Shown here: one piece after another, positions 1 to 64,000 of the stretch
Position numbering within the stretch: the stretch's first letter is position 1
Layout: each line of letters opens with the position of its first letter
Assembly: GCF_006345805.1 (NCBI RefSeq)
Contig: NC_043010.1
Coordinates: forward strand, 744,001 to 808,000
From: Octopus sinensis
Taxonomy: Eukaryota
Reading direction: 5' to 3'
Length of the DNA: 64,000 nucleotides
Made by a program: the position numbers and the translations under genes
Notes under the pieces: generated by a model
What the model was told of the DNA's origin: nothing
Database searches by the model: none
What the model saw: only the letters and a program-made list of their open reading frames with translations

Positions 1-1320
1 ATCGAAGAAAGGAATCCCTACCCATGCAACTAACAGATTTCAACGTTGGGGTACAATATTGTTAAATTACAACTTTAAGATGGAGGACATTCCTTCTAAG
101 AAAATTGGCCATGCGGATTGCTTATGCAGGCTAATACCGAAGAATGCGGAACTGCTGGAAGATACGGTGATAGCCAAATTACAATCAGAAAAGGAAATTA
201 AAAACGTTATGTGTAATGTCATTCTGGAGTTGCCAGTGACTGTGCAAGATATAAAAAGTAAATGAACGGAGTAAAATACATCATAAACATAAAGGAAGCC
301 TTGAAAAATAAACAAAAGAGAAAGACGAATGCGAACGGTGTTTTCCTCTACGATGGTGTAGTAATGGACGCACAAAGAGTGTTAGTACCAATTGCATTAC
401 AGAAACAGAAAATTTGGTAAAATCATATAGACGTTGTGCGCTTGCAGCCAAGGCACCACCGGTGAAATACCAATCGTGGCCTGAGACGGATAGTCCGTGG
501 TCCAGGGTACATATAGACTACGCTGGACCAATAAAAGACGCATATACCTGGACATTGTTGATAGCTTTACAAGTGGGCCTGAAGTATGTAGGTGCAGTCA
601 ACCCACCTCGAAGGCAACAATAAAGTTCCTGCACGGACTTTTTGTTCGATATGGTGTTCCGGACACCATAGTATCGGACAATAGAAAATAATTTACAGGA
701 TACGAGTTCAAGAAATCCTGCAAAATGCATGCAATCAAGCACATAAAAAAAGGCAAGGAACAAGTTAGGAAATGACGAAGCGCTAACTAAATTCACATGG
801 GTGTACAGAATAACACCCTGTCCGAATACCAGTTCAGGCAAGTCATCTGCAGAGCTAATGTTAGCTCGAAAGTTTAAATCGATCTTCGACAAATTGTTGC
901 CAAAGGAAAAAGCGTATAGAGAAAATACAAAAAAATTCAACTAAATATTTTGATGTCGGAGACAAAGTCCATTTCAAAGTGTACAAGAACGATAAAGAGA
1001 GTTGACAGCATGGTGTAGTGATTAAAAGAATTGGAAACATGATGTATTCAATAAAAGGCCAACGATGGGAGCATAAGCGACCCCTAAACCAATTTAAAAA
1101 CAAGACATATAGAAGAAAGGAAGGAAATTCCAATGGAAGTGCTTTACGACGTTTTCGTTGTGCCAGCATCAAAAGATATATTGAGCAGTAACGGAAAACG
1201 AAAGCAAACTGTACATTTAGAAAAAATTCTCAAGCGAAATTTCAAAAAGGGAGAGGTGTTGGAAATAAGAAAGAAAAAAATAATGAAATAAATTTCGTTT
1301 CCTACAAAAGTCGACATCTC
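1..1320 (+). mobile_element. Decayed Ty3/Gypsy LTR retrotransposon pol (RNase H end and integrase)
   Basis: Frameshifted ORF pieces carry LNYNFKMEDIPSKKIGHADCLCRL (RNase H C-terminus), WPETDSPWSRVHIDYAGP and RYGVPDTIVSDN (integrase core), with multiple stops and frameshifts. Confidence 0.9.
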
Positions 1321-1331
1321 AAAAGGGGAGA

Positions 1332-1595
1332 TGTTGTGGCGAAAGTAACGACACCCACTGCAAGAATAGACTTGACCGAACGACAATAAATAGTAGCGGT
1401 CTGAGTGAGACACAGTGTAGGTGTTAATCGCAGGAAGTCGTAAGGTGACATTTTGGTAGTTTGTCGGAGAATCGTTTGTTGGTTCGTGTACGGTTCGTGC
1501 AGAGTTTGTTGGATTGTTATGTTGTTGTTACCCTGCTTTGTTAGATATTTTATTGTTTCTACGCGGTTATAGTGTGAAAAAGTATCGTCATAACA
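1332..1595 (+). mobile_element. LTR of the Gypsy element
   Basis: Polypurine tract AAAAGGGGAGA (1321-1331) directly precedes TGTTGTGGCG. The end CGTCATAACA (1586-1595) is an 8/10 inverted match, giving TG...CA termini. Confidence 0.7.
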
Positions 1596-1604
1596 ATTGG
1601 TGAT

Positions 1605-1670
<66 letters not shown>

Positions 1671-2716
1671 ATCAATCTATCTATCTATAAAAGTATGTAT
1701 ATATTATATATATGTATTTTTTATTCTTTTAATTGTTTCAGTCATTTGACTGCAGCCATACTGGAGCACCGCATTTAGTCGAATGAATCGACCCAGGACT
1801 TATTCTTTGTAAACCTAGTATTTATTCTATCGGTCTCTTTTGCCGAACTGCTAAGATACGGGGACGTAAATACATCAACATTGTCTGCCAAGGGATGACG
1901 GGGGAACAAATACAGGCACGCGTGCACGCACACACATGCACACACACATAATGTGGATATCTGATGCACGCCGTCGTTCGATGTTCAGGATTCAGTACTC
2001 CAGTCAAGTGATTTTCTTACCCTTGAGTTACCATGTAAATGACTCAGGATTCCATTCATGCGAGTGGTATCATCTGAAGACTAGTCTTGGCTTCCGAGCA
2101 ATGCAATGAACTAGGGGATCATTCATCGACAGCAGACTACGATATACATAGATTAACTAGGGGCTACTAACACAATGAACCCTGCATTCAGACAAGCGGT
2201 AAGAGCCCAATATACCTAATGCTATGAGGAAGCGCTAGACACAGTATGTGATGAGGCTATGATTTGAGAAGTTTCAGGTACCGAAGCTGACAGAATCGTT
2301 AACACACCGGAAAAATGCTTAGCGGCATTTCGTCGGTCTTCAAATTCCACCGAGGTCGATGTTGCTTTTCATCATTTCGGGGTCGATGAAATAAGTACCA
2401 GTTAAGCACTGGGGTCGGTGTAATTGACTGTTAAAACAAAATTCAAGGTGGTGCCCCAGCATGGCTGTAGTCCAATGACTGAAACTAGTAAAAGATGGGC
2501 GTGTGTATATGTTTGTGGGTGTATGAGTATTTATGTGTATGTGTGTATTTTGTGTACGCTTATATACGGCAGACTTCAATACAGTTTATGTCAGTCGCAT
2601 TTCGGGTATTTCACTCATTAAGCTTGGATCAACCAGAGACAAACGTCGACCGAACAGAACCCGAAAGAACATGGTTTCAAAATGAACGTTTTATGCAAAA
2701 TGTCATGGCTGAGCCC

Positions 2717-2753
<37 letters not shown>

Positions 2754-3680
2754 ACACATACATACATACATACATACATACATTCACACGCACTTAAGCA
2801 CGCACGCACACGCACACGCACGCAAGCACGCAGGGACATGCACACGTACGCATTCGCACACAGTTGCACACACACACACACACACTCGCGTACATCATTC
2901 ACACACTCCCGATATCACTAACGCATACTGCAATACACACACCTCGATATATATATATATATATATATATAAGACATACGAATGCATACACATCCGCAAA
3001 AGCACATTCACACAAAGAAACCCACATCGAGAAAGTTTCACGCAACGAGAACTACACACACATACACACATGCACACACACACATGCACACACACACATG
3101 CACACACACACATGCACACACACACTCACACACTCACACACACACGCACGCACACTCTCTCTCAGATTCATACAAACACACACAAGAAAATGCACACGCT
3201 CACATTTTCACCTATTCATACACACACGCAAACACACTCACATACACACATACACACACACTCAGATTCAAACACATACACACGTACATGCACTCTAATT
3301 CATACACTCATAGCAAAGACACGCGGACGCACACAGGCACACACACAAACATAGACACGCATACATACACAGTCACACACACATACACAGACACACTCAT
3401 ACATAAGCACAAACACGCACTCACTCAGACACACGTACACAAACTCACATACAAGCACAGTCACCCACACAAACAAAGAATTGTCTTCGAGTGTTTGCTG
3501 TTGCTATGGTTAAGAGCAAGGATAACAAGGATGGATTCCTTTGATTTAAATGAGGAGGCAGTGAGGGTGGGGATGTGAAGGGCGTGATCCGGCTTCAGAG
3601 CAGAGGTTGCAGGAGCAGTGGCACTATAGAGAAGAGATAGATAGATAGATGATAGATAGATAGATAGATAGATAGGTAGG

Positions 3681-3767
<87 letters not shown>

Positions 3768-3768
3768 T

Positions 3769-3837
<69 letters not shown>

Positions 3838-3916
3838 GGATGGATGGATGGATGGATAGATAGATTGAAAGATGGGTAGACAGATAAAAAAGAAAAAAAA
3901 CAGACAGATAAACAGA

Positions 3917-3947
<31 letters not shown>

Positions 3948-4923
3948 GCAAACAGATTGCTAGATAGATAGTTGGATGGATGGATTGAGAGAAATCTCCA
4001 TGGATGGATAGATTGCTTAAAAAAGATAAACATATCGACACATAGACGGAAGGACCGACCGATAAAAAAAAAAGGAAAGAAAGTGAGAGGGGTTGAGGGA
4101 GAGGAAGGGGCCATGTAAATCATGCCTGGATGCGACATTATAATTTGAATTTAAATTTTAATTTAAATAACTGGAAATGAAGGCAAGAAAGTAAATTAAT
4201 AAAAACACAAACAGCAAAACAAACACCGCTAAATATAAAAAAAAATCAAATAAATAAAGTAATAAACAAAGATTGAAGCGAGACAAGAAGAAAAAACAGC
4301 AAAAACGAAAATGGCGAAAAGAAAACTGAAGGCGATGGAATGGTCTGTTAGGAGGAAGGAAGTAGGAGGTGATTGTTGGGTTCTTACTCTAACGATCAGA
4401 GTAAGAGAGTAAGAGTGGCGGTGTCAGGGGAGGTTGGCGGTAGGTAGGGTGGAAGCTGGTTTTATTTTCTTCTGGTGATGTTAACGAGGTTTATCTTTCC
4501 AAAATGGTGGCGGTAAAACTAAATTTATACCTTTTCCATGGAGGTGGCAAACAATGATTTTCTTTCTCTTTTTTTTTTCTTTCTAGTTTAGTGCTGTTGT
4601 ATTGTTGTTCTTGTTGTTGTAGTAGTGATGGTGGTACAGTGAAATGAAATTTACCTTTTCATGGAGGGTGAAATGAAATTTATTGTTTCATAAAGGTAAT
4701 GAAGATAGAAAAAATATATTTAGATATTTACCATGGTTGAATGGTTAAGAAGGTCGCTTTGTAACCACGTAAGTTCTGGTTCGATCCCACTGCACGACAC
4801 CTTGGGCAAATACTTTCTATTCTAATCCCTAGTCGACCATTGCCTTGTGAGGTAATTTGCAAGAGGGGAATTTGAGTTCAAGCCTGTCACACACAAACAT
4901 ATATACACGTACATACATACATG

Positions 4924-5517
4924 CAGGGTGCGATGGGTAAATTATCGCCATTTTATGTTTTTTATTTCGCGCATGCGCATGCTTGTTTTTGATTTTATCG
5001 ACAACACGGTATAGTAGGGTCAGTTAGACACCGTCTGTGAGATAAACAGAACCATAACGCAATCGACTCTGCTAGAAATTTAGAAACGACATGCTTCACT
5101 GCTTGGCATTTGCGCCGGAAGCTCCAATATGATCCTTGCAGGGTGTCAGGGTGTGAATCTGAGGACTGCAATCTGAGGACATGTTCCGAGAATGATAAAA
5201 ATCAAACATCCAGTCAACATCATGGTGTTTGGCGTGATCACTAGTGATGGCGACGTCATGCTTCAATTCATCTTCCCTCACGGCCTCACACTCATCACGG
5301 AGGACTACATTAAGAGCCTTGAAGAGGAAGTGATACCTTGGGACAAGAGAGTGATTGCGGGAAGACCCTATGTCTGGCAATAAGACTCTGCACCATGCCA
5401 CACAAGCAGGAGAACAATTTTTGCCAGCTACATCACCCCTAACAAATGGCCACCTAACTCCCTAGACTGCAACCACCTTGATTATTATGTATGGGGCGCA
5501 GTTGAGCGAGAGACCAA
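4924..5517 (+). mobile_element. Truncated and deleted Tc1/mariner transposon, maT/DD37D-like
   Basis: Starts CAGGGTG. Translation gives KHPVNIMVFGVITSDG...PYVWQ*DSAPCHT...WPPNSLDCNHLDYYVWGAVE, so the third catalytic residue is D. The D-D spacing is shortened to 31. Cut off by a (TG)n tract. Confidence 0.8.
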
Positions 5518-5530
5518 CATATATATATAA

Positions 5531-5643
<113 letters not shown>

Positions 5644-6200
5644 GTGTGTGTGTGCGTGTGTGTGTGTGTAAGCCAAGTTGGCGGAATCGTTAGCAGGCAG
5701 GGTAAATGCTTTGTGGCATTTCGCTCGTCTCTACTTTCCGGGTTCGAATACCGCCGAGATCAACTTTGCCTTTCATCTGTTTTTGGGTGTCGATGAAATA
5801 AATATCAGTCAAGTCCTGGGGGCGATATAATCGATTATCCCTCTCCCCAAAATAGTAGAAAAAATATATATGTATTGTGGCCTCTCCTATCGAAAATGAC
5901 ATATAAGCATTCAACTTTTGCCGAGCGACTTACACAAATGGTTTGTTTATAGTGATCAAATGTATATGCTCTACATTAGCTCAGTCTTTCCATCAAATCG
6001 ACATCACCTGAACAGGTGCACGGTGTGCCACCCGTCAAGTGTCGAAGTGATCGCAGGGCAACGTGAGATGAAGTGTTTTGCTCAAGAACACAACGCACCA
6101 CCCGGTCTAGGAATTGAAATCACAATCACTAGATCGCGAATGCAACCCTCTAACCACAAGGCTATGCGTCAAGTGGATATGTGAGTCTGTAGGCGCGTGT

Positions 6201-6240
<40 letters not shown>

Positions 6241-6399
6241 TAATATAAACAGCCATGTGTAACGTGATATCGTAAAGGAAAAATATAGTTATCACTAAAT
6301 GCGACAAAGGTTGTCAAGATACCTACATTGCTAGAAATAGCTAAAATGCTTTACTGCTGTAGGAAAAGCACATAAATGTATGCATATATGCTCACAGGG

Positions 6400-6860
6400 G
6401 TTGCAATCGCCCAAAACACCGACTTGATGAAGGGATATATAAAAATATCCCGGAAACATCTGTAAGACCTTCTCTTCATAAATGTTGTGAAATCTTTCAC
6501 AGCCTTGGATTTTTATCGCATTCTGTTATTTTTTTTATATATAGACATGCTGATATATGACCTACGTCGGACTCCTCATTTGCATAATCCCCGAACCTGG
6601 AGCTTAACTATTGTCTGTCCATAGCACACTTACTCAGCATTACCTGACACATTTTGGGTCTTATTGACACCATTTCCTCTCATAACCTATATATATATAT
6701 ATATCCCTGTTTATTTATGTGTTCCCTTCTGTTGAGGAGTGTAGGCTCGAAAGATAAAAGACTTTCTCACTTCCCGAGCGTTAAACAATACATCTATTTG
6801 TTGTTTATACACCCGTCTACGTCTTTTTTTTGTTTTGTAAATTCTCACTATATATATATA
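6400..6860 (+). mobile_element. Penelope-like element terminal fragments with degenerate hammerhead motifs
   Basis: TTGATGA-A-GGGATAT(loop)ATATCCC-GGAAAC at 6424-6457 and CTGTTGAGGAGTGTAGGCTCGAAAG near 6727-6751. The 6700-6860 segment recurs at about 27680-27840 and 29860-30030. Confidence 0.55.
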
Positions 6861-7760
6861 CTAGACTACCGGTGACCCAACGGGTCACGGGTAGTCTGAG
6901 TTTTCCAACAACGGAATTATGTTTCGTGGGTTTTTTGTTTCCAGATTATTTCGCATGCTTTCAACGAATGTGACATCGAAATCACGCGTAAACGGCTCCT
7001 TTCCCCAGAGAAGGAAAGATTTGGCTGCTATTTCTTGCACGTCCTGCTACCATGTAACAGGTATTTCGGGTTCTTTATCCCAAATAGCTATTACGTGGTA
7101 GCAGGGCGAGCCAGAAATAGCAGCCAAATATTTGGAGATGAGATACATTGAATGCACTCAAAAACATGGAAAAAAATTATTTCACACCGAAGTTACGATC
7201 GGGTCTTTTACGAAATATTTACCGTATTTTTAAAGTCATTTTCTCTTTAAAATATGTTTTAAATATGTCAAAAAATTTTTATAATGGTATTCACTTGAAA
7301 ATAATTTTTTAAAATATCAAAATATTGTATGTTTAAAAAAAGCGAAAATATAAATATTTATTGTACAAACAAATTACATTTTTGAAATCCCATTCACGTA
7401 AAAATATTTCCAAATGATTAAAATATTGTATTTAACAAAAGCGAAAATAGAAACATTTATTGTATTTTTTCGTTGACAAGACACTGTGTATAATCGAAAG
7501 GTCAGAGTTTCATCTCTTTCAGGTTGAAGTTATATTCGGAACATTTCCCCATTATGCACTGATTTAGGTTTTTATGCCTACAAACCTCGAATAGCTCAAT
7601 AACTACTGGTCCGATTTACGCGGAAACTTGTTTTATTCCGCTCAAATTAACATTTCTGGGGAAACTTAATTCATAGTATTTTCCCATTATGCACCAGTTT
7701 AGTTGGGTAACATTGCAAGCAAGCTAGCAAGATTGAACTTCACTTTTATTAGTATATAGA
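6861..7760 (-). mobile_element. Non-autonomous Helitron
   Basis: On the minus strand the 5' end is A|TCTATATACTAATAAA (7760). The 3' end has a 15-bp hairpin (6864-6896, one mismatch) ending in CTAG|T (6861). Insertion between A and T is canonical. Confidence 0.85.
7019..7129. mobile_element. Palindromic MITE-like element nested in the Helitron
   Basis: Perfect 17-bp inverted repeat ATTTGGCTGCTATTTCT / AGAAATAGCAGCCAAAT plus an inner 13/14-bp inverted repeat. The same terminal motif recurs near 6325 and 41120. Confidence 0.6.
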
Positions 7761-7769
7761 TGAGATAGT

Positions 7770-8060
7770 GAAGGCGCGTGTTTAGGGCGTTGTACTCACG
7801 GTCCCTAGATCGGGGGTTCAATTACCGGACTAGGCGGCCCGTTGTGTTCTTGAGCAAAACACTTCATTTCACATTGCTCCAATCCACTCAGCCGTATGCG
7901 GGTAACCCTGTGACGGGATAGCTTTCTTATCGGAGGAAATGTTGGCCTACTCACACAGCCAGTGGGATGGCATCATTCAGAGAAAGGTACAACAATGTGA
8001 AGCACAATGTGACTATCGATGTATAACAACATCCGATAGTGTGGTCGATACCGTGATATA
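7770..8060 (+). mobile_element. tRNA-derived SINE, family D (local label)
   Basis: A/B-box-like head (GGTTCAATTACC) followed by GTGTTCTTGAGCAAAACACTTCATTTCAC. Related copies at about 5910-6175 (-), 52190-52350 (-) and 57890-58200 (+). Confidence 0.65.
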
Positions 8061-8151
8061 TATATATATATATTATATATATATATATATGCATGTGTGT
8101 ATGTGGGTGTGTATGTGCATGTGCGTGCCTGTAAGTATGTGTATGGGCGTG

Positions 8152-8195
<44 letters not shown>

Positions 8196-9193
8196 ACGCA
8201 GGATTTACCAGTCGAAAATATTACATCTATAAACGTTTATTGTAAACGGTTCTAAGTATTTCCTAACAGTTTTAAGCTTGCCCAAAAGCTTTTACCGAAA
8301 TGCTAATGAGATGGAATTTACGCAGTCATTTGTTTCGAAAGATAAGATCACTGGACTTTCTCTCAAATCCCCCTCACTGTCTTTTTTTGTATTTACTTCT
8401 TATACCTTCTCTCTCTTTCTCTCTCTTTCTCTCTCTCTCTCGCTCTGTAGGTGCATATTTCTACGTAAGCATGCGTACACGTGTGTGTATGTTTGCCACC
8501 AGTGCCAAAACGTGCAGGCTGAATATCCAGTCGGCCGTGTCAAGCCGTCAGCATCCAAACTACCGCGCCCAATCGTTTCATTACGTGGTCTTCAGATGAT
8601 TTTATAGAAGGGAAAGAATAGTTCCATGGTTCGAATCCTACTTAATATGTTACACCATTTTTTTATTAAACATTTTGAAGCCTTCACCATATAACCTCTT
8701 CCTGAGTTAATCGAATATGGATATGATTGACGATAGTCCAGATATGACCATCCCACATTTTTGTATTTATGAATATTTAAGACTGCATAGTCTAATGTGT
8801 TCTACCGTATTTTTCAAGGCTGTAGAATATGATCTGAGAGAGAATTTTGACTACTGTTTGTAGCAGGTCGAGCGACAACATAGAGATATATCATATCTGA
8901 TTGGCTTCCTAGCGAGAAAGGTAGATATGAAGAATGGAAAAGAACAGTAAAATTGTAGCATACATGAACAAACACACACACACACACACACACGCAGAGG
9001 AGACAAAGAAGTGATGCCTGACTGAAGCAGATGCCATATTAAGTCAAAACCACCATAATTCATGCTAAGGCATTTCTGGCAAAGCCAACTGGGTTAGAAT
9101 TTAGGGTTGAAACACGGCACCATGGAGGATTCTTTTATCTGTGTCTTCACAAAAGGAAAAAAAACATCTTTATATTGTTTTTATTTTTTTAGC

Positions 9194-9239
<46 letters not shown>

Positions 9240-9348
9240 CCTTTAATCTATTTATCTTATTTCTTCCTTATATACGAATATGTGTGCTCGAGTATGTGAG
9301 TGGTTTGCATACATACATACATACATACATTTGTATTATATATCTATG

Positions 9349-9381
<33 letters not shown>

Positions 9382-9471
9382 ACATATATATGTATATGTA
9401 TGAATGCGTATATATGTTTACATATGCACATGAAGGCACATACGTACGTATATGCTTAAGTTTATGTGCGT

Positions 9472-9507
<36 letters not shown>

Positions 9508-9577
9508 ATACTTGCATTGTACTGAAACGATGTCTTTGTTACGGCTTTATCGTTTTTATCAAAGTTTTTCATATTTT

Positions 9578-9611
<34 letters not shown>

Positions 9612-10295
9612 TACACGCACGTTTGTATCTACACATATATGCATACATATTTACATATATACATACATATGAGTATGCATGTATATGTATGTATATGTAT
9701 TATAATATATGTATATATTATATATACATAATATATATATATATATATATATTACCATACATTATATATAATATATATATATATTACATATGTATGCATA
9801 TGTATGTATGTATATATGTATATATATATGTATGTATGTATATATAATATATTATATTATTATATATATATGTATAATATATATATATACATACATATGT
9901 ATATGTATATGCCAAACACAAGCAACTCCTGTGGCTAGGCCAGTTACATTTGCCCTGCTTGTTGTAAGTAGGTAGCAACACACGCCAATACCACCTTATC
10001 CTGAAGATGAAACTAGAAAGGTCTCACGGTTAAGACACTTGCATAAAGACTGTAGGCAATTGGCTCACGTATGTAGCTTTATAGTTACCATATATATGTG
10101 TATAATATATATACATACATACATACACACACACACATATATATATATATATGGCCTGCTCGCTTAGCCAGCGGGGTGGCGTCATTTAAAGGCTAAAAAA
10201 ACAATGCGAAGCGCATTGTGACCAGCGATGTGTAGCAACATCTGATAGCCTGATCGGGCACGGTGATATATATATATGTATATATATATGTGTGT

Positions 10296-10920
10296 GTGTA
10301 TGTATGAATGTATGTATGTATGTATGTATGTATGTATGCATGTATGTATGTATGTATTATGTATGTATGTATGTATGTATGTATGTATGTATGTATGTAT
10401 GTATGCATGTATGCATGTATGTATGTATGTATTATGTATGTATGTATGTATGTATGCATGCATGTATGTATGTATTATGTATGTATGTATGTATGTATGT
10501 ATGTATGTATGTACGTATGTATGTATGCATGCATGTATGTATGTATGTATGTATGTATGTATGTATGTATGTATGTACGTATGTATGTATGTATGCATGT
10601 ATGTGTGTATGTATGAATGTATGTATGTATGTATGTATGTATGTATGCATGTATGTATGTATGTATGTATGTATGTATGTATGTATGTATGTATGTATGC
10701 ATGCATGTATGTATGTATGTATGTATGTATGTATTATGTATGTATGTATGTATGTATGCATGCATGTATGTATGTATTATGTATGTATGTATGTATGTAT
10801 GTATGTATGTATGCATGTATGTATGTATGTATGTATGTATGTATGTATGTATGTATGTATGTATGCATGCATGTATATTGTATGTATGTATGTATGTATG
10901 TATGTATGTATGCATGCATG

Positions 10921-10951
<31 letters not shown>

Positions 10952-11318
10952 GTATGTATGTATGTATGCATGTATGTATGTATGTATGTATGTATGTATG
11001 TATGTATGCATGCATGTATGTATGTATGTATGTATGTATGTATGTATGTATGTATTATGTATGTATGTATGTATGTATGCATGCATGTATGTATGTATTA
11101 TGTATGTATGTATGTATGTATGTACGTATGTATGTATGCATGCATGTATGTATGTATGTATGTATGTATGTATGTATGTATGTATGTATGTACGTATGTA
11201 CGTATGTATGTATGTATGTATGTATGTATGTATGCATGCATGCATGTATGTATGTTTGTATGTATGTATGTATGTATGTATGTATGTATGTATGTATGTA
11301 TGTATGTATGTATGTATA
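10296..11318. repeat. About 1-kb (ATGT)n tetranucleotide array
   Basis: Directly visible. It abuts the 3' end of the RTE fragment and is the source of the many MYVC/HTYI pseudo-ORFs. Confidence 0.98.
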
Positions 11319-11319
11319 T

Positions 11320-13540
11320 GGCGGACTCTCTCGTCGAAGGCGACGTATGAGTATCCAGTGAGGAGACAGAAAGAAATCCAGCCAAACAGACAACCGACAA
11401 CACACATTACTATTACTACTATTGTCCAATGTTTACAATTCATTTACTATACCTGGTGACTCCTAATGGTGATTCCTAAGGCCATCAAAAGCAATATCGA
11501 TATGAGCACAGGATCTAGCTGAGAATGGTGTTTTGCGGGAAGACTGTTGTTCTGTTGGTTTATTTTCCTACTTTCCTTTAACTTCTCTTGATTCCTCACA
11601 TTTCCAGGAGAGTGCTATTCTCTATTCTATCATCCTAATATTAATCTTACATATTTGCTTATGTCATCTCATATGAAAGCTTTTCAGTTGACTGCTATTC
11701 TTACAATGGTGTGTCCAGGTCTCTGCTCTATATAAAGGAATTATTTGGACAGCTGATTTATACACATCTATTTTTGTCCTTACTGAGACATCATTGGCAT
11801 TCCAAAGTCGACCATAAACTTCCCAAAAACTGTATTGGTCTTTCCAATACGAGTTTGGACCTTCCTATCGAGTTTATCATCGCTTGTTTCTGCAGAACCC
11901 AAATATGTGAAAGCATCAATTGTTTCCAGAGCTTTGCCTTCAACAAACACATTGGGCAAGATTTCCAGGATGTGGCTGATAAAACGGTTCAGTTATTTTT
12001 ATGCTGATAGTAGTAAGCTAAAAGATCTGGCTTCTGCTGCAAATCCGTCAATGATGTGCTGGATGTCTTGGAGTGTATGAGCAACTAGAGCAGAATCATC
12101 TGCAATCAGTAAGTTTCTTATTGTCTGAGATGCAACTTTAGTCCTTGCTTTGAGCCGCTGTTACTTGAAGATGCCACCCGTTGTTCTATATTCAAGAAAG
12201 ACGCTCTCTTCTACATCAGAAAGAGGACAATAACACTGGTGCCGAAATACAACCTTATTTTGTATCGTCTTTAACATCAAAAGGCTGAGACTGACTGCCG
12301 TTGGAGAGAATAGATGCCTTCATATCTGTAAGGACACTATAATATTTGACATTTGCTGGGGAATCCCGAGTTTTGTTAATAGTTTCTACAAAGCATGTCG
12401 ACATAGAGAATTAAAAGCTTTTGTAAGGTCAAAAAATTCCACATAGAGGCCTTTATTGTTCACTCGGGCCTTCTCTTGAACTTGTCACAAACTGAATATT
12501 GTATCCGCTGTCCTTCCACCTGACTTAAACCCACACTGACTCACTGGATAGATAGAACCGACTAAGTCAGAGTGAATTCTATTTAAGATTACTCTAGAGA
12601 GGACTTTTTCTGCAACAGAGAGCAGCGATACGCCACGATGATTGTCACATCCAAACTATTACCCTTATATGAATGTACAATCGATACATCTTTAAATTTT
12701 TGATGGACAATTCCTGTTTGCCACATTTGAACAATAAGCTCTGTCAATTTATCTTTCAAAGTATTTCCGCCAGATCTAAAACATTTTCCAAGCGTACCAT
12801 CTAAACGTAGATCTAATGCAAAAGAGTCAATTACTGGTCTTTGGGGGATATTTTTGATTGAGTTCATGTCTACATTTGTATCTCAATAAATACATCTTTA
12901 AAATGTTCTGCCCAATGTTTCAATATGTCTTATGATCTGTGAGAAGATTTCTTTCTGTAGAAAGAACAGGAGAGGACCCTTCTTTTCTTGGACCAAATGT
13001 CCCCTTCTAATTTTGATAAAGACCTTTCATGTCATATTTGTCAGCAGATTCTTGCAGAGCTTTAGCCTTTTGTTCTCACCACTTTTGGATAATTTCTAGG
13101 AGTTTAGTTTGAACAGAGTTTTTGGCAGACTTGTAAAGCTTAATCATTTCTGCAGTGTTCATATAAACAATCTTTTCCTTATGAAGTCTGTACATTTCTT
13201 GAGGCTGTTCATTTATAATCTCGTCATTTTCATCAAACCAATCTTGGCTTTTACAGCATGAAAACCCAAGAATGTCTGACTCATAAACAGAATCTCTAGG
13301 ATGACCCCGCGATTCTTCCATATTTTTCGTGATTCTAACATTATTTAACTTTTTATCAAGTGTTTGAGCGAGAATACCCTTGTTGCTATTTACTTTAACC
13401 TTTTGAAATATCAAGTTCCCTTATTATTATTTTACCATTTTTATGACCGTCATTGGTCTTATTTTCATTGTACAACAAATTATAGCCTGGTCAGACCAGC
13501 ATTTTGCTTTATTGAAACAATGTGTTAATCTAACGTCATG
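11320..13540 (-). mobile_element. RTE-clade LINE, 3' part (end of endonuclease, reverse transcriptase, C-terminal Zn-finger remnant), pseudogenised
   Basis: Minus-strand motifs HDVRLT...AKCWSD, KSQDWFDENDE, QMWQTGIVHQKFKDVSIVH, ESQCGFK and FTYLGS, plus a degenerate C2H2 finger. Many stops and frameshifts. Confidence 0.85.
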
Positions 13541-13599
13541 AACGTGTTAAGATAATAAGCATGTCAGGGCGCTCTTGAGCGCCCTGACATGTTTGTTAC

Positions 13600-13775
13600 C
13601 ATGTATTTGTAACAAGTAACCCAATACAACCTGTTGCATGGTCGGGTCGTCGGTGACTAAATTGGCAACCCCACTGAGCTTGCTTGGTGAGGAGAGGTGA
13701 TTGTTAGATATCCTGCGTGACAAAAATATAACCGTAAAACTCATGAGTAGACAACGGCAATCGAATAAAGTGTAC
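13600..13775 (+). mobile_element. RTE-type 5'UTR fragment
   Basis: Homologous to 35190-35350 and 45950-46020 (CCTGTTGCATGGTCGGGTCGTCGGTGACTAA...). Confidence 0.55.
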
Positions 13776-13843
13776 ATATATATATATTATTTATATACTT
13801 TTATTTTATTTATATTTTTTAATTTTATATCTTTAATATATAT

Positions 13844-14245
13844 ATTCTTTTCTCTTTTATTTGTTTCAGTCATTTGACTGTGGCCATGCTGGAGCACCGC
13901 CTTTAGTCGAGCAAATCGACCCCAGGTCCTATTCTTTGTAAGCTTACTACTTATTCTAACAGTCTCTTTTGCCGAACCGCTAAGTTACGGGGACATAAAC
14001 ACACCAGCATCAGTTGTTATGCGATGTTGGGGGGACAAACAGAGACACACAAACATACACACACACACATATATATATACATATATATGACGGGCTTCTT
14101 TCAGTTTCCGTCTACCAAATCCACTCACAAGGCTTTCGTCGACCCGAGGCTATAGTAGAAGACACTTGCCCAGTGTGCCACGCAGTGGGACTGAACTCGG
14201 AACCATGTGGTTGGTAAACAAGCTACTTATCACACAGCCACTCCT
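13844..14245 (-). mobile_element. tRNA-derived SINE, family A (local label)
   Basis: Reverse complement has A box TGGCTGTGTG, B-box-like GTTCAGTCCC, internal (CA/TA)n and the tail GCTCCAGCATGGCCACAGTCAAATGACTGAAAC. There are more than 12 copies in the window. Confidence 0.9.
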
Positions 14246-14389
14246 ACACTATAAAATACTATATATAGTATTTTATATTTTTTATATTCCTTTTTATATA
14301 TTTTTTATATTTTATATATTTTATATCCCGTTTTATATATTTTTTATGTTAAGTTCTTTGTATATGTATGTGTGTTTAAGTGTGCGTTG

Positions 14390-15560
14390 AGTCACCAACC
14401 CTCAACCCATTGGTTGATCAAGCCTTACCATCACTATTTAATCTGCGACCTGGTCTGCATCTGACATGTGGTACACGGTTCACCAGAACAGATGCTTTCT
14501 AGGTGCAGAGAGTGCGTTTTGTCCAGCCCAAGCAACTTTCACTTTAAACAAATTCATAATGCTGGCCGTTCAGCGATGAAGTGATATCAAAGGGGACAGG
14601 AGGAGAAAGTCCCTGGGAGGCTGTAACTTGAGCTTTGTACGTATGGTGATAAGAAGCAGATGGCCGTTCTGTGAAACTTACGTGAACAGTTTTCCAGTCC
14701 GTGTCCTTAATTACAAAGCAGCGTAATTAGGATGGCACTGCCCCAGAAAAATGTTTGTTCACACAATCCTGTCATTATACTACGAATTACTGGACTTTCA
14801 ACCATGAAATTAAAAAAAATGTGATAAGACAAAGGAAAAAGGGTTGAGAAACAGATCTGAGTATAACAGCTTGGAACGTAGGCACACTTCAGGACCACAA
14901 GAAGTGTCCTAAACCAAAACAACATCTGTAGCTTGGCTTCAGAGAAGTAAAATTGTTAGTTTTACCGCTTTTTCAGAGACAAAGCGACCAAATTCTAGTC
15001 AGCCGAATGAAGTAGTTGGAAGGTACACTTTCTGCTAGACTGGTAAATCTGAAGCAGAAAAAAAAAAGGGGAATCTGGTGTGGGTTTTACTATTAGTAAT
15101 GATATTCTAACATAAACTGGAATCCATTATCAAATGGAATTAATGATCGTCTAATGTTATTGCGAATTGCAATTGGCCCTGGAAAATATGCTACAGTGGT
15201 AAGTGCATAGGCACCAATACTTGGTTCTGCAGATGCAGCTGAGGAAAAGTTTTGTTCCGATTTACGAATATTAATGGACTGAATTTCCAATTAAGATAAT
15301 TTTTTTCTTTTAAGAGAGATTTTAATGTCCTTGCTGGATCAGATTAAATTTCTTGGCTAAATATTATTGGTAAGCATGGTCTTGACTCCTCCTGCAATCT
15401 TTGTGCAGTAAGTTTGGACCTTCTGTCACCAATACCTTTCAATTCAATTCAACAATCCAATACAAAAAACAAAAAAAAAAAAAACAAAACCAAACAACTT
15501 GGAATCTTCCGAGATCGGGTCTTGGTCACTTAAATGACTTCATGATTGTCTGAAGCCTAA
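14390..15560 (+). mobile_element. RTE-clade LINE, 5' part (5'UTR and APE endonuclease), pseudogenised
   Basis: Plus-strand motifs ITAWNVGTL, ESGVGF, GINDRLMLLRI, ATVVSA*AP, IIGKHG, VTNTF and TTWNLPRSG...DFMIV match RTE endonuclease domains. Confidence 0.8.
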
Positions 15561-15593
15561 ATGGAATTTTTTTTTTTTCATCTTTTACATATA

Positions 15594-15971
15594 GGCGCTT
15601 GTGTGATTGTGTGGTTGCTTACGAACTACATGGTTCCGGGTTCAGTCTCACTGCGTGGCACCTTGAGCAAGTGTCTTTTACTATAGCCTCGGCCGATCAA
15701 AGCCTTGTGAGAGGATTTGGTTGACGGAAACTGAAAGAAGCCTACGCCTACCGTATATATATATTTATGTGTGTTTGTGTTTGTTCCACCCCGCCATTAC
15801 TTGACAATCGATGCTGGTGTCTTTTTGTCCTCGTAACTTAGCGGTTCGGCAAAAGAGACGAAGCCTACAAACAATAAGTCCTGGGTTTGATTTCTTCTAC
15901 TAAAACCCTTTAAGGCGGTGCTCCAGCATGGCTGCAGTCAAATGACTGAAACCAGTAAAAGAATAAAAGAA
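15594..15971 (+). mobile_element. SINE family A
   Basis: Full-length head-to-tail match to other copies, ending AAAAGAATAAAAGAA. Confidence 0.9.
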
Positions 15972-16192
15972 TTTATGTACGTACATTTTTACACACGCAA
16001 ACGCAGGTATATACACACACACATACACACACACACATTTTTACTTCTGTCTTCATGCTGATACCACTTGCATTATTCACATTCGCTCATCCATTTTTCC
16101 AGTGGGTCGGTTGTTGTCTAGGAGTTCACTGATACATTCATACATACATACACGCATGTATATATACATATCTATACATACATACATACATT

Positions 16193-16285
<93 letters not shown>

Positions 16286-17305
16286 GTATATGTATATTAT
16301 ATATGTATATGTATGTGTGTGTGTATATATGTGTGTGTGTTTGCGAGTGAAACCCTCCCCCCACCACTCCACCGCATCTCTCCCATCTTTCTCGAGTTCT
16401 TCCACCTTATTTATTTATTTATTTATTTTATTCTCCTGCTTCCTTAACTGATCTCTTAAATCTTTTGAATCTCCGGGAAAATAAATCAGGAAATAACAAC
16501 AAAAATGCAAAACAAAAACAAAAAACAATTCAATAAAAGACAAAATAAAATACATGAAATATAACAGACATAAAAAGTTAAGGTACAGTTCCAGCCATTT
16601 CCATGTAGGTTCTCTTCAACATAAATTTCTTCTTCGATGCCATATTCTCCACCCCACCCCCGCTCTTTCTCCCCTCCATCCCCATTCTCTTGCCACTGCC
16701 AAATTGTCATGGAATATGGAAAATATTTCCCAATTCTTCATTCATATCATTCGGAAACTCGCATACGCCTGAATCGATAGGAAGATGATAATGCTTTTGT
16801 TGCTGTTGTTGGCGGGGGTAATGGTGGTGGTGGTGGTGAGTGGTCCTTGGAGGGGGTTGTTGTTGTTGTTTTTGGTATTGGTGGTGGTAGTTGTATTGTG
16901 CTAGTGCTATTGTTGGGGATGTATCGTGAGGTGGGCTGATATTGTTGGTTTCGGTGTTGTGTTAATATTGTTGTTGTTGTTGTTCTTGTTCTTGTTGTTT
17001 AGTTCCAGCTTAACCTTCATAGTACAGACCTATGATTAAACGTTTCCATCCGTGACCACCCCGCCATCAAAGATCTGATTTTTTTTTTTAATCTGATATA
17101 CTCATCCTATTTTAAGAGGCAATTGTGTGTGATACGAGGTAGATTTCGCTGCTATTTTTGGAAGGTTTAGTGACCACATAGAGGCAGCCTTGTTGATCCA
17201 ATATAGTCCTAACGGCTGTTACCGTTGCTGGTGGTGGTAGAATATGTGGAGGCAGTGGTAGTGGTGGTTGCGGTAATGGTGATAGTAGTGGTAGTGGTTT
17301 TGTTT

Positions 17306-17606
17306 GATTGTTTCTTCTCAAGCCACTCCTGGCTCATAGGGCCGGTTTCCCTGTTTCCTTGGCGTATAGGTTCCCCACCTGGTCGGGACGACGGTCCGTC
17401 GCAGGTGAGCTGCAAGATGCAGGAAGAAAGAGTTAGAGAAAGTTGTGGCGAAAGAGTCAGCAGAAGTTCGCCATTTCCTTCTGCCGGATCCGCGTGGAGC
17501 TTAGGTGTTTCGCTCATAAACACACACATCGACCGGTCTGAGATTCGGACCCGCGATCCCTCGACCACAAGTCCGCTGCTCTAACCACTAGGCCATGTGC
17601 CTCCAC
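17306..17606 (-). mobile_element. tRNA-derived SINE, family C (local label), with 13-bp target-site duplication
   Basis: Head GGAGGCACATGGCCTAGTGGTTAG on the minus strand. AGTGGTTTTGTTT is duplicated at 17293-17305 and 17607-17619. Confidence 0.88.
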
Positions 17607-18296
17607 AGTGGTTTTGTTTAGTCCCAGGTAATTCCTGATCGAACAGGCTCATTAACGAAAACCTTCCAATCAAGACCCTCACATCTTTCGAGACTGTTTT
17701 ATCCAAAGCTAAGTCATACCAGCGTGGACAACGGACGTTAAATGATGATAATGAAGAAAAATGGCAGCATACGTAACCATTTCCAGAGGTAAACCCATCC
17801 CTAACCTTCCTCCCACCCGAATCTTGTTGAGAAAAGGAAGAAGTTCAGGCTAAATATCCTCAAAGTGAAGATCTAACTTGATAGTTTGCAACAGAATAAA
17901 CTCTGAATTAGGTACCCAAGGACCTGGTAAAGATATCAAACAGGGTACCGAATTACATCTACCACATAAAAACATGCATTTCATATGATGGGATCCACAG
18001 TATTTCTGTCGACCCAATTTTTTTCATAAGAACAAAGGGGTTCCAAGTTGGGTCCTACTCTATGGCAACGAACCCAGAATAACGAGCTTAAGAAGCGGAA
18101 ATCTTAAGTTTGCAATCATTAGCTTTGTTGCTCATATTATTTAGCACTGATCATGCAAATTTACGGCTAAGTGGCGTTCCAGCTATGGCTATCTCATCCT
18201 ATTCTCTGGCATTGTTCATCTAGGATTAGAGTATCTAATTTAAGGGCATTATTCCATGTAAACATGTAATTCAAGATACATTTAGCTACTATTTCT

Positions 18297-18529
18297 TATT
18301 TCTTTATTGCCCACAAGGGGCGAAACATAGAAAGGACAAACAAGGACAGACAAAAGGATTAAGTCGATTACATCGACCCCAGTGCGTAACTGGTACTTAT
18401 TTAATCGACCTCGAAAGGATGAAAGGCAAAGTCGACCTCGGCGGAATTTGAACTCACAACGTAACGACAGACGAAATACCGCTAAGCATTTTGACCGGCG
18501 TGCTAACGTTTCTGCCAGCTCGCCGCCTT
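18297..18529 (-). mobile_element. SINE family B (local label)
   Basis: Reverse complement begins AAGGCGGCGAGCTGGCAGAAACGTTAGC, with B-box GAGTTCAAATTCC. Other copies at about 2280-2500, 5670-5850, 23492-23712 and 58296-58790. Confidence 0.9.
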
Positions 18530-18859
18530 AAGCTACAATTTCTTTCAGGCCAAACGACCAGGAAGAAGCTTCCCCTCTCCCTTTATCATTGTTGTTGTTT
18601 ATACGATGAGGATATGTATATTAGGGAGTACATCTTCCTTTGTGAGTGATTTTACCATTATTTCTAGCACGATTCCTTAGAAGACAACTTTGTCGGCTTG
18701 TTATTGTTGTTGTTACTGTTGTTTGCATTGTCGTGGTGTTGTGATTTATACTGACGGTGATGATGACAACGATGCTGGTTTGTAGTGGTGGTGGGGGGGG
18801 GTGAGGGTAATGCTGCTGGTGATGGTGGTTGTGGTGATGATGAGGATGATGATGCTGTT

Positions 18860-19220
18860 GAGCGAACGGTCTTCGTCCCAGAGCTCACAAGATGGGAGAA
18901 GTTCGAAATGTGGTCCTTTGCTATTCGTAAGACCCGCAGAAGAGAAAGCAGGTCAACCTCCGACACCGAGAGCACCGACGGATGAATGCGCATCCATGCT
19001 CAGCGGTTGCGTAGGAAGTCGGGGACAAGAAACAGGAAGAAAGAGGGAGAGAAAGTTGGAGTGAAAGAGTACAAGAGGGGTCGGCACCACCCCCTGCCGA
19101 AGCCTCGTGGAGCTTTAGGTGTTTTCGCTCAATAAACATACACAACGCCTGGTCTGGGAATCGAAACCGAGATCCTCCGACCGCGAGTCCTTTCCCTAAC
19201 CATTGAACATTGCGCCTCCA
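18860..19220 (-). mobile_element. SINE family C
   Basis: Matches the copies at 17306, 39165, 51835 and 61776. Confidence 0.85.
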
Positions 19221-19399
19221 CTTGATGATGATGATGATGATGATGACGACGTTGATGATGGTGGTGATGATAGTGGTGGTGACGATGATGTTGATGACGA
19301 CTATGATGACAATGAAGGTAGTGATGACGACGATGATAATAATGCTGGTGGTCTTTTGTCCTTCGTTTTACTTTTCGTTGTCTTAATATATTTTTCCCT

Positions 19400-19443
19400 T
19401 TCTTCCAATACACTGATTCTCAATATTTCTCATTTACTTACAG
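19400..19443 (+). promoter_or_regulatory. Splice acceptor of the large protocadherin exon
   Basis: Long pyrimidine tract ending CATTTACTTACAG|ATG at 19443/19444. This implies an upstream non-coding exon, which I could not locate. Confidence 0.6.
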
Positions 19444-19495
19444 ATGTACACAGGATTGTGACATGACATGCCTCCCATAACATGCAGTTAGACAC

Positions 19496-22153
19496 ATGCG
19501 ACACGGGACGGTCGTTCAACACGTCAATTCTATGATGAAGCCAAATGTGTGCGGAACATTCTTACGACATGTCGTAGCTATGATGAGACCCGACAAATGC
19601 GAAACTATTGCGTTATCTGCTTTTGTTATGATCTGTCCTGACGTGTGTAGGATCATAGTAAGTCATAGTGTTTTTATGACCTGGATAGAAGCGTGGAGGA
19701 CGCTTGCTCGACATATCATAGCTGGGATGCAGACTAACAGGATGTTATTTAAAATTTCTCTAATGCTGTATGTTATTCAAAGCTGCGCATGTGTGGACCT
19801 AGTCTACGTAGTTGAAGAAAACCAAATTCCAGGAACATATCTTGGAAATATTGCTGAAGATTCACACATTCTGAAGAAGTTATCTGTAAAAGACAGGAGC
19901 CAGGTTCGATTCAGTTTATTACAAGAAGCAAGTGAAAATTTATCATTGTTTAATGTAACGGAGTTTAGTGGAAAACTCTATACGACCAGGGTATTAGATG
20001 CTGAAGTTTTATGCGAACCGAATATAGAATGTTTCTTAATGCTCAACATAGCAATGAAGCGAGGTCAATTATATATGGAAATATTGAAGGTCAAACTTGT
20101 TGTACTGGATATCAATGATTGCAGGCCTGAGTTCATTGTCAAAGAGATAAACATTAGCTTCTCTGAAGGAGATCGAAAAGGGACTCGTAAATCCATCCCC
20201 AGTGCAATCGACAGAGATATTAGTGCGCTAAACTCCAAGATTACCTATCATTTACGTAACGCTACTGACAAACCTTTCTCTCTCTCCATGGTAAATATTC
20301 AGAATGGAACAGATGAGATATACATAACTGTTAAAGAAAAACTTGACAGGGAAACAATAGACACATATCATCTTGAGGTGGTCGCTGAAGATGGTGGCCG
20401 ACCCCCAATTCTTTCGTATCTTCAGGTTCAAATTACAGTTACCGATGAAAATGATAATACTCCTATTTTTCTCCCAGATGCTTATAATGTCTCAATCAAT
20501 AGAGTTGTATTTCCTGGAGAATTAATTGTCAAACTATCAGCTTCTGATACCGACATAGGTAAAAATGGTCAGATTTCATATTATTTCACATCGCAGACTT
20601 CCACTAGAACGAAATATTACTTCACTTTAAACAAAACAACTGGCATCATTTACCTAAGAAAGAAGTTGGTACCAAATAAAAGCATAGATTTTAAGTTATT
20701 CGTCAAAGCAGTGGACAGTGGTCAGCCTCACCTTAGTGCCTTTGCTGATGTGTTAGTTAATGTTGTAAACACAGAGAACCACGCGCCCCAAATATTGGTT
20801 AACTTGGGTTCTTCATCATCTAACACAGCAGTTATTTCAGAATCGATCAAAGTAGGGAGTTTCATTGGTTATGTTGAAGTGAAAGACAACGACAGCGGTT
20901 CCAACGGAGAAGTAATCTGTACACTTCGTAATCAGAGATTTTACCTTCATAACCTCGGTGAGAAAAAATACAAAATAAAAGTTAAAAATCCAATCGACCG
21001 CGAATCCAAGGCCAGCCATAACATCACAATAGCTTGCAAGGACAAAGGTATGCCTCCTTTGTGGGTGAAGAGCAAGTTTTATATTCGAGTTATTGACGTA
21101 AACGATGTACCTCCAAGATTTTCCCAAAAATCTTTTAAATTTTGGACCTATGAGAACCAGGACAGAAACTTTCCAGTTGGTTTTGTTAATGCTTCAGATC
21201 CAGACATGGGAGCCGGGGGTGAACTCTCTTACTCGTTGATGAATCTGAATGGAACTTTCTCGCCTTTTCAGATCACTAATTACGGGTACATTTCTACAAG
21301 AGTGCCACTGGATCGTGAACAGCAAGAAATCTATCATCTGCGTGTTTTCGTCAAGGACCACGGGGTACTTTCGCTAAACAATACAGTTAGTGTCACTGTC
21401 GAAGTAATGGATGAAAACGACAATGTGCCCTGTTTTACCTTCCCAGATGTTAACCCCTTTCTTATGAATGTTAATTATCATCCACAGAATGGTAGAAACA
21501 TCACAATTCTCAGAGCCATTGACAAAGACATCGGGAAGAACGCCTTCTTAACATATGAAATAACTGAAGGAAATACACGAAAACTATTCATACTAAATCA
21601 TAAAAATGGTCAATTATCTTTTAATCGAGTTCCTTTCGAAAAGGATGCTGGGATACATAACCTACAGATTCGAGTCAGAGACAGTGGAATTCCTGTGTTA
21701 CATGCAGTGACAAACCTATCATTAATATTATCAATTGGCAACGCCGCATCCAAAACATTAACAGCGGTGCAAATCGGTACAACTGTCAGGATTCATAAAA
21801 ATCTGTTTATCGTCATAATCTTGGTGGTTATGATTGCTTCGGTTTGTGTAGTGGTGTTGATCACAACATGTCTGATACGCAGAAATGACCGTGGGAGAAA
21901 TTCACGCGTTGACAAAGCAACTGCGAGAAACAGACGTCGAGAAGGAAAATGCTTCAAATGCTTGCCTATGACAGCTGTATCACAAATCGACATAACTCTG
22001 CCTGAGGTGACCAACAACCGCAATACATGGAGTGTACAACTTACTGAATCTTGTGTTGATCTCGACACCGAAAACGAAACAGACAACAACGACTGTGATT
22101 CACATCCATTACATGTCCAGGCATCAGTTCCAGCAATGCAAGACGTAAGTTGA
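19496..22153 (+). CDS. Pcdh: Protocadherin, large exon: signal peptide (ATG 19742), 6 cadherin repeats, transmembrane helix, proximal cytoplasmic tail. Probably spliced after 22144.
   Basis: 885-codon ORF. Signal-like MLFKISLMLYVIQSCAC; EC1 has C-X5-C (CEPNIEC); linkers DINDCRPEF, DENDNTPIF, NTENHAPQI, DVNDVPPRF, DENDNVPCF; LDRE/IDRE motifs; TM LFIVIILVVMIASVCVVVLITTCLI (21803-21877). The symbol is family-level only. Confidence 0.96.
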   Translation: MRHGTVVQHVNSMMKPNVCGTFLRHVVAMMRPDKCETIALSAFVMICPDVCRIIVSHSVFMTWIEAWRTLARHIIAGMQTNRMLFKISLMLYVIQSCACVDLVYVVEENQIPGTYLGNIAEDSHILKKLSVKDRSQVRFSLLQEASENLSLFNVTEFSGKLYTTRVLDAEVLCEPNIECFLMLNIAMKRGQLYMEILKVKLVVLDINDCRPEFIVKEINISFSEGDRKGTRKSIPSAIDRDISALNSKITYHLRNATDKPFSLSMVNIQNGTDEIYITVKEKLDRETIDTYHLEVVAEDGGRPPILSYLQVQITVTDENDNTPIFLPDAYNVSINRVVFPGELIVKLSASDTDIGKNGQISYYFTSQTSTRTKYYFTLNKTTGIIYLRKKLVPNKSIDFKLFVKAVDSGQPHLSAFADVLVNVVNTENHAPQILVNLGSSSSNTAVISESIKVGSFIGYVEVKDNDSGSNGEVICTLRNQRFYLHNLGEKKYKIKVKNPIDRESKASHNITIACKDKGMPPLWVKSKFYIRVIDVNDVPPRFSQKSFKFWTYENQDRNFPVGFVNASDPDMGAGGELSYSLMNLNGTFSPFQITNYGYISTRVPLDREQQEIYHLRVFVKDHGVLSLNNTVSVTVEVMDENDNVPCFTFPDVNPFLMNVNYHPQNGRNITILRAIDKDIGKNAFLTYEITEGNTRKLFILNHKNGQLSFNRVPFEKDAGIHNLQIRVRDSGIPVLHAVTNLSLILSIGNAASKTLTAVQIGTTVRIHKNLFIVIILVVMIASVCVVVLITTCLIRRNDRGRNSRVDKATARNRRREGKCFKCLPMTAVSQIDITLPEVTNNRNTWSVQLTESCVDLDTENETDNNDCDSHPLHVQASVPAMQDVS
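22145..22150 (+). promoter_or_regulatory. Phase-0 splice donor
   Basis: CAA GAC|GTAAGT lies three codons before the ORF stop and is a perfect intronic donor consensus. Confidence 0.8.
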
Positions 22154-22247
22154 AACATTTATTTTATCTGTATGCATAAAAGACGACACAGGAGAGATAA
22201 GTTTTTAAAAATATCGTATCAATTTAACGTTCAAAAGGAAGGTAGAA

Positions 22248-22284
22248 TCTTGACGTTTCGGCCGTTCGTCCTTCATCAGAAAAA
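22248..22284 (-). ncRNA. Minimal type-I hammerhead ribozyme motif (Penelope-associated type)
   Basis: Minus strand reads UUUUU-CUGAUGA-A-GG(ACGAACGG)CC-GAAAC-GUC^AAGA: intact core, palindromic ACGU helix III and UUUU/AAGA helix I. Confidence 0.6.
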
Positions 22285-22674
22285 GGAAAAGAATGAGGAA
22301 AGGTAGTGTAAAAATAAAAGGAATGAGAAAATGGGGTTGGAGAAAATATGTATATATGAATATATGCATGTTTGTTTGTATGAATACATGTATGTGTATG
22401 TATACATGTTTGTGTGTAAGAAAGTATGCCTATTTGTGTGCGTATAAGTATGTAAACATGGATGTTTCTGTGTATATAAGTATGTATGCGTGCTCGTATT
22501 TCGAGTGCAGAACTTTATATCGAGTGCAGACCTACATAACTGATTACACTTTTGGCTCTTGCTGTTATAAACTGCAGCACAGTAAAATTTAAAAGAAATG
22601 ACAGTGAATTTGGTACCAAAATAAAACTGACATTATCACTTTGGAATATTCTCTTTGAAATATTTATAAAATCG

Positions 22675-24000
22675 GAGGCGCACGTATAGCTATGTGGTAT
22701 AGAAGCTCAAATTGCAAGCACATGATTTCAGGTTTAGTCCCACTGCGTGTTACATTGGGCGACTGTCTTCTACTATATCCTCCAACCAATCTATATCTTG
22801 TGAGTGAATTTATTAGACGGAAACAGTGTGGCGGTCCGCTGTATACATGTGTGCGTGCTTTTTGTGTTGGGCCCCACGACCGCTTAACGACTGGTGTTGG
22901 TTTGCTTGTGTGACCTTAATATAGCGACTCGACAAAAAAGACCAATAGAATAAGTACCAGAAATCAAAACTAAGAATTACTTGGGTCGTTTTGCTGTACT
23001 ACAATCTTCTGGGAGGTACCATAGCATGGCCGCAGTTCAATGAATGAAACAGGTAAAAGAGATTCGGTTCGCGTTCAGTTGCCGGATCACTGTGAATCTT
23101 AACTGCAGTAATACTATCAACCATGAATGAGCAATAAAATAAAATGCCTTTCCGTAATCAAGTGATACTGTTACCAGGTTTCTGTAGTGTGTCCTTCAGA
23201 CAATACAGTTTTACTTATCAACAGTCGTTCAGCACATCTCCATACTTCCCTCTCTCCACCTGTCTGCTCGGTCATTATATGGCTGAATCGCAACAGTCCT
23301 CGAAGAATTGGTTGAGACAACTTGTGTGAATTTGTACGGGCGTGACAGTGTGGTAAGAAGTTTGCTTCCCAACCACATGGTTCCGGGTTCAGTCCCACTG
23401 CGTGGCACCTTGGGCAAATGTCTTCTACCATAGCTTCGGACCGATCAAAGCCTTGTGAGTGGATTTGGCAGACGGAAACTGAAAAGAAGTCGGCCGTGGC
23501 GAGCTGGCAGAAACGTTAGCACGCCGGGCGAAATGCGTAGCCGTATTTCGCCTGCCGTTACGTTCTGAGTTCAAATTCTGCCGAGGTCGACTTTGCCTTT
23601 CACCCTTTCGGGGTCGATAAATTAAGTACCAGTTACTTATGTAATCGACTTAATCCGTTTGTCTGTCCTTGTTTGTCCCCTCTGTATTTAGCCCCTTGTG
23701 GGTAGTAAAGAGATATATACACACATATACATACACACACACACACACATACACACACACACACACATATATATATATACATATATATGTATGTGTGTGT
23801 TAATTTCCCCCTCCCCCCGCCATCGCTTGACAACTGATGTTGGTGTGTTTACGTTTCCGTAACTTAGTAGTTCGGCAAAAGAGACCGATAGAATCAGTGC
23901 TCAGCTTACAAAGAATAGGTCCTGGGGTCAATTTCTTTGACTAAAAAACTCAAGGTAGTGCTCCAGTATGGTCTCAGTCAAATAACTGAAGCAAGTAAGA
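22675..24000 (+). mobile_element. SINE cluster: family A copy (22675-23060) and a second family A copy interrupted by a family B copy (23492-23712)
   Basis: Family A head at about 23335-23490, family B inserted, then the family A body and tail resume at about 23780-24000. Confidence 0.85.
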
Positions 24001-25298
24001 AAATGAAGGAATAATGTTTCGGCGAGCAATAGGTCTGTAATTATCTGCTAAATCAGTGTTTTTCATTTTGGGCTGCGAAATCTGTCTGTACTTTAGCAAA
24101 CCATTTTGGTTTGTGAATCTTGCCTTCCATAATTCATTGAAGTACACATATTTGTCATCTATAGACCATACTCAATGTATATACTTCGCTGACAGGCCAG
24201 TTACTACGGTTCTTGCCCAAGGACGTGACTGGTTGTGAGTACACGCCATCAAAAAGGCCGAGAAGAGGAAAAACCCCGAAATACATCTCACGTTATTGCT
24301 GGCCTCTTCTAAAATGATATTTTTCGTCTCCTTCCGATGTGTATTGCCTCTTTAACATAGCGAATTCATGAGAAATGTTATTTCAGGACAAATACTGCAG
24401 TAACTGGCCTTTCGACAGTGTATATACGTTAAATAGTATACATAGATGGCTATCTCTGGTTTGATACTACCTTAGTTGCTTATACCGGAAATATTAATAT
24501 TCTGGAGACGGTCCAAGTATTAAGTCTCTTCCTTGTCCTACTAAGCACCTTTCTCAAAGCTTTAATGAAAGATTCAAAGTCGATTGTATGAATTATAAAG
24601 TCGATATTGTGACGGTATTTTTGTTTAGTTTTTATATAGCCATGATTCATCCCGATTAAAATCTTTCCTTATATTTCAAATCTTAAACCATTAACTAAGC
24701 TATTGCTTTTCTTCGTCCTTATCACTTATAACTTGGGGATTTAAAGCTCTGTCGAATGAGTCTTATATAAAGATATATGAGAGTTATGTGATGGTGATGA
24801 CGGCTGCGTCGGTTTGTCTACATTTTATCAGTTTCTTTTATCGCTGTACTTTTTTTGTGGTTGGTTTTAAGCATCTTCAGAAAGTCACCCAGCATCACAG
24901 GAACTGGAATAACGATTGCTATCGGATTGTGACAGCTGCTTTTCAGGCGTTTGGTGATACTTCTTGCAGAAACAGTTTTCCTGTGAAGTGGCTTCAGTTT
25001 GGGTGAATTTCGTCTTAATTTTAATCACATCCTGGGGCCGACAAAAAGCTGTTCACGGGGTATTTTAGGGCATTTGGGGTGGATCTCGTCTTACGTTTGC
25101 AGACCAAATGAAGTGTGAATACTTCCATCGTCTTAACTCACAGAAATGATAGCAATATTGGAAACGGTATCGGTTGGGGATGTTGTTATCAATGGCAGCC
25201 ATGATCCTGCAGAGGAAATCTCATTCGGTGAAAAATACATCTGTTTTCAATCCTCTACGCCCACACCTCTGTTGGCGTCAAGACATACGCGTGCGCGC

Positions 25299-25337
<39 letters not shown>

Positions 25338-25950
25338 CTTTCATCTTTTATCTTTTACTGTTTCAGTCATTTGAGTGCGGCCATGCTAGGGTCTTGAAGG
25401 GCTTTTAGTCGACTGATTCTTTTTAAAAGCCAGGTACTTATTCTATCGATTACTTGTGCTGCACCGCTAAGTTACATTGACGTAAACACAGCAACACCGG
25501 TTGTCAAGCGGAAGTAGAGGACAAACACAGACACAAAGACACAAAGACACATACACACATAGGTATACACACACATACATATATGCCATATCGGCCGAAG
25601 TAATGAACGCATGAACATGATCTTCCCGATGTCCATGAATACTACGGACTCTACTGTAATCATTCCAGGAATATGGACTTTGATCTGAAGAAACACGAGA
25701 CCTGTGCAAACGCGGGTTGCGATGCAACAAAATATTTATAAATTCCATTCCAGGATTATTAGTGTTACTATTATATGTATCCTACATTATATCGGCACAG
25801 CTCGTGGCCACCCCCAAAGACTGGTATTGCCAATTGGCATCATTAGGCTGTAACCGGCATAATAGAATAGGAACTCTTAAATGCATATTCAAAATGTTTC
25901 CCGTAAACGAACTTAAAGGGTGTATATATATGTATATATATATATATATA

Positions 25951-26008
<58 letters not shown>

Positions 26009-26016
26009 CATATATA

Positions 26017-26051
<35 letters not shown>

Positions 26052-26053
26052 TG

Positions 26054-26085
<32 letters not shown>

Positions 26086-26096
26086 TGTGTGTGTGT

Positions 26097-26481
26097 ATTC
26101 TTTTATTCTTCTACTTGTTTCAGTCATTTGACTGTGGCCATGCTGGAGCACCGCTTTTAGTTTAACAAATCGACTCCAGGACTTATTCTTTGTAAGCCTA
26201 GTACTTATTCTATAGGTTTCTTTTGCCTAATCGCTAGTTTACGGGGATGTAAACACACCAAAATCGATGTCAAGTGATGGTGGGGGACAAACACAGATAC
26301 ACAAATACATACATACGCATATATATATATATATATATATATTCGACGAGCTTCTTTCAGTTTCCGTCTACCAAAACCACTCACAAGACTTTGGTCAGCC
26401 CGGGGCTATAGTAGCCCAAGGTGCCACGCAATCAGACTGGACCCTGAGCCATGTGGTTGGGAAGCAAGCTTCTTACCACAC
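26097..26481 (-). mobile_element. SINE family A
   Basis: Tail-to-head reverse-complement match to the family consensus seen in the window. Confidence 0.88.
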
Positions 26482-26484
26482 ATC

Positions 26485-26740
26485 CATATATACGACACAA
26501 GCCCCAGACCGTAACAACTTCGAAGCTACAGGAACTTCGAAGCCACAGGAAAAGAAAAAGAAGAAATGAAGCAACGAGAGAGAAAGGCTTGACAGAATCA
26601 ACCCCGCCCTCCGCCAACATTACCCTGCAGTCAATGCCATCGACTCTTCGATGCAAGAATTGGTCTATACAACGGAATCACTATAAAGGAAGCGTTAAGC
26701 AAAGAATAAACTAAGGCCGATGACGATGACAATGACAGTA
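26485..26740 (+). mobile_element. 5'-truncated RTE LINE 3' end
   Basis: Translation includes FEATGKEKEEMKQRERK...LPCSQCHRLFDARIGLY, the RTE C-terminal Zn-finger region, followed by a (GATGAC)n-like tail. Confidence 0.7.
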
Positions 26741-26752
26741 ATATATATATAT

Positions 26753-27260
26753 ACAAATTAGTAAATAAATGGCACAACTAAGTACCGATATTTACTGGAA
26801 ATAGCGAACGTAAAAATACGACGCTAATGTGTAACTTCACCGCGTATGTATTAGCAAAAATGCGTGTGTGCAACAAATTAGAGAAAAAAAACCGTCTTAC
26901 CTCCAGGGAGAACATCTGAAAGATGAAACACCCGGAAAAGGATAATGTGGTACCTGCAGGTTTCAGGTTTTACAAGATATGTCTCTCACCCATATTTTGT
27001 TTTACCTTCATCAGCCAAACATATACCAAGACAAGATCTACGATGTTACCACATTAATACTAACACACTCGACTGAAATACGGAACGCTAACAGTACGAG
27101 AAACGGTGAAGAAGTTTCAAAATATCAGTAATGCAATACAAAGTATTGCCTTCCAGTAAAAAGTAGCCCGTGAGGGAAAAATACACAAATTAGTAAATAA
27201 ATGGCACAACTAAGTACCGATATTTACTGGAAATAACGAACGTAAAAATACGACGCTAAT
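26753..27260. repeat. 76-bp direct repeat pair, period 432 bp
   Basis: 26753-26828 and 27185-27260 are identical except for one substitution. Confidence 0.9.
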
Positions 27261-27319
27261 ACATACACACATACGCACATACATACATACATACATACAT
27301 ACATACATACATACATACA

Positions 27320-27366
<47 letters not shown>

Positions 27367-27612
27367 GTACAGACATACATATACAGGCACGGTCCCAGGA
27401 ACTTTTCGAAAGAAGGGCACAAGGTCAGAAAGGAATACAATTTCAGGAGAAAAGTGCGTAATAACATTATTTAGAAGGCCCACTTCTTTTCTTGGGGGGT
27501 GCACATGCCCCTCAGTCACATCCTTCTTGGCTCCGCCCCTGATATACACATATATATATATATATATATGTATACACACACACACATGTACATACATACA
27601 TACATACATACA

Positions 27613-27643
<31 letters not shown>

Positions 27644-27837
27644 CTTTCTTCCGGCCATTTCATCAATCATTAATCGTTACACATTTTTCTCTCTGTTCTT
27701 TTTCCCCTTAACTCTTTCTGCCGAAGAGCGCAGACAAGAAACAGCCAAGACTTTTCCATTCTTCCCGAGCGTTAAACTAATACACCTGCTTGTTTTTCCT
27801 TCACCTATCTTCATCTTTTGTTTTATGGAAATTTGTA

Positions 27838-27886
<49 letters not shown>

Positions 27887-29004
27887 TGTGTGTGTATGAA
27901 TGTATGTATGTATATTCTCCATAATTATAAATATTCTATTTAATCATAAAGGTATTCAACATACAGACATCACTCGCGTTACGAAAGCAATGCACTTCTA
28001 AAAAGCTTGATGTAACATGGAATTCCTTAACGTTAAACCCTGTCCCCTTTTCCATTAACTTTCTTTTACCTGAAGGTCAACGAGCATGAAATCAATGGGA
28101 ATACACTTCTCGCGTTACGGAACTCGCTATTACAGCAAGATTTTCAAAAACGCAACGTTCGCTAATACAGCCATGCACGCACACACACGCACGCACGCAC
28201 ACGCACACATACGCGCGCGTGCACCCACACACACACACAAACTGAAGCAAACACATTTACACAGACATATATAAACTCATACACACATAGAATCAAACAC
28301 ACACACATAAACAAACTGAAACACACACAAACATGTACATACAAGCATACACCCACACACAAACTTGAAAATAGATTGTCCCGAGGCTCTGAAGAACTTA
28401 ACAGCAAGTAAGAATCAAGTTATGCTGTCAATAGGTCGTTGGTATACATTAAATACCAATTTCCGATAGTTGAAAATAGCTGAAGATTGTAGAATAAAAT
28501 AGTCTTTCAAGGAACTATTGAAACAGCTGCAAGAATTTCGAATTCACGACTCAAAATTCGATATTCCATTCGTGTCTACGCACAAATACGTCACGTTATT
28601 TTAAAACAGCTCCGCTTTAGGTCAAGCGTATAAACGTCTGTGGGTTGTCGCCCTTAGTGGAAACATAATCTATGATAGTAAAGCTAATTTTGAGGGATGG
28701 TGCTCAACTTTGCTTGGTAGGCTTTATCACGAGTGTTAGACCCAGCACTGGACGGTTGACATCCTTATTTCGGTGGGATGGTCGATTGGAATGGGTGTAG
28801 TTGTTTGGATGCTAATGATTTCGCCCGGCTGACTGGACTTTCAACTTGCTTTGATGATTGCATGTTTTGGCATTGGAAGAAAACACACACATGCTCGCAC
28901 GTTCGTAGAAATGTACACATGCATATAGAAAGAGTGAGGGACAGAGAGAGAGAGAGAGAGAGAGAGTGGGAGAGAGAGAGTGGGAGAGAGAAAGTAATTT
29001 ATTG

Positions 29005-29090
29005 GACACGATTGACATAGACACTTTCCTTCTCCTCATACACATGAAGAGAAATATTCTCACACACACACACAAGCATATTATATATAT

Positions 29091-29189
<99 letters not shown>

Positions 29190-29323
29190 TGAAGGGAGAG
29201 AGAGAAAGAAAGAACGTGAGGCAGAGAACATAGGGAAGAGAATGAGAGAAACATGACGAGTAAAACATTGAAACGTCTGATGTCAAATAAGGCATCGTCG
29301 AATCAGCGACGCCAAATAGTCGG
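29005..29323 (+). promoter_or_regulatory. Promoter-like module copy A (GA tract plus conserved 59-bp core)
   Basis: Core 29265-29323 is 49/59 identical to 40504-40562. Upstream GACATA..CTTT and GAAGAGAAATAT.CTCACACA are also shared. Function is inferred. Confidence 0.4.
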
Positions 29324-29854
29324 TGCCCCAATGGCTATGCCAAAAGGTCCCCTACCCTTGTTCCGGGTGGTAGATCTAGGCATAGCATATTATGTCTAAA
29401 CATGATAGCTTCAAGGCTGATGGAGGCCTTATACGCCACTGGTCCAACAACGGTTTTCCTGGCCTTAGAATATCTTTAGCGGTTTTCATTCTGTCATCAT
29501 TATTCGGATCATGCATGGTTGTGCGGCTATGGCTCTCGCTTTGCAGCCTTGTGGTTGCGGCTCCAATTCTGCTGCGCTGCACCGTGAGTAAGTGTCTTCT
29601 ATTATAGCCCCGGCATGACCAACACCTTGTGAATTAATTTGAGGAAGAGAAACTGTGTGGAAGCTCGTTGTATACATATATACATAGATACACACTCACA
29701 CACACGCACGCATACACACATATATATATATATATACATATACATAGATACATATGTATACATATGCACATGCACACTCACACACACATACACATATGTA
29801 TATATATATCAGACGCCATGATATATATATATATATATCAGACGCCATGATTGA

Positions 29855-30050
29855 TCGTTAGCCACTACACACATTCTTTTCTCTCCTTGTTTTCTGTGTC
29901 CCTTTCTGTAGAAGAGCGTAGGCTCGAAACGTAAAAGACTTTTTCTATTCCTGAGCGTTAAACTAATACATCTGTTTGTTTTGTACACCACCTGTCTTCA
30001 TCTTTTGTTGTTTTTTTTCATAAACTCTCACTATATATATATATATATAT
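29855..30050 (+). mobile_element. Penelope-like terminal fragment with hammerhead variant
   Basis: CUUU-CUGUAGA-A-GAGC(GUAG)GCUC-GAAAC-GUA^AAAG at 29902-29937 (A6U core variant). Confidence 0.55.
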
Positions 30051-31956
30051 ATAGTGCCGAAGATTTCGAAACAGGATGACATGATGTCATGCATGGCTAC
30101 TATAGCAATAAAGAAGAAGAATTAAGGAATTATATGCAATATGAGATCGATAAAAGCCTTCAAGAAAGTGCTCCAGCATGGCTACTGTCAAATGACTGAA
30201 TCAAGTAAAAGAATAAAAGAACACTTACATGTATACGTATATATAAATATGACTCTATCTATCTATCTATCTATCTTTATGTATCTATCTATCTATCTAT
30301 GTATCTATCTATCTATATTTATGTATCCATATGTATCTATATGTGTGTGTGCGCGCGGGGGTTTGTGTGTCTGTCTACCACTCCATTTAGTAAATGGTAG
30401 CAGGCTTGTTTACACCTCCGTCACCTAACGGTTCAGCAATAAAGACTGATAGAATAAGTAGCAAACGTAAAAACAAACAAAAAAAAACCGTAAGTCTTAG
30501 GGTCGATTTGTTTGACTAAACCCTTCAAAGTGATTGCCCCAGCATGGTCGTTGTCCAATGGCTGAAACGAGCAAGAGATGAAAGACGACAACTGACCTGC
30601 AGATCTTCAATGTGGTCATCATCTCCATCGTCTTCAGCCGAGGTCAAGGGTACCGCTCCTTAACCAACGCTGATTAACTTATAAGGAAATAAAACCATAC
30701 GCTTCTGGTGACGACGGACTACGAATCTGTTGGCGATCGATGTAAAAGTTCAAGAGAGAAAAATGGAAGGAAAGCGAGACCCAAAAGTTGGCCATTAAGC
30801 TTATCTAGCTCTTAATTCTGTCAAAACCATTTTGCAAATCACAAATATCCTCTCTTCGGTTTGTTTGCTATATTTTCCTTTCATTCTTTCTTTCTTTCCT
30901 TTATTTATTTATTTTTTTTTAGTAATTTTCTTCTTCCCTTCTGTTTTCCTTTCCAAAAGCAATATCTACGCCATCGGCTGCTGCTGATTGTGGTAACTAA
31001 ACACAAACACTAAACAAGAAGTAAAAACCATCGTATAAATACTTTCTGATGAAAACTTAACGACTCTTTCTGTATTTCACTGGGATCTTTTGTCTGTAAT
31101 ATTAGGAAATGTCTATTGTTACACTTCCGTATTATTACAGCTCTTCATGTCCAATATCGTTAACAAGACGGTTCTTTATTACTTCTCTCCCCTTCTCTCT
31201 TCTTTCTACTTCTACTCATTCTCTGTCTCTCTCTCTCTCTGTCTCTCTCTCTCTCTCTGTCTCTCTCTTTCAAACACCAAGACCAACCTCCATTGGCGTT
31301 CTTCCAACGTCGCTATTTACTTTTACTATTTCCCTTGAACTATACCTCGTAAAAATAAATAAATAGCCGAATAAAAATACGAATGCTCTTCAAAAATTTT
31401 CTCAGAAAGAGAAAAAAATAAAAATAAAATTTTTTTCATTGTTTATATTTATTTACTTATTTTTGCATTTTGTTTGTTATTTCCTTAGAAAAACATCAAA
31501 ATGGCATCATTCTGTTTGTATTGGTGGAAAAACATTTTTTCTCTTAGTTTTTCTTGAAGTATTCATGGTTTTCTATAAGATTTCCTATGAAATAGTTTCT
31601 TCCTTGAATCACCATCAGCATCGTCATCATCGTCTCCAACATCATCGTCATCATCATCATCATCATCGTCATCGTCATCATCATCATCATCATCATCATC
31701 ATTATCGTCGACGTCGTCACCGTCTTCTTCGTTATTGTCATCATTATTATCCTCACACCACCACCACCACCACCACCACCACCACTATTACCACCAACAC
31801 CACCACCATTACCACCACCACCACCACCACCATCATCATCATCAGCAGCAGCAGAAGCAGTAGTAGCAACAACAACGTGGACATTGTCATCGTTGCAATT
31901 GATGCTGCCACTTTTACGTGCATATATACATATATATGTGTGTGTGTGTCTATATA

Positions 31957-31987
<31 letters not shown>

Positions 31988-32629
31988 TTACATACATCTG
32001 TATTTATGCATACGTGTATGTGTATGTATAACTCTACTTATGTGATAAATTCGCATACAGATCACGAAAAGATGTACACATATATGTGTCCGTTTGTAGG
32101 TGTATATGCATATGTACGTGCGTGTATACTTGTATGTATGTGCGTGTTTAATAGTTTAAAAATATATCTCTACCGTTTTCTTACAAGTGTTTCATGAATA
32201 AGACGGATAACTATAAGTAAATGAATAATGACTCAGAGATTATCTGGACAAATATACAAACGATTCAATAGATAAGATTAACAGAAACCATGTAGTGCAA
32301 TATAGTAAATACAGATGTATTAAAAACGGATGGAATCTATATTTTAGCAGCGTTGTTAAAGATGAGTAAAAGAAGCGTCACCGTTGCCTCATTTTTGTTG
32401 TTATTATGCAAATTTCTTTTATACATATACACATGCATACAGACAAATACCCATTTCTTCCGGTTTTTTAAATTCTATGTGATGAAAGACTTTATCTGAA
32501 ACGTCAAGTTTATTTCCCGTCTGTTTAAGCATAAAACTAGTACAATATTTGTCCATTTATTACAACATTTCCCCTCCCATGTTGCTTTCTTTGTGTGCCT
32601 ATTGTCTAATATGCATGTGTGTGCGTGCA

Positions 32630-32668
<39 letters not shown>

Positions 32669-33345
32669 CTACGTTTTACGCTTGATAGAGTTAAGGCAAG
32701 ATAATTGCCGTGCTGATGACGTATATTGAAACAGAAACAAGTGTTCCCAGCTATCAGCTTGTATTAAGAGAATCAAACAGTTTTCCTTTCTGGCATACCA
32801 ATCCCGGAGGTTATCTCCCCTTCTCATTTTAGAATTGTTCGCAGTTGCCGACAGGCGCTTGGTTACCATCTCTTGAAGCCAAGATGGTCTCATTGAAAAC
32901 AGAATTTATCTGGAATGTTAATTAAGGTATCATTATTCGTCTCTATATTTATGCAATATTCAAGACTTATTACCGGTGCACAAGCGCTTTTGAAAAGTCT
33001 TATGTTTTTATAGACAATTCTTGATTTTAAACTCCATTAGCGAAATCCATCGGTTTCGCTAGAGAGCCTTGAACGCATTAATTTTTTCTTCTTTTTTTGT
33101 TGTTATTATGATGGTAGAGATGACACAATATAGACAGATAAATGAATAGATAAATAGAGAGAGAGAGAGAGAGAGGGCGAAGGTGAGATAGAAGAGGAAG
33201 TGCTAATTTGAGGTGGTAACAGTAAAAGATGGGAGAAAAAGCAAATTGCACAGACTGAATCGATACAGACGTATAATCAATCATGCGCGCGTGACCACAC
33301 ACAAGCAGGCATATATATGCATATATATATATATATATAATATAT

Positions 33346-33376
<31 letters not shown>

Positions 33377-33462
33377 TCTTTTATTCTTTTATTTGTTTCA
33401 GTCATTTGACTGCGGCCATGCTGGAGCACCGCCTTAAAAAACACATTGTATAATATATATAT

Positions 33463-33494
<32 letters not shown>

Positions 33495-33856
33495 TCATAT
33501 ATATCAAATAGGGAGGGATTATCACTCCGAGCAAAATACTTTATAAGCTTTCTGTTGACACACCAGGCTGACAATATTAGTTAGATTAGTGAAGAATCTT
33601 TTGATGGGGTTCTAAATTATGGTTCATCACAATTCTATATTGTAAATCCATGGATGAGCTCCATATAAACAGAGTGATATATATAAGAAACAAGTTAATA
33701 TTACGGTCATTATTTTTATTGGACCAAATTTGGCTTACAGCTGTTTCCTGTAATAATTGTAGGTGCGTTACTGATAAGTTTATTCAATCGGTCTATTGAT
33801 CAACTGGGGTAAGTTCAACGACCTAAGAAAATTAATGCTAGTTTCGTATATATATA

Positions 33857-33887
<31 letters not shown>

Positions 33888-35162
33888 TCGTGTGTGTGTG
33901 TGTGCATGTATGTATCTCTCTCTCTATATATATATATATATACATGTGTGTATATGCGTGTAACACATAAATATATATATTTATACGTACACATGTATAT
34001 ACGCACATACGTACATATACACGTATACACACATAAACGCATACATATCTACATACATATATGTATCCAGATACACTCTGAGGATTGTATTAGTTTGTTG
34101 TGGCGATCATATTGCTGATGTGTGTTAACGGAACATCTGGTGGTGGTTTTTGTAACTGGCGGCAGATAATATATTTATCTTACTGAACAGAATTTTAAAA
34201 AAATAATAACCTATGATTTAACACATACGCCTTACTAAAAGTAATTTCGCAACCACTAGCATTATCATGACAACCAACAACAATGATAAAACAGCAGCCG
34301 ACACAAACGAGCAATAAACGTCGTCACCACCACCACCACCACCACCACCATTTACTATTATCATCTCTTTTGTTTTCCCTTCTTTTTGTCTATGGCTTCA
34401 TTTTTCTTTTCGCTTCACTTTAAGTTATTCCCCTTAGCGTGACACAAAAGATAAGTAGATAGAAATACACGTCGGTGCGTTAAGACACAAGTTGTTAAGA
34501 GTCGACTGAGAAGTGAAGTGTAAGGTTTTATGAATGAAAAGATGTCTGTTATTTGAAGAAAGCCGTTTGTCGGTTGAGTGCTGGAATTTAAAATGAATGT
34601 TGTGTAATTTAAAAGAAGAAAAATCAAAGATCTACTGAGATCATATTGCATACATTTAAGAAAGTATCTCTTGTAATATTGCTTCCAAAATTTTTAGGAA
34701 AAGGCCAGCAATTTTGAAGGAGGGATAACTCAATTACATCTATCCGAATACTCAATTGGTACTTAATTTATCGACTTCGAAATGATGGAAGGCAATGTCA
34801 ACCTCGGTAGAAATTGAACTCAGAACGTAAAGAGGGGCGGAAAGCAAAGCCTGTCAATGGGCAGAGGAACTCAGTAGAGTCAAAGATTGTTAAACAGTTG
34901 AGAGCGAGAAACACTTAATCTTTGTTTAGAAATCTTTCTAGAAGGAGGAAGTTTCGAAATAAGACCCGCCTCATTGCGAAACCGGAGATCATGCACTTGC
35001 TTTTTCCTGGACTGCTTGGTTTTGTAGGTGAATGTCTTAGCAGTGCTGTGCAAGCTTCTGTTGATTCTATTGATTGCTGAGAGCCATTGTCTTTAACACC
35101 TCGGACAGAAAATTTGTCAGTGATGGTTATTCATGTTGAGCCACCATGAATGTATGTATGTT

Positions 35163-35709
35163 TGTCAGGTCACTTTCGAGTGCTACTGGTAACGTGTAAC
35201 CCAGTAGAACCTGTTGCATGGTCGGGTCGTCGGTGACTAAGCCGGCAACCCCACCAAGCTTGCTTGGTGAGGAGGGTGTTTATTGGACACCCTGCGGGAT
35301 GAAAAATAAAACCCGTCAAAGGGCAGAGGAACTCTTGAGAGTCAACGGCCATCCAATAAATGTCTTAAGGCTGTATCATGCGCGGGAACATAGAAATAAT
35401 CGGACTGAATACTCGATCGCGCGGTTAAACCATTGGGAGTGAAGGACTCCTAGCCTTTGTTAGGGCATCCTTCTAGGAGAAGGTAACTCAGGTAACTGGA
35501 ATAACTTCGACATAAAACCTGCGGCTCGGTGGTTACCGATGATGTTGACTTGTTCTTCTTTTCGGATTATGACTGCTGTTGCTTAGTGAGTGGGATCGAC
35601 TCAGTGCACAGCCTTTCCTCACTTAAAAAAAAATCTTCTTGCACAGGCATTGCACGATAACAACATTGATTAAGCTTCGTGCAATGGCCATACTCGATAA
35701 CGAGGGGGC
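35163..35709 (+). mobile_element. Non-coding RTE-derived element (structured 5'UTR)
   Basis: Contains GGGCATCCTTCTAGGAGAAGGTAACTC, resembling RTE 5'UTRs, and several hairpins. It is flanked by the direct repeat AGCCACCATG (35139-35148 and 35710-35719). Confidence 0.55.
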
Positions 35710-35715
35710 AGCCAC

Positions 35716-36279
35716 CATGTATGTATGTATGTATGTATGTATGTATGTATGTATGTGTGTATGTATGTATGTATGTATGTATGTATGTATGTATGCATGT
35801 ATGTATGTATGTATGTATGTATGCATGTATGTATGTATGTATGTATGCATGCATGTATGTATGTATGTATGTATGTATGTATGTATGTATATATGTATGT
35901 ATGTATGAATGTATGTATGTATGTATGTATGTATGTATGTATGTATGTATGTATGAATGTATGTATGTATGTATGTATGTATATATGTATGTATGTATGA
36001 ATGTATGTATGTATGCATGTATGTATGTATGTATGTATGCATGTATGTATGTATGTATGTATGTATGTATGTATGTATATATGTATGTATGTATGAATGT
36101 ATGTATGTATGTATGTATGTATGTATGAATGTATGTATGTATGTATGTATGTATGAATGTATGTATGTATGTATGTATGTGTGTATGTATGTATGTATGT
36201 ATGTATGTATATATGTATGTATGTATGAATGTATGTATGTATGTATGTATGTATGTATGTATGTATGTATGAATGTATG

Positions 36280-36310
<31 letters not shown>

Positions 36311-36465
36311 TGTATGTATGTATGTATGTATGTATGTATGAATGTATGTATGTATGTATTATGTATGTATGTATGTATGTATGTATGAATGTATGTATGT
36401 ATGTATGTATGTATGTATGTATGTATGTATGTATGTATGAATGTATGAATGTATGTATGCATGCA
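35716..36465. repeat. About 750-bp (ATGT)n array
   Basis: Directly visible. Confidence 0.98.
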
Positions 36466-36479
36466 TGGATGTTATTCTT

Positions 36480-37740
36480 TTACTCTTTTTAATTTTAGAG
36501 GAAATTTTGACTGGCCACCACTTGGTAGCAAGGTTGTGAAGGAAAGTAGCTTCTTTTAAACATCATCCTTTAAATTTTAAGGTCTTGCAGATTTTTACAG
36601 CCCCAGATATCGTGATCATTTGCAGCGTATGAATTAAGAATTTGCATTCTCTCACCAAGATCCCAAGTTGAATGTATGTATGTATGTATGTATGTATGTA
36701 TGTATGTATGTATGTATGTATGTATGTATGTGTGTATGTGTGTATGTATGTATGTATGTATGTATGTATGTATGTATGTATGTATGTATGTATGTCTCAT
36801 CTATTTTTTGGATTATCATAAATCTTCCGCTGAGGAGGGACCCGGTTTCCAACAAAGATGCAAGGCTCCATCTTTGGTATGTAGTTAACACAGACAAATT
36901 CAGATTTGGAACTTGAGAAAAGTCTTGCATATTTTTACAGTTCCATTCACAGATTGCACTTGTAATGCACGAATTATCCGGTCGATTTCTCTTTCTGAAA
37001 ATCTCAGTTTATCCAGATTCTCCTTTAAGCATTTACTAAGAAAACCTAATGCTCCAATTATTATTAGTATGAATATGAATTCATAGTCTGGATATAGAGG
37101 TTGGAGGTTTCGAAGCAGTTGTCCATAGATATCCTCCTTTACTTTGATTTTCAAAGAGATATTTATATCTGCAGGGCAGCTGACCTCTATGATGGTACAT
37201 AACTTTGCCCCTCTGTCCTAATCAACAATAGCCGGCACCTTATGTTTATATTTGACAGAAGCTTTGGTGGGAATATTCCAACAGTATTCCTGGAGTTGGT
37301 GTTTATGAATGTATTCCATAACAGAGCGATTTTCTAAGTTTATTTCAAGACAACAACATCGTGCGGCATAGGGAGGGAGTACCGTGACGACATTTTCGGA
37401 CAGTTGTTAATAACATGTGTGATGTCTTCCACAGAAACATGCCATAGCCTACACGTACGGTCGCACCTCGGGATTACAAGAGCGTCACTGTCTCTCTCTG
37501 TTCACCAGGTACTTCGTGGTAATCTCCTGTTCCTGGATTGCAAATGCATAGCCTTCAAAGTGTGATGTAGTGATCTTGTGTTCAAGCGAGGCTACGCTTC
37601 GTGTCAATTCCACTGTCTTCCTCAAGCTTCTGGGCAACATACCCGTGCATAGTATTTTTTTTTTTGTATGCTGAGTGCTTTCCATTCAGGTCTTTGTTTA
37701 AGGGCTGTATTGGAGATCATCAGGAAGCGAATGCTTCTTG
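36480..37740 (-). mobile_element. Non-LTR retrotransposon 3' portion with restriction-like endonuclease (R2/R4/NeSL-type group), plus a second short related 3' end at 36480-36668
   Basis: Minus-strand FEGYAFAIQEQEITTKYL, zinc-knuckle remnant, IIEVSCPAD.NI, and YGQLLRNLQPLYPDYEF..IIIGALG...GTVKICKTFLKF. The second piece reads GAVKICKTLKF. The two are separated by (ACAT)n at 36670-36795. Confidence 0.75.
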
Positions 37741-38165
37741 AGGAACTACATACATACATACATACATACATACATACATACATACATACGTACGTACTAC
37801 GTAGGTATGTATGTAAGAATGTTTACGTATTTCAGTGGATTTATTGATTGTACGAATGCGCATATGTATATGAAGAGACAGAACGTCAATAGAAATTTGA
37901 CATGGTGGAACAAAATGATCTCGGTTCTGGATGGATGGGTACTCTCAATGCACAAAGGACTCTAAGGTTTTAACGAGGGGCTCAGCATATTATCATCAGC
38001 CTCTTCTCGGCCCTCCGGGATTCCAGAGCAATTCACTGGCTGACCTCCTCCTCTCTTACAAGTCTTGCATGTATATCCAATTGCGTTCGTATGGGGAGGC
38101 ACAGTTTATGTAGAATTTCCATATATTTGTAGTCTTACGCATAATTATGTTCAGGTGAGTTTGTA

Positions 38166-39020
38166 CAAAGTGCATTCTAGAAACTTTGACACTTTTTGAG
38201 GAGAGACATTTATTTCATAGAGGCATAAAACTCTAATCTTCTGCAAAGTAAGATATTCTGACTACAATTCAATTGCTGTAGCTCTCCAGCCACTTCGTGA
38301 AGGCCCCATGGAAGCCCTCAAAAGTGAAGGTGTTCAGGACCTTTGTCGCGGCCTCCTTCATCTCCTTCAGCTTGGGGAACAACAAAATGTCACAAGGAGC
38401 AAAAGCTGTGCTGTAGAGATGGTAAGAGACAGTTTTGATGCTTATGATCAAGTAGTTGGTTATCAGGATGGCATTGTGGACTGGTGCGTTGTCTTGGTGC
38501 ACGGGCTCTGGCCTTTTACATAGAAATCTCTTCCTGAACTCGCTCTCAACCTCGACACAGTACTCTTTGCTGATTGTTTGGCTTGAGGGAAACCGGTGGA
38601 TATAGATGACGCGCTTACTGAGGAAAAAAGGAATCATCATGAGCTGCCCAAGGAATTTACTTTGCCTGGTTTCCTGTGCCAGAGAACAATAGATGCTCGA
38701 CTCATACAAATTGATCCATAGGCAATTTGGAGTATTTTGTAAGTTTTTGTAGCGTTTTTGCCCAGTTCAACACAAGACTTTTACACACAGCAATCATCCA
38801 AATTGTCTTCATGTCCCGACTGCTTTCTGCTAGCAGTGTTTAGTAAGTTTCATTCAGATTGCTGCTACAGCCGTTTCCTTCAATCTGGAATAACGAATAT
38901 TGATAGGTCAGCTTATTAGATGGGTAGTAATGATGTGCTCTACTAAAATTGCAATAATATAGGACTGTTATGACTGCCTCTCCTTAAAAGAAGTCTCAAA
39001 ACTTCCGGAATGCAGCTCGT
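38166..39020 (-). mobile_element. Internally deleted mariner (DD34D-type) transposon
   Basis: ORF 38269-38709 has HQDNAPVH and APCDILLFPKLK. Imperfect TIRs are CAAAGTGCATTCTAGAAACTTTGACAC and GTCTCAAAACTTCCGGAATGCAGCTCG; a TA is present on the left. Confidence 0.88.
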
Positions 39021-39164
39021 GCGTAGGAGAGTTCAAATATATGTAGATGCGTTCAAGTATCTGTGTGTTTGCACTTGTTTGCACGGGTAAAAGTGCATTT
39101 TTTTTATTTATGTGAGCACGCGTGTGTATTCGTGTATGCGTTTACTTGTGTGTGTGTATATATA

Positions 39165-39480
39165 TATATCACCGTGATCACTGTGACCGACCAGACTATC
39201 AGATGTTGCTACACATCGCTGGACACAATGCGCTTCGCACTGTTTTAGACAAAAAATGACGCCACCCCGCTGGCCAAGCGAGCAGGCCAACAGAAGAAAG
39301 AGTGAGAGAAAGTTGTGGTGAAAGAGTACAGCAGGGATCGCCACCCCACCCCGTGCCGGAGCTTCGTGGAGCTTTAGGTGTTTTCACTCAATAAACACTC
39401 ACAACGCCCGGTCTGGGAATCGAAACCGCGATCCTACAATCGCGAATACGCTGCCCGAACCACTGGGCCATTGCGCCCCC
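39165..39480 (-). mobile_element. SINE family C
   Basis: Reverse complement of the 51835-52153 copy. Confidence 0.88.
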
Positions 39481-39970
39481 CCCCCCACACACACACACAT
39501 ATATATGCATGTATGTATGTATGAATGTATGTGTATGTGTATTTATGTATGCGTTTCCGTGCGTATGCGCGTGTATTTGTATAAACGTATGTATGTATGC
39601 GAGCATGTATGTGTGTGTGTGTATGTGTGTGTGTGTGTGTGTTTGTGTGTATTTGCGCTTGTGAGCACGCGCGTGTCAGCGTGTGCATATATTCGTGTTT
39701 GCGTTCCTTTCGTGTACATATGCTTGTGCAATTGTGTGTGCGTGTGTATTTGTGCGTGTATGTTATGTATTTAAAGTGTGTTGTTGTTGTTGTCGATGTT
39801 GCTGTTGTTGTAGTTTTTGCGTATTTTTGGTCAATGACTGCAATTAGAAGAGACATTAAAAGTAAGACAATAAACTCTCTCCACAAACTGACAACAACAA
39901 TATCATCATCATCATCATCATCACCTGCAGCAGCAGCAGCGGCAGCAGTAGCGGCAGCAGTAGCAGCAGC

Positions 39971-40016
<46 letters not shown>

Positions 40017-40342
40017 ATAGTAGCAATGATCTGTTTTAGGTTTCATGTTTTATGTTGGCCAATCCAGTCTTGTTTTCAAAACTAAAGCAATAACAATAAA
40101 GAAGGGAATAAATAACATATAAAAGACGAGAAAAAAACATAAACAACACTTATTCACCACGACGACGACGGCGACAACTCCCCCACCACCACCACCACGG
40201 CTACAATTCACTGGAACCAGAGTGGATACTTTGACGTAGTCATTCGATCTACAATCTATGGTTGCCAGATCTCATTCAGAATCACACACTCTACTGTCTG
40301 GGAAAGAAAGGACATATTGGAGAATGTAGTCCTAGGTGGTCA

Positions 40343-40610
40343 TGGACGACATAAACGCTTTTCCCCTCTCTTCACACACACACGCGAAGAGAAATATGCT
40401 CACACAAATCAATAGAGAGAGAGGGGGAGAGGTAGGGAGAGAAAGAGAGAGGAAGATGAGAAAGAAAGCGAGAGGTGAAGGAGAAAACGAGAGAACGAGA
40501 GGGACATTAAAATGTCTGAGGTCAAATAAGTCAGCGTCCGATCAACGACGCCAAATAAGCGGCATTAAAGCGACTCAGTTAAAACGTTTCAGACCCATTC
40601 AGTTATCCTT
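40343..40610 (+). promoter_or_regulatory. Promoter-like module copy B
   Basis: GA tract, shared 59-bp core (40504-40562), then TCAGTT initiator-like motifs near 40575 and 40600. Function is inferred. Confidence 0.4.
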
Positions 40611-41558
40611 AGACTAGAATCTTGATCTCAGTTTTTGCAATAAGGGTGGATTGCCAATAACAGGGATCTTAAACGGAACAAAAGATTAGATCTACATCGC
40701 AGAAACAACTGCAGCCTAACAGACAAGCTTTGCTTTAGTCCTTGTTTTCCCAGTTTCTGCTCCTAGCTTTGGTTCAACTCTTGATTATAGGGAATACCTC
40801 GGGGGACTTGCATTGTAAAGTTGAATCTGTAATCGCGAGAAAGGGAAGTGAACTGCTTGTGTTTCTCTTTCATTTTTGTTGTTCATTCAAGGAAGATGAA
40901 TGTCCAGGCTCCCTCTTTGGGTCAGGCTAGAGATATTAAGTCACTGGTACTACTAGTGGTGGTGATGCTGATGGCAATATTGTAGTTCTTGCTTACCCCT
41001 AGGTCAATCCCACATCTACAAACTGAAGACCAGAAGCGCTCAATCAATGAATCCTTTTATGGAGGTATAGAGCGCCCAGATCGATATTACTTTGTCAATC
41101 AATCTTCTTTTCAAGATGATTTGGCTGCTATTTCTAGTTTGCTATACACTTGTGTCATTCATACTCACGCTAAACGATTGCTATCTTCCCCTACTGCATT
41201 CTTTAAAGGCAACCTAAATTCTTATAAATGTAACTTGTTGCTCACAATATATTCACTCAGTCTGAAGAATCACGAGATAAAACCTGTCTGGCGCTTAGCT
41301 TTGTTGAATATATTCCGTCCAAACCCGAAAATGAATATGACTCGACATACGGTACCGTGGATTTATTTTCTTAACGGTAATCTTCGATCATAGTACATAA
41401 ACCCTTCCTCCATATATATACATACTCACGCACGCACATAAGCACACACATATATGTATACATACATATATAAATATACTCATATACAATACACACATAC
41501 ACATGCTAACACACACACACACACGCATATATATATATAAATATATGTTATATTTATA

Positions 41559-41692
41559 GGCGCATGAATGGCTGTGTGGTAAGTAGCTTGCTTACCAACC
41601 ACATGGTTCCGGGTTCATTCCCACTGCGTGGCACCTTGGGCAAGTGTCCTCTACTATAGCCTTGTGAGTGTAAGAAGCACGTCGTATATATG

Positions 41693-41742
<50 letters not shown>

Positions 41743-41944
41743 TGTGTCTACGTTTGTTCCCCCCCAACATCGCTTGTCAACCGATGCTGGTGTGTTTTAT
41801 GTTCCCGTAACTTAGCGGTTCGGCAAAAGTGACCGATGGAATAAGTACTAAGCTTACAAAGAATAAGTCCTGGGGTCGATTTGCTCGACTGAAGGCGGTG
41901 CTCCAGCATGGGCGCAGTCAAATGAGTGAAACAAGTAAAGAGAG
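41559..41944 (+). mobile_element. SINE family A, full length
   Basis: A box TGGCTGTGTGG, B-box-like GGTTCATTCCC, internal (TG)n and a complete tail. Confidence 0.92.
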
Positions 41945-41946
41945 TA

Positions 41947-42180
41947 CAGGTTTGGCCAAAAGTCACCCGACAGTAAATCAAAATTCTATAAATACTCAAT
42001 TTTATTTATTCATTGTAATTATGAATGTCTAATAATTGAATTATGTCAGTTAAAATCAGTTGTTTCGTTTTTCAACATTTGTCTGTTTATTAACGAAGTC
42101 TCGTATAAAATAATTTTTTGCTTTAATCTTGGAATTAAATGGGTTTTGATTTACTGTCACATGACTTTGGGCCAACCCTG
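41947..42180. mobile_element. Tc1/mariner-type MITE
   Basis: About 40-bp imperfect TIRs (CAGGTTTGGCCAAAAGTCACCCGACAGTAAATCAAAA / TTTTGATTTACTGTCACATGACTTTGGGCCAACCCTG), flanked by TA on both sides. Confidence 0.85.
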
Positions 42181-42777
42181 TATAATGTATTCGTATAAAT
42201 CCTTAAATCCTTAAAAATGTTTTAGCCCGAAGGCCGCGGCTATGCTGGGGCACCACCGCTGGTATGTATGGTAAATATATCTTTATATGTACATGTATAT
42301 ATGTTTGTATATGTGTTTGTGTGTGTGCGTGTATGTGAGTGTATATATATATATATATATAGATATATATATATATATACACACGCATATATGTATGTAT
42401 GTTTAAATATGTATATATGTATGTGTGTAAATATTAAAGAAAGAGAGAACGAGAGAATGTATGAGTGCTTGTGTGATAGAAAGGAAGAGAAGGAAAGAGA
42501 GAGAGAGAGAGAGAGAGAAAGAAAGAAAGAGAAAGAGAGAGAAAGAGAGAGAAAGGAAGAGAATCGACATTAAATGGTTCGAAGAATGGCGTAAAAGAGA
42601 GCAGGAGAGATAAGGAAACTATTATTTTGTTGGCTCTTTTGAGGTAAACAGCGTCAGTTTGTGGCTGTCGTAATCTGGTTGCTCGCTTCTACTGATTAGA
42701 GTTAACTTTAAACCGGATTAGGTTGTTATGCTCTCTTTTGCTATTGCTGTTATAACTGCTTTAATACCTCACTGAAG

Positions 42778-42873
<96 letters not shown>

Positions 42874-42951
42874 TTCCTAAATATAACATATATATATATG
42901 TATATATATATATATGTGTGTGTGTATGTACATATGCATATATATACACAC

Positions 42952-42974
<23 letters not shown>

Positions 42975-42982
<8 letters not shown>

Positions 42983-44945
42983 AATATAAAAATATTTATA
43001 TATATGGATATATGTAGGTATATGTTTATGTATAGCTATGAATATATATGTGTATACATACGTGTGTGTGCTTGCGCGTGTGTGAAGCATGTATATGTAC
43101 ACTCGCATGCATGCATGCATACATACATACATACATACATACACACACACATACATACATACACACACATACATACATACATACACACACATACATACAT
43201 ACATACACACACACATACGTACATACATACATACATACATACATACATACATACGTACATACATACATACATACATACATACATACGTACATACATACAT
43301 ACATACATACATACATACGTACATACATACATACGTACATACATACATACATACATACATACATACATACATAACCCATGCATACGTGTCAGCATGCCAA
43401 CTTGTGTACCGACATGCATGCATACATTCGTACATACATACATACATACGTACATACATACATACATACATACATACACATACACACATACACACATACA
43501 CATACATACATACATACATACATACATACATACATGCATAAATGCATACATACATACATACATACATAACCCATGCATACATTCGTACATGATATTTTTA
43601 AAGAACGTACATACTCACACAGATGCACATGTATACATAATATATCCATACATATACATAAATAAACGCAGCCAAACATTCATGCATATATGTACATATG
43701 CACATGTCTGCGCCCATGTTCATATGCACATACATACATAAATGTATACGTACATGCATACATGCGTAAATACATACATTCATTCAGGCATACATACATG
43801 CATGCAATAATACATACATACATACATAATACATACATACGTACATACATACATGCATACATACATACGTACATACATACATACATGCATACATACATAC
43901 GTACATACATACATGCATACATACATATATAAACAAAATATTCCCCGATATATATATATAATATATATGAATATAAAAATATTTATATATATGGATATAT
44001 GTAGGTATATGTTTATGTATAGCTATGAATATATATGTGTATACATACGTGTGTGTGCTTGCGCGTGTGTGAAGCATGTATGTACACTCGCATGCATGCA
44101 TGCATACATACATACATACATACATACACACACACATACATACATACACACACATACATACATACATACACACACATACATACATACATACACACACACA
44201 TACGTACATACATACATACATACATACATACATACTACGTACATACATACATACATACATACCTACATACGTACATACATACAACATACATACATACATA
44301 CGTACATACATACATACGTACATACATACATACATACATACATACATACATACATAACCCATGCATACGTGTCAGCATGCCAACTTGTGTACCGACATGC
44401 ATGCATACATTCGTACATACATACATACATACGTACATACATACATACATACATACATACACACATACACACATACACACATACACATACATACATACAT
44501 ACATACATACATACATGCATAAATGCATACATACATACATACATACATAACCCATGCATACATTCGTACATGATATTTTTAAAGAACGTACATACTCACA
44601 CAGATGCACATGTATACATAATATATCCATACATATACATAAATAAACGCAGCCAAACATTCATGCATATATGTACATATGCACATGTCTGCGCCCATGT
44701 TCATATGCACATACATACATAAATGTATACGTACATGCATACATGCGTAAATACATACATTCATTCAGGCATACATACATGCATGCAATAATACATACAT
44801 ACATACATAATACATACATACGTACATACATACATGCATACATACATACGTACATACATACATACATACATGCATACATACATACGTACATACATACATG
44901 CATACATACATATATAAACAAAAATATTCCCCGATATATATATAT
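42975..44945. repeat. Tandem duplication of an about 985-bp low-complexity unit
   Basis: Non-microsatellite anchors (GAAGCATGTAT, AGCATGCCAACTTGTGTACC, AAATAAACGCAGCCAAAC, TATTCCCCGATA) recur at an offset of 981-987 bp. Confidence 0.92.
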
Positions 44946-44954
44946 AAATATATG

Positions 44955-45022
<68 letters not shown>

Positions 45023-46149
45023 TGTGTGTGTGTGTGTGTGTGTATACGCATTAAATTTAAATCTGACAATTCTGCAAGGAAGCACGTGTTATGGAAAACC
45101 AGAGAACAAAAGACTCGGCTTCAGTCGATCTCCTGTCTCTCTTATCAGTGGAGCTGTCCATTGATACATTCAGTCTCTTATACATAAAGCAAGCTTCATA
45201 AAATGAAAGATTTCTCAACGACAATTGGCTCAGGCGTGGCTCTGTGGTTAAGAAGCTTTTCTCGCTTCTACCTTTTGTGAGATCAATACCATCGCGCGTC
45301 TCTTCGTGCCGGTGTTTTTTCTTATCTCATAGCCTCGGATTGATCAAAACTTTGCGTGTACTATTCTTATTTAGCAAATGAATATTGTACTTGTCTCTTC
45401 TGCGAGGAGGAATATATAGTTTTGGGAGGGCCGAGTTTATTGCGTTGTGAAAGAAGCAAAACAAATAACTGTAGAAATATAACGGAAGTCATATTAACAA
45501 TATTTCGTATTCTAAGCAACTGTTTACTCAACGAAGACAGTTCAATATGGGTATATTTGTGTTGTTAATCTTCTCTGCTACCATGTGGTTGCTGATTCGA
45601 TCCCGATGCGCGGCGTCTTGAACAGATGTATTCATTCAAGACTTTAGACTTAACACTTAATTCCTTGAGAGTGGAATCTCAGATGAAAGGCCAATCCAGA
45701 CACATCAGTTTCCTTTTCTTTTCACGGCGAAAAGCTTTTCTAAGCTCTGAATATTGAAGTTACGTATCAGTATTTATCACGCCTAAAATATTTAATTTCA
45801 AATTAGGAACAGTGCTAAACGTATAATTGATTTTCAATTACGGTTATTGATCGACATCTATGCACTTGTGTCTGTGTAGATACATGTGTGTGTGTGTGCG
45901 TGCGTGTTCATGTATGTGAAGTCCTGTGAGCGCTAATGGTAACATACAATCTAGTACTACCTGTTGCTTGGTCGGATTATCGGTGACTAAGCCGGAGTCC
46001 CCACCAAGTTAGCCGGATGAAAAAGTTGAAACCCAACAGAACGAATACATCAGGTGTTTAAATGAGGGAGAAGGTTAGCAAAGGGTCAACGACTTTCGAC
46101 TAATAGACAAAAATAGACGAGAACTTAGGACTTTTGTGCTCAAGTCCAG

Positions 46150-46790
46150 TGCCCTGTCCATCTCTTTAGGGTCACCATTCAACCTGCATTGAATATCATC
46201 GTCATCTTTGAACTGGTGTCTCTTCTGAGTGTCTTGATCGACTTCAGGATTGAGTTGGTAACATGGTGGGTTCTCTTCTTTCTACTTGGTTAGGACCTTT
46301 AATCATGGTCAAAGTTTATCTTGGTTGTGTCTTTTCGACAAATATTTCCATTATCATTTCTGATCTAGTACCCTCTGTCAACACTTTTAAACATGTCACC
46401 AATTTCTCTATTGAATTCCTGTTAGTCTTAAGTCTTTATTCTAATAATTTGTTTCCTCGAGCTCTGCAACTCATCATCGTGTCTTATTTTCCCACAGGAC
46501 TATGATATTCAGCCCTTTAAGCTTTCTAACAATTGATATCTTTAAGTCCTTGCTTTTGCTTCCACGAAGTTTCGTACACTACAGTGGTCTCAAGTCTTGT
46601 CTGGGACAAAATCGACAAAACCTTACACCAATGAGAGGGTGACACCTCTAAATTTTCATTGTAGCATGTCTCTAGAAAACTGTTACTCCATTGTAAAAAC
46701 TGTGAACATTGCTAAGGAAAATATCTTGCAGCAACTTGTCTAATGAGAGATATTATCGATTTGCACAACCGTTTGACTAGAGAAGGTAGA
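46150..46790 (-). mobile_element. Highly degenerate LINE (RTE-like) 3' coding remnant
   Basis: Only weak mixed-frame resemblance to the RTE post-RT region (VVYETSW, LNIIVLWENK, EMIMEIFVEK). Confidence 0.35.
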
Positions 46791-47079
46791 AGTATGTAAA
46801 GATTATCTTACATAACTACTAGGAACACGCGTATTAAATGCATTCACAATATCAACATTTTTTGTCTCTATTTTGATACGTACATACATACATGCATGCA
46901 TATATACATATATACATATATACATACATATGTACATACATATAAACACACACACATATATATATGTTTAGATATCTGTATATATATGTATATGCATATA
47001 TAGATACACATGCATATACATTTACAAGTACACACAAGTGGGTGTGTGTGTATGTATATATATATATATATATATAGTT

Positions 47080-47280
47080 AATCCAAACATGAAAGCGCAA
47101 AAAACACAACAACGCGAGGACGTGGAACGAATATTGTATTATTGGACGCTCAGGAAAGAAGGAAAGAAGGAGGGTTTAACGTTTCGAGCGGAGCTCTTCG
47201 TCGGAAACATAGGAGAAGGAAAGATCCAGAGAAGGGAAGACAGAGGGAAAAAAAATCGCCAACGGTACACACGCGGTCAC
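47080..47280 (-). mobile_element. Penelope-like terminal fragment with hammerhead motif (47174-47208)
   Basis: Minus strand reads GUUU-CCGACGA-A-GAGC(UCC)GCUC-GAAAC-GUU^AAAC, with perfect helices I and II and a U4C core variant. Confidence 0.55.
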
Positions 47281-47356
47281 ACACACACACACACACACAC
47301 ACAGAAATCTATAATTGAATAAATATATTTTTTACTTTCTTTGTCTTTATTTTCAG

Positions 47357-47482
47357 GGTCAGTTGCCATCCAGTATTGCGTGCACAGACAAACCAAAACC
47401 AACACCTCGCAGTCGAAGGGTTGACCTCAAATCTCCTGTAAATAATTCAATGACGCAAACAGCACAGCAGTGTCAAACTTAG
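47357..47482 (+). CDS. Pcdh: Candidate terminal coding exon of the protocadherin (41 aa cytoplasmic tail)
   Basis: Strong acceptor TTTTTACTTTCTTTGTCTTTATTTTCAG|G. Phase 0, matching the donor, gives the longest open frame: GQLPSSIACTDKPKPTPRSRRVDLKSPVNNSMTQTAQQCQT*. It is followed by about 2 kb of repeat-poor sequence. The link to the upstream exon is inferred. Confidence 0.55.
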   Translation, partial: GQLPSSIACTDKPKPTPRSRRVDLKSPVNNSMTQTAQQCQT

Positions 47483-49500
47483 ATGCCGGACCAAATTTTC
47501 AAAGACTCAGTCTTCGAGAAACACGATTCCAATCATATAAAATATAAAAAACAAAATCCATTCAGAAACATGCCACGAGACAACAGAAAGGGATGGCACG
47601 AAAGACACCGAACGTTTGGCTATGAGAACAATGCATGTATATGCTTTTATCTGCGACGTCTGAAACACTATAACGATCTCAAGGAACTCGTTAAATTCAG
47701 TTTCGTTATAACAAAATGATTATCATGTTATTATGTAAGTTGCGGTAGAAGTAATTTCAGCAGATAATTTTCTATTTCGTTAATCTTATAATCCCAAATT
47801 GTAAAACTGACTACTCAGGATTCTTGGCATGACTCAGTTACGTCGTAACTCTCAGACCTAACAATAATCGTTTCTCATTTAACTCTTTGACTGTCCAAAG
47901 CATTTTTATAAGTTTGTCCTAAACGTCCGTGCTTGTTTCCTGACTTTTAGTTTGCTCTTGTTTCATATGTTCTGCGTAATATAAAACTTTACTTTCATAA
48001 GTCTCGAGTTATCCTGTTAGATGAAAAGAAACTGGGAATGTGTATCATATATGATGCATAGACACCAAGGAAATATATTCTGTATATCACATGTAATATA
48101 CAGGACAGGCAAAGAGTTTAACACAATGCCAGCAAATTTGAGAGCAGAGTTTAGTCAGTATCATCGACTCCAGTACTTTACTGGTGCTTTGTCGTACGGA
48201 CCAAATTGCAGTGTTGACTTCGATTGAAGAGCTAGAACAATTACTGCAAGGCATTTTCTCAACGCTCTAACGATCCAGCCAGGCTGCCGCTGTTGAGAGA
48301 ATATATTATTTGGAGACACCATCTGCATGAGAAACAATAATCGAATTACTGTTCACACATTTAACGTGGAGAGCATTAAGGCCTAACTAGATATAAAACA
48401 TATCGCAGATCAACAATTAGCCTAAGATTATTATTACTTTTGGTGATAATTGCGGATTATATATTTCAGTTCTAGTCTCACCTCATCAATTAAGCATAGA
48501 CTTCAGCATAATTACTACTTGGGGTTCATTATAAAGTCCTTGAGCAATTTCAGATTTGCATAATTTTCGTTTTATATTCGGTAAAATTCACCCCCGAAAA
48601 GGATAAAGAAACGCGTTATAACGTTTAAAATAAATTTTAATTATAGAAATCTTGATGCTTCTGAGATTCTTAGAATACGGTTTTTGATGTTGATTTTCAG
48701 TTATATATAGTCACAGAGAGTTACTCTGGTTTCCAGGTCATCGATGGAACGATGCTTAATTGAATAAACTGAAATGTATAAATCTCCTTATAAAACAGTT
48801 AAAATAGTTATTAGCTATGTAAAAATAGTAATTAGCACATCACTAAGGTTTTTGATTGCTGACGATGAAGGATACACCAAGCTTCAAAATGTTCATTTGA
48901 GATTAAAATCTAAAATTGCCCAAGTACCATAGTTGATGGAATTATGACGAACTTTCTCTAAAACAAAAACAAAAAAAGAATAGCAAGAGTTTCAAAGAAA
49001 CCATCCCACATCTTACATGCAAAATTGGGCCTCCCCTAAGCTAATTTTCTCCCTGACGCTCACTACTACAAGTTAATTTTAATGCAGATGGTCTCTTCTA
49101 CCTAGCGTGACTTCATAATAATAATAATATTTACTTTTTACATACAGTAAGGTACTTATGTAATGCTTTGCAATGTACTGCAAGATCACTTTAAATATTA
49201 CAATAGTACGTGCTTTAATGAACTAAAAACTACTTTTCTTGAATCTTCGTTGCTGAAATTGGGTTGTGTCAATATACCCGTGTGTCTTTTACGCTATCAA
49301 ATACAGTATATATATATATATATATATACATAATGACTTTGTGTTACGGTGAAAGAATCACAAAACAAAGACCAAATCAAACCGGAGTTATCGACATATA
49401 TGCTTGAACATAAAATGACAATAATCTTAGTCGCGGACTAATTATTCGCATTATTATTTCTTTGTTAACTTTTTAATGTTTTCTGAAATAAATATTTTAA
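47483..49500 (+). other. Putative 3'UTR of the protocadherin
   Basis: Unusually repeat-poor, AT-rich stretch with AATAAA at 48629, 48763 and 49487. Confidence 0.4.
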
Positions 49501-50530
49501 CCTCTAGCATGTTTAAATGATTAAATAATAATTTTGTAAGATCTAATTGTACTCGATCCAGTGAATAGGATCCCTCATATTCGTTGTGTCTATACATTTT
49601 GAACGTGTGCAAGTGAGTAGACTTGTTATTGATAGATTCATCGTTTACTTAATAGGCGATATATGTAGACACGTACATAGATACATGATGCAAATAGATG
49701 CCTGAGATTCTTTTGTGAATAGATGAACACTCTTGGATGTAATGCGTCGACAGCTCAACCAACGGATCAACTCAAGCAACGGATCAACTCAACCACACAT
49801 TTACAACTACCGGGAACTCTCTGAACTTATGTTGCTTTGTTAGAGGCCGGCTTGAACTCTCTTAAGAAGAACTTAAATTAAAATCATCCATCCGACCGTC
49901 CGCCCATCCGTCCGTCCATCCATACATCATATAAACATAGTGTCGACGTCTGTCATGCTTACAGAAGATGTGGGTTCGATTCTCGCGGGCAGCCTTCGAA
50001 TTTTTCCCTCCACAGAGATTTTTAGCCTAATATCTACGTGCTACTATTTATAGCTTTATGCTGCCGTACAGTGGGACTGAACCCAGGATTACGTGGTTGC
50101 AAAGTGAATACATGTATGCGGATGTAACTGTTTGTATATGTATGTGCATGTATGTGTGTGTTTGTGTATGTATATGTGTGAGCGTGTGCGTCATTGTGTG
50201 CATGTGTGTGTGATTGTGTGCATGGCTTAGTGGTCAGGGTAATCAGCTCACGATGGCAGAGGTAGATGGTAGAATTGAAGTGCTCGATAAAATACCTTGT
50301 GGTGTGTGTTGCGTGTGCATATGTGTATATGTTGTGTGATTGCACGTGTGTGTGTTGTGTATGGATGTGTGTGTGTATATGTGTGTGTTGTGTGTGCATA
50401 TGTGTGTGTGTTGTGTGTGTTTGTGTGTATTCTGCTAACTCTGTTGCCTTTTAAATATCAGACATGAAATTCACTTCGATGTGTGTTCGTTTTTCTCTTC
50501 GTTATTTTCGTCATGTAACAATTTGTTCAG

Positions 50531-50562
<32 letters not shown>

Positions 50563-51834
50563 TATACAATTACCACAGACGACTCAGAAACAGTAGAAAG
50601 CCAGACTAAGTCCTTTTTTTTTTTTTAGTATTTCTATTTTCTAGCATTTAGTTAACATCCCTTGGAAGATCGGAACTGAAATCCTGCCTGTGACAACATC
50701 AATTTCCTTGTTTTATTTCAATACCGATAAAATATCTATCAAATACTGTTCCCAATATCGATTTAGTTGAATGTATAGTTGCCCCCTCTCCACAGACACA
50801 CACGTACTAGAAACGTCTCTCTCGGTGTAAGAAATCAATAAGACGGCCATATGCTTATTGACTTCAATATTTCTACCCACCCGCTTCTCCGCCGGTTTTA
50901 TCATCTGAACGATACATGTTGGACAGGAAATGTTATTGGTTTTGGAGAAAATCCCGAGATTATTTCGAAGCTTTAGATTAGGTTTCATTGGTTGTTTTCT
51001 AAATTCTAAATTTTCTGGTGTCAGATTTTAGCGAAAAATCTACGTTAAATTTCTGTGAAGGTTTGCCAGTCATTGGTATCATCTTTTTTTTCCCCCCCTT
51101 TTTAATGCAATCTAATATCTTTTTGTATAATGGCTGCTCTGACTCAGATATGTAAGCAGTTCTTTAACATGGGATGTATTTCTGGTTAGTGTCGATGACT
51201 CTTCAGAGCTGAAGTAGATTTTAATCTTCTCAGAGGGTTCTAGTTTCTGGGATGACGTTTTGTCAATGATATAGATCAGTAGTTTTAAACTATTTTTTGC
51301 CTTTCGTTCCTTTTGATTTCCTATTTTATCTTACTGGACCTCCATTGCCAGTCAATGTTTTAAAAGAGTCCTGTTATATTTTTAATATCAAATATTATTA
51401 GGAATTGCACAACAAAACTGTAAAAATATTTTTTCTATTGTAGATGTGTAAGCAATGTATTGCACATGAATCTTAACAACAAAATCTCATATGGACCCCA
51501 CAAGGGTCATACGAACCCCAGTTGAGAACCGCTGTTATAGATGTATGGCTTCCTTGAGAATCCTTTGTGGGTTTTTGTGCCGATGACTGTTGCAAACTTC
51601 ACTTTTATCAGAATTTTCAAGGGCAAGAGAACGCTGTTGTGAGACATATGCAGACAAATATCTGAAAGATTTGTCTAATGGGAAGGAATAGTGGGAGTCA
51701 GAGATGTACTTGTATCCTTGAACTTTCTTATTGCTCTGGGCTTCATCATCGTCATCAATCCCTAGAAATTACTTGTGCCCTAGGATTCGTAGACCTGATC
51801 ATCCAGTTTCTATGGCGTATGTCACCGGGATCGT

Positions 51835-52153
51835 GGATGCGCAATGGCCCAGTGGTTAGGGCAGCGGACTCGCGGTCGTAGGATCGCGGTTTCGATTCCC
51901 AGACCGGGCGTTGTTGTGAATGTTTATTGAGTGAAAACACCTAAAGCTCCACGAGGCTCCGGCAGGGGGGGGGGGTGATCCCTGCTGAACTCTTTCACCA
52001 CAACTTTCTCTCACTCTTTCTTCTGTTGGCTTACTCGCTTAGCCAGCGGGGTGGCGTCATTGAAGGCTAAAACAATGCGAAGCGCATTGTGACCAGCGAT
52101 GTGTAGCAACATCTGATGGGCTGGTCGGTCACGTGATCACGTGATCACGTGAT
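51835..52153 (+). mobile_element. SINE family C
   Basis: Head GCGCAATGGCCCAGTGGTTAGGGCAGCGGACTCGC, B box GGTTTCGATTCCC and a (CACGTGAT)3 tail. Confidence 0.9.
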
Positions 52154-53885
52154 GTCACCAGGATCACAACATTCTCCATGCAGGGGACGTCAGTTGGTCG
52201 AAGGGTTATTCATTTAGAGCGGAGTGGACAACAGCGATGTGAGACGAAATGCTTTGCTCAAGAACACAACGTACCGCCCGGCCTGGCAATCGAAACAACA
52301 ATCTTGCGATCGCTAGTGCAGCATCCCAACCAATAAGCCACTCGCTTTATCACTCTGGCTTTGGGGAATTTAAAATAAGAACAAAAAGAGGTCAACTATT
52401 GATTTTGCTCGACAATCATGGATAGAGATAAATAGGCATTTCCAAACGCCAATAGATTTCGAACCAGCAAAGCGGATAATCAATGGAACAATAAATCAAA
52501 TAATAAAACATACTAAAAACAGCGAGACCCAACTTTTTGGTAGTCGAATGTTCTAGATGAGGGGAACGATTAATCCAAAATTAGGGCCGTGATAACATAA
52601 AATCTGATGTCCGTTATCAGATCTCTCCTGATTTATTAGTAACTATAAACATTAAATGAACGAATACTAAGCGATGATGTGTGTTTGAGAAGAAGAGCGT
52701 CGAACAAAATACCACCAATATTTGTTTCAGTAAATGTTTTCATTGAATAACTTAATAAATACGAAGAAGGTTGATGGTAGGATTGGAGTACCCGAGAAAA
52801 TACTCTGTGGTACTCGGCTACCTCCGCTTATATTATGAGCTCAAATTCCACCTAGGTCTAGTTTCACTTTCATCCTTCCAATACCGATGACACTGGCGAT
52901 TGATGTACTTGCCTGAAGCCCGGATGACGGTGCTCCAGTATGACCACAATCCCAAGACTGATAGTAGTAAAAGAATAAGAAAAAATTTTGTTTTTTTTTC
53001 CATATTTTGTACTTGTTTCAGTCATTATACTGCGGCCATGCTGGGGCACCGCGTAAACGTATTTAAGTCGAACAAATCGACTTCAGTACTTTTGGGTTTT
53101 TTTCACTTTTATCTGGTATTTATTTTATCGATTGCCAAGCAGTAGAGTGGACAAAACCACATTAACCCCCACCCCAACACACACACACACACACACACAT
53201 GTGTAAGCGATGGTCTGCCACGCAGTTTCCGTTTTCTAAATTCACTGATAAGGCATTGGTCAGCCTGAGTAGAAAACTAGAAAAAACACCTATGGTACAA
53301 CGCTGTGGAACTGAACCCGAAACCCCATCTCTATGAGAGATATGTATGCACGTGTGCGCGTTGGTGTATTTGCATGATTGTATAGCGCAGGCGTGACCAG
53401 GTAGTGAAGAAGTTTGCCTCAGAATCATGAGACTCTGGTTCGATCTCATACCGTTGCAACTTAGCTAAGTGTCTTTTGCCATTGCATTGAGCAAACCAGC
53501 ATTGTAGTTTGTCAGAAACTTGTGGAATCATTTTGGTTGGGTTGCACCTATAATTCATACTGTGTCATGTTGATTTTGCCTCAGAATTACATTAAGGGCC
53601 CACATAAGGGCTCACATAAGCAATAATTCAATTGTAATTTGGTTGTCGGAACAACTAGAATAGTCATCGTCGAAACCAAAGGAGGATCCCACCCTATGAA
53701 TGTGTCTGTGGTGCATGTAAGTATGAATGTAAATGTGTATGTTTGCGCGTGTATGTACATGTGTGTGAGCACCAATCATCTACAAACTGCGGTCAGCATG
53801 ATTTTCTGAATGGTACGCTGACAAAAATTTCCTTGAGTTTTTTTTAACGGTGCGCTCCACCAGATGACGATAATTGATGTTTAGT

Positions 53886-55604
53886 GCGGCCCGCCTGATG
53901 ATGATCCATATCTAATGCAGCTCGTCTGATGATGATCCATATCTAATGCAGCTCGTCTGATGATGATCCATATCTAATGCGGCTCGCCTGATGATGATCC
54001 ATATCTAATGCGGTCCGCCTGATGATCCATGCCTAATGCAGCCCGCCTGATGATGATCCATATCTAATGCAGCCCGCCTGATGATGATCCATATCTAATG
54101 CAGCCCGCCTGATGATGATCCATATCTAATGCAGCCCGCCTGATGATGATCCATATCTAATGCAGCCCGCCTGATGATGATCCATATCTAATGCAGCCCG
54201 CCTGATGACGATCCATATCTAATGCAGCCCGCCTGATGATGATCCATATCTAATGCGGCTCGCCTGATGATGATCCATATCTAATGCAGCCCGCTGATGA
54301 TGATCCATATCTAATGCAGCTCGTCTGATGACGATCCATATCTAATGCAGCCCGCTGATGATGATCCATATCTAATGCAGCCCGCCTGATGATGATCCAT
54401 ATCTAATGCAGCTCGTCTGATGATGATCCATATCTAATGCAGCCCGCCTGATGATGATCCATATCTAATGCAGCCCGCCTGATGATGATCCATATCTAAT
54501 GCAGCCCGCCTGATGATGATCCATATCTATGCAGCCCGCCTGATGATGATCCATATCTAATGCAGCCCGCCTGATGATGATCCATATCTAATGCGGCTCG
54601 CCTGATGATGATCCATATCTAATGCAGCCCGCCTGATGATGATCCATATCTAATGCAGCTCGTCTGATGACGATCCATATCTAATGCAGCCCGCCTGATG
54701 ATGATCCATATCTAATGCAGCCCGCCTGATGATGATCCATATCTAATGCAGCTCGTCTGATGATGATCCATATCTAATGCAGCCCGCCTGATGATGATCC
54801 ATATCTAATGCAGCCCGCCTGATGATGATCCATATCTAATGCAGCCCGCCTGATGATGATCCATATCTAATGCAGCCCGCCTGATGATGATCCATATCTA
54901 ATGCAGCCCGCCTGATGATGATCCATATCTAATGCAGCCCGCCTGATGATGATCCATATCTAATGCAGCCCGCCTGATGATGATCCATATCTAATGCAGC
55001 CCGCCTGATGATGATCCATATCTAATGCAGCCCGCCTGATGATGATCCATATCTAATGCAGCCCGCCTGATGATGATCCATATCTAATGCAGCTCGTCTG
55101 ATGATGATCCATATCTAATGTAGCCCGCCTGATGATGATCCATATCTAATGCAGCCCGCCTGATGATGATCTATATCTAATGCAGCTCGTCTGATGATGA
55201 TCCATATCTAATGCAGCCCGCCTGATGATGATCCATATCTAATGCAGCCCGCCTGATGATGATCCATATCTAATGCGGCTCGCCTGATGATGATCCATAT
55301 CTAATGCAGCCCGCCTGATGATGATCCATATCTAATGCAGCTCGTCTGATGATGATCCATATCTAATGCAGCCCGCCTGATGATGATCCATATCTAATGC
55401 AGCTCGCCTGATGATGATCCATATCTAATGCGGCTCGCCTGATGATGACCCATATCTAATGCGGTCCGCCTGATGATCCATGCCTAATGCAGCCCGCCTG
55501 ATGATGATCCATATCTAATGCAGCTCTCCTGATGATGACCCATGTAAAATACGGCCCGCTTGATGATGATCCATGCCTAATAATGAACCATGTCTAATGC
55601 GGCC
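53886..55604. repeat. 31-bp minisatellite, about 55 copies
   Basis: Unit GCAGCCCGCCTGATGATGATCCATATCTAAT with a few recurring variants. There are no spacers and no ORF. Confidence 0.97.
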
Positions 55605-55989
55605 TGTTTCTCGGAAAAAGGTTGTCCATGTTTGGTATACACATTTTCTCGTGTGTGTATGTGTGTATGCACCATTTCCTCTGTATAGATGTGTGTTTCA
55701 ATGAGCGTGGGGTGGGTGTATGTGCTCGTTTGCATGTGTGTGTGTGTGAGTGTGTGCGTGTGTGTGTGTGTGTGTGAGTGCGTAAATTTATGTGTATGTG
55801 TGTACGTGCGTGTTTATTTATGTATGCGTGTTGTTTTGTCTTTTCCCACAATTGTGTTACGCACGTTTTCAATGAATAGGGGGGGTGTTATACATACCAT
55901 TACACTGTACAAGAACAACATTCTGAGTGTCTGGTACTGCCATCTATCCAGAACCCCGGAGGAATCACGCGCAAGAACAAAACTGCACC

Positions 55990-56959
55990 TCCAAAACAAC
56001 AACAGCAACAATAACAACAACACAAAGAACAAGAAGACTAGTAACAACAACAATGCCAAAAGCACCAACGGAATTAATACCAAAAACAACTGTAAAACCA
56101 ATACCATCCAGTTCCAACGCTCAAAGCACCACCAACCACCACCAACACCACCGCGAACAGCAACAACAACAACAGTAACATCAATAACAGTAACAACGAC
56201 ACCGAAATAATATCAACATCACCAACATCAATATCACCACGACCACCACCAGCGACTACAAAAACACCACCGTCTGCACCACTACCACCACCCTTAACAA
56301 GAACAACAACACTAATTAGAACAATGCCGCCACCACTAACAGCAAGAACAAAAGTACCCTCAACCACCACCACCACCACCACCTCAACCACCACCAAACT
56401 ACCACCACCACTACCACCACCTCCACCACCACCAAACTACCTCCACCACCACCACCTCCAAACTACCTCCACCACCACCACCACCACCACCACCACCTCC
56501 ACCACCACCACCACCACCTCCACCACCACCACCACCAAACTACCACCAAAGTCGGTCTCTCCTCCGTATTCGTCTCCCTGTTTATCCCTCTCCGGGCCCC
56601 AAAGACGCCATCTTTTCCAGTGTGAGGTTTCTAGTGTCATGCCAACGGCTTGAAACAAGGAGCTAATTAACGAGCAGAACTTACTAATTAATTTGGCTCA
56701 CGAGTGGACAGCAGACGTGGTGGTGATGGTGGTGGTATGGTAGTAGCACTGGTGGTTGTAGTAGTAGTAGTAGTAGCAGTAGTAGTAGTTGTAGTATTGG
56801 TGGTTGTGGCAGTAGTGGTCATAGTGATGGTGGTGGTGGCAGTAGAGGTGGTAGCGATGGTAGCAGTGGCGGTGGTAGTGGTGGTAGTGATGGCGGCGGT
56901 AATAGAAGTAGCAGCGGCTGCAACAGCAGCAGCAGCAGCATTAGTAGTAGTAGTAATAC

Positions 56960-56999
<40 letters not shown>

Positions 57000-57276
57000 G
57001 GTGGTGTAAGTGATGGTAGTTGCAGTAGTACTAGTTGTAGTGGTGTTAGTGGAGGAGACGGTGGTGTGATGGTAATAGTGATAGTGGTGGTAGTGATGAG
57101 GATGGCTTTGGTGGTAGTAATGGTGGCAGTGATGATGATGATGATGATGAGGAGGAGGAGGAGAAGAAAAGGAGTACGATGATGATGATGATATGTTGGC
57201 TATGGAGTTGTAGTTTTAGTGTTATTGCTTTTGTTGGTGAAGATAATGAAGAGTGGTAACTTTTTCTGGTGAGTGT

Positions 57277-57328
<52 letters not shown>

Positions 57329-57350
57329 GGTGGTAGAGGTGGTGTAGTGA
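55990..57350. repeat. Trinucleotide tracts: (CAA/CAC)-rich block and (GTG/GTA)-rich block around a short unique island
   Basis: Directly visible; the unique island is at about 56550-56715. Confidence 0.9.
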
Positions 57351-57681
57351 CAGTTCAACACTGGTGAGGATGTTTGTGTACGAGTGTGAATGAGACACAG
57401 ATAGAGAGACTGAGAGTGATTGAGAGACCAAGAGGCAGCGACTGAAAGAGAGAGAACAGGTGAGATCAGTAAAAGAGTGTTATATGCACTCTTAATCATG
57501 TCGCCGATGTTTTTTTTTTAACACCAGGTCAGCCGCCACAACCGAATAGATTTCCAATGCACGTGGGAATCAAAAGCACGTTATCCAAGATTATCCAAAA
57601 GTTACCCAAATGATCCTAGCGTGTGATGTAACCTGAAGGGTTTCGATACAATTTCTTACAAATCGAGCGGCCACGTAGAAA

Positions 57682-57828
57682 AGACATGGGCAACCTTTTT
57701 CTCGAGAAGTGGACCGCAAGAAAGATGGTTCCTCATCAGGTTGGCCGACCTACTACTAAAAACTTCTAGGAGATTTTTCGTTGGCGTACAATTCCATAAG
57801 TCTTGCGGGCCGTAGTTTGCCCATGCAG
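57682..57828. mobile_element. hAT (Charlie-like) MITE
   Basis: Inverted ends CATGGGCAA / TTGCCCATG with subterminal GCGGGCCGTAGTT, typical of Charlie-type elements. Confidence 0.55.
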
Positions 57829-58295
57829 ACGGTGAAAAATATATTGATTTCAAATTTTGGCTCAAAGCCAGCAATTACAGGAGAGGGCATGAGGTCATAA
57901 ATCGATAACATTGACACTCGGTTCGCAATCATGAGGTAGTGAGTTCGATTCCCGGACCGAGCTGTGTGTTGTGTTCTTGAGTTAGTTATTTCATGTTGCT
58001 CCAGTTGACTCTGCTGTAGAAATGAGTTGCGACGTCACAGGTGCCAACCTGTATCGACCTTTGCCTTTCCTTTGAAGAGAGGAGGCTGGTATGTATGGGC
58101 GATTACTGATCTTCCATAATCAACCTTGCCCAAACTTGTGCTTCGGAGAGTAACTTTCTAGGTGCAATCCCATGGTCATTCATGACCGAGTGTGTGTGTG
58201 TGGGTCTTTAACCTTTAGTGCTCAACTGGTACTTATTTTATCAATCCCGAAAGGATAAAAGGCAAATTCGATTTCAGCCGAATTTGAACTCATAG

Positions 58296-58790
58296 TGTAA
58301 AGACGGACGAAATACCTATTTCTTTACTACCCACAATGGGATAAACATAGAGGGTACAAACAAGGACAGACAGACGGATTGAGTCGATTATATCGTCCCC
58401 AGTGCGTAACTGGTACTTAATTTATCGACGCCGGAAGGATGAAAAGCAAAGTCGACCAAGGCGGAATTTGAACTCAGAACGTAATGTCAGACGAAATACC
58501 GCTAAGCATTTCGCCCGGCGTGCTAACGTTTCTGCCAGCTCGCCGCCTTAGAAAAGTGGCTATAATAGAAGACGTTAAGCGGTAAACTGGCGGAATCGTT
58601 ACCGCACCGGGCAAAAATGCATAATGGCATTTCGCTTGTCTTTTACGTTCTGAGTTCAACTTCTGCTGAGGTCCACTTTATCTTTCATCCCTTCAAGGTC
58701 GATAAAGTAAGAACCAGTTGTGCAATGGAATCGATTTAATCAACTTAGCTCCTCCTTCGAAATTGCTGGCTTTGTGCCAAAATTTGAAGC
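58296..58790. mobile_element. Head-to-head inverted pair of family B SINEs
   Basis: The minus copy ends at 58549 and the plus copy starts at about 58577. Confidence 0.8.
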
Positions 58791-58974
58791 CTATATTAAA
58801 AGGAGTGAGTGTATGTATGTGTGCGTGCAAGTGTGTGTGCCTTTGCGTTTTTTGTGTAGTGTTTGTGGTAGAATATGAACTAGGTACGTTGTTTTAGAGT
58901 TAATAGTCCAATTCTGCGATGGTTTAGGTTAATAACTTTATAACCAACAAGAATTCTGTAAAGAGCACAGTTAC

Positions 58975-59373
58975 TCTTTTACTCTTTTACTTGTTTCAGT
59001 CATTTGACTGTGGCCATACTGGAGCACCGCCTTTAGTCTAGCAAATCGACCCCAGGACTTATTCTTTATAAGCCTAGTACTTACTTTATTGGTCGTGTTT
59101 GCCGAACCGCTAAGTTACGGGGACGTAAACACACCAGCATCGGTTGTCAAGCGATGTGGGGGGGGGGCGAACACAGATACACAAACATATACACACACAT
59201 ACATATATATACATATACACAACGGGCTTCTTTCAGTTTCCGCCAACCAAATCCACCCACAAGGCTTTGGTCGGTACGAGGCTAAAGTAGAAGACACTTG
59301 CCCAAGCTGCCACGCAGTGGGACTGAACCCGGAACCATGTGGTTCGTAAGCAAGCTACTTACCACACAGCCAC
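58975..59373 (-). mobile_element. SINE family A, full length
   Basis: Near-consensus reverse-complement copy. Confidence 0.92.
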
Positions 59374-59567
59374 TGTCCAATTTAAGTTGGGAGACAAGAC
59401 CCAACACTTCCTCAACAGCAGAGAAAGTATGCTTCGTCCTCACATCTTCCCCATCTCCCCATCCCCCCTACCATCCTGCATCTTACGCAACCACATTGCG
59501 TTAGCTGTTATTCCCCGTTTATTGTTACTCTGTTGCGTGTGTATATCTATGTATGTATATTTATATA

Positions 59568-61072
59568 CACCCTGAACCACGCTAATTGCTTATGACTGAA
59601 ATTTAGGATTTCTTGGTTTTCCGAGAATCGATTTTGATCAAACTTTCCCCAGCTGCTTTGCACACTATGGCAACACCATTCTTATGTTTTCACTATTCCG
59701 TGTAACGTCCTTTCTTTTTCATTTCAGATTCTTAACTTTTTAGGGTGAACCACGCTAATTTCTTTTGAATGAAAATAGCCCACCTTGACATGGTTTTTCG
59801 GAAAATTAAGGGTAATTACACATATTAAGCATATATTGGGTATATATTTAACAGAAAACCATAATAATATTCATTATGTCAATAACATTTATTGACATAA
59901 TGAATTAGCCACATGAACGCCATTTCGACAGATAACTTAAAAAACCCTATTAGTCATGGAATCTATCAATTTCTTAATAGTGACAGGTTGGAACGCCTCT
60001 GCCGCAGCTTTGATGGTCGCCCATAATACATCTTTCGACGTAAGTTGGCGTCCATCAGCATAAACATATTGTTAAATGATGGACCAAAGATTTTCGATAA
60101 GGTTGATGATCCGGGATGCTAACGGTCACACCATCGACCTTTCACCTTGTATGACGCAAGACCCTAGGAATGTTTGGGTGGTCCTATCAGAGTAGGAAGG
60201 AGCGTTGTCATGCATGCATACGAGATTCTTTAGAAGTGACAACAATATGTCATCTAGTCAGGGATCCTAGACCTCCTTCAAGAGATTGCAGTAGGCAGCT
60301 ACGGTCACTAACTTCTTCAGGCACCCTGACTAGACCAACAAGTCTATCCCCAACAATACCGACCCAAAACATGACTCCTCCACCCTGTTGGTGACGCTCA
60401 TATCCAAAATAAACCCAACCGTCAGGTTCGTCAAGGGTCGTCCTGGTTTCATCAGTGAACAGAACACAACTCATGTCTAACGTCATGTACTTTTGGGCCC
60501 ATTGAAGCCTCAAACTCTTGTAAAGAGGGAATTTCAGGGGTTCTCGCACGGAAGCCATGGTCCCGAGGATGCGATTTCTGGTGGTTTTCGGTACATGAGG
60601 AAGTCCGGAGACGTTGAAAATGGCTTTGCTTGTTTGTCTAGGTTTCCCACGTAACTTGCGTTCAATATTCCTTAAATCCCTAGCTGTAGTCTTGGAGGTC
60701 CCACAATTGGATCGTTTCTTCCTTGGCGCTCATGTGGCTAAATAATTCATTATGTCGATAAATGTTATATTATTATGGTTTTCTGTTAAATATATTCTCA
60801 ATGTGTGCTTAATGTGTACCATTACCCTTCATTTCCTGAAAAAAACAAATGTCTAGATGGGCTATTTTCATTCAAAAGAAATTAGCGTGGTTCACCCTAA
60901 AAAGTTAAGAATCTGAAATAAAAAAGAAAGGACGTTACACAGAATAGTAAAAACATAACAATGGTGTTGCCATTGTGTGCAAACCAGCTGGGAAAAGTTT
61001 TATCAAAATCAATTCAAAGCAAACTGAGAAATCCTAAATTTCCTTTCTAAGCTATTAGCATGGTTCTGAGTG
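59568..61072 (-). mobile_element. Tc1-family transposon with long IR/DR-type terminal inverted repeats; decayed transposase
   Basis: TA-flanked, about 345-bp TIRs, each with outer and inner GAACCACGCTAATT direct repeats. Minus-strand motifs LFTDETR, QQGGGVMFW and NLIENLWSII; start ATG at 60733. Confidence 0.92.
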
Positions 61073-61775
61073 TATACAGGTGTGTGTGTGTGTGTGTGTG
61101 TGTGTGTACCTTTATTGAAGCTGCAAAATTATCACAAAAACTATTACTCAGGGTTTCACGTTCCCGTTCGTCGGACAGTTGTAATCAAAACTATATATAT
61201 ATATACACACATACTACTTTATGAAAGCCGAAAAAATTTCGCAAGCTGTTACCTAGAGTTTCATGTGACCACCATCAGACACATGTGATAATAAAGACTT
61301 GTAAAGAAATATGATAATTGTGAATATATTGCGATTCTTCTTTTCGATTTTAATTTTAAAAAAACATCTTATTCTACGTTTTGGTATTCGAGTACTATCC
61401 CCCCCACTTGTTTTGCACCTATTGTGTGTGTGTGCGCGCGTGTGCGTGTGTTGTAGAAGATATTTGTCCAAGGTGTCATGCAATGGGACTGAACCCATGA
61501 CCATGTGGTTGAGAAGCAAACTTATTACTGTACTGCCACACCAGGGTTTTTTACAATGTGTTGTTGGTTTTTGCAATGTGTTCGTCTCTGACTATGATTT
61601 CCAACAAACTGCTTTTGCCACTCTTTCATACTTTTATGCATTCATAATGTTTTAATTTGTGTATAGCTTATTTGAGTCCTTTTTGTGTCCGGAGAGAGAG
61701 ATTGGGAACAGAATACACACATACCTAGTTGTTTTTCATGTCTATTACTATAATTAGTCAATTAGTTAACCATTT

Positions 61776-62090
61776 GTGGAGGTGCAATGGCCCAGTGGTT
61801 AGGGCAGCGAACTCGCGGTCGGAGAATCGCGGTTTCGATTCCCAGATCGGGTGCTGTGTGTGTTTATTGAGCGAAAACACCTAAGAGCTCCACGAAGCTC
61901 CGGCAGGGGGTGGTGGCGACCCCTGTTGTACTCTTTCGCCACAACTTTCTCTCACTCTCTCTTCCTGTTTCTTGAGTAACGCTGCAATGGACTGGCATCC
62001 CGTCCAGCTGTGGGGGGGTGGGACACATACGCTATAGAACCCAGGAAACCTGGTCCATGAAAAGGCTTGAAAAGGGCGACGTTTATCGTT
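61776..62090 (+). mobile_element. SINE family C with 14-bp target-site duplication
   Basis: TTAGTTAACCATTT is present at 61762-61775 and 62091-62104. Confidence 0.92.
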
Positions 62091-62823
62091 TTAGTTAACC
62101 ATTTAACGAGTTAACTCATCGGTTATTAATCGTCCGGTCAGCCAACCAACTGCGTTTGTCAAAGTTCTTTCGTCGCTATTCGTGACTTCCTCAATAACAT
62201 GACCTCTCTACTCCAAGTCAGTTTTACGTCTATTGTTGAGTACTGAGTTATTCCTTTTTGAGCATCTAAGAAAAATAAAAGCAATACAGAAGCTAAAGCC
62301 ACACAACATCCTGAAAATGGGACTGAGATAGCCTGGAAACGTAGATAAGAGGAATTCGGAAAATTTGTTGCTGAAAAAAAAGCTGTAACGGTCTGATAAT
62401 GGGAATTCGAGGAAAAGTTGATGATAATGAAAACAGGAGATTAAATTAGATGCAAGGATTCCAGTACATGTTTAGAAAAAAACCCATTCCCCGTAAAGAT
62501 TTAACTCAGAAGAGGCTATACGAGGGCAAAACTAACTCTAATGCATCGCAGTCCGACGGTGGCTTAGCTAGTCGAAACTTCACACACGCACGCACGCACG
62601 CACACATATGCACACACTCACACACGCACATACACAAACACGCATACACACACACACATACACACACTCACATACACACATACACACACACGCAGGCACA
62701 CACACACACGCACACACTCACACACACACACACGCACACACTCACACACACACATGCAGGCACACACGCACGCACACACGCACGCACACACACACACATA
62801 CATACATATACCATAATATTTAC

Positions 62824-62859
<36 letters not shown>

Positions 62860-62875
<16 letters not shown>

Positions 62876-63250
62876 GGCAAAATGTCTGTCTGTGTGTGTG
62901 TCCTTTATACAAATCCACACTTTTTCAGTTAGAGAGCTCGCACTTTCTATGGTCATTCAAAACCGTCCAAGGATCGTCGTGCACATCTTTACATTTCCCC
63001 AGTCCCCCCGAAAAGCTAATAAAAAATCAATAGAAGTGACTTTTTTGTGAATTTTCTATCCAAAACCCAATCAAAATGCCCGAAACTCGATAAACCAATT
63101 GAATGCCAGCTAGCTGTATGTGATTGGTCGGAGATTCGGACAGTACTCGCGTGTATGTGTGCACGCACACAGCTGTATAGACTTGCACTAGCACTGTGAC
63201 CCGGCTGAATGCTTTAGCTTCGTTACTATAGCAACTGTCCGGATATTTAT
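62860..63250 (+). mobile_element. Probable non-autonomous Helitron/Helentron-type element
   Basis: (TA)n-AAACGGCAAAATGTCTGTCTGTGTGTGTGTC start resembles DINE/HINE-like elements; the 3' hairpin is degenerate. Confidence 0.4.
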
Positions 63251-63576
63251 TGATCAGATCACGTACACATACTATTTCTATCATAATTTATACTTATATA
63301 TAATACACAAATATACACACACAGAAGCATATATGGATATACATACATACACATGCTATTTACATTGTCATTCATATATATTTAACACACGCACATACAC
63401 TCACACACATATAAATATACATACATACACACGCACACACACACACAGACACACACACACACATACTGAAATATGGAAAGTGTGAGGAGTTGGAGGAAGA
63501 GAACAAAACATTCACTGAGGAAACTAGGAAATATTATACATACATACAAACATACATACAAACACACACACCACAC

Positions 63577-63645
<69 letters not shown>

Positions 63646-63646
63646 A

Positions 63647-63726
<80 letters not shown>

Positions 63727-64000
63727 CTTTTAAAATTCCTTCATTGCATTTTCACAATACACATTACATTTAATAAATGTATTCGGTGACATAGAATTTC
63801 AAAGAACGTAGGATTTGATCTATTGCTGCCTTTTACTATTTCACTGCAAATATCTTCAATATATAATTAATATTGCATTATTTGGTAAACATCTGCCGAT
63901 TCTATTTGAATAATTTTTACACCTGCTGTGATCTCTTCGGTTATTGTCGAAAAATGTAAGTTTTATTTTTAAAAAAAGACATTTTTTTCTCAAATTTTTA

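What the first reader, a model, noticed from the sequence alone, without database searches (positions are those of the whole stretch)
19505..19744. Five degenerate 16-codon His/Met/Cys repeats in frame ahead of the protocadherin signal peptide
Seen: the 82-codon leader has an exact 48-bp period: GTVVQHVNSMMKPNVC / GTFLRHVVAMMRPDKC / ETIALSAFVMICPDVC / RIIVSHSVFMTWIEAW / RTLARHIIAGMQTNRM. There are no indels or stops. Units 1 and 2 share 29/48 nt and 8/16 aa, and four of the eight conserved codons differ only synonymously (G, T, H, P), which hints at protein-level constraint. I know of no such domain in protocadherins. Inference: either a translated N-terminal module (turning the signal peptide into an internal anchor, possibly metal or redox sensitive) or a repeated uORF/ATG regulatory array.
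Basis: partly seen in the sequence, partly recalled or inferred. Interest (0 to 1): 0.7.

Follow-up and report, generated by a model that had tools for sequence, protein, structure and literature searches.

The report
Repeat-built leader on octopus protocadherin
One octopus protocadherin gene carries, in frame ahead of its normal signal peptide, five decayed 16-codon repeats that octopuses and the distant argonaut have conserved as protein, so it is probably a real, very long, lineage-specific leader peptide of unknown role.

Summary
Window 19505-19744 holds exactly five in-phase 48-bp units: lag-48 identity is 0.50, z = 11 against shuffles. Only the frame shared with the protocadherin ORF is open.

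The window is Octopus sinensis. The ORF equals RefSeq XP_036364455.1, which already annotates the leader as CDS, and no paper I found describes it.

Orthologues in O. bimaculoides, O. vulgaris, an unnamed Octopus species and Argonauta hians all keep the leader open and in frame. Randomised-substitution tests show protein-level constraint in frame 0 only: z = 3.8-4.1 against Argonauta, compared with 4.7 for true CDS and -0.2 and -1.2 for the other frames. dN/dS is 0.38-0.56.

The conserved ORF starts at Met14 (19535). Codons 1-13 are not conserved as coding in Argonauta.

About 115 paralogues have ordinary 17-30-residue signal peptides. The leader has no credible homologue in Pfam, PDB or 1.84 billion representative proteins.

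Best reading: a translated N-terminal extension that makes an 86-99-residue signal sequence. Translation is well supported. Cleavage, topology and function are inferred. The metal/redox idea gains no support, because most His, Met and Cys are not conserved. A uORF array is disfavoured. No transcript or proteomic evidence could be obtained.

The parts
19505..19744 (+). Five in-phase, decayed 48-bp (16-codon) tandem units. Consensus GTIVRHVIAMMRPDVC.
   Evidence: lag-48 identity 0.50 (z = 11). The consensus matches the units at 40, 36, 29, 27 and 30 of 48. No further unit lies on either side, and there is no other copy in the 64-kb window on either strand.
19496..19534 (+). Codons 1-13 of the annotated leader (MRHGTVVQHVNSM). 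Open in Octopus species but not conserved as coding in Argonauta. The ATG at 19496 has a weak context (C at -3, C at +4).
   Evidence: Argonauta has a 19-nt and a 9-nt length difference here and an in-frame TGA three codons before its ATG. The randomisation test for these codons is uninformative (z = 0.7).
19535..19741 (+). Conserved translated leader, codons 14-82 (MKPNVC + units 2-5). Met14 is the first ATG with A at -3 and is the start of the Argonauta ORF.
   Evidence: The BLOSUM62 score of the frame-0 peptide alignment against Argonauta is 155, versus 76 +/- 19 under randomised placement of the same substitutions (P = 5e-5). Only frame 0 shows the excess. Within Octopus, z = 2.5 and 2.0.
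19742..19792 (+). Canonical signal-peptide core MLFKISLMLYVIQSCAC. The predicted mature N-terminus VDLVYVVEE starts at 19793.
   Evidence: Met83 and the core are conserved in all orthologues. Paralogues start here and place the same [VA]D.xYxVEE motif at residues 17-30. The cleavage site is inferred from the -3/-1 rule (C, C) and was not predicted by a tool.
19496..22144 (+). Exon 1 CDS of the protocadherin (residues 1-883 of O. sinensis XP_036364455.1), followed by a GTAAGT donor at 22145.
   Evidence: tblastn gives 100% identity over residues 1-883. Pfam Cadherin PF00028 E = 1.6e-67 in six stretches, and Cadherin_2 PF08266.
47357..47482 (+). Exon 2 (residues 884-924, GQLPSS...QQCQT, plus stop), preceded by a ttttcag acceptor.
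19433..19447 (+). Deeply conserved TTTACTT[A/G]CAG|ATGT element after a T-rich tract. It looks like a 3' splice acceptor for an upstream 5'UTR exon, or possibly a start-site element. It lies 52 nt before the annotated ATG.
   Evidence: It is identical in three Octopus species and differs at one base in Argonauta. Its function was not tested.
19471..19492 (+). Second conserved non-coding block, CCTYCCAT..CATGCAKTTWGA, between that element and the leader ATG.
   Evidence: alignment of Octopus and Argonauta.
19223..19350 (+). (TGA/GAT)n microsatellite upstream of the T-rich tract. It is present at the same place in O. bimaculoides, the unnamed Octopus species and Argonauta.

Best explanation
The five repeats are the translated N-terminal extension of the signal sequence of one protocadherin orthogroup, annotated 'protocadherin-19-like' in O. 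sinensis and 'gamma-B7' in O. bimaculoides.

Shown: an ancient tandem amplification of a 48-bp coding unit predates the Octopus-Argonauta split. Each unit has since evolved on its own under purifying selection on the encoded peptide.

Inferred mechanism:
- Ribosomes start at an upstream in-frame AUG. The likeliest is Met14 at 19535, which has the first good context and is the only upstream start conserved in Argonauta. In Octopus, Met1 at 19496 may also be used.
- This gives a pre-protein whose signal sequence has a 69-82-residue, net-basic, probably helical n-region, followed by the ordinary h-region (ISLMLYVIQSCAC) and cleavage site (before VDLVY).
- The extension stays on the cytosolic side while the cadherin ectodomain is translocated. 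Signal peptidase then releases a normal mature protocadherin plus an 86-99-residue leader peptide anchored N-in in the ER membrane.
- That leader peptide, or the extension acting before cleavage on targeting or translation rate, is what selection preserves.
For: 1. The repeat is real and exactly phased with the ORF.
2. The leader is open in frame in O. sinensis, O. vulgaris, O. bimaculoides, three samples of a further Octopus species and Argonauta hians. There are no indels within Octopus, and the indels in Argonauta are in frame (+1 and +6 codons).
3. Leader nucleotide identity between O. sinensis and O. bimaculoides is 96.3% with no gaps. The CDS is 96.0%, while the flanks are 84-92% with gaps.
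4. NG86 dN/dS for the leader is 0.38-0.56, against 0.26-0.29 for the rest of the gene. The one-sided Fisher test on rounded counts gives P = 0.023 for O. sinensis vs the Logan species, but 0.10 and 0.29 for the other two pairs.
5. Randomised-substitution test against Argonauta: z = 4.1, P = 5e-5. For ungapped units 3-5, z = 3.8 in frame 0 but -0.2 and -1.2 in frames 1 and 2. A true-CDS control gives 4.7, -0.7 and -0.6.
6. Substitutions fall 3rd > 1st > 2nd codon position (23, 18, 12). They include multi-base synonymous changes: AGG>CGA (Arg) and CTT>TTG (Leu).
7. Argonauta keeps the 48-nt period (P = 0.0015), and each of its units is closest to its positional counterpart in Octopus (33, 29, 29 of 48).
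8. The signal-peptide core and its Met are conserved directly downstream. Paralogues have mature N-termini at residues 17-30, so the downstream segment is the family's normal signal peptide.
9. Conserved non-coding elements lie upstream of the leader, not upstream of Met83. This suggests the mRNA includes the leader.
10. N-terminally extended signal peptides made from an upstream in-frame AUG are a documented class. Examples are PTPRJ (PMC7725344), DCBLD2 (PMC13570295) and the 98-residue MMTV signal peptide (PMC8725593).
Against: - No transcript, ribosome-profiling or peptide evidence could be obtained. The three Logan contigs run on past the exon-1 donor and could not be assigned to RNA or DNA.
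- The cleavage site and topology rest on inspection, because no signal-peptide predictor was available.
- The AlphaFold model is uninformative (mean pLDDT 36.5), so a helical n-region is only a guess.
- In O. sinensis, four short upstream ATGs (19444, 19463, 19468, 19482) lie between the putative exon start and the leader ATG and would reduce initiation there. Three of them are absent in the Logan species.
- Within-Octopus tests rest on 6-24 substitutions, and only some are individually significant.
- 99 residues would be extreme for a cellular signal peptide.
- O. sinensis residues 37-55 are hydrophobic enough (Kyte-Doolittle 19-residue mean 1.93) to raise the possibility of a different topology, though this hydrophobicity is not conserved in Argonauta.
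Confidence: 0.55

Rival explanations
1. The leader is translated, but the signal-like segment is not cleaved. It acts as a type II signal anchor, so the leader is a permanent cytosolic N-terminal domain. The protein then spans the membrane twice, with both ends in the cytosol and the cadherin repeats looped outside.
For: The same evidence for translation applies. Basic residues (R82, K86) flank the hydrophobic core on the N side, which fits an N-in orientation. Long N-terminal extensions can impair signal-peptidase access (general knowledge).
Against: The hydrophobic core is only about 13 residues. It keeps the family's C-x-C|[VA]D end, which in about 115 paralogues sits at the end of ordinary cleavable 17-30-residue signal peptides. 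An N-terminal tether would hold EC1, the adhesive domain, at the membrane, which is hard to reconcile with trans adhesion.
Confidence: 0.2
2. The extension is a translated cis-acting regulator. Its nascent peptide or its several in-frame AUGs set how much protein is made, or split the output between an extended form and a Met83-initiated form. The peptide has no role after synthesis.
For: There are nine in-frame ATGs with contexts of differing strength. There is a precedent in the PTPRJ extended signal peptide, whose arginine cluster attenuates translation (PMC7725344). Peptide conservation is also seen in conserved-peptide upstream ORFs (general knowledge).
Against: Only M14, M61 and M83 are invariant across Octopus and Argonauta. 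The other in-frame ATGs are lost in Argonauta, where Met appears at neighbouring positions instead. Conservation is spread over about 70 residues with helix-like spacing (W63, W67, L70, I75) rather than concentrated in a short arrest motif. With so many upstream AUGs, few scanning ribosomes would reach Met83 on a transcript that contains the leader.
Confidence: 0.12
3. The region is not translated. It is a 5'UTR or promoter-proximal DNA or RNA regulatory array, such as repeated factor-binding sites, that is open in frame by chance and was swept into the CDS by longest-ORF annotation.
For: Gene predictors take the longest ORF. The region immediately upstream (19400-19495) is also conserved. Vertebrate clustered protocadherin promoters carry conserved sequence elements (general knowledge).
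Against: Constraint is frame-specific. No stop has appeared in any orthologue, although randomised substitution at Argonauta's level of divergence leaves the frame open only 3.5% of the time. All indels are in frame. There is no RNA structure signal (z = 0.03) and no Rfam family.
Confidence: 0.08
4. A neutral minisatellite that happens to sit in the 5' end of the gene.
For: It has tandem structure, and the neighbourhood is rich in micro- and minisatellites.
Against: Copy number and phase are fixed across Octopus species, and units 2-5 also in Argonauta. Units are only 40-60% alike, with no concerted evolution: each is closest to its positional orthologue. The region is less diverged than the flanks. 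There are no other copies in the window.
Confidence: 0.03

Closest known systems
N-terminally extended ('long') eukaryotic signal peptides, e.g. PTPRJ/DEP1 (PMC7725344) and DCBLD2 (PMC13570295)
   Same: An upstream in-frame AUG adds a conserved extension ahead of an otherwise ordinary h-region and cleavage site on a single-pass membrane protein. The extension is conserved among orthologues.
   Different: Here the extension is 69-82 residues, far longer than those cellular examples. It is built from five 16-residue tandem repeats and has no arginine cluster or multi-leucine motif. Neither cleavage nor any effect on translation or targeting has been shown.
Retroviral long signal peptides with a post-targeting life, e.g. 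the 98-residue MMTV Rem/Env signal peptide (PMC8725593) and the HERV-K(HML-2) Env signal peptide (PMC2649029)
   Same: Similar total length, about 99 residues. The architecture is the same: a long basic N-terminal part, then a hydrophobic core, then a signal-peptidase site. This makes a released, independently functional leader peptide conceivable.
   Different: This is a cellular gene of a mollusc with no sequence similarity to those peptides. No evidence exists for release or for a second function.
Cephalopod protocadherins (expanded family; Albertin et al. 2015 as cited in PMC6339937)
   Same: The body of the protein is a typical member: a Cadherin_2 EC1 plus PF00028 repeats, one transmembrane segment, a large first exon and a short C-terminal exon.
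   Different: In the set retrieved, only this orthogroup has its mature-N-terminus motif at residue about 99. Two other models have long N-termini (77 and 135 residues) that look like unrelated ORF over-extensions. The nearest paralogues are at most 53% identical and start directly at the signal peptide.
Upstream ORFs and conserved-peptide uORFs
   Same: AUGs upstream of the canonical start, with a conserved encoded peptide.
   Different: There is no stop codon, so the peptide is fused to the main product. It is an N-terminal extension, not a uORF.

Membership tests
Protocadherin (cadherin superfamily) | Multiple extracellular cadherin repeats | tested here: met
   Pfam PF00028 E = 1.6e-67 in six stretches, and PF08266 Cadherin_2 at residues 104-188.
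Protocadherin (cadherin superfamily) | N-terminal signal peptide and a single transmembrane segment | tested here: inconclusive
   Both are seen by eye: MLFKISLMLYVIQSCAC and LFIVIILVVMIASVCVVVLITTCLI. The former aligns with the signal peptides of paralogues. No predictor was available, and the signal peptide is not at the annotated N-terminus.
N-terminally extended (long) signal peptide | In-frame upstream AUG with no intervening stop, ahead of a canonical h-region and c-region | tested here: met
   ATGs at 19496 and 19535 are in frame and the ORF is open from 19481. The h/c-region is conserved.
N-terminally extended (long) signal peptide | The extension is actually translated | tested here: met
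   The evidence is indirect and comparative only. Frame-specific peptide conservation gives z = 3.8-4.1 against Argonauta, and dN/dS is 0.38-0.56. There is no Ribo-seq or proteomic evidence.
N-terminally extended (long) signal peptide | The leader is present in the mature mRNA | not testable with these tools
   No cephalopod transcript data were reachable. The Logan contigs L002, L004 and L005 run on past the exon-1 donor and are of unknown library type.
N-terminally extended (long) signal peptide | Cleavage by signal peptidase after the h/c-region | not testable with these tools
   Inferred only, from C at -3 and -1 and from the family-wide C-x-C|[VA]D junction.
uORF / uAUG regulatory leader | An upstream ORF that terminates before the main ORF or overlaps it out of frame | tested here: not met
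   It is in frame and continuous with the main ORF in all five species.
Met/His/Cys metal-binding repeat motifs (e.g. Ctr1-type Mets motifs) | Ligand residues conserved at the same repeat positions across orthologues | tested here: not met
   Only H25, C47, C51, M14 and M61 are invariant. The His of units 4-5 becomes K or Y, and the Met-Met of unit 2 becomes T-L in Argonauta.
Any described protein domain or repeat family | A significant profile or sequence match | tested here: not met
   Pfam has no hit at E <= 1. PDB has nothing below E = 0.6. Against 1.84 billion representatives, the search found only its own cluster plus one repeat-inflated match in an unrelated GC-rich genome.
Neutral minisatellite | Variable copy number, high unit-to-unit identity or concerted evolution | tested here: not met
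   Copy number and phase are fixed. Units are 40-60% alike, and each unit is closest to its positional orthologue.

The most novel reading that the evidence does not exclude
The 86-99-residue leader is cleaved off and survives as a distinct cytosol-facing peptide, made one-for-one with this protocadherin. Its basic, acid-free first 20-30 residues and its conserved CxxxC and W-x3-W helices would give it a second function. Examples are signalling to the nucleus or an organelle, binding a cytosolic partner, or gating ER entry of this one isoform. That would be a cellular counterpart of the functional retroviral long signal peptides, and a new way of coupling a neuronal recognition molecule to an intracellular signal.
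Probability: 0.12. Interest if true: 0.75.

Novelty: new variant of a known kind. Interest (0 to 1): 0.45.

Why it matters
Cephalopod protocadherins are studied as an independent expansion of neuronal recognition molecules. This orthogroup would be the only one in the retrieved set whose signal sequence carries a conserved extra module. It would also be one of the longest signal sequences known for a cellular protein, and it shows a tandem repeat being turned into conserved coding sequence.

It gives a concrete, testable case for how long signal-peptide extensions arise and what they do.

Practically, it indicates that the RefSeq start codon is probably right in including a leader. It also suggests that Met14 rather than Met1 is the conserved start.

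Tried and rejected
- Structure prediction of the first 220 residues with a four-sequence alignment gave mean pLDDT 36.5, and even EC1 was unresolved. I therefore ran no fold search and draw no structural claim.
- A search for partial ORFs of the leader plus EC1 on short contigs found nothing.
- The only outside match to the leader profile is P0125, E = 3.7e-5. It comes from a 55-65% GC genome (GCA_948144175.1), where LRDVVAMMR recurs in 124/145-bp genomic repeats. I rejected it as a repeat-inflated chance match.
- The idea that the units are duplicated copies of the signal-peptide segment was rejected at the nucleotide level: 13-17/48 matches against a background of 11.8 +/- 3.
- An RNA-level explanation was rejected. 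Folding gives z = 0.03. The only Rfam matches are sub-threshold C/D-box hits caused by the TGATGA motifs.
- A dispersed repeat or transposon origin was rejected. There are no other copies in the window on either strand.
- A paper search for the SRA accessions of the Logan contigs found nothing, so that species and library type remain unknown.
- A literature search found no description of this leader.
Full report
**What is in the sequence.**
Window 19496-22153 (+) is an 885-codon ORF. Its body is a protocadherin: Pfam Cadherin PF00028 at E = 1.6e-67 in six stretches, plus Cadherin_2. It is 100% identical to residues 1-883 of Octopus sinensis XP_036364455.1, 'protocadherin-19-like'. A GTAAGT donor follows at 22145, and the short second exon lies at 47357-47482. 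The window is therefore O. sinensis, and RefSeq already annotates the leader as coding.

The family's normal signal peptide begins at Met83 (19742, MLFKISLMLYVIQSCAC|VDLVYVVEE). In the cephalopod protocadherin models retrieved, the same mature-N-terminus motif sits at residues 17-30. Only this orthogroup has it at about residue 99. Two other models have long N-termini that look like unrelated ORF over-extensions.

**The observation.**
Units 1 and 2 share 29/48 nt and 8/16 aa, with four synonymous differences.
- Lag-48 autocorrelation is 0.50. The best lag in shuffles averages 0.335 +/- 0.015, giving z = 11. Lag 96 comes second.
- There are exactly five units. The 48 nt before the array and the signal-peptide segment after it match the unit consensus at background level: 11 and 14 of 48, against 11.8 +/- 3.0.
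- The window holds no other copy on either strand.
- Only the frame shared with the cadherin ORF is open, from 19481. The other five frames carry 3-10 stops each across the stretch translated.

**Relatives.**
A search restricted to residues 1-105 found only orthologues. Cluster look-up added more. The set is:
- O. bimaculoides XP_014772752.1 (locus L001);
- O. vulgaris CAI9732373.1;
- three Logan contigs of an unnamed Octopus species (L002, L004, L005);
- Argonauta hians GAB1604372.1 (L003), 58% identical over the protein.

All keep the leader open and in frame. Within Octopus the leader has no indel. Its identity between O. sinensis and O. bimaculoides is 96.3%, the same as the CDS (96.0%), while the flanks are 84-92% identical and gapped.

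Argonauta has the same layout: a (GAT)n microsatellite, a T-rich tract, TTTACTTGCAG|ATGT, and then the leader. Its ORF begins at the Met that corresponds to octopus Met14 (19535). Upstream of that Met the two lineages differ by 19-nt and 9-nt indels, and Argonauta has an in-frame TGA. Octopus codons 1-13 are therefore not conserved as coding. Downstream, Argonauta differs only by in-frame insertions of one and six codons, giving an acidic run VDDDDDD in unit 2.

**Is it translated?**
NG86 dN/dS for the leader is 0.38-0.56, against 0.26-0.29 for the rest of the gene. The one-sided Fisher test on rounded counts gives P = 0.023 for the most diverged Octopus pair and is not significant for the other two pairs.

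The stronger test was a randomisation. I kept the observed numbers and types of base substitutions, scattered them at random over the leader, and scored the resulting peptide alignment with BLOSUM62.
- Against Argonauta, the observed score is 155 versus 76 +/- 19 (z = 4.1, P = 5e-5). Only 3.5% of randomisations stay free of stops.
- For the ungapped block of units 3-5, the excess is confined to frame 0: z = 3.8, versus -0.2 and -1.2 in the other frames.
- The next 47 codons of true CDS, used as a control, give 4.7, -0.7 and -0.6.
- Within Octopus, frame 0 gives z = 2.5 and 2.0, and the other frames about 0.

Differences fall 3rd > 1st > 2nd codon position. They include AGG>CGA (Arg) and CTT>TTG (Leu). 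Replacements within Octopus are mostly conservative, such as V/I, R/K, D/E and S/T. I take this as good evidence that codons 14-82 are translated and under purifying selection.

Argonauta keeps the 48-nt period (P = 0.0015). Each of its units is closest to its positional counterpart in Octopus (33, 29, 29 of 48). The amplification is therefore older than the Octopus-Argonauta split, and the units have not been homogenised since.

**What it is not.**
- It is not a known domain. Pfam gives no hit, PDB nothing below E = 0.6, and a profile search of 1.84 billion representatives only its own cluster plus a repeat-inflated chance match in an unrelated GC-rich genome.
- It is not a structured RNA (z = 0.03), and no Rfam family reaches threshold.
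- It is not a neutral minisatellite or a dispersed repeat.
- It is not a uORF, because no stop separates it from the main ORF.
- The metal/redox suggestion gains no support. Across Octopus and Argonauta the only invariant candidate ligands are H25, C47, C51, M14 and M61.
- Invariant residues instead show helix-like spacing (W63, W67, L70, I75). The AlphaFold model is too poor to use (pLDDT 36.5).

**How it most likely works.**
Shown: there is a conserved, translated, repeat-built extension immediately ahead of an intact family-type signal peptide.

Inferred:
- Initiation is at Met14. This is the first ATG with A at -3, it has the same context in Argonauta, and it is the only conserved upstream start. 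In Octopus, Met1 may also be used.
- The signal sequence is then 86-99 residues, with its long net-basic n-region on the cytosolic side.
- Signal peptidase cuts before VDLVY. This yields a normal protocadherin plus a membrane-anchored leader peptide. That peptide may act on targeting or translation before cleavage, or have a role of its own afterwards.

This is the documented class of N-terminally extended signal peptides: PTPRJ (PMC7725344), DCBLD2 (PMC13570295), and, for length and an afterlife, the 98-residue MMTV signal peptide (PMC8725593). It would be an unusually long, tandem-repeat-built cellular example.

The main rival keeps translation but makes the hydrophobic segment an uncleaved anchor. 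The short 13-residue core and the family-wide cleavage junction argue against that.

**Limits.**
- I could reach no transcript or proteomic data for cephalopods. Presence of the leader in mRNA is only suggested by the conserved acceptor-like element (19433-19447) and the block at 19471-19492, which lie upstream of the leader rather than of Met83.
- Cleavage and topology are unverified.
- The comparative tests rest on four independent sequences.
- No paper found describes the leader.

**Verdict.**
- The 'translated N-terminal module' reading is supported. The metal/redox rider and the uORF alternative are not.
- The feature is a lineage-restricted (Octopoda) variant of a known kind, the extended signal peptide, and its function is unknown.
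- It is of moderate interest. It would rise if the leader peptide proves to be stable or functional.

Noticed in passing
window 19433-19447 and 19471-19492; L003 about 5910-5985: Two short non-coding blocks just upstream of the leader are conserved between Octopus and Argonauta: TTTACTT[A/G]CAG|ATGT after a T-rich tract, and CCTYCCAT..CATGCAKTTWGA. The first looks like a 3' splice acceptor for an unannotated 5'UTR exon, or a start-site element.
   Followed up: partly
window 19223-19350; L001 about 5560-5850; L003 5600-5835: A (TGA/GAT)n microsatellite sits at the same place upstream of the gene in O. sinensis, O. bimaculoides, the Logan species and Argonauta. Argonauta also has an in-frame GAC/GAT run (VDDDDDD) inside unit 2 of the leader.
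   Followed up: partly
window 19026-19222, with copies at 17413-17606 (+), 39289-39480 (+), 51833-52027 (-) and 61776-61974 (-): A dispersed SINE-like element of about 195 bp, 75-87% identical between copies, with a tRNA-like B-box motif that ARAGORN does not call as a tRNA. The copy next to the gene does not align to the O. bimaculoides orthologous region, so it may be a lineage-specific insertion.
   Followed up: partly
window 19444, 19463, 19468, 19482: Four short upstream ATGs (tiny ORFs of 5-17 codons) lie between the acceptor-like site and the leader ATG in O. sinensis and O. bimaculoides. Three are destroyed by substitutions in the unnamed Octopus species (L002, L004, L005).
   Followed up: no
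window 10267-11317, 3635-3971, 35623-36462, 42761-44722: Kilobase-scale (TATG)n, (AGAT)n and related microsatellites produce long spurious ORFs of 200-360 'codons', such as MYVCMYVC... and HTYIHTYI.... These are not genes.
   Followed up: no
window 19573-19617 and 19232-19308: Sub-threshold Rfam C/D-box snoRNA matches: SNORD25 at 19.3 bits against a gathering score of 39, and sR2 at 21.1 against 42. They are caused by the TGATGA motifs of the repeat units and the microsatellite, and I judge them to be chance.
   Followed up: partly
L006 5001-9063 (GCA_948144175.1, unknown GC-rich eukaryote): A predicted 519-residue protein made of repeats, partly with a 16-residue period (EAEDQQVLRDVVAMMR). 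It matches unit 2 of the leader over LR[HD]VVAMMR. The genomic repeat period is 124/145 bp and GC is 55-65%, so I judge the resemblance coincidental.
   Followed up: partly
window 47357-47482: The second and last coding exon of the same gene lies 25 kb downstream. Its KPKPTPRSR[RK]VD motif is conserved in Argonauta. No other protocadherin ORF of at least 200 codons lies in the 64-kb window.
   Followed up: partly
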